NCBI GenBank assembly: GCA_022813865.1
Contig: JALDZX010000061.1
Coordinates: forward strand, 62,001 to 121,117
Origin: Xylographa opegraphella
Lineage: Eukaryota
Direction of reading: 5' to 3'
Length of the DNA stretch: 59,117 nt
Both the position numbers and the translations under genes were made by a program. Each line of letters begins with the position of its first letter. Position 1 is the stretch's first letter. A model generated the notes under the pieces. It did not search any database, was not told where the DNA came from, and saw only the letters and a program-made list of their open reading frames with translations. Positions 1 to 59,117 of this stretch are shown here, piece by piece.

Positions 1-147
1 AAACCGGGCTGTTCGTGGAGTCTTTATCGAGAGAGTCGAGGAGCTCGAGGAAGTTCGCGGTCGAACGGTGACCTGCGGACCTTTCTTCTCTTCCGAGACT
101 GTTTGCGAGGAGGCTTGCTTCGGGACATCGCCATCTGGACCCGACAT
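1..147 (-). CDS. N-terminal fragment of a conserved fungal protein (runs off the window's left edge)
   Basis: ATG at 147-145 opens an uninterrupted frame to position 1: MSGPDGDVPKQASSQTVSEEKKGPQVTVRPRTSSSSSTLSIKTPRTARF. S-x-KTPRTARF resembles a motif I recall from Pezizomycotina hypothetical (MARVEL-like) proteins; not verified by search. Confidence 0.6.
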   Translation of the reverse strand, partial: MSGPDGDVPKQASSQTVSEEKKGPQVTVRPRTSSSSSTLSIKTPRTARF

Positions 148-2880
148 CTTCGCAATCGGCTGACGTGAGACTGTAGAGACCTGATTCACCTCACTGGGAG
201 GAAAGAGTGCCCCGTCGCAAGAGCTCTCTGGAAGACTCTTGGGAGACTGCACTCGCAACGACGAGATCTATTCACAGACGGGTGATGGAAAGAGTGAAGT
301 GGTACGAGAACAGAGGAAGTGACCGGCAGGTCCACGGTTTTTGTCTTGGGCGCCTATTTTCCGCTGGTGTTCCAGTCAGGTACGACAAGCACCAAATTGG
401 GAGCTCGATATCACAAAGACAATGAAGACTTGCGACAGCGAGGAATGATCCATCGAGATGGAGGGATCCCCCATATCTAAGACTCGGCGCGAACGGCCGC
501 TGGGCGTCAAGCTGGTGGAGGGGTGAGAGTGATAGGCTGGAAGGAGGAGAGCCCGAAATAGCTTAAGGACGTGGATGTGCCTGCGATTGGTGGTCCGTTC
601 GTCGCAGATGCGACCAAGTGCCCGATCAAGCGCATTGATTGGCCCGAGTCTGACCACTGGAACTCCTCCACTGCATCTGCAAGCTGGATGATGCCGCCCG
701 CTTCCTGCAGGTGTGCACACACTAATCCGGGAGCTCAGCGCTTAGAATGAAGCCACGACATTCCAGCCCACTGTCGGTCCAACACAAGCAACAGGTGTAG
801 AAACCGATCGTGTTTCCGTAACAGTGCTTGTGACGATGGGATGCTGAATGAAGCATGAGATGCTTCAGAGCAGGAGACTGCACCGACCGCATTCACGATA
901 CAAGACTGGCACTGCCCACAAGCATCATGGAAGAAGTGCGGAGAAGTTTGCGACAAGCGTGCCAAGCATTTCCACCCTGGAATGGTCCATAATTAGTAGC
1001 TATTCTGCCGTCGACGGCCCGCTACGGCGTAATTTGGTACTATTTATCGGTCCTCTCTCGCTGATGATCACGTGATGTGAATCACTGGCCACCAAAAATA
1101 CCTATTCAAACTTTTCCATTTCTGCATAACATCCGTCCTTACTCCCCAGACCCATGACACCGGCAGTCCATCTACCGACTGAGGCTCAGGGAGCTACGTG
1201 AGAGACGATGCCACGGTGCCTAAGGGCTTACAGTAAGCTGTCCAAAAGAAGCTGGACCAGGTCTTCCAAAAAGGCTTCGTGTAGAGCGAGTCTCTCAGGG
1301 AGGAGCAGAGCTCGCAGGAATAGCTTTAGGATGCTTGAGGAATTTGGGGAACTCGGTCCAGGCCATTGTCTCTTTCGAGGGAAAGGGCAAACCGAGTTCC
1401 TGAAATAATAGGTATGCAATCTAATTGGAAGCATCTTGATCTAATGTTGAGGTTGTAAATCCTTGGCTGTATCTCTTGTTGCCCGCCTTGCACACACAAG
1501 TTGACTTTGCGCATAGTGAACCCTCTGAAGTTGTCCTTGCCGTCACTTGATTTCCTTTGGACTTGATCTGATACTATTCATCGGTCAGCATCGTCTCTCT
1601 CATATCGGCACCTGAAATAGCTTCCCTCGCCCCGAGTCCAGGGTCCAATGGCATGCCTTCGAGCTCGATGTTGTCTCCTCGGCCTCTGATAGTAGAGTTA
1701 TCTTCAACTATGTATTCGCAACCCATCTGATCAGCTCAATGAGCCCCTCTTTGGGTATCAACTCTGGCAGCCAGATGACGAATGACTGCTCTAGCTTCAC
1801 AATCGGTTGGGCTCGTCATAAGGTAGGTAAGATAGGTCACGGAGCAGGGTTCAGCAATGCGTGAAACAGCTATCTAGGATCTCAAGGTTTAGCAAACATG
1901 GAACAGTAACCTTGTTTGAGAATAGTCGATAGTAGCAAAAGAATTATATTAGATGACATCGCTACGGACTACTCCGTAGCCGGAGTTCAAGTGATGCAGT
2001 GAAACTATACGAAATACAGTAAATTTGAGAAACCAATTGTGCGATCGATGTGTGTCTGGCCCTTCGGACCATATATTCGGGCAATAGGAAATACACATTG
2101 AGAGAAGGAAGCAAACAGACCATTTATTACCATGTTGCATACCCATACCTCCGTAGTTGTGCATTGTCATAACTTGGGATACTTTTTTATCCTACAGGGG
2201 TTCTCGCGCTATCCCGCAGGATTCTTGCGGAAGCCGCCCTCCCGCATGCTTTTCTCAACCACATGCATCACCATCGTGGATTCTCATAAGTTTGATTTAT
2301 CTGAAGTCTGTGATAATCTTCTTGCAAAGTTGAGTGTGCTGTCCTCCGTGAAAGAGATCGTCAGCGAGCTCTGTGTCAGTACTGGAAAGGACACGGCCCA
2401 TTTGTTCACGCAGGCGCGAACTTCATCTGGGAGGTCCTGCAGACCGAAGTGAATGTGAGAATTGTGAAATGTCCTTGTATGAACATAGAGCGTATGTAAG
2501 TCATGTCAAAGGGTTGTGCATACATAAGAGTCGACTGCAAGGAATGGAAGAAGCTGAAGATAATAGAAGTTTGAAATGGTCAAGAGTGAACAAGCAAAAT
2601 TCTGAACCCTATAGTTGCCCGCTACAAGACTCAGTGCTTAGCTGGTATCAGCCGGAGCTCGACTGTATGAATTTGATGTTGGGAAGAGATGAGGCACATG
2701 CTATGATACCGGTGGCAGTCACACCATGAGTTTATACATACACACGGGTCAGTTTCACTATAACGGAAGAACATGCGGTTGAGTTGTGTAGTATTCAAGG
2801 TAAAGCTTGCTCATTTCTACTACACAAATCGGTTTTTCTCGGCAGATGTCGCTGCTCTACAATTTCCTTCATCCGACACT

Positions 2881-2998
2881 TTTCTTTCAAACTCAGGTGT
2901 GCCCAAAGCTTTCTTTCAACCTCAGGTGTGCCCAAAGCTTTCTTTCAACCTCAGGTGTGCCCAAAGCTTTCTTTCAAACTCAGGTATACTTTGGGCAC
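2881..2998. repeat. 29-bp tandem repeat (~3.6 copies) plus terminal inverted segment
   Basis: Unit TTTCTTTCAA(A/C)CTCAGGTGTGCCCAAAGC starts at 2881, 2910, 2939 and partially at 2968. CTTTGGGCAC (2989-2998) is the reverse complement of the unit's GTGCCCAAAG. Confidence 0.95.
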
Positions 2999-4671
2999 TG
3001 GAAGAGCTTGTCGGCGAGATTCGGGTCGGCCCCCTGATCCCGCAGGCGGCCGCCAATCCCCTCCTTGACTCCCTCCATGCGTTTGGCGAATGCTTCCAAT
3101 GACTCTGGGTTCTTCGCCTTCTTCTCAAAGTATGAAGGATATGGCGCTTTGTTTTGGTTGCCGTGAGGGGTTCTACCCGTGTTGGAAGCCTGCATTGTGT
3201 TAGTCTTTGTTGTGTGTATGAAGTGACATGCTTACTCCGCGGTACGGCAACGATGCTGCATGATTATGAGATCCATGAGACTGCTCTTTATGAAGGCCTG
3301 AACGAGCAGGAGACTCCTGGAATGCTGGCTGAAGAACGGGCTTGGTCAGGCGGGGGTCGATAGGAAGACCGTGAGTATTTTCTGCGTAGAGGTGGGCATG
3401 ATTCTTCGACTTGAAAGAAGCATTGGTGGCATGATTCTTTGACTTGAGGAAATCGTTGGTCGGAAGAGCTGGTCCAAACTCGCTGGTGCGATCACCCTCC
3501 TTCGTGCCAGTGTTGGGAACAGTGTCAGAAGAAGCCATCGCTGCCTGAGGGAAGTGAGCTTCATCGTCCGAATATCCGCCTGTGCGACCATAGAGAGGAG
3601 CTCCAGGTAGAGAGGACGCGATGTAGAAGCTGGGTGGAGGACCACGAGGAGCCATATTGTCTAAATTCTGACCTGGTTGGAGTTTGACTGAGGATTGACG
3701 TGGTTGGGACGTGTCAGATGGTAGAAGTGAGTCCGACATGGGATCATTCATTCCTCCCCCCGGCGCATTAGTGCGGAACGGGGCATTGGGTCCATGAGCA
3801 AGACCGGGGTGCACCGAGTGATGTGGCACTACTGCGCGATGGATATGTTCATTGCTGCCCTCGCCGTGGGTATAAAAGACACTTGGCATGACATATCCGT
3901 CTTCCCCTACGTCTTGGAACTCAAACATCCAGTTTACGCCGCCGTCGTTCAAGGGCTTTCCATCTCGTACGTAAGTCTCCAGATCTTTTAGCTGTTGGGG
4001 GGTCATGCCTTCGTTGGACTGTTACTTAGTCAGCGCTGCGTCGCTATTCGCACATTGCACTGATAGCTTACATCAACGTCCATCATCGCTTCATCATCTT
4101 CTCTATCATAATCACTCGCTGCACTTTGAAATCCGTTGTGTTCCTCAATCACGCCGGTAGCAGCATGCTGCTCTTCATACCCAGTCATCGGTTGGTCTTC
4201 GTCGTCAGTGATCTTGAAAACGATCTTCCGGCCATCTCCTGGCACAGTGCCTTTGTTCTTGAGCCAGCAACTTGGATGAGCATCCCATGTATAATTGTTA
4301 GGGTTACCATTACGCTCGACACAGACCGGAAAATGTACGTTCTTAACTGTATCACGGCGTGGAAAAGACTTGTGACAGTTCATGCAGACGTAAGCTGGCG
4401 TAACCTTTGGCTGCTTATTTCTCCGTCCTTTTCTCACGGCTGCTGGCACCTTGACTGGCCGCACCTTTTCTGCCCTAGATGCTCGTTTTGGTTGGCAACT
4501 AGGGTGGGCATCCCAAGCTACGTTGTTGGGGTTACCGTTACGTCTGACGCATGCTGGGAAATGGTTCTTGACTGTTTCACGGCGAGTATACCCCTTTTCA
4601 CAAATCGGACAGATCATGTTAGGCAATTCCTTTGTCTTGGCTCTCCCTTGGTGTTGCGCGGCTGTTGACAT
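2980..4671 (-). CDS. Hypothetical protein (~530 aa) with two tandem atypical C2HC/C2H2-like zinc fingers
   Basis: Exons 4671-4072, 4018-3236 and 3189-2980 join three ORFs in frame. Introns are 4071-4019 (GTAAGC..GCTGAC..CAG) and 3235-3190 (GTAAGC..ACTAAC..CAG). Two repeats of C-x2-C-x12/13-H-F-P-x-C-V-x-R-N-G-N-P-x4-W-D-A-H-P-S-C. Confidence 0.8.
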
Positions 4672-6643
4672 TTTTGATGATAAGTCGTATAGACTTTGTG
4701 TTCTTGTCTATTATTGGAACGAATTAGCATGTTATGGTTGTTATGATCGAGAGTCAGGAAAGAAGTAAAGGAGAGAATAATTATTTTCTATCTGGGTTCT
4801 ATGGTGGTTGCAAGCAAAATAGCAAAAGAATGATGATCAGAACCAAGGAGATACAAGGTGGTGATCGAGGATGAGGTAAGGCGTACGAGAGATATAAGAG
4901 GTAGTGTGCTGCCTGTGCAGTGATCGACGACATGAGCAGGTATGAGTATGATGGGTAAGGAGACTAACTATATTGTAGGTGCAGTGCTTGATGTTAAGAG
5001 GACGACTAAGCAAGAGAGGAAGTGCCCGTTGTGATTGCAATTCCAGTGTTGGTGATAGTGATCAAGATCCTCGCCAGAAAGATAGGGGACAGTCATTAAT
5101 ATTACTTACCTACACGTTGATGAACCCTTATAGCAAACAAGAGCAGCTTACCCTTCTGACGAACAAGAGTGAGCACGCTCTTTCGAAGAAAGAGTGTGCT
5201 GAAGCTGAGAGAAGAGAAAGAGAGTTCAGCAGAAAGGGTTTTGGGTTTTGGACGTTGTGGCTCACGGACTAGCAGGGGCGTGAGCGGTGAATAACCTACG
5301 GGCCCCTTTAAAGCCCCAGGCGAACCCTCTCGCTTCAGGCAATCGAAATGAGGGTTGCCTGATGGGAAACGCAGAGCAGCAAGGCCGCTGTGTTATGGAA
5401 GCGTGGAGCACCTCTGATGAACGGGTGAGCAATACGATCAAGACCCCAGGCTCCGAGCGTGTCCCGTCCGATGTTAGATCGCAAGCCGCGAACGGGGTCG
5501 AACCAATTCACTTTGCAACCGATATTGGCAGAAGCTATGACCGCGAAGCTCACTTTACAGCAGCTGGCTCGTGATGATTGTGGAGGCTTACGGTGGAAGT
5601 CGCATTCGTCTACGGTAGAAGATGAGACGGAAGCTGTTGCGTGCTGGGCTCGAGGCCGCGCTGCACGTATGAGCCACACGTGTGAGCAACACGTATCACC
5701 ACTACGAATTGTGAATTGAAACAACAGCCCCGGCACCCTCTCTGCCTAACGGCACTAAGGCCCTCCGGGACCCTTCGGTCTACAAGGTTGACTGGTGATG
5801 GCTCATGAGAAGCTCGACGGTGAGAAAGTCTACATGGCTCATAATGGTGCTCAACGGAACTGCGCAGCCTTGACACCTCGGTCTATCATTTCTACGTGTT
5901 ACGGCCAACAGGAAGCTGCGCGTTGATGAAAGCTTGATAGTCAGTTATGCGCCATAGATTTGAGTCACTCTGCTTGCTAGGTCCCGTTTGGGATCCCATC
6001 GCAATTTCCATATGAGTAACTCGTGGAAGTCCTACCCGGCTCAAAGTCTCCGCTGTATCCAGGGCGTGATAAAGGATGCTGCATGCTCGTGACAATGGAG
6101 TTATTCGTGGCAGGCTTAAATTAAGCGCGATGACTGGCTCTCTGCATTAGGGATCATCAATCAAGGTGATGTATCCAGCAGGCAAATTCTTCAAAGGCAA
6201 AAGTCTAAGAGGGATTTCGAAATGTTCTCGACGGCAATAATGATTTGAGAGCACGCCGCTAGATATGGCTAGGGTTGATACCCTCTCACTCACCACCAAG
6301 GGCGAGCCAGACGCTTGCGAAGATCACAAAGCAATAACACGTGAGAGATCTACAAGTGTTGATTACAGCAGGGCTACTTCAGTAGGCTACCATCAACGAC
6401 CGCTCCGATCCGACGTCCACAGGCTATCTACTTTTCCTACATCTCTACGCCAGAAGCCAAAAACTGCCAGTATGCCTCCCTTGCCTCTTTCTGCACAAGC
6501 CGTCTGCACAAAGTCCAATTACATACGGGAATACTGTACACAACACCAGCAAACTTGCAGTTACCTCATGTGACCCTGATAGTCTTCAGTCAATAGTGGG
6601 ACAGTACTGGGTGGTTTGGATAGACTAAAGGGCTACCGCGCGG

Positions 6644-9090
6644 CTAGTATTCCGGTCTCACTGGTAACGCAGTGGCTGAGGGTTTCCGCATTCCGTTAGC
6701 GTGAATTCCATGATGCATATCTGACAAAGGTGCTTGACTTGCCTGAGTCCCACCAGGTAAAGAATGCTCGCCCTGCTGCTGATAGTACTTGGTGTAGGGA
6801 TTCTCTCCTCTCCGGATAGCAGCTTCGTCGACTTCGACACCTGGGTGTCCGTTCTCCATCAACAACCGTCGGTCTGTCGAGGCTGCTTTGCCGTCTTCGG
6901 CTACCTTGGCTTTCATGGTTTGTTGGACTGAGAAGGGTCTATTTCACCCGATTAGATCCGCAGATAGTGACAGAATAGAGGCGATTGCTTACCCGTTGAC
7001 TTCCCGGTCGAGCATCATGTACTCCTTCGCTGCCGCCTTGGTGCCCCGCTCGAGAAGATACACCATATAGTAGTGGCTTAAATCTTTCATAGTCAGCGGA
7101 GGTAGGTGACTCTTCCTCCGGATATCCTCATGCACTTGCTTGATCCGCTGATACTGTATAGCCTCACTCTCAGCGCTTGTAGGCTGCTCCAGCTCGAACA
7201 AGAGATAATTGATCCAAAATGGTCGACTGTCCAGGTACCAGTGCTGATTCTTTTGAATTACTTGACGAGCTTCATCCACCGATCCTTTGATCTTCCACAA
7301 AAGTCGTGCCCACTCTGTCACAAGAGCAGCTTTTGCGTATATGTCGCATTCCGTCGAATCAATCTGGGCTTTATAGACTGCGATAGCCGCGTCCAAACCT
7401 CCGTGACGACGAGAGAGATTGGCTAGCGATACAATTGTCTCAATATGACCTGGAAGATTGATGAGAATGGCTTGATGGATGTCTTTGGCAAGCTCGACTC
7501 GGCCACACATTTCTTCGAAGTATGCATAGTGCAAGCGAACAGCGGGCCGTGAAATTGGAGCGTAAAGCATACTGGCTCTCTGGTAAATATTTCTGACTTC
7601 CTCTTCTTTCATTGGCTGAGCAAGCATCCACCGAGCGTATCGCAACCAAAACTCGTCGTAGTAAGCACAGGTCACAAGACACCTTTCGTATAAGAATGCA
7701 GTTCTCATGTAATCACCTTCAACTTCTTCAAAGTCAAGATACTTCCGCCAGTTTACCAGTTGACCTTCGTCAAGCTCGGTGACGTGAAAGTATGGTCGCT
7801 TGACTTCCGATTCGTAGGTCCATCGTTTTGTGGTTTCAGTCTGTGTCCTGGCAAATATCTCCAGGTGAAAGTTGTCAATCCGAGTTCTCATTTCGCGCTC
7901 TATCTCGAGTTCTCCCTTTTCAACATTAATCTGTTGGGAACCGGCTTGTACAGTAGCAAGACCTTCTGTCTCGATCTCCAATCGGAATTGCGCCAATGTA
8001 TCGGCTGGAAGAAGCTCTTGGAGGGGCCGAGACTGTGCCATTTGACGATAGCGCTCAAAATAACGAGCATACTGATGCATTGGTATGTGTACTACACGGT
8101 CAAGTATGGCAAAGATCTTGTCATTTGCCTCGAGACGTTCTTCGAATTCCAGGTATTTGTCCCAGAACGGATGCGCCAAGAAATCGAGGCCCACACATGT
8201 CGCTCCTCTTTCGAATAGTCTGTTTAGCGGATTGTCAGTTCGGATCTCTCTTAGAAGGGGGAGTAGGCGCAAGGAAGAGGCAGAGAGGGCAGCAAACATG
8301 GCATATGTGATTGATCAAGTCATCTATTGCTCCGACAAAACCCATCAAACGTTACTCTCGAATGCAAAAATGTATGCCGCGGGATTGGTCAATCTAGGAT
8401 TGAAGGAAATGAAAGCGCCTGAAGTTTCAAGTGTGAGAATCAATCTCGAGGATCTGGTTGTGACTTTCTCACCCATCGACAAGCAAAGCTTGAAGCATTC
8501 CTTGTAATGTTGGTTTCAGGCTGAAGTTGCGCTGTACGTATCGTAGTTATGGGAAGGAAAGTATATCTTTCTCTACTTACTCTCGAATGACCTCAGAATC
8601 GTGGCTGGTTTCGACTTTGAAAGCGCAGTAGTTTGTCCATAGGTCGACTGAGTTGGTTATGCTTGCTACACCTCGCTCATATACCTGGTCCATATTTCAT
8701 CAGTAATAATTTCAAAATATCATACGGACGCACACGCTCACCAGCTCTGCAGCCTCAGTACCAGCTATTGAAAATTCTAAATCCGCATACTTTTTCCAAT
8801 ATCCAAATAATAGAGGAAACTTGGCGAGGAAACGATCGTAAATATCGCGTGTAGCTGCTATGGATTGAGGATTCGAGTTGCGATTGAGACCGCCTTCTAG
8901 GGACTCCGCTGCGCGAACCAACTTCTCCCAATTCTCGAAGCTATCCGGATCTTCAGCCTACAGAAATGGTAGCATTAGTATATCGTTTACAGAAACTTCC
9001 AGCACTGGGATGAAGTCGTACCACTTCGTTGTTGAGCTTCTTCAGCTCCGCGTTCTCCTCGTCCGAGCCACCGAAGCTGTAGTCAGCCAT
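6644..9090 (-). CDS. PRP39: Pre-mRNA processing factor 39, U1 snRNP HAT-repeat protein (~636 aa)
   Basis: Exons 9090-9022, 8957-8742, 8684-8581, 8219-6993, 6938-6644 total 1911 nt in frame. HAT motifs: FLAKFPLLFGYWKKYADLEF, LFERGA..GLDFLAHPFWDKYLEFEE, KRPYFHV..L...QL.NWRKYLDFEE, LYERCLV.CA.Y.EFWLRY. Confidence 0.95.
8220..8580 (-). other. Unusually long (361 nt) structured intron 3 of PRP39
   Basis: Donor GA|GTAAGT at 8580, branch-like CTGAC/CTAAAC, acceptor CAG at 8220. Splicing restores IRE-LFERGA. The other PRP39 introns are 54-64 nt. It contains complementary segments and cryptic splice sites (see findings). Confidence 0.85.
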
Positions 9091-9470
9091 CGTAAGTAAA
9101 GGTAAGATGGACGAAACGCGACAGATGAGATTTAGGCTTTTCGATCTGTGCGTAGATCTGAGCGAATATGTCAAACCCGAATGTGAACTACGTCGTGATT
9201 GAGGATGGTTGCACAACTACGAGTTGTGAATCTGACAATTTGGACAAGCTTTGGTGTCACATGACTTTTGACGACAAGACCAATATTTTGCGAAATCGAG
9301 GTCTCGCACACTTTTACCAAGATAGTATGAATCTACAACAAGATATTTGCTAGGAGCCACTGTACAGTGGAATCAAAGAATAATAGATTTAACAATCGTT
9401 ACTGAAGCTGCCATGTGATACGTCCAGCCCTTGGATGGGTACAGGTTTTTGGATTCTTGACTATTATACA

Positions 9471-12009
9471 CTATGTAATGTTCTTTTGAACTCCACCTCG
9501 TTGAGATTTCTGTTGTGCACTCTCATGTTTGCGAAGCTCCTCAGGTACACGAGATATGGAAGACTTCATGAGCATTTGCTTTAAGTCGTACCTGGAATTT
9601 GTTAGCGACTTCACAAGAAATCTGGGCGAAAGCAAGAGACTAACATAACATCCGAATCCTCATTTCCAAGGAAAGTGATGGCAACACCACTCTTGCCAGC
9701 ACGGCCTGTACGTCCAACACGATGGGTGTAGCTCTCGATATTTGTAGCCATGTTGAAGTTGACTACCAGACTCACGTCTGGTACATCTATACCGCGTCCC
9801 GCAAGATCCGTAGCCACCAAAACATCGGTAGTACCGTTACGAACGGAAGCCAGCGCGGCCTCTCTTTGTTCTTGAGTCTTGCTGCCGTGTAGTGTGACAG
9901 AAGTGAAGCCCATATGCTTGATGTCCCGCGCAACAGCATCACAGTTCCTTTTGATGTTGACAAATACAATGATTGGAGGAGCAAATTCTCGCGACGATAG
10001 AATCTCCAGAAGTCTCTTTTTCCGCTTATCTTCGCCTGCCACAAATTCGACGCGTTGCTCGACAGTCTCAACGGCTTCACCAATATTGCCAATGGTGACA
10101 ATGGCAGGTCTTCGGAGGTACTTCCTGGCTATACGTTCAACGGCAGTCGGCATAGTAGCTGTGTACATCATTGTCTGCCTATAACGGTCTTTACCACCCA
10201 AAGATTGGCTCATAACAACAGCATCCTCGGCTTCCTCTGAATCCGGCTTCATATTGGCAACAGGCAGTGCATCTAAAATCTTGTTGACCGGCTCCTCAAA
10301 ACCCAAGTCGATCATGCGGTCAGCTTCATCCATGATGACATAACAGCACTGTCCAAGCACAAGCACCCTCCTCTCGATACAGTCAACCAATCGACCTGGC
10401 GTTGCAATAATGATCTCTGCGCCGTCTCGCAGGTTGTAAGCCTGCTCTTCAAGCGAATGTCCTCCAACTATGCTAACACAAGTAAAACCAAGAGGAGTAG
10501 CGAACTTTTTAGCTTCAATCTCGATTTGTTGAGCCAATTCACGAGTAGGGGCAAGAATGATCGCGTACGGGCCATCGTTCTTGGTCAACTCATTCAGCGG
10601 AGGTAGCTCAGAAATGTAGACGAGAAGTGGCAGTAAAAACGCAGCAGTTTTACCAGATCCAGTGACTGCTACACCGATAAGATCTCGAGACTGTAAAGCG
10701 ATCGGTATAGCAGCACGTTGTACAGCAGATGGCTCGGTATATCCTACTTGATCCACAACATCCAAAAGTCGTTTCGGAAGACCGGACTCAACCCATGATC
10801 GCATAGGATTTGGTATAGAGCCACCCTTCGTACTTATATTGTAATCTTCCTTGAAAATCCTCCAATCTCGTTCGCGCATATGTTCGAGCTTCTTCTCACT
10901 CCAATGCTTGTCGATAGAACTTCGTCCACCTTCTTCTTTCCTCCTCCGCTCCATTTCCAGCATTTCCCTGGCCCTGACACCGCCTGCCTCCGGGTCACGT
11001 TCTTCCAAAGCTCTGGCATACTTCATGGCAACACCATCGGCAAGATCTTCAGCGAATCCACCTAAGCGACCCCTACCATAGAAATTCGCTTCCGCACGAG
11101 CTTGGTATAATGGATTATAGTCAGGACTTGTGTCTTCCTCAGTATTCCACTCGAAATTGAATTTCTTCTCGGTCGTACGCCTCCTTTTCTTCTTGGCGGA
11201 GAAGGTAGACTGGTTTTGCTCCGCACCCATATAGCGTTGTCGTATCAGCGCCGCTTGTGCCTCCTCAGTGGCAGGCCGTTTCTCTACTTTCCCAGTCCCG
11301 CCATTTGAGGTACCATTGACAGAAGGTCTGGGGGAAGGTGGCGGAGCCATATCGTACCCTTTGTTCGGTAATGAGGCTCGCATGGCAGCAGGGCCAGTAG
11401 GTATCTCCCCAACTCGTAGCGCACGAGGTCCCGTCGGTATCGACAGAGATCCGGCTCCATTGACGGGCATGGTTGATGGAGGTAATGAGCCGTGACCATT
11501 CTGCTTTGGAATGGATGTTTTCCCGTTTGTGGTCGGCTTCGTTGCGATCTTCTCGGCCTCGACCTTCTTCTTCTGGTCCTCTATCTCCTTCGCGCGTCTC
11601 TCAAGGGCTAACTTCTCTCGTTGGGCTTTCGACAAGAATTTGGGCTAGAATGTCCACACCATTAGTAGGGTTCGCATAGGTACTAGAATATGAGTGACGT
11701 GAATAAAGATATCTTCAAGATGGGTATGGCGTTTAGACATACTTTCGCAGCTGCCTCATCAGCTTCCCGCTTCTTTCTCAGAATTTCTTCAACGCTGAGA
11801 GGCTGTCGAGCGCTGGAAGCCCATCCCGACTTCTTCCTTTTGACCTCTACTGGTGGAGGAGGAGGCGGTACATCACTGCCGGGCGGAGGTGGCGGAGGAA
11901 GGTCTTCTGGTGGCGGAGGAGGAGCTATGTATTCTGGAGGTGGAGGAGGGGCTAGATCCATAGGGGGAGGTGGCGGAATAACGTCGCCGTTGGTGAGATG
12001 TTCATTCAT
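9471..12009 (-). CDS. PRP28: Pre-mRNA splicing DEAD-box helicase Prp28 (~795 aa)
   Basis: Exons 12009-11743, 11644-9645, 9591-9471 (2388 nt). Motifs AVTGSGKT, PTRELA, DEAD, TAT, HRVGRTGRAG. Prp28-specific KFNFEW..EDTS and HWSEKKL..MRERDWRIFKED; Pro-rich N-terminus. Confidence 0.96.
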
Positions 12010-12478
12010 GATCTCGAAAACCGGAGCGATGAAGAAGAATTGTGGAGTGAAAAGAGGATCCCTGGAACCATGGGGCCTTGAAATGATCGAGGTGATGTAT
12101 GGTTAACGAAACAAACTTACTAACTGTATGTTATTACAAGGGCGCTCTCGTGCAAGACCTCGTTATCCTATCCTAAGCCAAGTTAAGGTTAGGGCCTAGG
12201 ACTAGTCGCTCGTTTTACCAATTGATCTTTGGGGCTAACGACTAGGAACGCAATTGTCAACCCCACAGAGCACCACACATCGTACGTATGTACTGACGGG
12301 CTGGCCAGACGATTTCCTATCTCTTGTTGTATTTGCAAGAGTCCTTGACCGGTTTCAACAGTTCCTAGGTCGTAGATTTAGACGAGAATTTCGGTTGTCC
12401 AGAGGGTATCTCCGCAGCGTTGTCTAGCCTGACTCGCTTGGCGCCTGCAAGTTCTCTATATTACGAAGTATTGAAGCA

Positions 12479-14415
12479 ATGCCTGCATTCCGTGTGTCAG
12501 TGCTTGCTACTGTCTTCCATCTTGTGCTTTGCCAGTTCTTTCAGCAAGGAGCACCGAATGGTACTGATGACCTGGCTACGTCTCAAGTTCTAGAGACACC
12601 ATTTCCGTACTATTTTCCAGAGCACAATCGCACCTCCGGCTTATTTCCCATGGAAACATGCAATGGTATTACATTGGAGGAAGCTACAATCGACCAGCTT
12701 CAAGATTATATGAGTAATGGCAAGCTTACTACATCTCAACTAGTTATGTGTTACTTGCAGAGACAGTATCAAACAGATGGCTATGTTGAGTATGTGCCTT
12801 GTCGACTTATATATTGCGATTAATGTAACTAACGCGTAGTTTCAGCGCTGTATTGCAAATTAATCCTGATTTCATATCCATTGCTACAACGCTTGATGCT
12901 GAAAGAGCTGCAGGCAAAGTCCGAGGGCCACTTCATGGTATACCTTTTCTTATCAAGGATAATATTGCCTCGAAGGACAAAATGGAAACTACTGCTGGTA
13001 GCTGGGCTTTAGTCGGGAGTATTGTACCCAGGGATGCACATGTTGTATCAATGCTTCGTGAAGCTGGTGCCTTGCTTATGGGCAAGGCCACACTTAGCGA
13101 GTGGGCAGATATGCGTAGCAATAACTACTCAGAAGGCTATTCTGCTAGAGGCGGACAAGCGAGAAGCGCCTATAATTTGACTGTCAATCCCGGGGGAAGC
13201 AGCTCTGGAAGTGCAATTGCTGTGTCTGTCAACCAGATTATGTTCGCCTTAGGTACTGAGACTGATGGCAGTGGTACCAATCCCTTAATCTGTTTGTGGA
13301 ATCGTATTGATCTGTGATTTCGCTAGTAATCAATCCGGCAGAAAGAAATGCTATCGTGGGGATCAAGCCTACTGTTGGACTCACTTCGAGAGCAGGGTTG
13401 GTAGAACGAATAAATTGAGATCACCTAGAACTGACACGGTAGTAGTGTTATCCCGGAAAGTATCCACCAGGATACTGTGGGTACGTTTGCTCGTACTGTT
13501 CGTGATGCTGTCTATGTGCTTGACGCTATATATGGACCCGATTCTCGCGACAATTATACAGCGGCGCAGATCGGGAAGACGCCGGAGAATGGTTATGTGG
13601 AGTATGTCACGGATAAGTCTGCGCTTGAAGGCGCCGTCTTTGGTTTGCCATGGCAGAGTTTTTGGGCGCTCAACGATCCAGCACAGAATGAGCAGCTTGT
13701 AGCACTTATGCAGCTCCTTGAGAGGGCCGGAGCAACTATAATCAACGGCACTGAGCTACCAAATTATCGGACAATCGTGAGCCCCGATGGATGGGATTGG
13801 GATTATGGTAGTACACGTGGCTTTGCTAACGAGTCGGAATATACTGTTGTCAAAGTCGATTTTTACAACAACATCGCGGCTTACTTGTCCGAATTAGAAA
13901 ACACAAATATCAAGTCACTTGCGGACTTGGTACAGTACAACAACGATAACCTCGGCTCCGAAGGGGGCGCTCCAGCCATCAATCCAGCATTCGGATCTGG
14001 CCAGGATGGCTTCATTGCTTCACTTGCAACTGGCGGTATCATGAACGACACATATTGGCAAGCACTTGACTTCTGCCAGCGAATTACGAGGGAAGATGGA
14101 ATTGATGCTGCTCTAAATTACTTCAACAATGGTACCAAACTTGATGCACTCCTGGTACCTCCAGATGTTGGACAGACCTATCAGGTCGCTGCTCAAGCGG
14201 GGTATCCCATGATCACTGTTCCTGCCGGAGTGAACGCGGTTTCTCTTATGCCGTTTGGACTTGCACTGATGAACACAGCATTTTCGGAAGCGACCCTCAT
14301 CAGATATGCGTCGGCTATCGAGGATTTACAGTTCTCGTCCGGGACAATGCAGCGCAGGACATTGCCCTCTTGGTCAGGGTATCTGGATAGAAATATACCT
14401 CTCATCAATGCATGA
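12479..14415 (+). CDS. Secreted amidase-signature family protein (~592 aa)
   Basis: Exons 12479-12789, 12846-13273, 13327-13396, 13446-14415 (1779 nt). N-terminal signal peptide; GPLHGIPFLIKDN (catalytic Lys), GGSSSGS, GTETDGSVINPA, GIKPTVGLTSRAGVIP. Confidence 0.92.
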
Positions 14416-15799
14416 GCCGTATTAGCAGGAATGTAGGCTGACAAGCAATATCCAGTGAGCTATATAGAAGTTAGCCAACCCAAGTTACACTGCCAAATTA
14501 CCAGAGGGATAGAACCCATTTGTATTCTCTTTTCACGCCCAGGAGTTCCGCATCAGCCGGCAGCCTCGACCTCGCGCTCGGTCGAATGTCGATCTCTTTA
14601 GTCAGTGGCACTGGAACGTCGTGCTTGTCACAGGTGCAAGCAGTTGTATTGGCAAAGCCTTGGGCAGGCCTTACCGGAGTTGCTGCCGGAGTGATTTTCA
14701 TTATTGGTCGAGCGGAAGCGATTCTTCTGCATGCGATGGCAAATACTGGAGAAGCTGGTACAGGGAGTTGTAGCTTAGGCCACCAACCCCGTTGTTGTCC
14801 GCACCTTTGCCGTGGACGTCCTGGAAATCAAAGTCATTGAAGCAACGTTCTCCGCTGTGCGAGAGGAGCTACACCTCCCGGTATCCCGGTCAGTCATGTT
14901 GGCTACCTTTAGGCGAGCATTTCCCTGTCACAGTATCCCCCCTTGGTGACTGCTGGCACGTATTCGAGATCAACGTGAAGGGATGCTTCATCGTCACCTA
15001 GGAACTCCTGAACAGTGCTGCGATCATGTCCAGTCAATGTTATGTCTACGTGCCGTATCACATACTTTCCTGGATATTTCGGCTATGCAGTCACTACGAC
15101 AACGTCTTAGCAGAGAGAACCAGTGCTGGAGGATTTCGACCTGCAAGTAGACCTTACCGAGACGGATATCACTCGGAAGGGCCACTCTGGTGTGACATAA
15201 TAGTAGTGTATAACATATATAGGATACTCTATGTTCCAAGTTCGGTAATTCATTGTTATAGAAGGAAAGTAGAAGGACTTCCTGATATTTAGGCTTCTAG
15301 AATGCTCACAAGGGCATTATATCATTAGATTACCTAGCAGTGTCTCTCATGCAAGAATGGTCTCAACTTGTAGGGCGTCGAGCTCACTTTTATACTGCCC
15401 GTAAAGATCAGATAGTTTTGATATGATGTTACCATGGTCAGGGAATGTCATCTTACAAGCGCACTGATGCAACAGTGTTTCGAGCTCGGTGTTGTACCTT
15501 ACATGAAATATTAAGCATAGTAGTTTGTACATTTCGTTCCACGTGGTAGATTTCAATAAGTAAGAAATGTTTGACCCATTTGATCGAGTTCTATTCTTGG
15601 GATTCTACCTCCGTATATCAATCACCTTTGGTCATCTAACATAGCGTATCTAGCGGCTAACAACGGCTAGGATAGGGTTAGAAATTTAGGTAGGATGCTT
15701 CATCGATAGCGGATAAATGTTTTACCGACGTGTGTACCTAGCATAATCAGCTTTCCAATTCGAGGATTATGAGCATCACGAAGTGTACCTTGACCCACG

Positions 15800-16386
15800 A
15801 TGAGTGCACAGCTCAAGCATGTCGAACTAGCAAAGTCGTTACCATCTCGACTGTTACGATTCTTCGCGCGATTTCCTCCGCCAGCGCTTTCGAGCTCCGC
15901 ATCTACCACCCTCAATACCTCGTTATCAGATCCTAATGCAAACCTCAGCGAGGAATCTGGCCAATCGGTCGACACACCTCCTGCTTACGAAAACCCGTTC
16001 CGGAATACCAAAAATACCATGACTGGCAAATGGCATGATCCCATCTACTCGTTACGAAGGCAGGCAGATCTTGTGAAGTTGGCTGAGGCTCATGGGGTAC
16101 AAGAGCTCCTGCCTTTTTCTACGAAAGCGCTTGAGGAGAGAACGAGAAAGAGAGAAGAGTTTGGTCTGCGCGTCAAAGGTACTGGGGTGGGACAGAGAGT
16201 GAAGGGCAAATGGTGGGAGAGGAATATGAGAGGACGTCTTGACAAGAGGAGGCAGGCTATGCTGGACATGCCCCAGATGATTCAAACGTGGAAACAAGTA
16301 AGTATCCTTCTTTGTATCGTCGAATGCTATTCTGACACGATGTTCAGCTTGGCCGTGGTCGTGGATGGAAGAAATTCCCAAAATGA
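15800..16386 (+). CDS. MRPL25: Mitochondrial large-subunit ribosomal protein mL59 (~178 aa)
   Basis: Exons 15800-16297 and 16348-16386. LP.RLLRFFARFPP, NPF...KN..TGKWHDP.YSLRRQADLVKLA, RVKGTGVGQRVKGK.WER, C-terminal GRGWKKFPK. Confidence 0.9.
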
Positions 16387-17032
16387 GATCCGGAACTTTT
16401 GAAGGGATAGAAAGAGTCCATGATAGAGAGTGAAGGAGCTGTGTAATCTTCAACGCAATTGGCCTACCTCATGGACTAGGATTTAGCATAGCTTAAATAG
16501 GCGTTATATGGAGTGGTGACTCGCAGTGGGATGACCGCCAAATTCGAATATAGCCGTCAGACGCAGAAGTCCTTACATAAGTCAATCTACTTTCACAGCA
16601 ATCGTCTCATTATGTACATGAATCTGAGAACACGCCGTTTGTTGCCGACTCAAGTCAAGGTTGTCAATTTTGCACATCAATGAATGTACCGTCATACATA
16701 TGGCAGAGAAACCCATTACAACTCGAATGAGAAGGTAATTCGCCTCAAACATGCGGATGTTCCATCTAGCATATCCGAAGCGGAGTAAGACACCGGAGGT
16801 CCGTCAACAACTCGAGTGAGGAACAGCGAATTGTTGGAAGGTGGACTGGATTGCGGTGATGAAAGAACTCCGAACACCGGATTCTTCGTGAACGGGAGGA
16901 TTTGCAGCCAGCTTGGTAGTGGCACTAGGCCGAAGAGGGAAGGAATCAAACATCCGAGACTTACTCATGATACACAAGCCAAGTTAGCAGGACGTAGGAC
17001 CTCGCCATATAAAACAAGATATTAGGCAGCGA

Positions 17033-20000
17033 ATGGTTCACATGAGACCGAAAGCAAGTCATCTTGCAGCCTGCTCTAGAAATCTGAGATTTAAAGCTCC
17101 ACTGCCGTCTCCTGTACATCTTCGAGTATCATTCTCGACACTCAGACACTATAATATTGCAAGTCAACCTAAATTGCTCGCAATCCCGTCAAAGTATCGA
17201 TATTCGCCGTTCATAAGCCTACAGAGTATACGACACTGTTCGCACCAACGAAGTATGTGCAGAAACAGTGCGGACGGTTCGGGAGCTGCCATGGTAACCA
17301 AGGCAAGAGAGGTCTTGCCTACCAATGTCAGGCCCTTGCATTACGACTTGACTCTGGAGCCCGACTTCGAAAAGTTCACCTTTGAGGGGAAAGTTGTTAT
17401 TGAGTAAGCCCGACAGACTTTCCTCCGATATCCAACATCTTAGAATCTACGACAAACTCCACCGGCCTATATATGTAGTGCTATGCTGATCTGATTGTCC
17501 TCGCAGTCTCGACGTCAAAGAGGAGACCACCTCCATATCCCTCAATGCTTTGGAGATCGAAATACACTCGACCACAATCACGACTGGAGACACCCAAATC
17601 ACTTCATCTCCCAAAGTCAGCTTCAATGAGGCCAAGCAAACTGTTACCCTGTCCTTTGACAAAGCTATTGCGGCCGGCTCCAAGGCACAGTTGACACACA
17701 CGTTCACAGGAAGCCTCAATGATAAGATGGCTGGCTTTTATAGGTCCTCCTATAACCATCCAGACGGCACCACCCACTGGATGGCAACCACGCAGATGGA
17801 GGCTACCGATGCAAGAAGGGCTCTTCCCTGCTTTGATGAACCTGCACTGAAAGCAACTTACACAGTGACGTTGATCGCTGATAAAGGGCTTACATGCATA
17901 AGTAATATGGATGTTGCCTTTGAGAAAGAGGTTGTTTCAAAACTTTCAGGAGGCAAGAAGAAGGCTGTCACGTTCAACAAAACTCCTTTGATGTCAACAT
18001 ATCTCCTAGCCTTCATAGTTGGAGAGCTCAAGTATATAGAATCGAACAGCTTTAGAGTGCCTGTGAGAGTATACGCGACTCCGGACAAGGACATCGAGCA
18101 CGGAAGATTTTCTTTGGAGCTTGCTGCGAAAACGCTTGAATTCTACGAAAAAACTTTCGACAGTCCATTTCCGCTACCGAAGATGGACATGGCTGCTATC
18201 CCGGATTTCAGCGCTGGCGCTATGGAAAACTGGGGTCTCATAACTTATCGGGTTGTTGATCTCCTTTTCGATGAAAACACCAGCGGTGCATCTATGAAGG
18301 AAAGAGTCGCGGAAGTTGTCCAGCACGAATTAGCACATCAGTGGTACGTTGAAGTATCTTGTCGATGTTGCGTGAAGAAGGCCCTCGAACTGACACACTG
18401 ATCCAGGTTTGGTAATCTGGTTACGATGGACTTTTGGGACGGTTTGTGGCTGAATGAAGGGTTCGCTACATGGATGAGCTGGTACTCCTGCAATAAATTT
18501 TATCCCCAGTGGAAAGTCTGGGAAAGTTATGTTACAGATTCCTTATCCATGGCTCTGTCGCTAGACTCTTTACGAAGCAGCCATCCTATTGAAGTGCCTG
18601 TTAGTCGTGCGGACGAGATCAACGAGATTTTCGATGCGATCTCCTACTCCAAGGGTTCGTCTGTAATTCGCATGATATCCAAGTACTTGGGTGAGGACGT
18701 TTTTATGGAGGGAATCCGGCAGTATCTCAAGAAGCACGCGTACGGCAACACGCAAACCAGCGACCTGTGGGCCGCTTTAAGTGATGCAAGTGGCAAGCCG
18801 GTCGGTAAAACCATGGATATCTGGACAAAGAATATTGGATACCCTGTCGTGACAGTCACGGAGAACGAGAGCGCCAAGAGTATCAACATAAAGCAAAACC
18901 GGTTCCTCAGGACCGGTGATGTAAAACCAGAGGAGGACAAGACTTTGTTCCCTGTTTTCCTAGGTTTGCGGACGAAGGACGGAGTAAATGAAGATCTTGT
19001 CTTATCGGGTCGCGAGCAAGACTTTGACATACCAAGTCTTGACTTCTTCAAGGTCAATGCTGAACACTCTGGGATCTACCGCACATCGTACACTCCAGCA
19101 CGTCTAGAGAAGCTCGGTCAAGCTGCTAAGCAGGGTCTATTACCGGTTGAAGATCGTGCTGGTATGATCGCTGATGCTGGTGCCCTTGCTGCCTCCGGCT
19201 ACCAGAAGACCTCGGGCCTGCTGAATTTATTGAAGAGTTTCGGGGACGAGCCCGAATTTGTTGTCTGGGGAGAGATCCTCAGTCGGATCTCTGGGATCCG
19301 TGCCGCCTGGGCGTTTGAGGACGAACAGGTGAATTCTATTCCACAACCCAGAGACAAAGCCTCAAAACGTACTAACAAATAACCAGACGAGAGAAGCGCT
19401 CAAGACTTTCCAACGCAACCTCGTCTCTTCGAAAGCCCATGCCAAGGGCTGGACTTTTACCGAAAACGAAGACCACATCCAAGCGCAATTCAAGGCTCTC
19501 CTCTTCGGCAATGCCGGCCTCTCCGGCGACCTCGAAGTGATCTCCGCCGCCCAGGCCATGTTCAAAGCCTTCGCTGCCGGCGACCGCAAGGCCATCCACC
19601 CCAACATCCGTGGCAGCGTGTACGGGATCGCGCTGCAGAACGGGGGCGAGAAAGAATACGAGATCTTGCTCAACGAGTTCCGCACCACCAAAGACGCCGA
19701 CGAGAAAAACACGGCGCTGCAGAGGCTTGGCCACGCGAAGGGCAAGGCGCTCCGCACGCGCACGCTCGCTCTGCCGCTGAGCAACGAGGTCAAGGCACAG
19801 GACTTCCACCTGCCGCTCATGGCGCTGCGCAACGACGCCGAGGGCATCGACATGCTGTGGGCCTGGTTCAAGGACAACTTCGAGGCCATCAAGCGCAAGT
19901 GCCCGCCCGCGCTCACGCTGCTGGGCTACGTCGTCACGGGCGCGACGTCGAGCTTCACGCGCAAGGAGCACATCCGCGCCATCGAGCACTTCTTCGAGGG

Positions 20001-20142
20001 TAAGGACCGCACCGGCTTCGAGAAGAAGCTCGAGCAGAGCCTGGATGGCGTGCGGGCCAAGAGCAGCTGGTTGGAGAGGGATGGGGAGGACGTCAAGGCC
20101 TGGCTGCACGGCGAGGGTCTGCTCAAGGGGGAGAAGCTGTAG
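17033..20142 (+). CDS. APE2: M1-family zinc aminopeptidase (Ape2/Aap1 type, ~961 aa from first ATG)
   Basis: Exons 17033-17403, 17507-18343, 18407-19328, 19387-20142 (2886 nt). [46 protein letters not shown]1-like C-terminus. Alternative in-frame ATGs at 17042, 17255 and 17291. Confidence 0.94.
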
Positions 20143-21241
20143 CTGTGCGTCGGTGGCTCCGTTGCGCGGGATACCTTGTGTCGCTTTACCCGGCTTGGGT
20201 GAGCCCGTGACTGATGCCAGGGCTCGGAATGTTTGTATAGCTTATATTTAGTGTATCAGTAGATCTTATATTGGGAGCCGGGCGGCAGAAAATCAACACA
20301 CATTCTCTTCTATTCCGTCAGGTGTCGCTTCGCTTGCAATCCGTCGGAGTGTAGGAAGCTAGCTAGCTGGATTCTGTGTGAAATATCCTCACGATTTTTG
20401 TCTCGCTCCCGATTTATCTGTCGACCGCTCTGGCGGCGGCAGCTGCATCGCGCCAGTCGATCGGCACGGGCTGGGGAATTACGATTGTCAAAGTTGCATT
20501 GTTAGAGTGTGAGGCACTATCAAAAGCCGGCAGGTCACTTTCGTATAATGCCGCAAAAACTTTCCCAAAATGTCTTATAATCTTCTTCACGACGTGATAT
20601 TTCGTATCTAAACACCTCGACATTAACCCTTGGTCTCCACATCCTCCTCAACCTAAGTCACAGATCGTTCCCCTTCCCTCAATAGGTGTTCCACCCAACA
20701 GCTCCAGATCAGTCATTCTGAAAACTCCACATGTCAAAACTCCTGGCGAATGTCCCTGGTAGCAAGCCCCCTTTCTCCTCACTATATACGCCATGCCCGT
20801 CCAAAACGCATCCTCGCATCTACATAATGCTCGCGTCAATGGGGAATCATGATGGCCTCAGATGGGAAAAAAAAATAGAAAAGCCATGACTGACGCCTCC
20901 GAGCGCCTACCGTCCAAGGCGCGAGAGAACGCAGCATCCAGTGCCAAACGCCTCCGATTGCAGCGAATACGTAGAAGAGCCGAGTCGGAGTGTGAAAATG
21001 GGATGCCAAAGAACAAAACCTGATTGTACTGGAATAGAATATTATGCTCAATGGTTGCATGACGTGCATGACGCATTTTCTTCGTAGGAACGATTTCGCA
21101 CTGAGGTTGCAAGTCCACCAAGTCCGAGTGGCTTTTAGAAATCAAGCTCGGAAGCGAGATCGTCGAAAATCAATTCGACACGGGGTTGCCCAAGACTGCT
21201 AGATAATGCCACTGCTTCTAACTTTGATGTCCTGCATCGAT

Positions 21242-24200
21242 TTACCTTGGAGGTGTTCCAGCCACAGCCAGTGTCGGGGACACTGTTGTGGTCACTACAG
21301 GTTTGATAGGTACAACAACCGGAGGTGCACTGCTGCGTTTTGCCATTATGTGTAGTTTTTTTCGAAGTGCCGATAGACGCCCTCGAATACTTTGAACCAC
21401 TATAAAAAGTTAGTGCCAGATGCTACCTCAATACTCGTAGAATGCCATACATTTCAAAACCGATTCCCGATCCTCGGGATTGACCAAATTAAAGTCGTCA
21501 CCTTCTGCCTTTCCATACGAAGCATCTTTATCCGAAGCCAAAAGTCGGTTAGGACCTATGTCACTATCGTCTTCGAGAACAGCTTCCAGCATGCGAATAG
21601 CTGTCACGTATGCAATTTCGCAACCTGGCAGATCGTCACACACCAGTTCATTCACCGCGGCACTACGACTCATCTCCAGAGCACGAAGGTACATGAGCTT
21701 CTCGGCACTGACGCCAGGAGACACTACCACGTTCTCCGCTGATGAGCCGAGACCAGTACTTGATGTCGATGATGATGGATGGTTGCTTGGATGGCTAGGA
21801 TGATCTGGTGGAAGACGTTTCTGCGCCTCAATAAGTTTCAGCCGCACAAACTCGGCTTTCTCCAGGACTTCATTGAATCTGCTGCGGACCCATTGAACCA
21901 CGTTATTTACACGATTACCGGCTATAGCGTTGTGTGCAGGAGTGGTAATAGATTTGGGCGATGTCGACTCGCCGATAACTTCCCCGCGGTTTTTGCGAGC
22001 CCACCAAGCCCCAGCGACGTCCATAGCTTGCGCAAGAAGCGATAGAGCTTTGACATAAAGTACCAGAGCTTCCTCAGACAACGTGACAATAGCGTCAGGA
22101 GTCAAGCCGCCGTCATCATCCAGAACTGCTCCAGACTCATCTTTTTCTGGTATTCCAACTGCTTGAAGACCAAGACCGTGACCCATTGAAGGAGCCAATG
22201 GAATAAGTTGTTTGTATTTGACCTCTGCGAACCCGTACACGACATCACTTCTTGTGGCTGCTTCTTCAATTACTTGAACTGCTTTCGAGTCTTCGTCCAG
22301 CGGTGAAAGTTTGACACCATCGCCGAGCATGAGGAGACTACCTTGGCTCGTAGGATAGGCTGGAAACGGACTGTAGAGTGGTGGAGAAAAACCTCCCCGA
22401 CCCAGGCCCAACGGAGGCGATATACCAAAATTGAACAATCTCCCACTGGCAAGATTAATGGCTTTCGATATTGCAGATGTGGTGGAAGTGTTGCTACGAA
22501 CGCGTCTTTCGTGAGAAACTTGTCTTCGATGCTCTGGACGTTGCCCAGATGCAATCTGTAATGCTCGCGAAGAAGTTACCTGCGCTCCTTTGGTGGGTGC
22601 AGATGTAGCTTGTGTTGTAGCACGCCGAACCATCGCAGCGTGCTCCGACGGTTTCGAGGGAGGAGTCCCTCCCTGATTTGCTTTCAACTGATCCGCTAAA
22701 GCGTTGATCTCGACCGCTCTTTTCTCCACTACGACGTATTCTCGCTCAATCATCACATCTTGGGCAGCACGTTCTTGCGCTTCCCGAGTTTGACGAGGGT
22801 CTTCACTATACCGATCTGTCCTTGCACGTGCTTGACTACCATCTTTGAATGCCATATTCTGGTGTGGTGACTCAAGGCTCACTTTACGTTGCACTGTGCT
22901 CGGCTGTATCCGTTTCCCGGCTCCGTCATGCGCCGTATGATGGATAGGTGCGGTAGCCCCTCTAGGAAGAACTGGGCGGCGCTCGCGAGGTAGGCGTTCA
23001 GGGGCTTCGACAAAGAGGTCGCTGGCGTCAGAGTCCTGATTATGTCTAGGAGAACGGCTTGCAACCGGGGGAGTCTCGGTGGTATGATGTGGACTGGCAG
23101 CTCCGGACCGTGCTGAGACAGTTCGGCCGACGCTAATTCGTCGGGATTCTTCCTGACGTCTCAATTGAGTATCATCAGCTGGAACAGGCCCATCGCGAGA
23201 ACCGCTGGCTTGACGCATTATCGGCTCTGATGTGGGCGTCGCATTGCGCTGTTCTGTTGGCTCCTTTGGAAGATCATCCCCTACACGACCAGGGATTGCG
23301 TCTTTGGTCACAGGATTGTCGAAAAATTCAGTAAATCCCATTCTTTCGACGGGGTTGCGTTTCAGAAGTCCTCGAATAAGTTTCTTCATGGCATCGCTGA
23401 CAACCACATCCTCAGGAAACTTGATTTTGTCCTCGCCTCTTTCGATTCTCCTCAGCAGCTCGACATGATTGGAAGCCCGGAACGGCGCTTTGCCAGTCAT
23501 CATTTCGTAAGTGACTGTACCGACCGACCACAAATCGGCCTTCGCATCATACTTTTCGTACCTGAGTATCTCCGGGGCCATATAGAGTGGAGACCCACAG
23601 AGTGTTTCCGCCAATGATGTCGAAGGTAACGAACGGGCAAAGCCAAAGTCGGCGAGCTTCAGCATAGGCAACGACTCTATCCCAGCTATCGGTATAAGAG
23701 AGCTCTCGTTATGTACGTAAGGCACGGACTCGGCACGTCCCTTCGAATGGTAGAGGGGTGAAGGAATGATTAATAGATTCTGTGGCTTGACATCCCGGTG
23801 GATGAGATTCTTATTTCTCAGAAATTCTAGTGCACTGGCAAGCTGCTGCAGAAAGTGTCTAACAACCACCTCGTGCAAGCCTCCCGCAGGAGGGTTCGGG
23901 TATTTCCTGACCATATCCGCAGTATAAGCGTTTCGATGGAGCTGATCCCGCCTCTTGATGAAATAGGAGAGATCTCCCATCTGACAGTATTCCATGATAA
24001 GGTGGATGTGGGTCGAGCTCTCTCTACAGTCGAAAAGCGAGACAATGTGTGGGTGCTGCAGCTCTTTGAGTATGTGGATCTCACAGAAGAGGTTGTCTTT
24101 GAGTTTCTTGTTAAGCTTGGATAAGTTGACGGACTTGATAGCGACATAGCCGCCGCGTTTCTAGAGAGGCAAGAGTGATTAGAAAAAGCTTCCACGACCA

Positions 24201-24447
24201 TGTAGATCGACAACCGAGCGAAACACGATAGCAGCCCATTACAAACTCCAGGTGTATTTGCCATCGAACAAAGCTTGTCACGGAGAAAATGCAATATGCT
24301 TACTGTGTGTGTAGCTTTATAGACTGTGGCAAAGCTCCCACGACCGATCTCCTCCATCCTTTTAAAGCTCCCTATTTCGACTTCTGGCTGCGCAGGATCT
24401 CGAGGCCGCCTCCTCGAGGTCGACGGCGTTGGCGTAGCAGCCGACAT
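21242..24447 (-). CDS. ATG1: Autophagy serine/threonine kinase Atg1 (~1003 aa)
   Basis: Exons 24447-24304, 24160-21451, 21399-21242 (3012 nt). EIGRGSFATVY, HRDVKPQNLL, LADFGFARSLP.TSLAETLCGSPLYMAPE, EREYVVVEKR and C-terminal tMIT region (EEALVLYVKAL, VQWVRSRFNEVLEKAE). Confidence 0.96.
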
Positions 24448-25366
24448 CTTAGGTGCCTTGTCTTCTTATCTAAGCCTGTGAGAAGAACGCCTTCAGTGAG
24501 CCTGGGATTACCACTGCAGGTGCGGGTATAAGTTGGCGGTTAAGTGGTTACACATGAAGTTGATTTAGGTTGTAACCGTTGAGAAGTAGATAAAAACTGG
24601 TGGGGGGGATGTGAGTAAACGGTCCGGCTTGGCGACGCAGCCTGCCTGCGGTAGTCTCCACGGACAAGCGCGAGGCTCTGCCTTCACGGCGTGATGCAGG
24701 GCTGTCGACGGTCGTGATTGAGGTGAGGAAATGATGGAAGACGTGGTGCCGGATGATGTGATAGGGTTGATCAGGCGGAGACGGATTAGCGCTTGAATGA
24801 GGGCACTGTGACTCCGTCTAATGACCACCGTGGGGAGGGTGGGGGTTTAGGAATAAAGCTATAAATTGAAGAATAGAAGGATAAGAAGATATAAAGAGAG
24901 ACCTGGGCCGGACACAGTACGACCAGAGGCGGAGGGAGCGGAGGGACTATCGGGGGGAGTATCAGTGGAGGAGGAGGAGGGATTGAAGCGTCGATAGCGA
25001 AGCTCGAGGTGACGGCGCGCCCAGCAATGGAAGTCAAGTGATGCCCAGCCACGCTAGACTTATCGCGATCTCGACCACAGGGCTGAGCTAGACTGGAAGC
25101 ACACAGGTCGAAACCCGACACAAAGCGCAAACAGCAGTGCGAGATACGGGGTAAGTACGGAGACTTGCCAGGACTTGCGTTATGGAGGTTGCCCTCGGGT
25201 CTGATGGGCGGTTCGCTATAGCTCATTGAGTGAGTAGGGTGTGCCCGTTGATACCATTTGGCACAACTTCACTTCCGTACACATGGTTTGGGTTTGACTG
25301 ATTATAGAGGTATGCCTCTGGCTATGACCGGGCATGTTCTCGACGCTATTTAAATCGTGACTGTTA

Positions 25367-28189
25367 TCATATCCTCAATCCACGAACAACCAGCCAGAGG
25401 ATCAACGGAACGACGGTGTTGTCATTGGCACCAGTCAGCACCGCCTCCGTCATGCTCGAAACTCCTGCAGCGATGGCTGCCTTCCCAAGCATGAGGAGCC
25501 AGCCATCGCCGCTATCACCCTTCCAGCCACCGATCAATAGCCATGCGCGCGCGGTTCCAAGGCCTATGACCACCGCGACTGCGAAGGCAATGCTTCCTTC
25601 AAGACTCTTGCCTCCACTCCACGGCCATCTTCTGCGCCCATACCGGCGGCCAATGAGTGACGCCGCAGCGTCGCCCATCCCGACGCATACAATACCGGTG
25701 ATCATGCTCAAATCGCGAGTCACAACGTCCCAGCCCTCAAAGAGGGCTGGGCCAATCCGCCCCGTGGCCGCCAATGACAGCCATGTAGGTATGGCACATC
25801 CAATCAACAAGAAGATGTGCGAGACAATGATGGGACCTCGATGATCTCTCCCGTCAACATACGGAGCGAGGAAGTATGTGAGCGGCTTGGAGACCGGCGG
25901 AAGCTGTGATGCTCGGAAGAGATCGAGAAGGAGGAAAATCGCAAGAATAAGAGCAAAGGCAAGAGCAGTGAATGGAGGATCGAGGAAGACGGTAGGCAAG
26001 AACATGATTACCATCATGCCATGAAAGACCTTCCGTCTAGTGTCCACCTCGACCAGCGCACTGAGCCGGAACACCGTGAAAAGGCCCGCTGTTATGCTTG
26101 CAACGCAGTATACGCAAATCAACAACCGGGTGTTGGCGGCGCCGAGGAAATATTGACGGAATCGCTCCCCACGACACGCTTGTAGTGCAGGATCAAGAGT
26201 CCTTGGAGGCAAGCAGATCCAGCCCTCGAGGTTGCACATTATTATTTGTAGCCTGAATGCTGGAATGTCGCCGAAAAGGTACCCGAGAGCCCATCCGACA
26301 GGCTCATGTCCGTACAAGGACCACTGACTGATGTATCCGCTAATTGGAAAAGCGACTACGGCAGCCACCACAAGGTATACGTAGATGGCGTATACCCATT
26401 TCAGTACTGTTGCCTGAGCAATCGTCAACGAGACGAACGATTTTGGTCGAGTCGGAAGGGGGCGCGACCTAATTCGGTAGATGGAATCTACCAGTCCTGA
26501 ATTCTGTATGGTGTCAGCCAGATAAGTTGGAAGCGTGTTTCGCCGCTGTCGAGATTGGTCTTCCACTGTAGAGCCTATATTCCTAATTGAACGATTTGAC
26601 GGTATCTGGACAATATCATCTACAGTGAACGCATTACCTAGGATTTCTGGTCCCTGTACAGCTCGATCCACTCCCGGATCCTTAGCTTCGCGGCGAGAAG
26701 ACTTCCGGTGCACTTTATAACGGCTGATATGCTGAAAGTCATCACTGTCTGAGCTTTCTCGACAAGTTCGCGAAAGGTTTAGCTTCGTAAGCAAGCCTCC
26801 CATTGTGTCATGGATGGCGCAAACCAATATGTTTCCCTTCCGTTGTGTTTGTGGAGAGCGGCGGAATCGCCAGCTAGGTACCCGAGCAAGCTCCACAGTC
26901 CATCGAAGAACATGGCGACAAAATATGAACAAAGTGAGACTTCCAATCCAAAGTAGAGCTTTGAGTATCTCTGATTGTGGGGAACTCGAGAACATGAGAA
27001 CGTTTATCAGAGCCACTGAGAGTAGCTCTAGCTCTGCAGGAAGCAAGCTCGTAGTTGTCAAAAACCTCAAGGTTTGCTTCAGAGCTTGGTGCAAAGGATA
27101 TAGAAGAACAAGCATCTCTTGGTCAATTCTATTGCATACTGATACAGGAACTCCTTTTGATAAGTCGACTTGTGCAATGCGTAGTAGTGTGCTTGGAAGA
27201 CTAGATATGGTCCATAGAAGAGAGTCATAACCATACTCGTACATGGGTATCACGTGAATGGGAACAGAAGAGATGGAAAGCACCAAATTCGCAAATGCAA
27301 GCTGTGCATCCTCCGATGGTAGAGAGCAAGCTATTAACAAAGGTAAGAAGACTGGGTAAAGAAGCGGCGCAGGATCGTAGGAGACCGGGAATCGAAAGCC
27401 GAATGAGGTCCGCTGCAAGTATGCCTTTCGGCCTTCGAGCCACACCAGTCGCAGGACGTAGGTGAGATATATGCCTGCTACTAAGAACAGATGGCATTTT
27501 AATTCTACAATTCCATTAATAATCTGCCACTTGGATACCTCAGGTCGGGTCGACATACCAGTCTGGAGGTCTGGTTCAGAACTACAAAAGGTAAAATATC
27601 CCACTCCTGCCAACAATATAGATTCTATTACTCGACGTCCAAGCTCAGCTCGTCTCCTCTTGGTGTATTTCTCAAGTATCTGTCTCGCCTCTTCCTTTGC
27701 AGCGGCTTGATCTTGTGTCGATACAAGTCGCTTCAATTTCGCCTTTGGTGCCGTGGAATGGTACTCGTCTAAGTACGAAGGTGTGAGATATGGACTCGAC
27801 GTGGCAGCAGCACCAAAACCCTTGTCGCCTCTCAATCCCTTCCTCGGCCGCGAAGGTGGTGCAGGAAGACCCTTGAGAAATGAGGGCCTTTCATCATCGG
27901 CCTCAGTACCGCTTTCGCTGGGTGATGTGTATAGTTTCCGCCTCTTGCGTCCATCAGTATCGAAGTAATCAGGCCCGTGCGACTTCGAGATTCCTTGACT
28001 ATGCAGGGGAGCATTTTCGAGTCCGCGTCCCGACGAAACCTTCGGGGACGTCGATTTGTCTCTGGGACTTTCGGCGCTGTTTCGATGATACGGATGTGGC
28101 GAACGTGAGAAGCGCTGCCTGCGATCTATTTTCTCGTGGCTATCAAGGGCGAGCTTCGAACTCGGAGTTTGAACAACATTGTTGAGCAT
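25367..28189 (-). CDS. SEC59: Dolichol kinase (CTP-dependent, multi-pass membrane protein)
   Basis: 940-aa ORF with SESGTEADDE, EVDTRRKVFH, PYVDGRDHRGP.IVSHIFLLIGCAIP, CVGMGDAAASLIGRRYG, GGKSLEGS, EAVLTG.NDN. Probable 54-nt in-frame intron at 27558-27505. Confidence 0.93.
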   Translation of the reverse strand: MLNNVVQTPSSKLALDSHEKIDRRQRFSRSPHPYHRNSAESPRDKSTSPKVSSGRGLENAPLHSQGISKSHGPDYFDTDGRKRRKLYTSPSESGTEADDERPSFLKGLPAPPSRPRKGLRGDKGFGAAATSSPYLTPSYLDEYHSTAPKAKLKRLVSTQDQAAAKEEARQILEKYTKRRRAELGRRVIESILLAGVGYFTFCSSEPDLQTGMSTRPEVSKWQIINGIVELKCHLFLVAGIYLTYVLRLVWLEGRKAYLQRTSFGFRFPVSYDPAPLLYPVFLPLLIACSLPSEDAQLAFANLVLSISSVPIHVIPMYEYGYDSLLWTISSLPSTLLRIAQVDLSKGVPVSVCNRIDQEMLVLLYPLHQALKQTLRFLTTTSLLPAELELLSVALINVLMFSSSPQSEILKALLWIGSLTLFIFCRHVLRWTVELARVPSWRFRRSPQTQRKGNILVCAIHDTMGGLLTKLNLSRTCRESSDSDDFQHISRYKVHRKSSRREAKDPGVDRAVQGPEILGNAFTVDDIVQIPSNRSIRNIGSTVEDQSRQRRNTLPTYLADTIQNSGLVDSIYRIRSRPLPTRPKSFVSLTIAQATVLKWVYAIYVYLVVAAVVAFPISGYISQWSLYGHEPVGWALGYLFGDIPAFRLQIIMCNLEGWICLPPRTLDPALQACRGERFRQYFLGAANTRLLICVYCVASITAGLFTVFRLSALVEVDTRRKVFHGMMVIMFLPTVFLDPPFTALAFALILAIFLLLDLFRASQLPPVSKPLTYFLAPYVDGRDHRGPIIVSHIFLLIGCAIPTWLSLAATGRIGPALFEGWDVVTRDLSMITGIVCVGMGDAAASLIGRRYGRRRWPWSGGKSLEGSIAFAVAVVIGLGTARAWLLIGGWKGDSGDGWLLMLGKAAIAAGVSSMTEAVLTGANDNTVVPLILWLVVRGLRI

Positions 28190-28689
28190 GATATTAAGAA
28201 CACTGATGCGTCCGAGTTTAGTTTTTGAGCAGCATGATCCTGACGCTAGGAAGACTGTGATTACTTAGGTAGACTTCCAATTGGAAGCTTCACGATGATC
28301 ATTAGAAAGTTGGCCTGCTGGAGAACAGATCGCTGATCTGAGCCGTCGTGAAAATTGTTGAGGCATGTGAATTCGAGCTGACGGAAGTTCTCCGCCGCCA
28401 ATCAAATTGTGGAACATTTCCTACAATCATTCTCGTATCATAATTCCTAATCCCATATTCAATAGGTATGCCAGCCCTGTCATCATCGATATGAATGGAG
28501 ACCGGCGTAGTCGCTATAAAGCATCGCAGAGCTCTTTACTGTCCACCTTGACTAAAATGAGTCCACATACATAATTCGGTTGACATTTGTTCTTCATCGG
28601 CAGGAGATGAGCTCAAGCACTACCTCCAAATACCTCTCTCTCCTTAATCGACCTTGCCAATCTCTTGTCATTCATCTCCGCACACAATT

Positions 28690-31017
28690 ATGACCACCCC
28701 TCCTCCACTCCATGTTATCGCTCTCATTTCTGGCGGCAAAGACTCCTTCTTCTCCTTGCTGCATTGCCTTGCCAATAACCATACTGTTGTCGCACTGGCG
28801 AATCTATATCCTCCACCCTCAATTTCCTCTCCGAATGCTCAGCAAGATCAAGATGGCCCGTCAGACTTGAATAGCTATATGTACCAAACCGTCGGCCACG
28901 CCCTCATACCGCTCTACGCGAAGGCACTGGGGATCCCTCTGTATCGGCAGCAGATTGCAGGCACCGCTGTGGACTTGCAGAAAGACTACTCTGCCCCAGC
29001 CGCATCCGTTGATGCGGATTCCTACGACGAGACGGAATCACTTCTTCCTCTCCTCAGAAAAGTCCTAGCCGACCATCCCTATGCCAACGCCCTCTCCGCA
29101 GGCGCTATTCTCTCCACTTACCAAAGGACGCGCATTGAGTCCATTGCCTTGCGCCTCGGACTCACTCCCCTGGCCTTCCTCTGGCAGTATCCTTATCTAC
29201 CGACTCCGATCCCGTCGCCAGCAGGGCTACTCCGGGATATGGCGGCTGTGGGATTTGATGCAAGAATCGTGAAGGTTGCTTCCGGGGGGCTAGATGAACG
29301 TTTCTTGTGGGAAAATGTGTGTGAAGAGAGGGTTATACGAAGAATAGAGAAAGCGGTAGGCAGGTTTGGGGGTAGTGTATTGGGAGAAGGAGGGGAATAT
29401 GAAACGGTGGTCGTGCGTGGACCGGCTGGTGTATGGAAGGGGGAACTGGCGGTTCGGGATAGCCAGAAAATAGTCAGGATAGGGGAAGGAGGAGAGGCGT
29501 TGTTGGAGTTCACAGGGGAGGGCACGGTAGAAATGGTCGCCGAGGGCGAGGCTACCCAGGAGGGGTGGAAGCAAAAGATAAAAACACCAGGACTGTGGGA
29601 TCCACAGTTCGAGAGTCTGGTGGAAGAGCTGCGAACGATGCACTGGGATGAACCACTACTCGGTGCAACTGACTCCCACGCTGAACAACTACCATCTCCC
29701 CAAGAAGCCACAACCCCCCCCGACTCTCGCCCTCCACATCCCCCCCCCGAGTCCACAGAGCCACCAGCACCCTGGTCCCTCCCTCCCCCCCTCACGACCA
29801 CCACCCCGTCCCTCATCTTCTTCTCTAACCTCACCGGCCCCGCCAGCAGCCCGCTCACCACACAAATCACACACACCCTCAACCAGCTGCTTGCCCTCCT
29901 CCGCACGCACGCCCTGCCCCCCACCGCCGTCCTCTCCACCACCATCCTCCTCCGCAGCATGGCCTCCTTCCCCACCCTCAACACCCTATACGCCACCCTC
30001 TTCCCGCACCCCAACCCCCCCGCCCGCGCCACCCTCGCCTGCGGCATCGCCCTCCCGCCCGGCATCAACATCGTCCTCTCCGCCATCGCCCTAGCCCACC
30101 ACCCTGCCCCCGCCCCGCCACCACAGGGCCTGCACGTGCAATCGCGCTCCTACTGGGCGCCCGCCAACATCGGGCCCTACTCGCAAGCGATCGCGCCCGC
30201 CGCGCCCGCCGCGCACCTCGTCCACGTCGCGGGGCAAATCGCCCTCGTGCCCGCGACGATGGAGGTCCTGCGCGCCGACGACGACGACAACCCCGCCCCG
30301 TTCGCCACGCAAGCCGCCCTCGCGCTCCAGCACCAATGGCGCATCGGCACCGCCATGCGCACCACCTGCTGGGCCAGCACCATTGCCTTCCTCGTCGCCG
30401 CCCACCCCGCCGTCGACGCAGCCGCGCGCGCCCGCGCAGCCTGGCACTGCTGGGAGCGCCTGCACCAGCCCCCTCCCCCACCCCCTCCACCTACAGACCC
30501 CGAGCCCGACGTCTGGGACCGCGCCTACGGCAGCCAGCGCAGCTTCGCTCCGGCGCCCACGCCCGCTCCGCCGCTGCCGGATTTCGCGCGCCTATCCGCC
30601 GCCGCTGTGCCGGGTTTCTTCGCCGTGCAGGTCGCGGCGCTGCCGCGCGGTAGCGCGGTCGAGTGGGTGGGCGTGGGTGTTGCGGATGCGGGGCGCGTGG
30701 AGTATCGCTCCAGCTCTGCGGCCGAGGAGGAGGGGGGCGGGGTGTATGGCCGGGTGTGCGCCGATATGGTGGGGGCGGGGTGCGGGTTCGAGCACGTTGC
30801 ATTTGCCATAAGCTGCTCGGACGCGGAGTGTGTGGCGGAGTGTGCGGCCGTGGTGGGGAGGCGGGGGAGGGGGCATGCGACGCTGTATGTGGCAAGGGCG
30901 GGGGGGTTGAGTGGGGTGCAGGCGCAGGTGGTGCCGTGTGAGAGGGTGTGGGGGCCTGGTGGGGTGGAGGTGCGGGCGGGGTTGGTGGTGTTGTGGGTGG
31001 GGGGGGTGAGAAGTTGA
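28690..31017 (+). CDS. DPH6: Diphthine--ammonia ligase with C-terminal YjgF/RidA-like domains
   Basis: ATG at 28690. PP-loop ALISGGKDS, SYMYQTVGH, DETESL, GAILSTYQRTRIE, GEGGEYET; LHVQSRSYWAPANIGPYSQA and VAALPRGSAVEW in the YjgF-like part. Confidence 0.92.
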   Translation: MTTPPPLHVIALISGGKDSFFSLLHCLANNHTVVALANLYPPPSISSPNAQQDQDGPSDLNSYMYQTVGHALIPLYAKALGIPLYRQQIAGTAVDLQKDYSAPAASVDADSYDETESLLPLLRKVLADHPYANALSAGAILSTYQRTRIESIALRLGLTPLAFLWQYPYLPTPIPSPAGLLRDMAAVGFDARIVKVASGGLDERFLWENVCEERVIRRIEKAVGRFGGSVLGEGGEYETVVVRGPAGVWKGELAVRDSQKIVRIGEGGEALLEFTGEGTVEMVAEGEATQEGWKQKIKTPGLWDPQFESLVEELRTMHWDEPLLGATDSHAEQLPSPQEATTPPDSRPPHPPPESTEPPAPWSLPPPLTTTTPSLIFFSNLTGPASSPLTTQITHTLNQLLALLRTHALPPTAVLSTTILLRSMASFPTLNTLYATLFPHPNPPARATLACGIALPPGINIVLSAIALAHHPAPAPPPQGLHVQSRSYWAPANIGPYSQAIAPAAPAAHLVHVAGQIALVPATMEVLRADDDDNPAPFATQAALALQHQWRIGTAMRTTCWASTIAFLVAAHPAVDAAARARAAWHCWERLHQPPPPPPPPTDPEPDVWDRAYGSQRSFAPAPTPAPPLPDFARLSAAAVPGFFAVQVAALPRGSAVEWVGVGVADAGRVEYRSSSAAEEEGGGVYGRVCADMVGAGCGFEHVAFAISCSDAECVAECAAVVGRRGRGHATLYVARAGGLSGVQAQVVPCERVWGPGGVEVRAGLVVLWVGGVRS

Positions 31018-31897
31018 GAGGGAGGGTGGGGTGGTGGGATGGGCGGTGGGAGGCGGAGATGAGGAGTGAGAAAGGCTTGAGTTGGGGAGTGGAGCGTTGA
31101 GGAGCTGGATTTGAAAAACTGTGGTCCAGGCCGATGCGGTTGGGGGTGTGAAGAGTTAGTTGTTGTTCGATGGGAACGGTACCTTGAGGCACACCGTCTT
31201 GAAAGCGATAGAGGATCGCGAGTCATGAACTACAGATGAAAGTGGTGTGCCAGCACACCTATCATCCATTGATGAGGATGAGTGGAACGAACACAACAGT
31301 TCCGCTTCAGTATGTAACGTGTTGCGGAAAAGACATCAACATCAGATGCACTGCACAGCCTAGCCAATCGTGAAACTTGTGCTTGATTTCGAGCTGCCAG
31401 TGTTTCTATGGTACAATGTGTTTCAAACTCTGCTCTGCCAATGCAGTGTATTAACCTCTACGAAAAGCAATGCGGCCAGCACAGCGCAGTCGAGAAGCAA
31501 AAAGCTTAAAAAAAAAAGTACAGCTGAAGAGAAGACGGAGCAAGCAACGAAGTCGACCAGCTGCTCCTGCTGGCATTACAACGAACAGTAACCACAAAGG
31601 AGATTGCTGTACAGTCTGGAAGCGTCGACCTGACACTCAGATCGCTTGTTTTCTCCTTCGACCAGTGCCTCCCCCTCGGCTCCTGCTAATGTCACAAACA
31701 ATCCTCGAACTTTTCTAGTCATCCACCAAAATACCCCAGCGTGAGCTAGTCCAATATGTGCAAAAGAAGATCTTTGGAGTCGAAAATTCGTCATTTTCCG
31801 ACCACTAGATGAAGTGGTGTGTAATGATCACGTTGCTTCGTGTGTCTCATGGAAGTCGCGAAAGTGAGACAGGCGTTTCAATGGCATTGGATGCCTC

Positions 31898-33831
31898 TTA
31901 TTCCTCCCTCTTCCTCTTCTTGGCAAGCTTGGCGTTTTCTATCGATGGTGCTGGGCTCATGCTGCGGACAGAGTTGCCGCCATCCGAGGAGCTGCTTGAA
32001 GCGTCTGCGGCAGCAGCTTGAGCAGCTTGGAAGAGTACTTCGCCCAGGACGCCGGCATTTTCATCCCCAAACACCTCACCCTTGTCCGGAGATGGCAATT
32101 CACCATCTTCGAGGACACCCATGACGATGGCACCGCTCCCGTGAGTACGGGCATGTTGAGCGAGGTTGTCACTGCGCGAGAATGTCTTGCCACATTCATT
32201 ACACTCGAAAGGCTTCTCGTGTGTGTGAAGGGAACGATAGTGGCGTTTGAGATGCTCCTGACGGCGGAAACGTCTTGAGCATAAAGTGCAAACGAATGTC
32301 TTTGATGGATCCTCAGTCAAGGACTGTTTACGACCACGACGAGCGACGGGCTGGGGCGTGTTTGGAGCTACATCAGACCCAGATGTGACAACATTGCCAT
32401 CCGCAGATCCACTATGGTTGTCGGTGCTGCTTGACTCTTGTTGGTGCGTTGAGCTTGGTTGAGATGTGGTGTTGTCGGCGAAGGACTGCTCCTGAGTGCT
32501 CGATAGGGAGTCCAGTTCTGAAAGCTCACTGCTATCCGATCGTGCCTTCCTTGCCGCCTTACGTAGCGGTGCACGTTTCTTCGATTTCATTTTGCTCGCC
32601 ATTTCTGATGATGGATGTTGAGGAGCGATAAAGTCAAGAGGGCTTGGGAGTCCCGCGGCAGCAAACTGATCCACCTCTTCGATATCCTCGAAACTATCTT
32701 CACTTAAGAAGTCCTCGTCCGAGAACGAGAGGAGATCGAGACGTTGACGCTTATTGCCGAGGTATAGGGGTGTGTCCGAAGGATACCTAGCTAGGTCTGT
32801 CACGAACTCGTTGTCTGAATCGAGGTCGGAGAACGTGTCGAACGAAGGGAGACCTCCCAAAGTCGAAGCCCCAAGAGTATCGAACGCGTGTGAGAACTGC
32901 ACCTCTGGCTTGATGAAGTTTGATTCAAAACCAGTGAGTAGCTTGTGCCCGTCACTCTCCGAATATGTGGGAAGAGGTGAGAGGTCGAAGTGCACCACTT
33001 TGGAGCTTGAGGTTGGTGATTTGACCAGGAGATTGCGTGGATCACAGAAATCAAAGTCTGTGTCGGAAGTGATCGATTGTGGGATTGGTGAAGGTGATGG
33101 GGAAAGCGAAGGACAAGATGTTGTGGAAAGGAGGTCGGATGCTTGGCTAGCGGTAACCGAAGGCGGGTGAATGAAAACTAAATCCCAGCAGAAATTAGAC
33201 GAGGGTCAAACGGTTTGGTGATACACGCTGCTCGTCACATGTGATATCTGACCAAAGCTAGAACACAAGCAAACTCACCTGGTGTCAACGGAGGCGATCC
33301 ACATCGAGTCCACTCCCCGCTCGCAAGGATCTCAGACTTCACTTCTCCCTCGCATCCCTCTTTGACCCCCTCGATATTCTCGGTATTGATGAAGGTGCTG
33401 TGGATCGGCGTGGGTAGTATACCACAACTCATCGGTGGGCTACTGATAGCGCTTCCTGAAATGGACAGAGGTGGTGTCGACGGATACATATACCCATCGT
33501 TGATCCCGCATTCCGTGTCCAACGACAGCGAGCGACTGTCGCCTTGAAACAAAAACAACGGCTTCTGGTAAAGCGGTCGAGGAGAGGCCATTGGAGTGAC
33601 AGCAGATTGTATTTGGTAAGCCGATGGTGGCATGTACATTTGTGAGTCCACCGGAGGTCCCCGTTGTTGCATGTGGAGTTGTGACTGCAGTATCATATCT
33701 GGTGGAAAGATCTGTTGTTGGAAATGTAACGGGTGACTGGAAGGGATGGTACCGGGGTGCTGCGAGAAGTGACCATGCTGCTCCGGGTTATAGTAATAGA
33801 AGGATGGTCGAGGCATTGCCTGGGAGTTCAT
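31898..33831 (-). CDS. SEB1: C2H2 stress-response (STRE-binding) transcription factor Seb1/MsnA (~610 aa)
   Basis: Exons 33831-33279 and 33177-31898 (1833 nt). [78 protein letters not shown]. Probable 5'UTR intron 33915-33850 (GTGAGT..CTGAC..CAG). Confidence 0.93.
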
Positions 33832-36800
33832 GGTTCCGATTTTCGTGGTCTGAGAGGGGGCATTGGAATGTCAGATCGTCATTCTTCCGGGACTCTGACC
33901 ATAACAAGCACTCACAAATTAATCCCTCGCTTCAGGATGTTGGGGACTGCCGCGCTATTATTCTTTCTTCTCAATCGTAGTTATTTCGGTAATCGAATAG
34001 CATAGGAGAGGACACTCTTGTTGCAAAGAGATATATTCGATGCAGGACCAGAGGTGGCAAGGAGTGACTGGACAACAGATCTGGATTTCCAAATCTGTCT
34101 AATACTGGTACTGTAGGACAAAGATCCAATGGGAGTCCGGGATAAGGTGTTCGAGAGTAGCTGAAAGATTAATAAGAGGACAGAGAGGCACGGCGGCACA
34201 GGCCAAAAGAGTGACTGGAAGAACTTCGCAGCGGCTGATATGCTGATCAACGGATGTCGAAATACCCTCAGGAAAGATTGGCAAATGGAAAAAAAGATAG
34301 ACAAGAAAGAGGCGGAGGTCTCGATAAGACGTCGATAGAGAGGAACAAACGAGAAGGAAAGACGGGCGGGTAAGAACCATGTATGTACGAAAAGAGAGCA
34401 GCGGCACTTCGCAGGCCACCTAGACGAGAGAACATAGTGCGAGACTAGCCTGCGACCTGCAAGCCTGCAAGCCTGCAAGCCTGCACACCCTTTCACTACC
34501 GTATGCCCATGCACTGAGCGATGAGCGTCGAGCGACGGAACGACGATGATGACTCGGGACTGTGGCCAAGACTGGGCGCAGCTCTGGTGCCGTTCCAGGA
34601 TTGCTGAGTGGTAGAGTCTTCTGCATTGGCTGGGATCCAGGCGTTGTGACCAATGGCTATCCCGGCCTTTCCTCCCCCCCGGACGGACGCCATCGCCCGC
34701 TGAAGCCCTCTGATCCTGCTCCCTAGTGCTGAACGTCCTGCTTTCGTTGCTCAAGCCGACGCCAACGCTACCTTACCTCTCTTCGAACGAAATGCCACCC
34801 CAGACATCATCGACCCCAGCCCTCGCCATCGATAGAGCGGCGAGGATCGAGTTGTGCACAAAGCAGAAATGGGCGCACTCGACGGACGCACAAAGAGAAG
34901 GGTCGGCGAATGTCGACGGGAAATTGCGACCGTCATCCAGCATTGCTTCAATGCACCAGCGCCGAGCGGCAGAACGCCTGCTACGACGACACAGTCGTGG
35001 GTGGGCCGGAACGACCTTTGACTCGTCCGCGCAAGTGCGCACTGCGCGGCTTAGCTCGTCCAAAGCCGCTTCCATCTCAGACCCTCCCTCCTTCTGGCTC
35101 CCCAAGCGGCAACACGCATGCTGCGTACGGATACCAATCACGTCGATCCATTCAGCTCACCAGGCACAACGCTTACCACCTTGAGCGAACGGCGAACGCG
35201 ACCACGAAACGAGTGTCGAGCACACCGAGGTGGAAGGCAAGCTGCTTGTGAGTCCTGGAACCGCGAGGCTTCGGTGCTCAAGCCTGTATTTGCAACGACT
35301 GGATACCATGTCGACGAGAGGCGCCTGGACTAAAGCTACATGCTCAGCGGAGGCGACCCACGCTCGTGGCTATTCTACAGCTGTCAATCTAAATGGCTGC
35401 CCAGCACACACACGGTTTCCCGAGAACGCCTATCGATACGACCCCGTTGGTGGAGGATCGACAAATTATCGATACGAGATTCGGTATAATAATGGCGGCG
35501 GGTGGGAACAATTGGAGTAACATTGCAAGGAACAGTTCCGCCAGTCTCCATTATTCCTCGCCCACGGGCAGCAATAATATCTTGCTCCGATCGCAGCGCC
35601 CAAGGGTGTAGGATGAACGCCTCTATGTGATAGAATCATGAATCATCTGTGACTTTGTCTGCCCGCGACTCGCCCACTGTCATTCCCAGCGTCCACCACC
35701 ACCAACGGACACGCTTTGTTCCTTTTTCTCATGCCGTTGGGTGGTAAGACCCATCAAGTTGGCAGGACGTCGACGCAGGAATCGCGCATTGATTATTGAT
35801 TATGGCGGGCGCATCCATCTATCTGCAATGCTTACTCGTCACCTTCTCACCCGCCCATAGGCCCGCCGAGAGCCAAAAATGTTTCTTCTTGGGTGGGAGA
35901 CCAATGCGGCGCATAAATGAATCATTGCAGCCAACCACCACAGCTTCACACCACCACATCCGTTTCTACACACCCACTAAAGCAGATGCCATCAATCATC
36001 GTGTTGGTCTGAGGTGGGACGAATGTTTGCAAAGCACCGTGTCCTCTCGAACTGAACACGCGCCGTCCGCGGCGACGAACATCTCGGTCGCTCACCGACC
36101 GCCCCTCGCCATGTCCACGTCTTGTCATGCACCTTCATCTAAATTCATCAAACGGTCCATCACTCATCCGTCCTTGACAGTGTCGATTAGTGGCGAAGAG
36201 CATGGATTGATGGGCACTCGTCTACACGAGGCCCGCAGGACCCGTGGGCCGGCCTACGAGTCGAGAGCTATGAATAGAGTCCTTTCATGCGAAGGCCAAA
36301 GGACCGGGTAAAAGCAGCGTGGCCACCAACTCGCCGCCCTAAGCGGGCAGTGGAAGCATAAAGTGCTATGATGCAGTCGCGTAATCCATCACAATGCATT
36401 TATGCATCCCAGGCTTGGCCACTAAACTCTTCCGCACAAGGGCACTGGCCCGCTAACGCAGTTCGGACCGGGCGAGGCATTTACCCAATGGACGAGGCTT
36501 GCTGGTGCGGGACTCAGGATGCAGGTCGGACCTGACGCTAACGCAGGAACGATGCAGGTACAAGCACGCTTTGAATCTTGACTTTTCGTCGGCCCAAGAG
36601 AGTCTCGCACGCGATGGATGTGCGAATACGGCGTCGAAAAGGCCACGATGTGCTGCACGAGGAAGCACAACAAATGTCGGATGACAGGAGTCGACATCGC
36701 ACGCTACTCCCCATGACGAGTCTGGCATCCAGCCGGCCTCCAACTAAAAAGCAACAGTACACGTTTTCTTGGACACCCACCCACAGCTGCTATCACCACG

Positions 36801-39694
36801 CCGCGACACGATGGCGTCAGCCCGGCAAAGCCGTTCACAGCAGCCGAAACTGGCCTTCTCAGTCCTTCGCAAGCCCCCCCAAACCGGACGCCCAAAGCGT
36901 TCTAGCGGATCCGCGACCTGAGGGGGTCCTTTCCTGACCGATGAGGCAGCCGACAACGCCCGTTTGTCCACTTGCTATTTCCCCAAAGGCGTCGCCGAAG
37001 CATGGTCGGCCCTCTCCCGCCATTCCGCTTCGGACGAGTCGGGGAAATTGAAGTTCGATTGCGATAAGCCGCCTATCGTGGAAGGGGGCGTTGGGACGGA
37101 TCGATGGCACAGCACACGGCCCGCCATCCTGGACGTGGGTCTTTGGACACGAGTGTCAGAAAAGCACCGGCGGTCAGCCACTTTTCACGGCCGAGACAGA
37201 CGCCCACTTTTTTGATGCTCGGATACATATGGCGTCTTGCCACGAGGCCACACGGCACGCCCGATGGGGTGGATTTCATGGGAAACTCTGCATTTGGCGG
37301 GCTGGGTGTCAGTCTCCTTGTCGAGGAGAAGCGGGGGAACCTGAAACGCGAGGCCAAACAGCCGGCAGGTGGGACGAATGCAGCATGACTGAGCTCATCG
37401 GAAGACATTCATGGTCAAGACCCATCACGGACGTGAGATCGGCGATTATTCGAACTCATGACTACGACAACGGACCGGCTTCACATCCTTCCCATCCTGA
37501 CTTCGTTTAAACACTTGACTTTCCTCAACCTTTCACCGCTAAAAAGTCCGCCAGTGGCCTATTAGCTCGCGGGGTTCCGGGTCGGGGAACTCTAACCCAA
37601 AGCGTGCTTGGAGAGAGCTCATCTCCACCAATCACGTCCAGGAAGTGAAACGCGCTAGAAGGACTGATGGCGGCCGCGGCCCACGGGGGGCAAGCTTCCA
37701 CAACTTCCATCAAATATCCTCCCCCCAAAGATCTGCCCGATGCCCTTTTCGAAGTCGAGATAAGCATCGTCCAATCAAAGGGCGCGCGAATGGGGGGTGC
37801 ATGAATGGGATGCATGGGCTCTTTTCGAAAGGCGTCGAAGCGAAGGCGGCCGCGGAGTCGGGTCGTGCCTCCCCAGCGTACATACTTTTTGACTACTTTT
37901 CCGACGATGATGCTTTTTTTTTTCTTTTCTTTTCTTTTTCGTTCCGTTGACAAGGGGCTTCTTTTCTGGTGCGGGCTCGGTTCGATGGGATTTCAGGTGC
38001 GTTGTCTTGCATCGAAATATTATCGTCCCGATCCTAAAACCCTCCGAATTTCGGTTGGCGTGGTGTTTGGGCCTCGTGGGAGGGTTCGTGAGAAGTAAAA
38101 GTAGTCTGGGGGTCTTCACATGTCACGGAGACCGGTAGCGTGTCTCGACCGCGTGGGACGCCTGCAGTATCCTAGGTAGGTAGGTACCTTAGTGTTCCTA
38201 GCGGACTGGGCAAAAGAGAGGTTCAGAGCCACGCTGAGCGCAACTACCACGGTAGTAAAAGAGGTCCGCGTGCATCACGCTCGGCCTGCTCCTTCTAGAC
38301 ACTACACAGTTCCTAGTCCCCATCCAACCCTCCTGATCAGCCCACCGAAAACCCCCCATCGTCAACGCGGAAGTCCGCCCACCCGCCTGAGAGAAAGAAA
38401 CGTGCCCGCCCCACCCAGCCGTGCTGTCGCGGAAGCAAAAAAATCGAAAAACGCACCCCCGTGCATCATGCACAAGCGAAACCCCGATCCTGCACTCCGT
38501 CCGAGTGGCCCTCCGGGTCGTGGCCGGGTGGGGGAAAACGCTGGTGAAACCGGTCGAGAGGGAGAAGAGGGAGGGTGAGCTTCGAGAGTTTCGTGGACCA
38601 TGGGGGTTGACGGTGGGGAGGACGGATTGCGGAGGGAGCTGTTTGTGTGATGTGATGTGAATGTGAATGTGATGTGAAGGTGAAGGGGTGTGGGAGTGGC
38701 ATGCCTACCTAGACGTTGAATACTGTGACCTACCTACCTACCTAGGCACCTTACTCCCAGGTAGCTTACCCTCCCTCCACCACCACACGCTCAACCAACC
38801 CTCCCTCCCTCCCACCATCTGATTCCTGAAGCGAGCGTAATATGTAAAACCCCCCCCTACCTATCCCATCCCATCCCATCACTCTCTCACTCTCCACCTT
38901 ACCACTCGGCGATGATATCAGCGACGACGACGACGACGACGACGGCGGGGGGTGGGGGCCTCCTCCACTTCCCTCCCGACCGAGAGGCGTGGTTCTGAAA
39001 CGCGCCAATCGCCGATTTCGCTACGTCCCTAAGGTGCCTCGTGAGTTTGATCTGCCTACTGTGTGGTATTATACTACAGTAATGCCCCTCTTCAGCAAGG
39101 GAGGACGTTTGTAGACTTCCGAAGCATGGAGCACAGAACTATGCACTACGTAAGGTAGGTAGTCAGTAAAAACCCCACGACCTGACCTCGTGCCCCGAGC
39201 GGGCAAAAAGAGGATGTGAAGCATGTATCGGATGAGGGTATAGACGTCTCTGACTGTTGTCCATTATTTGCTTAAAAAACTATTTATATAGAGAGAGCGA
39301 GATATGTGTATGTAGTTCGCGAGACTCGTAACAGGGCGGCGGAGGACATGCGGGGATGCGTTTGTATTTGTTGGCCGTGGCTGATGGTAGACTACCTTAC
39401 TGTACTACGGATTCTTGGGACCCGGAGAAGGATCTGATGGAATGGAAGCTCGCTCCCACTGTGTTCGCGTTCCGTCCACCACAAGCGCCCTGGGGGCTTT
39501 CGAAGCCGTTAATGCTTTCCCCCCGCCTTCCGCTCCCGCGACTGTCGTCGAAAGACGAGGTCCGCTCTCGGGGCCTTGCCCACCATCATCCATGAGCTAT
39601 CGATAATCGTGACCGTTGGAACACCGCTGCGGGCGTGGATTTGTCCGCGGTGGGATCTAGTATCCCATCAGCACACCGTCTCGCTTGGAAGTGA

Positions 39695-39800
39695 GGTCGA
39701 CGGAATGGACACCGTATACCACGGACAGCGGTGCCGAATTGGAGGGTCGACGGAATGGACACCATATACCACGGACAGCGGTGCCGAATTGGAGGGTCGA
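39695..39800. repeat. 50-bp tandem duplication
   Basis: GGTCGACGGAATGGACACC(G/A)TATACCACGGACAGCGGTGCCGAATTGGAG at 39695-39744 and 39745-39794 with one mismatch, followed by GGTCGA. Confidence 0.95.
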
Positions 39801-41278
39801 GTTTTGTGCAGTAAATTCATGCAAACATGTGCTCGTTTGGAGACAACGGTGGGAGATGGTCACGACGCTTCAGAACGTGTCATGGCGAGATCATCTGCCC
39901 GAGGGCAATCATCCTCTTCCTATTATAACGTTTGATACGAGGTATCGTTCATCACGAGCGCCGAGACCATGGAGTGCGTGAAGGGGAGAAGGCTGGGTGG
40001 GGGGGGTGGTAAGGAGATGTGAGTCTTACCGGGAGGTTGGTTTGGGGTGTGGGTAGTTTAGATACTGCCCTGGTTTTGCGCCGCGTGGAGGAACTGATGT
40101 ATCGATAGGCGAGACCTATAGATCTTCAACCCGCCGTGGCTGTATACGCTGCATAATAACCCATCTGCACGATGCAGCGTCGTCAACGGTCCTGCTCAAA
40201 GCCGGGTCCGGAGCACCAGATATCGACCGCGGCGATGTTCCACAGCGCCACTCCAGACGCCATGCTTTGCCGGTATCTAAGATCAACGACTGTGGATAAT
40301 TAGTCCAGTTGGATGTTGTTCCCAAGACGCAATGTGGAAGACATGGCTCGCGTGGATCGAACTCCCGAGTGTCTCGGTTCCGTTCCATCGCTGATACGGC
40401 TTTGCCAAGTCGATTCAAGACCGGCTAGATAGATATCGCTCGTATATGAAGGTTTGTAAAGCAAACGAAACAAGCACTGGGGAGCCGTACATGAGCTTCA
40501 CATGGACGAAGTGCTGTAACGACATTGCACAGCTCAGTAAAACGCAGCCATTCGCGGACCAGAATACTGAAACAGATGATGCTCATTAAGACCACAACCG
40601 TAACGCAGACAAATTCACGCGGATAAAAAATATCAGAAACCGATCCACATAGCCAAACCCACGTCGTCAAGGAGGGAAAAAAAACCATTGACCATGTCCT
40701 CACTACCTTAGTTAGCGCCGACCTCGGCTGACTCATCCACCTCGGCTAAATCTCCACATATAAAATCTTCCGCACGCTCCCCATTTTCTCTTTTCCTCCT
40801 TCGTGCGGCGGCGCGACCATAACACCCGTGTTGCCTGGACATCTGATCTCCGTGATGTATCCCAAGTGTCGGTCGCGCCACAGAGGAACGATATTGCACG
40901 TCGCTCCTTTCCTCCGTCGTTTTCCTCGAACGCTTTTCTACGGCGTGGAAGACTAGGGGGACGGGAGCGAACAAAATAATGCTGGAGAGTGGATTCTTTG
41001 CTGGATATTCTACTGGGGCGAAATCATACGCTATGTCGTTGGAGAAGGTTGGGAGGTGCTTGCGCCGTGTTATTCGAAGCTTTTGCGCTGATAGAGATAA
41101 TTGAAGGGGATTTATCTGCTCTGATTAAGACAACCGATGGGAATCTACTTGCTTTTGATCAAGACATCCAATGGAAATCTATCTGCTTTGATTGCAGCTA
41201 TCGGTTTCTTCGTCAACCAATCCTGCACAGGTCTATGGATACCTAGACGCCCATTCTATGCATAGTATTCGTCATTCG

Positions 41279-42446
41279 TCACTCTCCCGGCTCATCCCCG
41301 ATCTTTGTCAGCTTGCCCAGCTCCCTCTTTTCACCGCTCTCTCCAATAACTCTCAGGCGATCCACCCGTACCTTGTCTGCACTACCATCACCATCCACTA
41401 CGAATACAACCATCGACGACACGTTCTGGAATTTGACAAAACGCAGCTCGACCTTGGCGGTCCCCGTCTTCTCATCCCAATCCTGTGGTTGCAGCTTTAC
41501 GGCCTGTGTGGCAGGCAGGTCTTCGGCTTCCTCGAAACCCAGAACATGTGCCCGATTCGAGTAGATTTGTATAGTCTTCGGCCTCATAGGACCCGTAAAG
41601 TTGCCCGGTGGAGGCAAGGAAGTGATGTGCAGTGAATGTACCTTGAGCGTTGACTGGAAGGGAATGTAGAGCATGAGCTGCTCGTCCGTGTCCGTCTCCA
41701 CCCAGTCCTTGCCACTCTCCTTATCGTCCGACTTTGACTTGCCCTTCCCAGCCTCCAAAGCCGATGGTTTCGCTCCCTCAAATAGTGTTCTGGAAGTCCC
41801 AAACCCACTATCTGCATTCAGCAGATCTAAGCCACGCACGTCCACCTGATCCGTGACATCGCTGTACCCTTTGGGAAGGCTCAGGCCTAACCATCTCGCG
41901 CCACTGGACTCTCCAAATCCACCCGCCGCAGCGGAGCCGTCCGAGTCCGCTTCGGCAGCGAGCTTCTTGACTGCTTCGGAGAGCTTCTGGGGGTTGGCCC
42001 CACGGATCGTGTCGACGATCTGTTGATTTTTGAAGATCATGAACGTGGGCATCCTACGCATGCTTCCGTCAGCTTCCACATTTCTCCCCACGACTTTCGG
42101 CCGGACAACAGGGGGGAGGCTTACGCGGTGATGCCGTAGGTCTGAGCAATCTCGGTCTGCTGATCGACGTTGACTTTCGTAAATGTGACTTTCGACGGCC
42201 GCGACAGCTGGGCGGAGAGCTGCTCGTAGATGGGCGCGATCTGCTTGCATGGGCCGCACCAGTCGGCGTAGACTTCGTGAGGCTGCGGTCAGTTATGTGG
42301 TCTCTTGGCAGGATCGGAGTTCCCACGGTTGCGGGGGGGAGGGGATAGGTTAGAGGGGCGGAATTACAGTCTGTGACCACGACTCTTGACGACCCCAGCA
42401 GGGCGTTGAACTCGCTCGCGGAGCTGATGTGTTTGGTTTGAGACAT
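41279..42446 (-). CDS. TXL1: Thioredoxin-like protein with C-terminal PITH domain (Txl1/TXNL1 type, ~333 aa)
   Basis: Exons 42446-42368, 42272-42125, 42053-41279 (1002 nt). Splicing gives DFYADWCGPCK and ITAMPTF. PITH motifs D.DEQLMLYIPFQSTLKVHSL, P.TIQIY.NR, LRFVKFQNVSS. Confidence 0.92.
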
Positions 42447-43155
42447 GACGGCTCTCTCAGGTGTGAGTGAAGGTGCTGGAGAATTTGATATGGAGTGGCC
42501 AATTGAGGCTGATAATGGGAAAGTCTTGGCGGCTGTAATCGGCGGCATCCAATCCCATGGGCCTATTCTACAGTAGGTGCCCACCGATGCTATAAATGTC
42601 GTCTTCTTAGCGCCTACACCAGCAAGTCCTCTTAGCGGCTAACTTCTATTCTTCCTCTTGAGGCTCAAAAGCAGTATTTTATTCATCAAATACCCATCGA
42701 CCTTTCCGGAGGCGAGGCTGAAACCCACCCGTGCAAACAATATATCTGTGCAGGGCCACTGGCCTATAAGGACACAGCAGAAGCGAGAAACATCCACACT
42801 CTGTATGCATTGCCACGGAGTACCTGCTGGATATTCCTATCAAAGTGCCTTGTTTGTCGCTCCGATGACCCCGCTTGAGGTATCTGTGGAAAGGGTCATG
42901 CAGGAGATTTCTCTATAGAGAATGTGTTAGCTCTATCAAGGCCGAGATTCCTATTTCTATTGCATGCTTATTATGGGATCCTCTCCTATCTCCCTGATAG
43001 AAACAGAACATAAAAAGCGCTCAATGTACTGTTGATATGTTGCAATCCACGCTGCAGTGTACAAAGTGTTCTCATTCGATTTCGATCTTGTAGTCTACCA
43101 CAACTCTCCAAAGCTCGGCACTATTTCCTGATACTTTGCTTCCTACTTACTCATT

Positions 43156-43938
43156 ATGGCCTTCATTATACATATCTTCTATCTTCTCTTCATCCCGTGG
43201 CTTGTGACTGCGCAGTCAGACTTGGTAGACTCGTCAGCATCAGATCTTGGAATTCTCCAGCTAGTGACGCCAACCACCCATGCTAATCAAGTTGCCATCA
43301 CCGCGGTACGAACCTTACCAACCCATCACCCTTCTCCACATTCTCCCCTTATCTCCTTCCTTACTGACCTCCTTAAGCTCGCTACTCTCACCACCGACGC
43401 ATTCAGCTTCTACAAGGCGTATACGCAAGTCGACACCTTCCAGTTCATCTCCGCGCAGATCCTGGCCATCGAGTCCCTACCCCCAAGCTCGAAAGCCATT
43501 CTAAACGCCGGCGAGTTCAACCTGGATGAAATCTATTACGACGGCCCCACGTCCCTTCTGAGCAATCCAACTTCCTACCTCAGCCGGCTCCACGCGTCCG
43601 TCTCGGCGTGGCCAGCGGACTTTTCCGCATCCGTCATGTCGCAGGCTTCCGGCCTCCTGCTCGGCTACGAGTCTCTCGTCAGCCAGGACGTGCTGAGCAA
43701 GAACTCTTCCTCTGGGCCCGTGACCCCGGGGATGAGTCTCTCAACGGGTCCTGCGATGACCAGCGCCTTCGCTACCGGTGCGGGGATGGGGGCTACGCAG
43801 ACGGCGCAGGGATCGGGCCCGGCAGCGACTTCGTCCCCGTTCAAGGCGGCAGGCGTGCCGATGGTGACGGCGAGTCCGCTGCTGCTGATCAACGCCGCCG
43901 CGGTTGCGGCGGGCGTGGTGGCGGTTGCTTTGTTATAA
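43156..43938 (+). CDS. Putative secreted GPI-anchored Ser/Thr/Ala-rich protein
   Basis: Hydrophobic N-terminal signal peptide, S/T/A/G-rich C-terminal half, hydrophobic tail (LLLINAAAVAAGVVAVALL). Probable 72-nt in-frame intron 43306-43377 (GTACGA..ACTGAC..AAG). Confidence 0.8.
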   Translation: MAFIIHIFYLLFIPWLVTAQSDLVDSSASDLGILQLVTPTTHANQVAITAVRTLPTHHPSPHSPLISFLTDLLKLATLTTDAFSFYKAYTQVDTFQFISAQILAIESLPPSSKAILNAGEFNLDEIYYDGPTSLLSNPTSYLSRLHASVSAWPADFSASVMSQASGLLLGYESLVSQDVLSKNSSSGPVTPGMSLSTGPAMTSAFATGAGMGATQTAQGSGPAATSSPFKAAGVPMVTASPLLLINAAAVAAGVVAVALL

Positions 43939-44698
43939 TGAGGGGGATATCGAGCGAGCGCCATGGGAACGGGGAGGGTGGGCGCGTTGGCGTGTCGACG
44001 CAAAAGGGTCGTTCGAACATCGAGTTGCTTTGCTCAGTTCTTGGGAGTGTCTTTGGGCTTTGATATCGAGCGCTTTTCATGTCCGGCACCATGTCTGTTT
44101 TTGTAAGAGTATCTGTCTGCGCCGCGTGGGCTCTCTTGCCGTCCTCTACGATTTGTTATCTTTAAACAAGCGGAAGAGTGTCTCTATGTAATCCACGAGA
44201 ACTGTGACTTCCTCCATCATTATCATATGGCAAACAATCCTCAGCACACCCTCCAGCGTTAAGCGCAGTCTGATCACCCCCTGGACCCTCTTCGAGACCA
44301 CGGATCTTGGATCGACATTGGAGGCTGGGTGGGTGGAGGGTGGAGAGACAGGTGTGGGAGAGGCGAGACTTGTGTTGGCGCTTCGTGGGGAGTGGATATC
44401 TATCTATCTCGGAAGGATATCGATGGACGTGGATCCATGTACATGATCAGAGTAATTATAAATATCATAGTGATCAAATTGCACATCATGTCAGATACTT
44501 GACAGTCTATGGAGAGGATGGGTGGAAAAAGAGGATTCTGTTCGGTTGAGGTGTGCTACCAAGAATAATTTCAACAAGCCTCAGGCAAGATATGTCATGT
44601 AGAGCGAGCTGGCCTTCGGCGATTGCAAGTAAGATTTGAAGGCCGCAGAGTGATCCCCAGTATCTTGACTGCAGATAGGAATGGATATTAAGAATAAG

Positions 44699-44776
44699 CA
44701 AGCGATGATTTAGGACAAGCGATGATTTAGGACAAGCGATGATTTAGGACAAGCGATGATTTAGGACAAGCGATGA
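44699..44776. repeat. 17-bp perfect tandem repeat (~4.6 copies)
   Basis: Unit CAAGCGATGATTTAGGA at 44699, 44716, 44733, 44750, partial at 44767. Confidence 0.97.
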
Positions 44777-45795
44777 AGGTAGTCTGTTCGGAAGCGATTT
44801 ACATGCACATTCCACAGCAACAAATAGCCACAAAAGGTGTCTCAGTACTGTCTGACGAGTAGATGGAAGGGCTCCCACGAAACCATGAACCCGTATCTCG
44901 CCGCCATCCGGTCCTCACGTACTCAACTCCAACCAAAGCCTCTTGTTTCTTACCTTCGGCGTGTGCCATCCTCCCTGACACAACTCTCCCCTTTGGATTC
45001 TTCAACAGGCCAGCCACTACCTCACATATCACTGTATTTCTCCATTTCCTTCAACCAAGTCACGGCAACCCGTCATGTCTGTCTGTATAAAAAGTCCCGC
45101 TTCCCCTACCAACAAAAGGGAGCAGGGTGGAGAAGACACGGTCCTGCTAAGTACCTATGCTTGTCTACCACTGGCTGTAAGAAGTATGCCCCCAGACCAT
45201 GAAGCTCGTAAGAGGGTCGGGAGGTAGGCAAAGCCGTGGGGGTTATGTGTTGGATGAGAAAAATAAGGTACAGAGAGGGATGTAAAGTTGTAAGGCAGGA
45301 GGACTGTGCTGTGAAGAGACGGTTGGTAGAAGAAGGCGATTGTCTGGCAGAGATACTTAAGTAGAAATGCACGTCGAAGGACCACCGCTTGATACGTATG
45401 ATCGCAGAGAGCTCGGTATTGTACTGTGCTGGATCTTGTCAGTAACCGACTAAAAGCACAAGCCAACATTTCAATTCTTGGGAGGGCTCAATATCGGACC
45501 ATGCCGAGCTGCCAAATGCCATATCTACCAGGGCATTTGACTTTACTGCATTTCAATCAATCTTCACGTTGTTGGGGAAATAACGAATCGACGTGAAGGG
45601 AAAATTTGAAAGTGCACGCTTGCCTCAGTAAAGTTAAACTCCGTTACCGGGTAGTTCTAACGGGACCTAACGATAAATTTTCACATTAGCAATTTGAAAA
45701 TTGATTGTTGATTTATTATGTTACGAGCTTGTTTTTTAATCTAATAAATAAAAACGTTATTTAATTTAAAATTTTCAATTATTAAATAAATTAAT

Positions 45796-45855
45796 TGTTG
45801 AATTTAATCACTAGGCACAGGGGTTTTGGCAGCAGATAGCAGTGCATTGCTTAAT
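45796..45855 (+). mobile_element. 5' part of LTR family A (truncated by assembly gap)
   Basis: TGTTGAATTTAATCACTAGGCACAGGGGTTTTGGCAGCAGATAGCAGTGCATTGCTTAAT is identical to 52603-52662 except at base 2. Confidence 0.88.
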
Positions 45856-45964
45856 NNNNNNNNNNNNNNNNNNNNNNNNNNNNNNNNNNNNNNNNNNNNN
45901 NNNNNAAAAAATTAAAAAATTAAAAAATTAAAAAATTAAAAAATTAAAAAATTAAAAAATTAAA

Positions 45965-46655
45965 AAATTTTGTGGTTGTAAAATAAAAAATTATTATAAT
46001 TATTGAACGAAAAATTCTAATAATTATTAAAGTAAAAATTATCGTGGTCGCGAAATTTAATATTATTACAATCATAAAATTAAAAAAATTTAAATTGCGA
46101 AATTAAATGTTTTTTAATCGCGAAAGGTAATATTATAATAATCGTAAAATTTAATACTATTTTAATCGCGAAGTTAAATATTATTTTAATTATAAAATTT
46201 AATACTGTTTTAATCGTAATATTAAGTGCTATTTTAATTAAAAAATTAAATACTGTTACGGCTCATCAACTTACCACACAAACACACCTAGAACGTAAGC
46301 TTTAGATAGACAATTTTAACCCAGATTAAGATGGAAAAGCGATGAGGCTGCTCCATGGGCAAGACTATATACTCAAGGTGCTAGTCCTGATCCAGCCCGA
46401 CCCCTATTACTTGTGACTGATGTCATAATTGTCACAAACACCATATTATTTACGGAATTTAAACCATATTAATTATAAAATTAAATACTATTTTAATCGC
46501 GAAATTAAATGCTATTTTAATCGCGGAATTAAATACTATTTTAATCGCGATTTCAAATATTATTTTAATTAAAGAATTTAATATTATTTCGATGAAAGAA
46601 TTTAATATTATTTTGATGAAAGAATTTAATGCTATTGTAATTACAAGATTTAAAT
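45965..46655. repeat. Degenerate 24-bp tandem array interrupted by a solo LTR
   Basis: Consensus ~GCGAAATTAAATACTATTTTAATC repeats with 24-bp period on both sides of the LTR at 46254-46436; clearest at 46120-46250 and 46475-46640. Confidence 0.8.
46254..46436. mobile_element. Solo LTR family B (183 bp, Gypsy-like TGTTAC...GTCACA ends)
   Basis: GC-normal island with TG...CA termini. 5-bp TSD AATAC (46249-46253) / AACAC (46437-46441) differ by one C>T. First 11 nt (TGTTACGGCTC) are shared with 59020. Confidence 0.88.
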
Positions 46656-47235
46656 AAATTTGAAATAATTATTTTTGTTAAATAAATATATTATATATTA
46701 AAAAATATTGCAAATAAAGTTAATATTATATGTTTTATTACAAAAAGTTACTGAACGTACTGAATATATCAAACGTGTTAAAAGCAAAAGGTTTTGCTTT
46801 TAATTAATAAAAAGTATGCTTTTTACGCTATAAAAACGAGCCGTAAAAATTTATATTTTAAGCAAAAATTCTTTTTGCTAATATATATAAAAATAATAAA
46901 CAAAATATAAACGAATTTTCAAATTATGAATCAAATTTTGATATTCGTCTCGATTAAAATTAAATTCGCTACAATATTTTGCATATCGAGGTTTATCAAG
47001 CTAGTGCCAAATTCCGAGTAAATTGACGACCGCCAGACTGTCCACATGCAATGCACGTGGTGCACGCAACCGCCGTATATCTTTCTATATATTCAAGTAT
47101 ATATATTTGCCATACTGAATACATCCGTACTGTAAGATATCTTATTATAACGTGGCGAGCAAAAGCTCATGTGATATTTACAATTATGCGATATCTCTAA
47201 TCTACACAACTACGAACGCCGAAGCATAGTCCTTC

Positions 47236-49575
47236 CTATCTTGTTCCTAGGTTCAACCAGCTCTTGTCCTCCGACCTCCTCATCCCCCTGTGAGCACCGG
47301 AAGCATCTCCAGCTGCCCGAGGGAGAAGCCTCGGAACTTGATTTGGTCCGCTAGGTCCAGCTTCTGGAGATAGCCGCTCATCTGACCTGGACGAGCCAAC
47401 TGCAAAATCCTTCGAAGCGAGACTTCTTAGACCCCTCTGATCACCCATGGGTATGACGGTTGTTTGACTTGTTCTATTGGACGTTGGAACGCCCGGGAAG
47501 TCGGGTATTCGCACTCGGTCTCCCGGGTGTGGATATATAGCGTTGTCATATACGCTGCTTGCGACTCGGTCGAATGTGCTACCCCTATCGCTTGTAGCTA
47601 CCGGTGTCCAAGAATCTTGTCCGGAACTTCCATCCAATAAGTCATCGTTTTCCTCCGGAATATGTGAAATGTTGGTAGCCGCTGGGTTCTGCGGATTCCG
47701 CGACAGGCCGTTACAGTCGGGATGTAACTGCTGCGAATTTTCCCACGTGTTCTCCGACGGAGGATACAAGCTGGCACGAATATTTAGAGGAGCTACCTCG
47801 GCAGACTGACGGGGTTGTGACGATACGATCCGGGAACTGGTATAATCCGATTGACTCATTGTGGCAACTGTATCGGGTCTGGACAGAGTTTCATACCGAG
47901 TATAGCCAGGAGGCAACCGAGTGAGGTCAGTAGCGTTGTTGTTGTTCATGAAATATGTACTCCACCCTTCATCTGTCCTTGGAGCCGTACGAGCCTCTGG
48001 AGACAGCAGATTTGTTGCTCCAGCCTTGGGAGAGGTTGTCCGGTTTAGAGTATTGAGCCGAGGCGCGGAGGTTGCCGGTGAAGTTATCCGGTCAACGATT
48101 GACTTCGCACTGCCACCACTCTCACCAGCTTTGTTGAAGAGCCCTCTTTTGCCTGCCTGTGCACTTCGAGCAGGTGCATGTGAAGCGCCTGCTTGAGTAT
48201 GGAGAATAGTATCGGTACCACTGTTGTAAAATGTGCCTCTGACCGGTGCTATTTGTTCAATTCCTTGGTCGGCGAAGTCCATTTGGTCCTTCGCGTCCGA
48301 AGGAAAGTTCCTTTTGCGCGGCTTCTGGTTTTTTGACTCCCTTTGCTTCAAATAGCGGAGAAGCAAGAGGGCTATTATACACACAGAGGCAAAGCCAAAT
48401 ACAGAACCCAAGACAGCACCAAGTATGAGAAGCGACTGATTTCTACTGGCATTCGTGTTTGACATAGTTGATGGGTGCGATACCGGGCCGGTGGCGGCAG
48501 GTGTAGTGGTACTCGGAGAGGTTAGTGTCGCAGTAATAGTGGAGGCGACCCCAAAATACTCCTTTGCACTGACCCATGTATTACCCGTTTCATTGAAGAT
48601 GCACAGGGACTCATTCGAGCTTTGACTCACGCCTCCAGAGACCACAACAATGCCTGATGGGCCTTGCGCGAGAGCAAATCCATCATGAACAGCGGTGGGC
48701 GCAAGGGTGCTATTGTAAGAAGGGTAGTGTGATGGCAGGACAAACTGTCGCCGCCGCCTCCTTCTCACAGCACTTGGTCCGGTTCGAGCATATGAAATAG
48801 ACATTGGTACATCGACTTCCCATCCCGAAAGAGTCGGTATATCGGCAGGCTGGACTGTGAATGTGGAAACACTATTGGGCACTGTGCTCATGTTGAATAG
48901 CTGCAAGACCTTGCTTCCATCTGATGCATCTAGCAGGGCTCCTTGTACGTGCCTTGTGTCCGGCAGACCACTAGGTAAGAGATAGTCGACTTGCTGCCAT
49001 CCACTCGCTTCGCTAAACAACCAAACTTCCTTGTTATTGGGATCACCTCCGACCATCACGGCATGACTTTGATTCCAGGGCAGGACTATTGGATTGAGCA
49101 CTGGTGGTGCCGAGGAAGGGAATGCCTGCATCTCGTAAGGATCATTCGTAGAGATGGTGAAAGTCTCTGACGATTCCGAATATTTATCATCCTGGAAGCC
49201 GGCGAACACGATGATAGACGACGTGGAGTTCAAGTATGCTGCGCCGTGCATCTGGCGATTTTGTGTGACTGATACCTGAGGCATATTGATTTCCCATTGC
49301 CGCCGTTCATAGATGTATTTCTGAAAGCCAGGATAATTGGACAAAGACGAGTTATTCGTCGTTCCGCCGATTACAAAGAGAGCATCTTGACCGTTATAGC
49401 TTGCTTGCACGCATCTGGCACCAGTGACACCGGCACCCATCGACAGCTTGGACCACTGAGCTCCTGGACTGAGCGACAATGCTTGAAATGCATTCGACTG
49501 AAAAGCGTAAAGCGTGTTGTTGTATATGACTGTGCAGTGGCCGTCGAGCGGAACCGGTGGAGCGGGAAGAGACAT
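47236..49575 (-). CDS. Single-pass membrane protein with N-terminal kelch/galactose-oxidase-like beta-propeller (~779 aa)
   Basis: First ATG at 49575 (MSLPAPPVPLDGHCTVIYNNTLY). GG-containing kelch-like strands (LFVIGG, VMVGG, VVVSGG), Thr/Ser stalk, TM helix LLILGAVLGSVFGFASVCIIALLLL followed by a basic stop-transfer, and a long low-complexity tail. Confidence 0.85.
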   Translation of the reverse strand: MSLPAPPVPLDGHCTVIYNNTLYAFQSNAFQALSLSPGAQWSKLSMGAGVTGARCVQASYNGQDALFVIGGTTNNSSLSNYPGFQKYIYERRQWEINMPQVSVTQNRQMHGAAYLNSTSSIIVFAGFQDDKYSESSETFTISTNDPYEMQAFPSSAPPVLNPIVLPWNQSHAVMVGGDPNNKEVWLFSEASGWQQVDYLLPSGLPDTRHVQGALLDASDGSKVLQLFNMSTVPNSVSTFTVQPADIPTLSGWEVDVPMSISYARTGPSAVRRRRRRQFVLPSHYPSYNSTLAPTAVHDGFALAQGPSGIVVVSGGVSQSSNESLCIFNETGNTWVSAKEYFGVASTITATLTSPSTTTPAATGPVSHPSTMSNTNASRNQSLLILGAVLGSVFGFASVCIIALLLLRYLKQRESKNQKPRKRNFPSDAKDQMDFADQGIEQIAPVRGTFYNSGTDTILHTQAGASHAPARSAQAGKRGLFNKAGESGGSAKSIVDRITSPATSAPRLNTLNRTTSPKAGATNLLSPEARTAPRTDEGWSTYFMNNNNATDLTRLPPGYTRYETLSRPDTVATMSQSDYTSSRIVSSQPRQSAEVAPLNIRASLYPPSENTWENSQQLHPDCNGLSRNPQNPAATNISHIPEENDDLLDGSSGQDSWTPVATSDRGSTFDRVASSVYDNAIYPHPGDRVRIPDFPGVPTSNRTSQTTVIPMGDQRGLRSLASKDFAVGSSRSDERLSPEAGPSGPNQVPRLLPRAAGDASGAHRGMRRSEDKSWLNLGTR

Positions 49576-50270
49576 CACGAAGATCTTTCGAGCCGCCACC
49601 AAGATGAGATGTCTCGGCGCCGCGGGAGAAGCTCGAGGCGATGGAGGTTGCAGTACTCGAGGTACTCTGACTATGGCATTGTGTAACAGAGCAGGTGCGA
49701 TCCACGTTTTTCGGGGACGTTATTCTTTTGTGCTGGGGCTTTTCCTTTCAAAGCAGTCGAGCCTCGTACGCGCACGCTTAGACTCTCCTGTCGTTTTTCC
49801 CACCGATACCGACTGATGCGAGCCGATGTCACAATCCAGCTTCAATCGCAACAGATAACGAATAGTAGGAAACTCTCACACAGCCAATCGACGATGGACA
49901 AGCGAACTCGAGGTTGAGGAGAAATTGAGGCCACCCGGAAGCGAGGTTGCGAAGCAGGATAAAGCAGAAGCTTGGGAAGTCTTGACATGAAACGCGCAAG
50001 GCGCAAACCGGCGAATGTCCAGCCACAACCGGCGGCGGACTGCAGGTGGGCTGGGAAGCGAAGCTGACGTCGAGGACTGAGTAATGTCGAGGAAAGTGAT
50101 TGGGGGCTCTACTCCGTTATTGGGGAAAAGGTGAGAGGGTGTATGCACTGCGCAGATCCAGAGTCAAAGCTGGGACCGAAGCATGGTGAATTGGGGGTGG
50201 GCACGGTGTACATCCACACCCCACAACGTGACGGAGGGATACTGTACTTCGTACCTCAGGGCCCTTTATT

Positions 50271-50468
50271 AGGGGCGTTCAGCGAAAATCTGTTCTATTA
50301 AACTTATAAAATGTTGGCAGTATATAATTGGCCGACTAAACAATTTAGCGGAGTTGATAGTTTTTATTAATTGATAAAACGGCTTAAATAACCTGATCGG
50401 GTAAGAAATACTGCCAAAATCCTTCAGATTTCATTAGTTTACTAAACAGATTTTGGCTAAACGCCCCT
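50271..50468. mobile_element. MITE (~198 bp) with imperfect TIRs, possibly PIF/Harbinger-type
   Basis: Left end AGGGGCGTTCAGCGAAAATCTGTT, right end AACAGATTTTGGCTAAACGCCCCT. Flanked by ATT on both sides; TSD length is ambiguous in the TA-rich context. Confidence 0.85.
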
Positions 50469-52602
50469 ATTATTTTAGGGAGTTGTTCCAGGGCAGAGGG
50501 CCGATGTCCCTTCGACTCCTTAACCCAAAGCAAGCCAGGAGGAAAGGGGACTCTAACGCTACTACCTTATGTAAGGTACATATCTACCTAAGGTACTGCG
50601 TTAGTACGTGCAGTACCTTACTTTCGTGCGCCGGTGTACGGAGTAGCGTCGTGCATGAAGGAGCCGCCAAGTAGAGTTTTACTTGTTAGCAAAGGAACAG
50701 CGCGATGCTTGTGCATTATCACCCAGCGATGGCGCATTGAAGTCGTAAGCATCGTACCGTACTTTAAAGGGACAGTCATCAACTTGTGAGTGAAAGACTC
50801 CATGGACCATGTTCAACTAAGGTAGTCTGCTCCCACAGCTAGAAAGACGTAGAGTTCTGTGCTTGCTCCCAGTTGCCAATCATACCAGCTCCCTATCACG
50901 CATGTCATTCCGATCAGCAGAAGCTCAGTGCAATTGACCCCCGCCGGCAAAAACACTTGCTTGGTCGAGCACGAAGTGGCAAAGTCGGACTTCAATTTAC
51001 GCGACGCGGGCCGTATTACAGTGACAGATAGATGGTCACCGGCCATTAGCCATAATCGCCTCCCCCCCCCTCCACCCCCCTTACAGCTTCCAGATAACGT
51101 GGATTCGACGCCCGCAGGGTCTCAAATCCAGGGTGCATTTAGTTCATGCAACCGACGAGATGAGCTGTGGAAGTTTCGTTGGATGCTTTGATATCTGAGC
51201 GTCAAACCCTCATCTGCGGGTCTTCGGTGCTAGCAACGCCATCGTGAGCAGCACACCAGACGCAACGTGTCTGAAGTGCAGAACCCCCCTGTCGAGAAGG
51301 ATCAATGCGCACTTCGACGGCCGCTGAAAAAATGTCGATCATTTTAGAGTTTGGGTAACAATAGGGGCGTTTAGCAAAAATCTGCTCTGTTAAATTATAC
51401 TTTATTGAATGTTGAAGGTATAAAGTCAAATCTATTGAAAATAAGAAAATATTCAGGGCGAAACTTTAAATATATTTTATTTTAATTATAACAAAAATAT
51501 TCGATTTTTTTTAAAAAATAAATAAAACTCGTATATCAGTAAAAAAAATTCTTGTCTAAAATTTAAAGTTTTACGAGTCGATCAAAAAACATGTTTTTTG
51601 CGTATTTAATACATTTAATATGTTTAATATATTTAGTAAAAAGTTTATTTTTTATTTTTTAATAAATATTTTATATCATTAAAATACGTTTTAAATACGT
51701 TTTTGAAATTTAATTGAAAATAATGAAAAATAAAATAAATTATAAAGTTTTGAATTAATAAATATTATTCGTAAATATTCGTTAACACTGTAACTTTACG
51801 AATGTTCAGCGTAATTTTAAAATTTTAACGAATTTGAAATTTTTACGTAAAATGAACTTAATGATATATTTATATTATTTATATAAATCTAGTAAAAGAC
51901 CTGTTGAAAGGGATTTAAAAAGAATTCGAAAAATAGTTTTTGTTTAATTTATTTTTAATAATTTTTAAATATAACTTTTAAGCGAATTAATTATTTTAAA
52001 ATATATATTTTTAATTTTTTAATTTAATAAAAATTTATTAAATGTATTGAACGTATTGAACGTGTTAAACGTATTAAATACGCAAAAAATATGCAAAAAA
52101 ATATACAAAAATTAAAATTTTTATACTATTTCTGCAGATCTGCTTTTTGCGTAAAAAATATATTTTTTGATTCAATTTTCGTTTTTCCTTTTTGTTGATG
52201 TAAAGTTTTCGTTTATTTTTTGAAATTTTTTTAATTTCGAGTAATTAATATTCGTCTCGAAGGGCTTTTTCGGGGGTATTTTTTAAAAACTTGAGTTTAT
52301 AAATTTTTATAAATATCGAATAATCAAAAATTAACGTTTTTAATAAAAAATCAAATTTTTTATTTTTTAATATTTTTTATAAAAGTTGTTTTATTTTATT
52401 TTTTAATAGTTTTATAAAAAAAATTATTTTTAAAATAATTACGTAATTAATTTTAAAACGACTATATATTTTCGTTAAATAAAGTATATAACGCGATCGT
52501 TTCGTTATGAAATGCAAATTTTAAAATAATATTCGATTTATTTATATTTTGAACGTGATTTTTATTTATTTATATTCTGAGCGTAATTTTTTTATTTAAA
52601 AA

Positions 52603-52792
52603 TATTGAATTTAATCACTAGGCACAGGGGTTTTGGCAGCAGATAGCAGTGCATTGCTTAATCACTAAGAAGGTGAAGAGTTCTCCTGAAGCGGAAGCTT
52701 CAGAAGACTCTTCGAGTCCTGTACTAAGCTAGTCCTAATTGGCTATAGTACAAGCCGACAACACAGGCTGCTAACCCCCTGGATTTTCAACA
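52603..52792 (+). mobile_element. LTR family A, full length (190 bp)
   Basis: T(A)TTGAA...TTCAACA terminal inverted repeat; the initial TG is mutated to TA relative to the 45796 copy. GC-normal island in AT-rich DNA; no matching TSD (AAAAA vs TATAT). Confidence 0.85.
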
Positions 52793-53599
52793 TATATATT
52801 AATTTCGCGGAGTTAACTGCCGCGAGTGTTATAAACTTTTAAATTATAAAATATTTATTTATTTTTTAAAAGCGCGCAATAGTAACCGCGAGTGTATATT
52901 TATTTACTTTAATCGAAGAAATCGCGTAATAAGTAATCATAAAGTTTATTTATTTCTTTAAAACGCGTAGTAAAAATCGCTTAATATACATTTATTTGTT
53001 CTACTCGTAAAAAACGCGTATTAAATAATCATAATATTAATTAATATTAAATTTTGTAGTAAATTATCGAGTATTAAATTTTTTCGTATGATTAATTATT
53101 TTAATCGTTGCGCGAATTCGGGTTTATAATTAATTAAAATAAATAAATTAAATTAATACTTTATTGAACTATCTGTTAAAATACGTGAAAATGTTACTTT
53201 TTTAACGAAGAAAACTTTTTTATATACGATTACGCTAATTTAATAATTATATTAAATTAATAAATACGTTAATTCAACATCGAGCTAGCGCTTATGTTGT
53301 TTTTAAACAATTTTAAAAATATTCTGCCAGGCGGCGTTAATTCCAATATTATATATCTATAATTATATTATAATTTAATTTAATCGTATAGTAACGTTTT
53401 TAAATTTATTTATTAAAATATTATAGTATTTTATATAAGTTCTGTATTATTGAAAATAGAATTTTTTTCATTTTCGTGAAGCGTAAACTTTTTTTAATTT
53501 TATTAATTTTTTTCTGAAAAGTTAAACTTTTAAAAACATTCTTTAGTACGTTGAATTTGTGATTAAAATTTTATTTCTGTAAAATAAATTCTTTTCGTT

Positions 53600-55060
53600 T
53601 ATTAATTTTTAATTCGCTGATAAACTCGTTTTCCTATTTCTTTAAACAAAATAAATTAATTTCCATTATTATATTATTTAAATCCCAGTACAATCCTTGT
53701 ATATAATAATTTTAACTAATTTTTTTATATTATTATTATTCTATAAAGTCGGCTATTTAATGAATAATACTCGTTTTTCACTTTTTAAGTTTTATATTAA
53801 ATTATAATTATTTAAAAAAAAACTGAAAATTTTTATAATTTAATTAATTAAATCGTAAAAAAATCTAAAATCGAATTTATATTTCTCAATAATTCTTTTT
53901 TTCTTTTATTTCTCTTTAATTTATAATTTATATTGTATATTATTTAGCTTTTTCTCGTACTCGTTCTTTTTAATATTTCAAAGTTTAAAAATTATGTAAT
54001 ACGTTTCGTTATTTATAATACTTTTTTAAATTTTAATACTAAAGAGAATCATTCGAAATTATTTTTATTATTACGATACATAAAATAATTATTATCGTAA
54101 TAATCTATTTATAATAAAATATTATAATTTTGTTTTATAATTACGATTGATTTCTGTTTTTAAAATAATATAGTTTTTGATAGTACTTCTTTCGTATTCG
54201 CGATATTTTTTGATTATTAATAATCTCGTATAAAATATTCTTCGCGGTCGCACATATAATATTTTTTAATGAATATTCTTTTTTACGAAATTACTTTAAA
54301 CATTTTATAATAGCATTCAATTTTATCAATTAAAATTTATAATAATCTCAACTTTTTTTATTATTATAATAATATTTTTTATATTCTCGATTTGAAATTA
54401 TTGGCGTTTAATAATTTAATTTTTTTTATTCGATATTTATAAACACGATTATTAATCGTAATTGTTTTTATTATTGTTTTTCTTTAAATTTTTGATTTTT
54501 TTTAAATAATATTGTTTTTAATTTCTTTTTTAAATTCTTTATAGAATTATATAATTTAAACAGCTTCGTTCCAGTTAATATTAACGATAATACTTTAAAA
54601 TTTCGAAATATATTTCCATATTAATTTTCGTTAAATTAAATTAAACAGCTTCCTTTTTAATATTGCTTTAAAAAATTTGATTTTTTTGATTTTTTTTGAT
54701 TTTTTTAGAATTTTTTTAAAAATTTTTTTTAGAAACACTTCAGTCGCTAAAGAGTTTTTGTTAATAATTTCTATTTATTTATTTAATTGCTTACGAAGTC
54801 GATAAAATGAAATTATATATATATAAACGCCTTGTCTCGACAAAATTTTATAACGATTATAATAATATTTTTTATTTAAAATTATTCGTTGTCATTATAT
54901 ATATAAAAGTTTATGTAAAATAAAAATATTTTTAACTTATTGCGTTTTTTATAATAATCGTTTGATTTGTAAAACGTAATAGTTTTTTTAGTACGCTTCT
55001 CTCGTCTCGCGATTCACTTTAAAACTGATATTTTATTAAAGTAATTATTTAAAATATAAC
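53600..55060 (-). pseudogene. gag: RIP-destroyed Ty3/Gypsy gag
   Basis: Reversing C>T/G>A transitions gives collinear motifs, with frameshifts: KPDDYHGERNKLE (starting ~54968), WNEA..IAQFYKGLKEEVKD (starting ~54573), AI.IDNR.YE, MELDA (54326-54312), zinc knuckle C-Y-M-C-x-R-E-G-H-F-A-R-D-C (54261-54220) and H..LSWT.CYDD.C..HRSDKDGSGWFP (54126-54043). Outer limits approximate. Confidence 0.8.
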
Positions 55061-56211
55061 GATAAATGTTTTTTTAAACAAAAAGTAAAATAATAACAAC
55101 GATTACAAATATTTATAAAGAAGTCTTAAAAGAATTAATATTTATATTGAAACTATTTATTATTTGCGATATATAAATTAAATACGCTAAAACTTTAAAA
55201 AAACTTTTAATGTTTTTATATAAATATTTTATTATTACGATTTCAATTCTTTTAATATTTTCAATATTTATTATTAATACTACGATTATTAAAATTTTTC
55301 TTAATATATTATTGTATAATTTCGCCGGGTCCCTTTAATTATTATTTAGCCATGATTTGTCGCGAGTTCGTGATATATATATAAAATTATTAAAACATTT
55401 TTTAATAAAAAAATTATTTTTCTACGTTGAAAGCGATTAAATAAATAAATATAAATACATAAAACAACGCAATCGCGACGATAAATATAAATTTATAAAT
55501 TAAAAAAATGATTTTTTCCCTAACAAATTTTATTTTTATAATTAATAAATAAAGTTCTCGATGAGTCGATTAAAATCGATGTTACAAAAATGTATAAATA
55601 TTATCATTATATGCGAGACTTCCTAATTGAATAAAAGGCCTTTATTAATCATATATAACAAAAATTTCAATAAATAATTTGAGTAATTGCGATCAAAATT
55701 TGCACCTTCGTAGTTACAGTAAAAATCTGCGACCTGTAATTATAATAATAAATTCGAATTCTTTTTTTGTATATTTTTTTTTTACTATTTACTTCGAAAT
55801 TATTTTTATATTAACGATAATTTAAGAAATTCGATCGTAAATTTATTTTTTTTCAACTCGAATCTTTAAAAATAATAAAAAAAAATTTAAAATAAACTTT
55901 CGAGAGCGCGTTAAAAAAAAAAATTTACAATTGATACAAAATTGATTTATAATCTGAAAGTTTATATATTCTTATAAACATTTAAATCAGACGTATATTA
56001 TTTAACGTAGTAATTGCAGATTTACGGTAGACAGGGATTTAAGGCAAAAAGCGGGTGCGTGTCCCGAAGTTCGCCAAATTTTGATGTTCGCTACAACATT
56101 TTGCATACGTAGGTAATCTAGAGTGCATCGGAAACTGTGTTTCCTGCAATCACACGCTTCCTGACCCCATCCCGACGAACATACGGACATAGAGGCTGTC
56201 CGCCGCTCAAC

Positions 56212-57984
56212 ATGGCGACCATGGCTGACGAGCTGCTTAATGATTTTGCAGAAGGTTCAGACTCAGAAGGTGACGGCAACGAATTTCTGCACGATGCTAC
56301 CACGCCTAATACCGATGTGGATATGGAGGTCGAGGAGGAAGTCGACGGAAAGGAGAAATTATGTGGTGCCAATGAAGTAAAGGAAGAGAAAGCGTTGGAG
56401 GATACGGACCTACGAGGCTACGGGGATGTGAAAAATGTGGCGCATCTTATGGGAAAGCTGGAACCGGTCCTCCGACAGATCGAGCTCTATCAATTGCAAC
56501 CACCGAGCAAGACGACTGACGTGGGCTCGATTGAGGATAATCCGGAGTACCATCTCCTGACGCTGTCTAATACACTCTCAACCTTGATCGACAACGAAAT
56601 TATGCTTGTCCACAAATTCATTCGTGACCACTATTCTCCAAGGTTTTCGGCACTGGAGACTCTCATCACAAACCCTCTCGACTACACGAAGGCGGTTGCT
56701 ATTATAGGTAATGGGCCAATGGACAACATCAAGGAGATTGCGCAAAAGACGGACAATATAGTCGGAACGACCTTGAAGTCTATTCTGGATGGTCCTTCGT
56801 TGATGGTGGTGACAGTCGAGGGCACTACTTCTTCAGGGCGAGACCTATCACCATCGGAACTGAAGACAGTGATGGCAGCATGTGAGATGAACCTGTCTCT
56901 CGATCGAGCCAAGGAAGTCCTTACGGATTACGTGCAGTCCCGCATGAACCTCTTTGCACCAAACCTCACTGCTCTTATTGGCTCCTTGACCGCAGCCCAG
57001 CTTCTCAATTTCGCCGGCGGCCTCACCGGACTTGCGAAAACTCCAGCCTGCAATCTCTCCCCACTGGGTTCAAAGAAGCAGTCCCAAACAGGATTTGCTA
57101 CCAACGTTGGTGTTCGCCAGCAAGGCTTTCTCTACCACTCCCCCATCATCAGCAGCATTCCAAGCGATCTAAAGCGTCAAGCGATGCGCATCGTCTCTGC
57201 AAAAGTTATTCTCGCCGCACGCGTGGATCGCGTTCACAGCAGTCCCGATGGCTTTAATGGCGAGCAACTCAAGCAAGACTGTCTCGAGCGTCTCGACAAA
57301 CTTACAGAGCCGCCCCCTAATAAAGGCCCCCGCGCTCTACCAGCTCCAGATGATAAGCCCTCGCGCAAACGGGGCGGACGAAGAGCTCGCAAAGCCAAAG
57401 AAGCCACTGCTATGACCGACCTACGAAAAGCTCAGAACAGAATGGCGTTCGGTCAGGAAGAAAAGGAGGTCGGCTACGGTACTGGTGAAGGCACTAAAGG
57501 CCTTGGCATGATCGGACAAGCGAACGAGGGCCGCATTCGCAGCTTGCAGATCGACCAGCGCACCAAAGCGAAGCTCAATAAGAACAATAAGGGTTGGGGA
57601 GGTGCAACTCCGCTCGGCGGCACCGTCTCGAGTCTCCGCGGATTTGGACAAGGTGCTGGTAATGCGACAGTGCTACGAGCTCATGGTCTTCGAAGCAGTG
57701 GAGTCAGTGGATCAACCGCGGGCACGGCAAGTACCATTGCCTTCACATCGGTACAGGGTTTAGAGCTAGCAGATCCAAAGGCTATGAATGAGCTAAAGAG
57801 GAAGAGAGAGGCGGAGGAGAACAGGTATTTTGAGGGTGGGACGCATACACGTTTCGTAAGCGGGCAGAGCGTATTATCGAGTAAGAGCACAAATAGCGGT
57901 TTCAAGGTGCCGCAATTACCGGCAAGCGGGAAGACAGGTGCTATAATGGCGCCACCACAGTCGTTGCCGGTGAAGGAATCTTAA
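56212..57984 (+). CDS. PRP31: U4/U6 snRNP protein Prp31 (Nop domain, ~590 aa), intronless
   Basis: ATG at 56212 (MATMADELLNDF). GSIEDNPEY, VHKFIRDHYS.RF..LE.L, SRMNLFAPNLTALIG, GGLTGLAKTPACN, LAARVD, LPAPDDKPSRKRGGRRARKAKE, LRKAQNRMAFG, GTASTIAFT.VQGLEL. Confidence 0.95.
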   Translation: MATMADELLNDFAEGSDSEGDGNEFLHDATTPNTDVDMEVEEEVDGKEKLCGANEVKEEKALEDTDLRGYGDVKNVAHLMGKLEPVLRQIELYQLQPPSKTTDVGSIEDNPEYHLLTLSNTLSTLIDNEIMLVHKFIRDHYSPRFSALETLITNPLDYTKAVAIIGNGPMDNIKEIAQKTDNIVGTTLKSILDGPSLMVVTVEGTTSSGRDLSPSELKTVMAACEMNLSLDRAKEVLTDYVQSRMNLFAPNLTALIGSLTAAQLLNFAGGLTGLAKTPACNLSPLGSKKQSQTGFATNVGVRQQGFLYHSPIISSIPSDLKRQAMRIVSAKVILAARVDRVHSSPDGFNGEQLKQDCLERLDKLTEPPPNKGPRALPAPDDKPSRKRGGRRARKAKEATAMTDLRKAQNRMAFGQEEKEVGYGTGEGTKGLGMIGQANEGRIRSLQIDQRTKAKLNKNNKGWGGATPLGGTVSSLRGFGQGAGNATVLRAHGLRSSGVSGSTAGTASTIAFTSVQGLELADPKAMNELKRKREAEENRYFEGGTHTRFVSGQSVLSSKSTNSGFKVPQLPASGKTGAIMAPPQSLPVKES

Positions 57985-58661
57985 AAGTGGAAGTGGAACG
58001 TTTTGCGGACATAAATTTTGACTGCATAGCGATGGCGCCTTGGGCTAATAGAAGGACACGACGTGGTTGATGAATGGAGCCTGGAGGCATATACCCAGAT
58101 GCTCGAGCTGGAGCATCTCATAGATTTACAGAATACACAGATCTGTCCGGCGCCGTATGTTTTCCAAACAACTACTCAAGTCACCATTGGATCGTTAAGT
58201 ATTAGGGACATGAAACGCAGGTAATATATTGCCTTAAGCATAACGTTCGGGCGAGTCTGTAGACTTTACCGATAGAATAGGTTACTCGTATTAGTATGCC
58301 AGCACAGCGCGGTTGTAGACGATTCTGCGGATAATTTTGACCAAATGGTGCCAAAGCGATCATGAACGATGAAAAGCTAATCGACGATGCGGAAGCCGAG
58401 AAGACTGAAGTTTAACATGAAAGAAGAAGGTTGAAACAACCAGGTGATCCAGCGTAAGGTAAGGGGACCTCTCGCTAAGTATGCAGCGTTGTGGAGAGCC
58501 AAGACCCCCTTGGAGCTAAACCTGAATAGGAAAAAATAGTCCAGCGTAAGGCGGCCACCTGCTGAATATACAGCGTAGTATAATCACAGCCCAAAAAAAA
58601 TTTACATTTATAAAATTTAAATTTATAGCTTAATTTTCAACCCGTAATATAATATATATAT

Positions 58662-58838
58662 TGTTAATTGGTAGAAGCATCACTTGCTGGTAGGCATAAA
58701 GGAATACCTGAAGGCTAGTTCTATTTATGTATAGCGTAGTTCAGGACTAGCGTAGGAGGTATATGTCACGTTCTCGTGGCCTATACCGAACTTCACCGAA
58801 TATACGATTACTATTGCCCCCGCCCTGATCCAAATACA
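58662..58838. mobile_element. Solo LTR family C (177 bp)
   Basis: TG...CA-bounded GC-normal island in AT-rich block 3. Flanks TATAT (58657-58661) and CGTGC (58839-58843) are interconvertible purely by C>T/G>A, i.e. a RIP-mutated 5-bp TSD. Confidence 0.75.
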
Positions 58839-59019
58839 CGTGCTTTTTAATATATATTAATTATTTTTGATTTAACTTTATTAAAATTTAATTATTATTA
58901 ATTTAAGCGAAATTATTAAACCACTCGAGCGTTTGTAAATTCAAGATTAAAATTTGACATATATAAATATAATTATTAAATAACGTTAACAATATAATAA
59001 TATAAAATTTTTAATACGT

Positions 59020-59117
59020 TGTTACGGCTCGCTATCTCACCAGAAAAGCAGGCCTAGTGTTACGATCCTGCCTCTCACTAGTATAGTTCGATTAGGGATC
59101 TGGGTTGGATTCGTCAA
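59020..59117. mobile_element. Start of an LTR related to family B, possibly with a nested LTR at 59058 (truncated by window end)
   Basis: TGTTACGGCTC is identical to the start of 46254; a second TGTTACG occurs at 59058. GC-normal sequence abutting AT-rich DNA. Confidence 0.65.

Follow-up and report, generated by a model that had tools for sequence, protein, structure and literature searches.

A candidate poison cassette exon in the long third intron of the Xylographa opegraphella PRP39 gene

Splicing feedback on U1 auxiliary factors

It is well established for animals and plants that unproductive splicing keeps the levels of core splicing factors in balance. For filamentous fungi and the Pezizomycotina our literature search returned no comparable case, and the available portions of the papers found on Prp39 with a poison exon, autoregulation or a snoRNA held nothing on the regulation of fungal PRP39. 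One of the closest described systems belongs to the same gene family. In mouse and human, PRPF39 has an alternative exon that induces NMD, as the preliminary description of our locus had stated; this PTC exon has conserved flanks, was demonstrated by RT-PCR and cycloheximide treatment, and its proposed role is to adjust the amount of functional protein (PMC6582350, from the accessible part of the article). PRPF39 itself promotes the use of weak 5' splice sites (PMC9808567, in the portion at hand). In Neurospora, the prp39 mRNA is among those raised by exosome knock-down, in a report that does not mention splicing (PMC4549623).

The second system is the plant structured RNA 45ABC, which resides in the RBP45 genes, homologues of Nam8/TIA-1 that encode U1 auxiliary factors (PMC13485355, as far as its accessible text goes). 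Intron 3 of PRP39, which we analysed in a window comprising the whole 59,117-nucleotide stretch of DNA under study, resembles 45ABC as described there in several respects: a long intron, a gene for a U1-associated factor, and a PTC cassette, which in PRP39 is a candidate. 45ABC forms two hairpins, and two are likewise predicted in PRP39, one inside the exon and a second one holding the donor. The same logic can be proposed for PRP39, in which the factor would promote the use of an internal donor, yielding an unproductive mRNA and hence negative feedback. The differences are equally clear. 45ABC sits in a different gene and a different kingdom, and it is backed by 448 matches in 112 species, by tests with compensatory mutations and by reporter assays, whereas the PRP39 candidate is known from sequence alone and its structure is no better than that of shuffled sequences. 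The mammalian PRPF39 exon was demonstrated on RNA, whereas the fungal one is a sequence-level prediction. To our knowledge, no sequence relationship between 45ABC and the PRP39 intron is to be expected.

The candidate cassette and its predicted structure

The PRP39 orthologue lies on the minus strand, and the following coordinates, obtained by direct reading and scripts, describe its model.

9090-9022, 8957-8742, 8684-8581, 8219-6993 and 6938-6647, minus strand: PRP39 exons
8581..8684, minus strand: exon 3, 104 nt, ending in phase 2 (...ATT CGA GA)
8220..8580, minus strand: intron 3, 361 nt, with 5' splice site GTAAGT at 8580-8575, branch motif CTGAC at 8238-8234 and 3' CAG at 8222-8220
6993..8219, minus strand: exon 4

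The gene had been named PRP39 from the letters alone, and this identity is borne out by alignment to mouse PRPF39 (6g70) and by the spliced model, which encodes 636 aa and equals a known Xylographa opegraphella protein (P0002), with 100% identity over exon 4. At 90% clustering, the cluster of this protein holds 46 sequences. The introns of the gene measure 64, 57, 361 and 54 nt, so the third is indeed about six times as long as its neighbours, and the intron of the neighbouring PRP28/DDX23-like gene measures 53 nt. The CTRAY branch motif is present in all five genuine introns read in the window. We looked for a repeat or transposon origin of the long intron: a blastn of it against the window returned only its own 13-mer and chance words of 11-12 nt, and permissive alignment scans gave chance-level alignments. 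Judged from its sequence, intron 3 is best explained as a composite, evolutionarily constrained intron and not as filler.

Within it, all the motifs listed in the preliminary description were recovered by direct reading and scripts.

8532..8536, minus strand: candidate acceptor 1, TACAG, ending at 8532, with a 49-nt upstream intron
8521..8525, minus strand: candidate acceptor 2, TTCAG, ending at 8521, with a 60-nt upstream intron
8473..8531, minus strand: candidate cassette exon, 59-nt form (the 48-nt form starts at 8520)
8467..8472, minus strand: candidate donor GTGAGA (GG/GTGAGA), first G at 8472

Genuine local introns span 53-64 nt, so the claim that both acceptors leave upstream introns of normal size stands. 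In-silico splicing and translation also agree with what had been read for the two forms. The 59-nt form would be a poison exon, running ...D A T S A into a stop (TGA 8518-8516) that precedes the later exon junctions, and the 48-nt form is a stop-free, in-frame insert of 16 codons. These 16 residues would interrupt the conserved ...IRELFERG... HAT helix, so that, through either the stop or the helix-splitting insert, the mRNA would be unproductive. The donor at 8472 is the only internal GTRNG of intron 3 and resembles the donor used constitutively in intron 2 (TG/GTGAGC). At least one comparable pseudo-exon arises in 2.4% (GTRAG) to 5.0% (GTRNG) of 2000 dinucleotide shuffles, by criteria set post hoc, after the data had been seen. 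The mini-intron 8580-8521 contains no CTRAY branch motif, only ATAAC. We also considered the TAG at 8326-8324 as an alternative 3' splice site, which would bring an immediate stop, but on our reading its AG is absent in one relative (P0044), and it was set aside.

5' splice sites masked by local stems are known from MAPT exon 10, SMN2 TSL2 and the TPP-riboswitch introns of fungi and plants. The TPP case also appears in the accessible part of PMC13485355. For PRP39, the preliminary description had proposed that nested stems lock the splice sites of the cassette.

8520-8515/8423-8418, minus strand: proposed outer stem (all three stems lie within 8418..8520)
8494-8489/8431-8426, minus strand: proposed middle stem
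8472-8466/8439-8433, minus strand: proposed donor stem
8474..8509, minus strand: predicted hairpin inside the candidate exon (MFE and centroid)

The three pairings are perfect Watson-Crick complements, and the outer and donor stems are predicted, but the middle one never is. In four contexts, the shortest of 103 nt and the longest of 565 nt, pair probabilities are 0.65-0.98 for the outer stem according to context, 0.45-0.70 for the first six pairs of the donor stem, 0.23-0.33 for its seventh pair, and 0.00 for the middle stem. The proposed three-stem structure amounts to -10.2 kcal/mol, against -25.2 for the MFE. The folding of the whole intron is unexceptional against shuffles (z = +0.27), and so is that of a 126-nt region (z = -1.14, with 23 of 200 shuffles folding equally well). 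The donor itself is predicted to be buried, with a mean unpaired probability of 0.105 over +1 to +6 and at most 0.06 at +1/+2 in every context; this burial is matched or exceeded in 22% of 400 shuffles. The three-stem lock is thus no better than chance, and its middle stem is to be dropped. The donor-containing hairpin may, as modelled, modulate access to the donor. As in the known masked donors, the first six nucleotides of the PRP39 donor are predicted to be mostly paired, but here 22% of shuffles bury the donor as well, no ligand or sensor was found, and Rfam gave no riboswitch. The hairpin inside the exon starts 11 nt past acceptor 2 and ends 1 nt short of the donor.

Our best single reading of intron 3, held tentatively, is that of a regulated poison exon. 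The 5' half of the intron (about 8546-8388) would contain a latent cassette exon with acceptors at 8532 and 8521 and a donor at 8472; a regulated and normally minor unproductive splicing would trim the output of PRP39, and abundant Prp39 or U1 would favour the internal donor, closing a negative feedback. Inclusion of the exon, decay of the resulting mRNA and a sensor role for Prp39 or U1 are all inferred. Should the cassette be real, fungi would be a third kingdom in which U1 auxiliary factors limit their own output by this device.

Conservation in close relatives and a probable decayed copy of exon 3

One competitor of the regulated poison exon, itself rather doubtful, is that the intron is a neutral relic. 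It would have grown by tandem duplication of exon 3, the splice-like motifs and stems would be due to chance, and the low divergence would reflect kinship or the local rate. Two points in favour of it have been met already, as the stems and the donor burial fall within the range of shuffles and the mini-intron lacks a canonical branch site; the rarity of the pseudo-exon layout in shuffles tells against it. The following features bear on this reading.

8388..8543, minus strand: zone nearly unchanged in two close relatives (translated antisense ORFs, no indels)
8352..8478, minus strand: probable copy of exon 3 plus GTAA, collinear and decayed (alignment against shuffles)

Intron conservation was read from translated antisense ORFs of two close relatives (P0122 and P0123) and a more distant one (P0125). 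In P0122, 2 of 39 codons differ in 8388-8543 against 11 of 44 in 8256-8387 (Fisher p 0.016), and in P0123 the counts are 3/52 and 3/6 (Fisher p 0.011); pooled, they come to 5/91 and 14/50, in a comparison that is internal to intron 3, with its boundary at 8388 picked post hoc and with two relatives that share two changes and are thus not independent. By this reading, the candidate exon with its flanks is the least-changed part of the intron in the two close relatives. The codons of both acceptors are unchanged in P0123, a translation that leaves g8532 unconstrained, and the Ser-Pro codons over the donor are unchanged in all three relatives, with the U of the GU at a wobble position. The 38 stem nucleotides show no visible change, and so no covariation, in P0122 and P0123, again as seen through the translated antisense ORFs. 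In the hairpin inside the exon, some substitutions deduced in relatives fall in its bulge (8478) and its loop (8493), and others would break pairs at 8507, 8495 and 8475 with no visible compensation.

The alignment with P0125 needs several frameshifts and is uncertain. Around the donor (8430-8495), 13 of 22 codons are kept without a frameshift, and the one possible covariation, an A-U to U-A swap at 8466/8439, is ambiguous at the amino-acid level. Elsewhere in the candidate exon there are small indels of 1 nt and 2 nt, the TGA has apparently become CGA, and the C at -3 of acceptor 2 would have become A. Codon identity in the candidate-exon region (about 55%) is no better than in the rest of the intron (about 50%), which fits a neutral relic, as does the fact that the tests favouring function are all post hoc. 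On the other hand, in P0122 the 8256-8387 segment differs at 11 codons despite holding deeply conserved cores, so that the 2/39 from 8388 upward are hard to explain by kinship alone. Among bacterial and archaeal genomes, the only real PRP39 hit (L001) is a chimeric bacterial/fungal contig whose junction precedes the orthologous 3' splice site by about 100 nt; the candidate-exon region is not covered, and the intron remnant has no significant similarity to intron 3 of the window.

The duplication that this rival calls for is probably real. The 13-mer CATTCGAGAGTAA at 8364-8352 is identical to the 5' splice junction of the real exon 3 (8589-8577), and the exon-3-like copy around it scores 19.5, against 11.2 +/- 2.0 for shuffles, a value reached by 3 of 1000 shuffles and matched in just one of 1485 natural 108-nt windows. 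Leaving out the 13-mer, p is 0.012. As two unrelated loci of the window score 20-23 against the copy in permissive alignments, the duplication is likely but not proven. It does not appear to extend further upstream, the end of exon 2 with intron 2 scoring 7.0 against 8576-8470, which 99.6% of shuffles equal. We consider it likely, from these alignments, that 8478-8352 is the remnant of a tandem duplication that took in exon 3 and its 5' splice junction. In P0122 the duplicate junction has lost the G of its GT. The copy counts for a neutral relic, but its perfect 13-nt junction is unexpected in an old copy that is otherwise about 60% identical.

Alternative or poison exons born from tandem exon duplication have reportedly been described by Kondrashov and Koonin (2001) and by Letunic et al. 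(2002). The PRP39 copy resembles them in being on the same strand, adjacent and collinear, including the 5' splice junction. The length of exon 3, 104 nt, is not divisible by three, and the frame would shift if both copies were included. Unlike those exons, the PRP39 copy is far decayed and contains stops and indels, and its support, which is statistical, is of the order of p 0.001-0.01; moreover, the candidate exon ends at the 5' edge of the copy and does not coincide with it. If the cassette is real, we would have here a concrete case of a poison exon born from tandem exon duplication. An origin independent of the mammalian PRPF39 exon is likely, because the fungal candidate seems to derive from this local duplication.

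The conserved block and possible other functions of the intron

The 3' half of the intron appears, from the sequences of relatives, to carry a separate block conserved across lichen-forming relatives.

8285..8345, minus strand: deeply conserved intronic block, with cores GTCGGAGCA (8336-8328) and CATGTTTGCTGCC (8300-8288)

The core is kept in 24 of 27 more distant, ORF-style relatives, whose ORFs cover it in three different frames. Nineteen of these relatives begin at its ATG, and 26-29 codons then separate the core from exon 4 downstream. In P0125, all nine codons match at 8271-8297. The block is followed by a C/U-rich tract that reaches about 8253. The long intron 3 is, on this evidence, a feature of the clade. 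Neither the exon-3-like copy with its duplicate junction nor the block at 8345-8285 had been noticed in the preliminary description.

These observations bear on a second rival, as probable as the neutral relic, in which the region is constrained for some other function, the cassette is never used and the conserved block is the main player. Its candidates, which share that same low probability jointly, are a control by retention of the whole intron, a platform for protein binding or a splicing enhancer serving the long intron, and a regulatory element at the DNA level. The conservation of the block, its fixed distance from the 3' splice site in those 19 relatives and the constraint in 8388-8543 all agree with such a function. 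Read-through into intron 3 would meet a stop immediately (GAG TAA). Cassette exons are uncommon in filamentous ascomycetes, which counts against the poison exon; the usual fungal mode is intron retention, not exon skipping, and this counts for the second rival. The C/U-rich, A-poor tract after the block can further be compared with the C/G-rich, A-poor RNA that PRPF39 binds (PMC9808567, accessible part). However, no known motif or family was found in the region, and this reading leaves unexplained the sole internal donor, suitably spaced behind two acceptors that would leave normal introns.

A real coding micro-exon in the 48-nt form, giving a Prp39 isoform with 16 extra residues, is very improbable, even if the form is in frame and free of stops. 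Four of the six substitutions visible in 8473-8520 among the three relatives are at third positions and would be synonymous, the other two are Leu to Val/Ile, and by parsimony none falls at a second position, whereas outside the exon 8 of the 12 changed codons of P0122 involve the second position, also by parsimony; the sample is tiny and non-independent. Against this, the insert would split the IRELFERG helix of the HAT repeat. Aligned to mouse PRPF39 (6g70), the exon 3/4 junction is contiguous, as it is for 34 of 35 full-length orthologue models, and no model carries an insert. P0125 has its 1-nt and 2-nt indels inside the exon, and the first AG past the putative branch leads to the 59-nt form with its stop.

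A small RNA gene, such as a snoRNA, or an antisense protein gene (plus-strand ORF 8076-8507) is just as improbable as the micro-exon: the long intron has conserved blocks, the deeply conserved one ends about 65 nt upstream of the 3' splice site, where intronic box C/D snoRNAs typically lie, and the antisense ORF of 143 codons is open here and partly open in relatives, but no motif resembling the C box RUGAUGA with up to one mismatch occurs on either strand of 8200-8600, the ATG within a TGATGG motif is changed in P0122, a scan of the whole window against Rfam came back empty at gathering score, and the starts and stops of the ORF differ between relatives, with P0125 frameshifted. At E up to 10, 8150-8650 matched only WT1-AS, a CRISPR repeat and snoU25 (E 2.8-8.6), which we regard as noise, the best snoRNA match having an E of 7.8. 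The box C/D candidate was discarded on the missing C box together with the empty Rfam scan, and the antisense ORF was rejected as a gene on its shifting ends and the frameshifts of P0125; an H/ACA RNA would formally be left within this reading. The sense-strand ORF 8348-8515, used as a protein query, returned no candidates.

A bolder version of the regulated poison exon, which we deem improbable as a whole, would make PRP39 the fungal counterpart of the plant 45ABC circuit. An exon-3-derived poison cassette, a donor held in a hairpin, a duplicate junction downstream and, beside that junction, a block conserved in Lecanoromycetes would form one device, in which the abundance of U1 snRNP or Prp39 sets the balance between productive and unproductive splicing. 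If this were true, plants, animals and fungi would each have come independently to structure-gated self-regulation of U1 auxiliary factors. Should the cassette never be used, intron 3 would still deserve study, as it holds a conserved element of about 60 nt, shared in a class of lichen fungi and of no known function, and repeats its own 5' splice junction exactly. The way in which intron conservation was read, from the translations of 'junk' ORFs in metagenome protein sets, may be reusable where no collection of fungal DNA is at hand.

PRP39 and its unusual third intron

The PRP39 orthologue lies on the minus strand, and its spliced model has 636 residues, the same length as the database protein P0002 ('hypothetical protein MMC26_006542 [Xylographa opegraphella]'), to which exon 4 is 100% identical. 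The N- and C-terminal HAT repeats are present (Pfam), and the alignment with the top solved relative, mouse PRPF39 (6g70, E 1.3e-66), is gap-free across the exon 3/4 junction. The introns measure 64, 57, 361 and 54 nt, so the preliminary description was correct in calling intron 3 about six times longer than its neighbours. Our best single reading of this intron, a tentative one, is that it carries a latent cassette whose use would make the PRP39 mRNA unproductive; what is established consists of sequence features and conservation alone.

Features of the PRP39 region
9614-11644, minus strand: DEAD-box helicase gene, the immediate upstream neighbour of PRP39 (DEAD, Helicase_C and DDX23-like domains; 53-nt intron)
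9090-9022, 8957-8742, 8684-8581, 8219-6993 and 6938-6647, minus strand: exons of the PRP39 orthologue
8577-8589 and 8352-8364, minus strand: duplicated exon 3/intron 3 junction CATTCGAGA-GTAA (GTAA preceded by the final 9 nt of exon 3)
8285-8345, minus strand: non-coding block conserved in ORF-style relatives, with a C/U-rich tract to about 8253
8336-8328, minus strand: second core of the block, GTCGGAGCA, equally spaced in the database entries P0044 and P0078
8300-8288, minus strand: core 1 of the block, CATGTTTGCTGCC, the same DNA being read in three frames
8076-8507, plus strand: 143-codon ORF, open antisense to the start of exon 4 and most of intron 3

The domains of the upstream neighbour make it Prp28-like, and two splicing-factor genes thus follow each other head to tail on the same strand, about 380 nt apart.

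The block was recognized through 27 of the 120 PRP39 matches listed, ORF-style predictions in which the 3' end of the orthologous intron contributes 15-60 translated residues. Nineteen of them start 26-29 codons ahead of exon 4, with MFA or MFD (this start is the ATG of the block); [YH]VC[CL]P is found in three, SCLL in two, and none of the motifs in the remaining three. The block is therefore kept in 24/27, down to 76% PRP39 identity, which makes the long intron a clade feature and no accident of this genome. It falls outside the interval of the preliminary description (8418-8580), and we found no known family or function for it. Constraint for another function, centred on this block, is a rather unlikely explanation of the intron: the depth of conservation and the signs of constraint further upstream, at the candidate exon, speak for it, and the layout of acceptors and donor there speaks against it.

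Conservation and an exon-3-like segment

The rest of the intron was compared by means of translations of incidental ORFs in protein sets, in which wobble positions are invisible. Three relatives are informative along the antisense ORF: P0122 (8256-8504) and P0123 (8370-8543), both aligned free of indels, and the more distant P0125. In 8388-8543, 2/39 codons differ in P0122 and 3/52 in P0123, versus 11/44 and 3/6 in 8256-8387 (Fisher p 0.016 and 0.011, on raw counts unscaled to a neutral rate and with the 8388 boundary picked after inspecting the data). These two relatives have two changes in common and are therefore not independent. Since the more variable 8256-8387 includes the deeply conserved cores, the low divergence at 8388 and above argues for constraint rather than kinship alone.

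For P0125 we used a script that allows for frameshifts, and the alignment, which needed several of them, is uncertain: it extends over the whole intron at about 50-60% codon identity, with 9/9 codons matching at 8271-8297 and 13/22 around the donor (8430-8495), and there is no special excess of conservation in 8418-8580 as a whole. In this same uncertain alignment, the TGA of the candidate exon seemingly becomes CGA, the -3 C of its second acceptor seemingly becomes A, and indels of 1 and 2 nt fall inside the exon. Among the three relatives, none of the six visible substitutions in 8473-8520 (minus strand) touches a second codon position in the frame of the 48-nt exon; four of them would leave the amino acid unchanged and the other two are Leu to Val/Ile, in a tiny, non-independent sample. 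Outside the candidate exon, the second position is involved in 8 of the 12 changed codons of P0122.

When the intron was compared with the window by blastn, the region was rejected as a repeat within the window, and 8364-8352 emerged as an exact 13-nt repeat of 8589-8577 (minus strand). This duplicate junction forms the 3' end of a segment, 8478-8352, to which exon 3 plus GTAA (8675-8577) aligns collinearly in a permissive local alignment. The score of 19.5 compares with 11.2 +/- 2.0 in 1000 shuffles (reached by 3) and was reached by 1 of 1485 random natural 108-nt windows; the upstream part, deprived of the 13-mer, scores 16.5 (p 0.012), and for three control regions p was 0.35, 0.35 and 0.68. 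One caveat is that scores of 20-23 are also obtained when the copy is matched with two unrelated loci in the window. No similarity reaches into intron 2. On this alignment we lean towards 8478-8352 being a decayed tandem copy of exon 3 and its 5' splice junction. As exon 3 has 104 nt, a second copy, if included, would shift the frame.

The donor of the candidate exon stands at the 5' edge of this copy, and the duplication could have been the raw material of the cassette. In P0122 the duplicate junction has lost its GT, and in P0125 it is altered at position -3 (in the uncertain, frameshifted alignment). A neutral relic is a doubtful alternative, which the exon-3-like copy and the ordinary stability of the predicted fold would suit and the low divergence from 8388 upwards would not.

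The candidate exon and its predicted fold

All the motifs of the preliminary description were found where it placed them (minus strand, direct reading and check), and its observation is partly confirmed. In-silico splicing of the 59-nt form (8531-8473) gives ...IR D A T S A stop, a premature stop as had been claimed, and the 48-nt form (8520-8473) is indeed an in-frame insert of 16 codons. This insert would divide ...IRE|LFERG..., a junction uninterrupted in 34 of the 35 full-length orthologue models among the 120 matches listed, and none of the 35 has an insert at the exon 3/4 junction; a coding micro-exon, which the open frame would allow, is accordingly most improbable. The 35th, P0032 (Trichoglossum hirsutum), has exon 3 modelled differently: about 32 residues before LFERG are unlike the conserved exon-3 sequence and look mis-modelled, in another frame.

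The donor at 8472 is the sole GTRNG inside the intron. We shuffled the intron interior 2000 times with the real ends kept, a pseudo-exon being an upstream intron of 45-80 nt, a TRAY 8-40 nt before the acceptor and a GTRNG or GTRAG donor 25-120 nt beyond; at least one arose in 5.0% (GTRNG) or 2.4% (GTRAG) of shuffles, and as the criteria were chosen post hoc, the layout gives modest support. The upstream mini-intron has no CTRAY branch motif, although 5/5 genuine introns read contain one; its best candidate is ATAAC.

Of the three stems proposed to lock the splice sites, two are predicted. Pair probabilities, computed in contexts of 103, 159, 361 and 565 nt, are 0.65-0.98 for the outer stem (8520-8515/8423-8418) and 0.45-0.70 over the first six pairs of the donor stem (8472-8466/8439-8433), with 0.23-0.33 for the seventh, and 0.00 throughout for the middle stem (8494-8489/8431-8426), which should be dropped from the model. 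The proposed three-stem fold reaches -10.2 kcal/mol versus -25.2 for the MFE of the same 103 nt; the predicted consensus combines the outer stem, a hairpin within the exon (8509-8474) and the donor hairpin. Stability is ordinary for the whole intron (z +0.27; 58/100 shuffles as good) and for a 126-nt region (z -1.14; 23/200), and donor burial was matched or beaten in 22% of 400 shuffles with the donor held fixed. The donor hairpin may nonetheless contribute to the mechanism. The hexamer TCGAGA occurs three times (minus strand), at 8581-8586 (end of exon 3), 8444-8449 (donor hairpin loop) and 8356-8361 (duplicate junction); in about 370 nt, a triple occurrence of some hexamer is expected in roughly half of cases, and chance is the probable explanation.

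The preliminary interpretation, a candidate poison-exon switch through which U1 snRNP could feed back on PRP39, is partly supported. PMC6582350 describes an NMD-inducing exon with conserved flanks in mouse and human PRPF39, which bears out the mammalian poison exon that the preliminary description mentions. The closest tested system is 45ABC, a structured RNA element of plant RBP45 genes, by which a U1 auxiliary factor regulates itself negatively (PMC13485355); the layout predicted for intron 3 is the same. Prp39/U1 abundance would be a plausible input to cassette use, given that the human protein, PRPF39, promotes the use of weak 5' splice sites (PMC9808567). Cassette inclusion, mRNA decay and feedback are what we infer for the latent cassette; our literature searches, supplements aside, turned up no description of fungal PRP39 being regulated in this way.

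Small RNAs, the antisense frame and a chimeric contig

A small RNA or antisense gene, which the open 143-codon frame might suggest, is very unlikely: Rfam yielded zero matches when the whole window was searched at gathering score, and noise only in 8150-8650, and no C-box-like motif was found on either strand of 8200-8600. The antisense ORF, which stays open in part in the relatives, was rejected as a conserved gene for its varying start and stop positions and the frameshifts needed in P0125, and is probably not a gene.

A scan of bacterial and archaeal genomes returned one locus (locus positions 1-7194, on contig CAVOUW010000002.1, recorded as a MAG of an uncultured delta proteobacterium), rejected as a source of the orthologous intron: it is chimeric, its fungal part reaching back only some 100 nt from the orthologous 3' splice site. 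Either the assembly is chimeric or the bin is contaminated; at about locus position 2890 the contig switches from bacterial-looking sequence of about 60% G+C to a part of about 48% G+C that encodes a fungal PRP39, 71% identical and with fungal-type introns.
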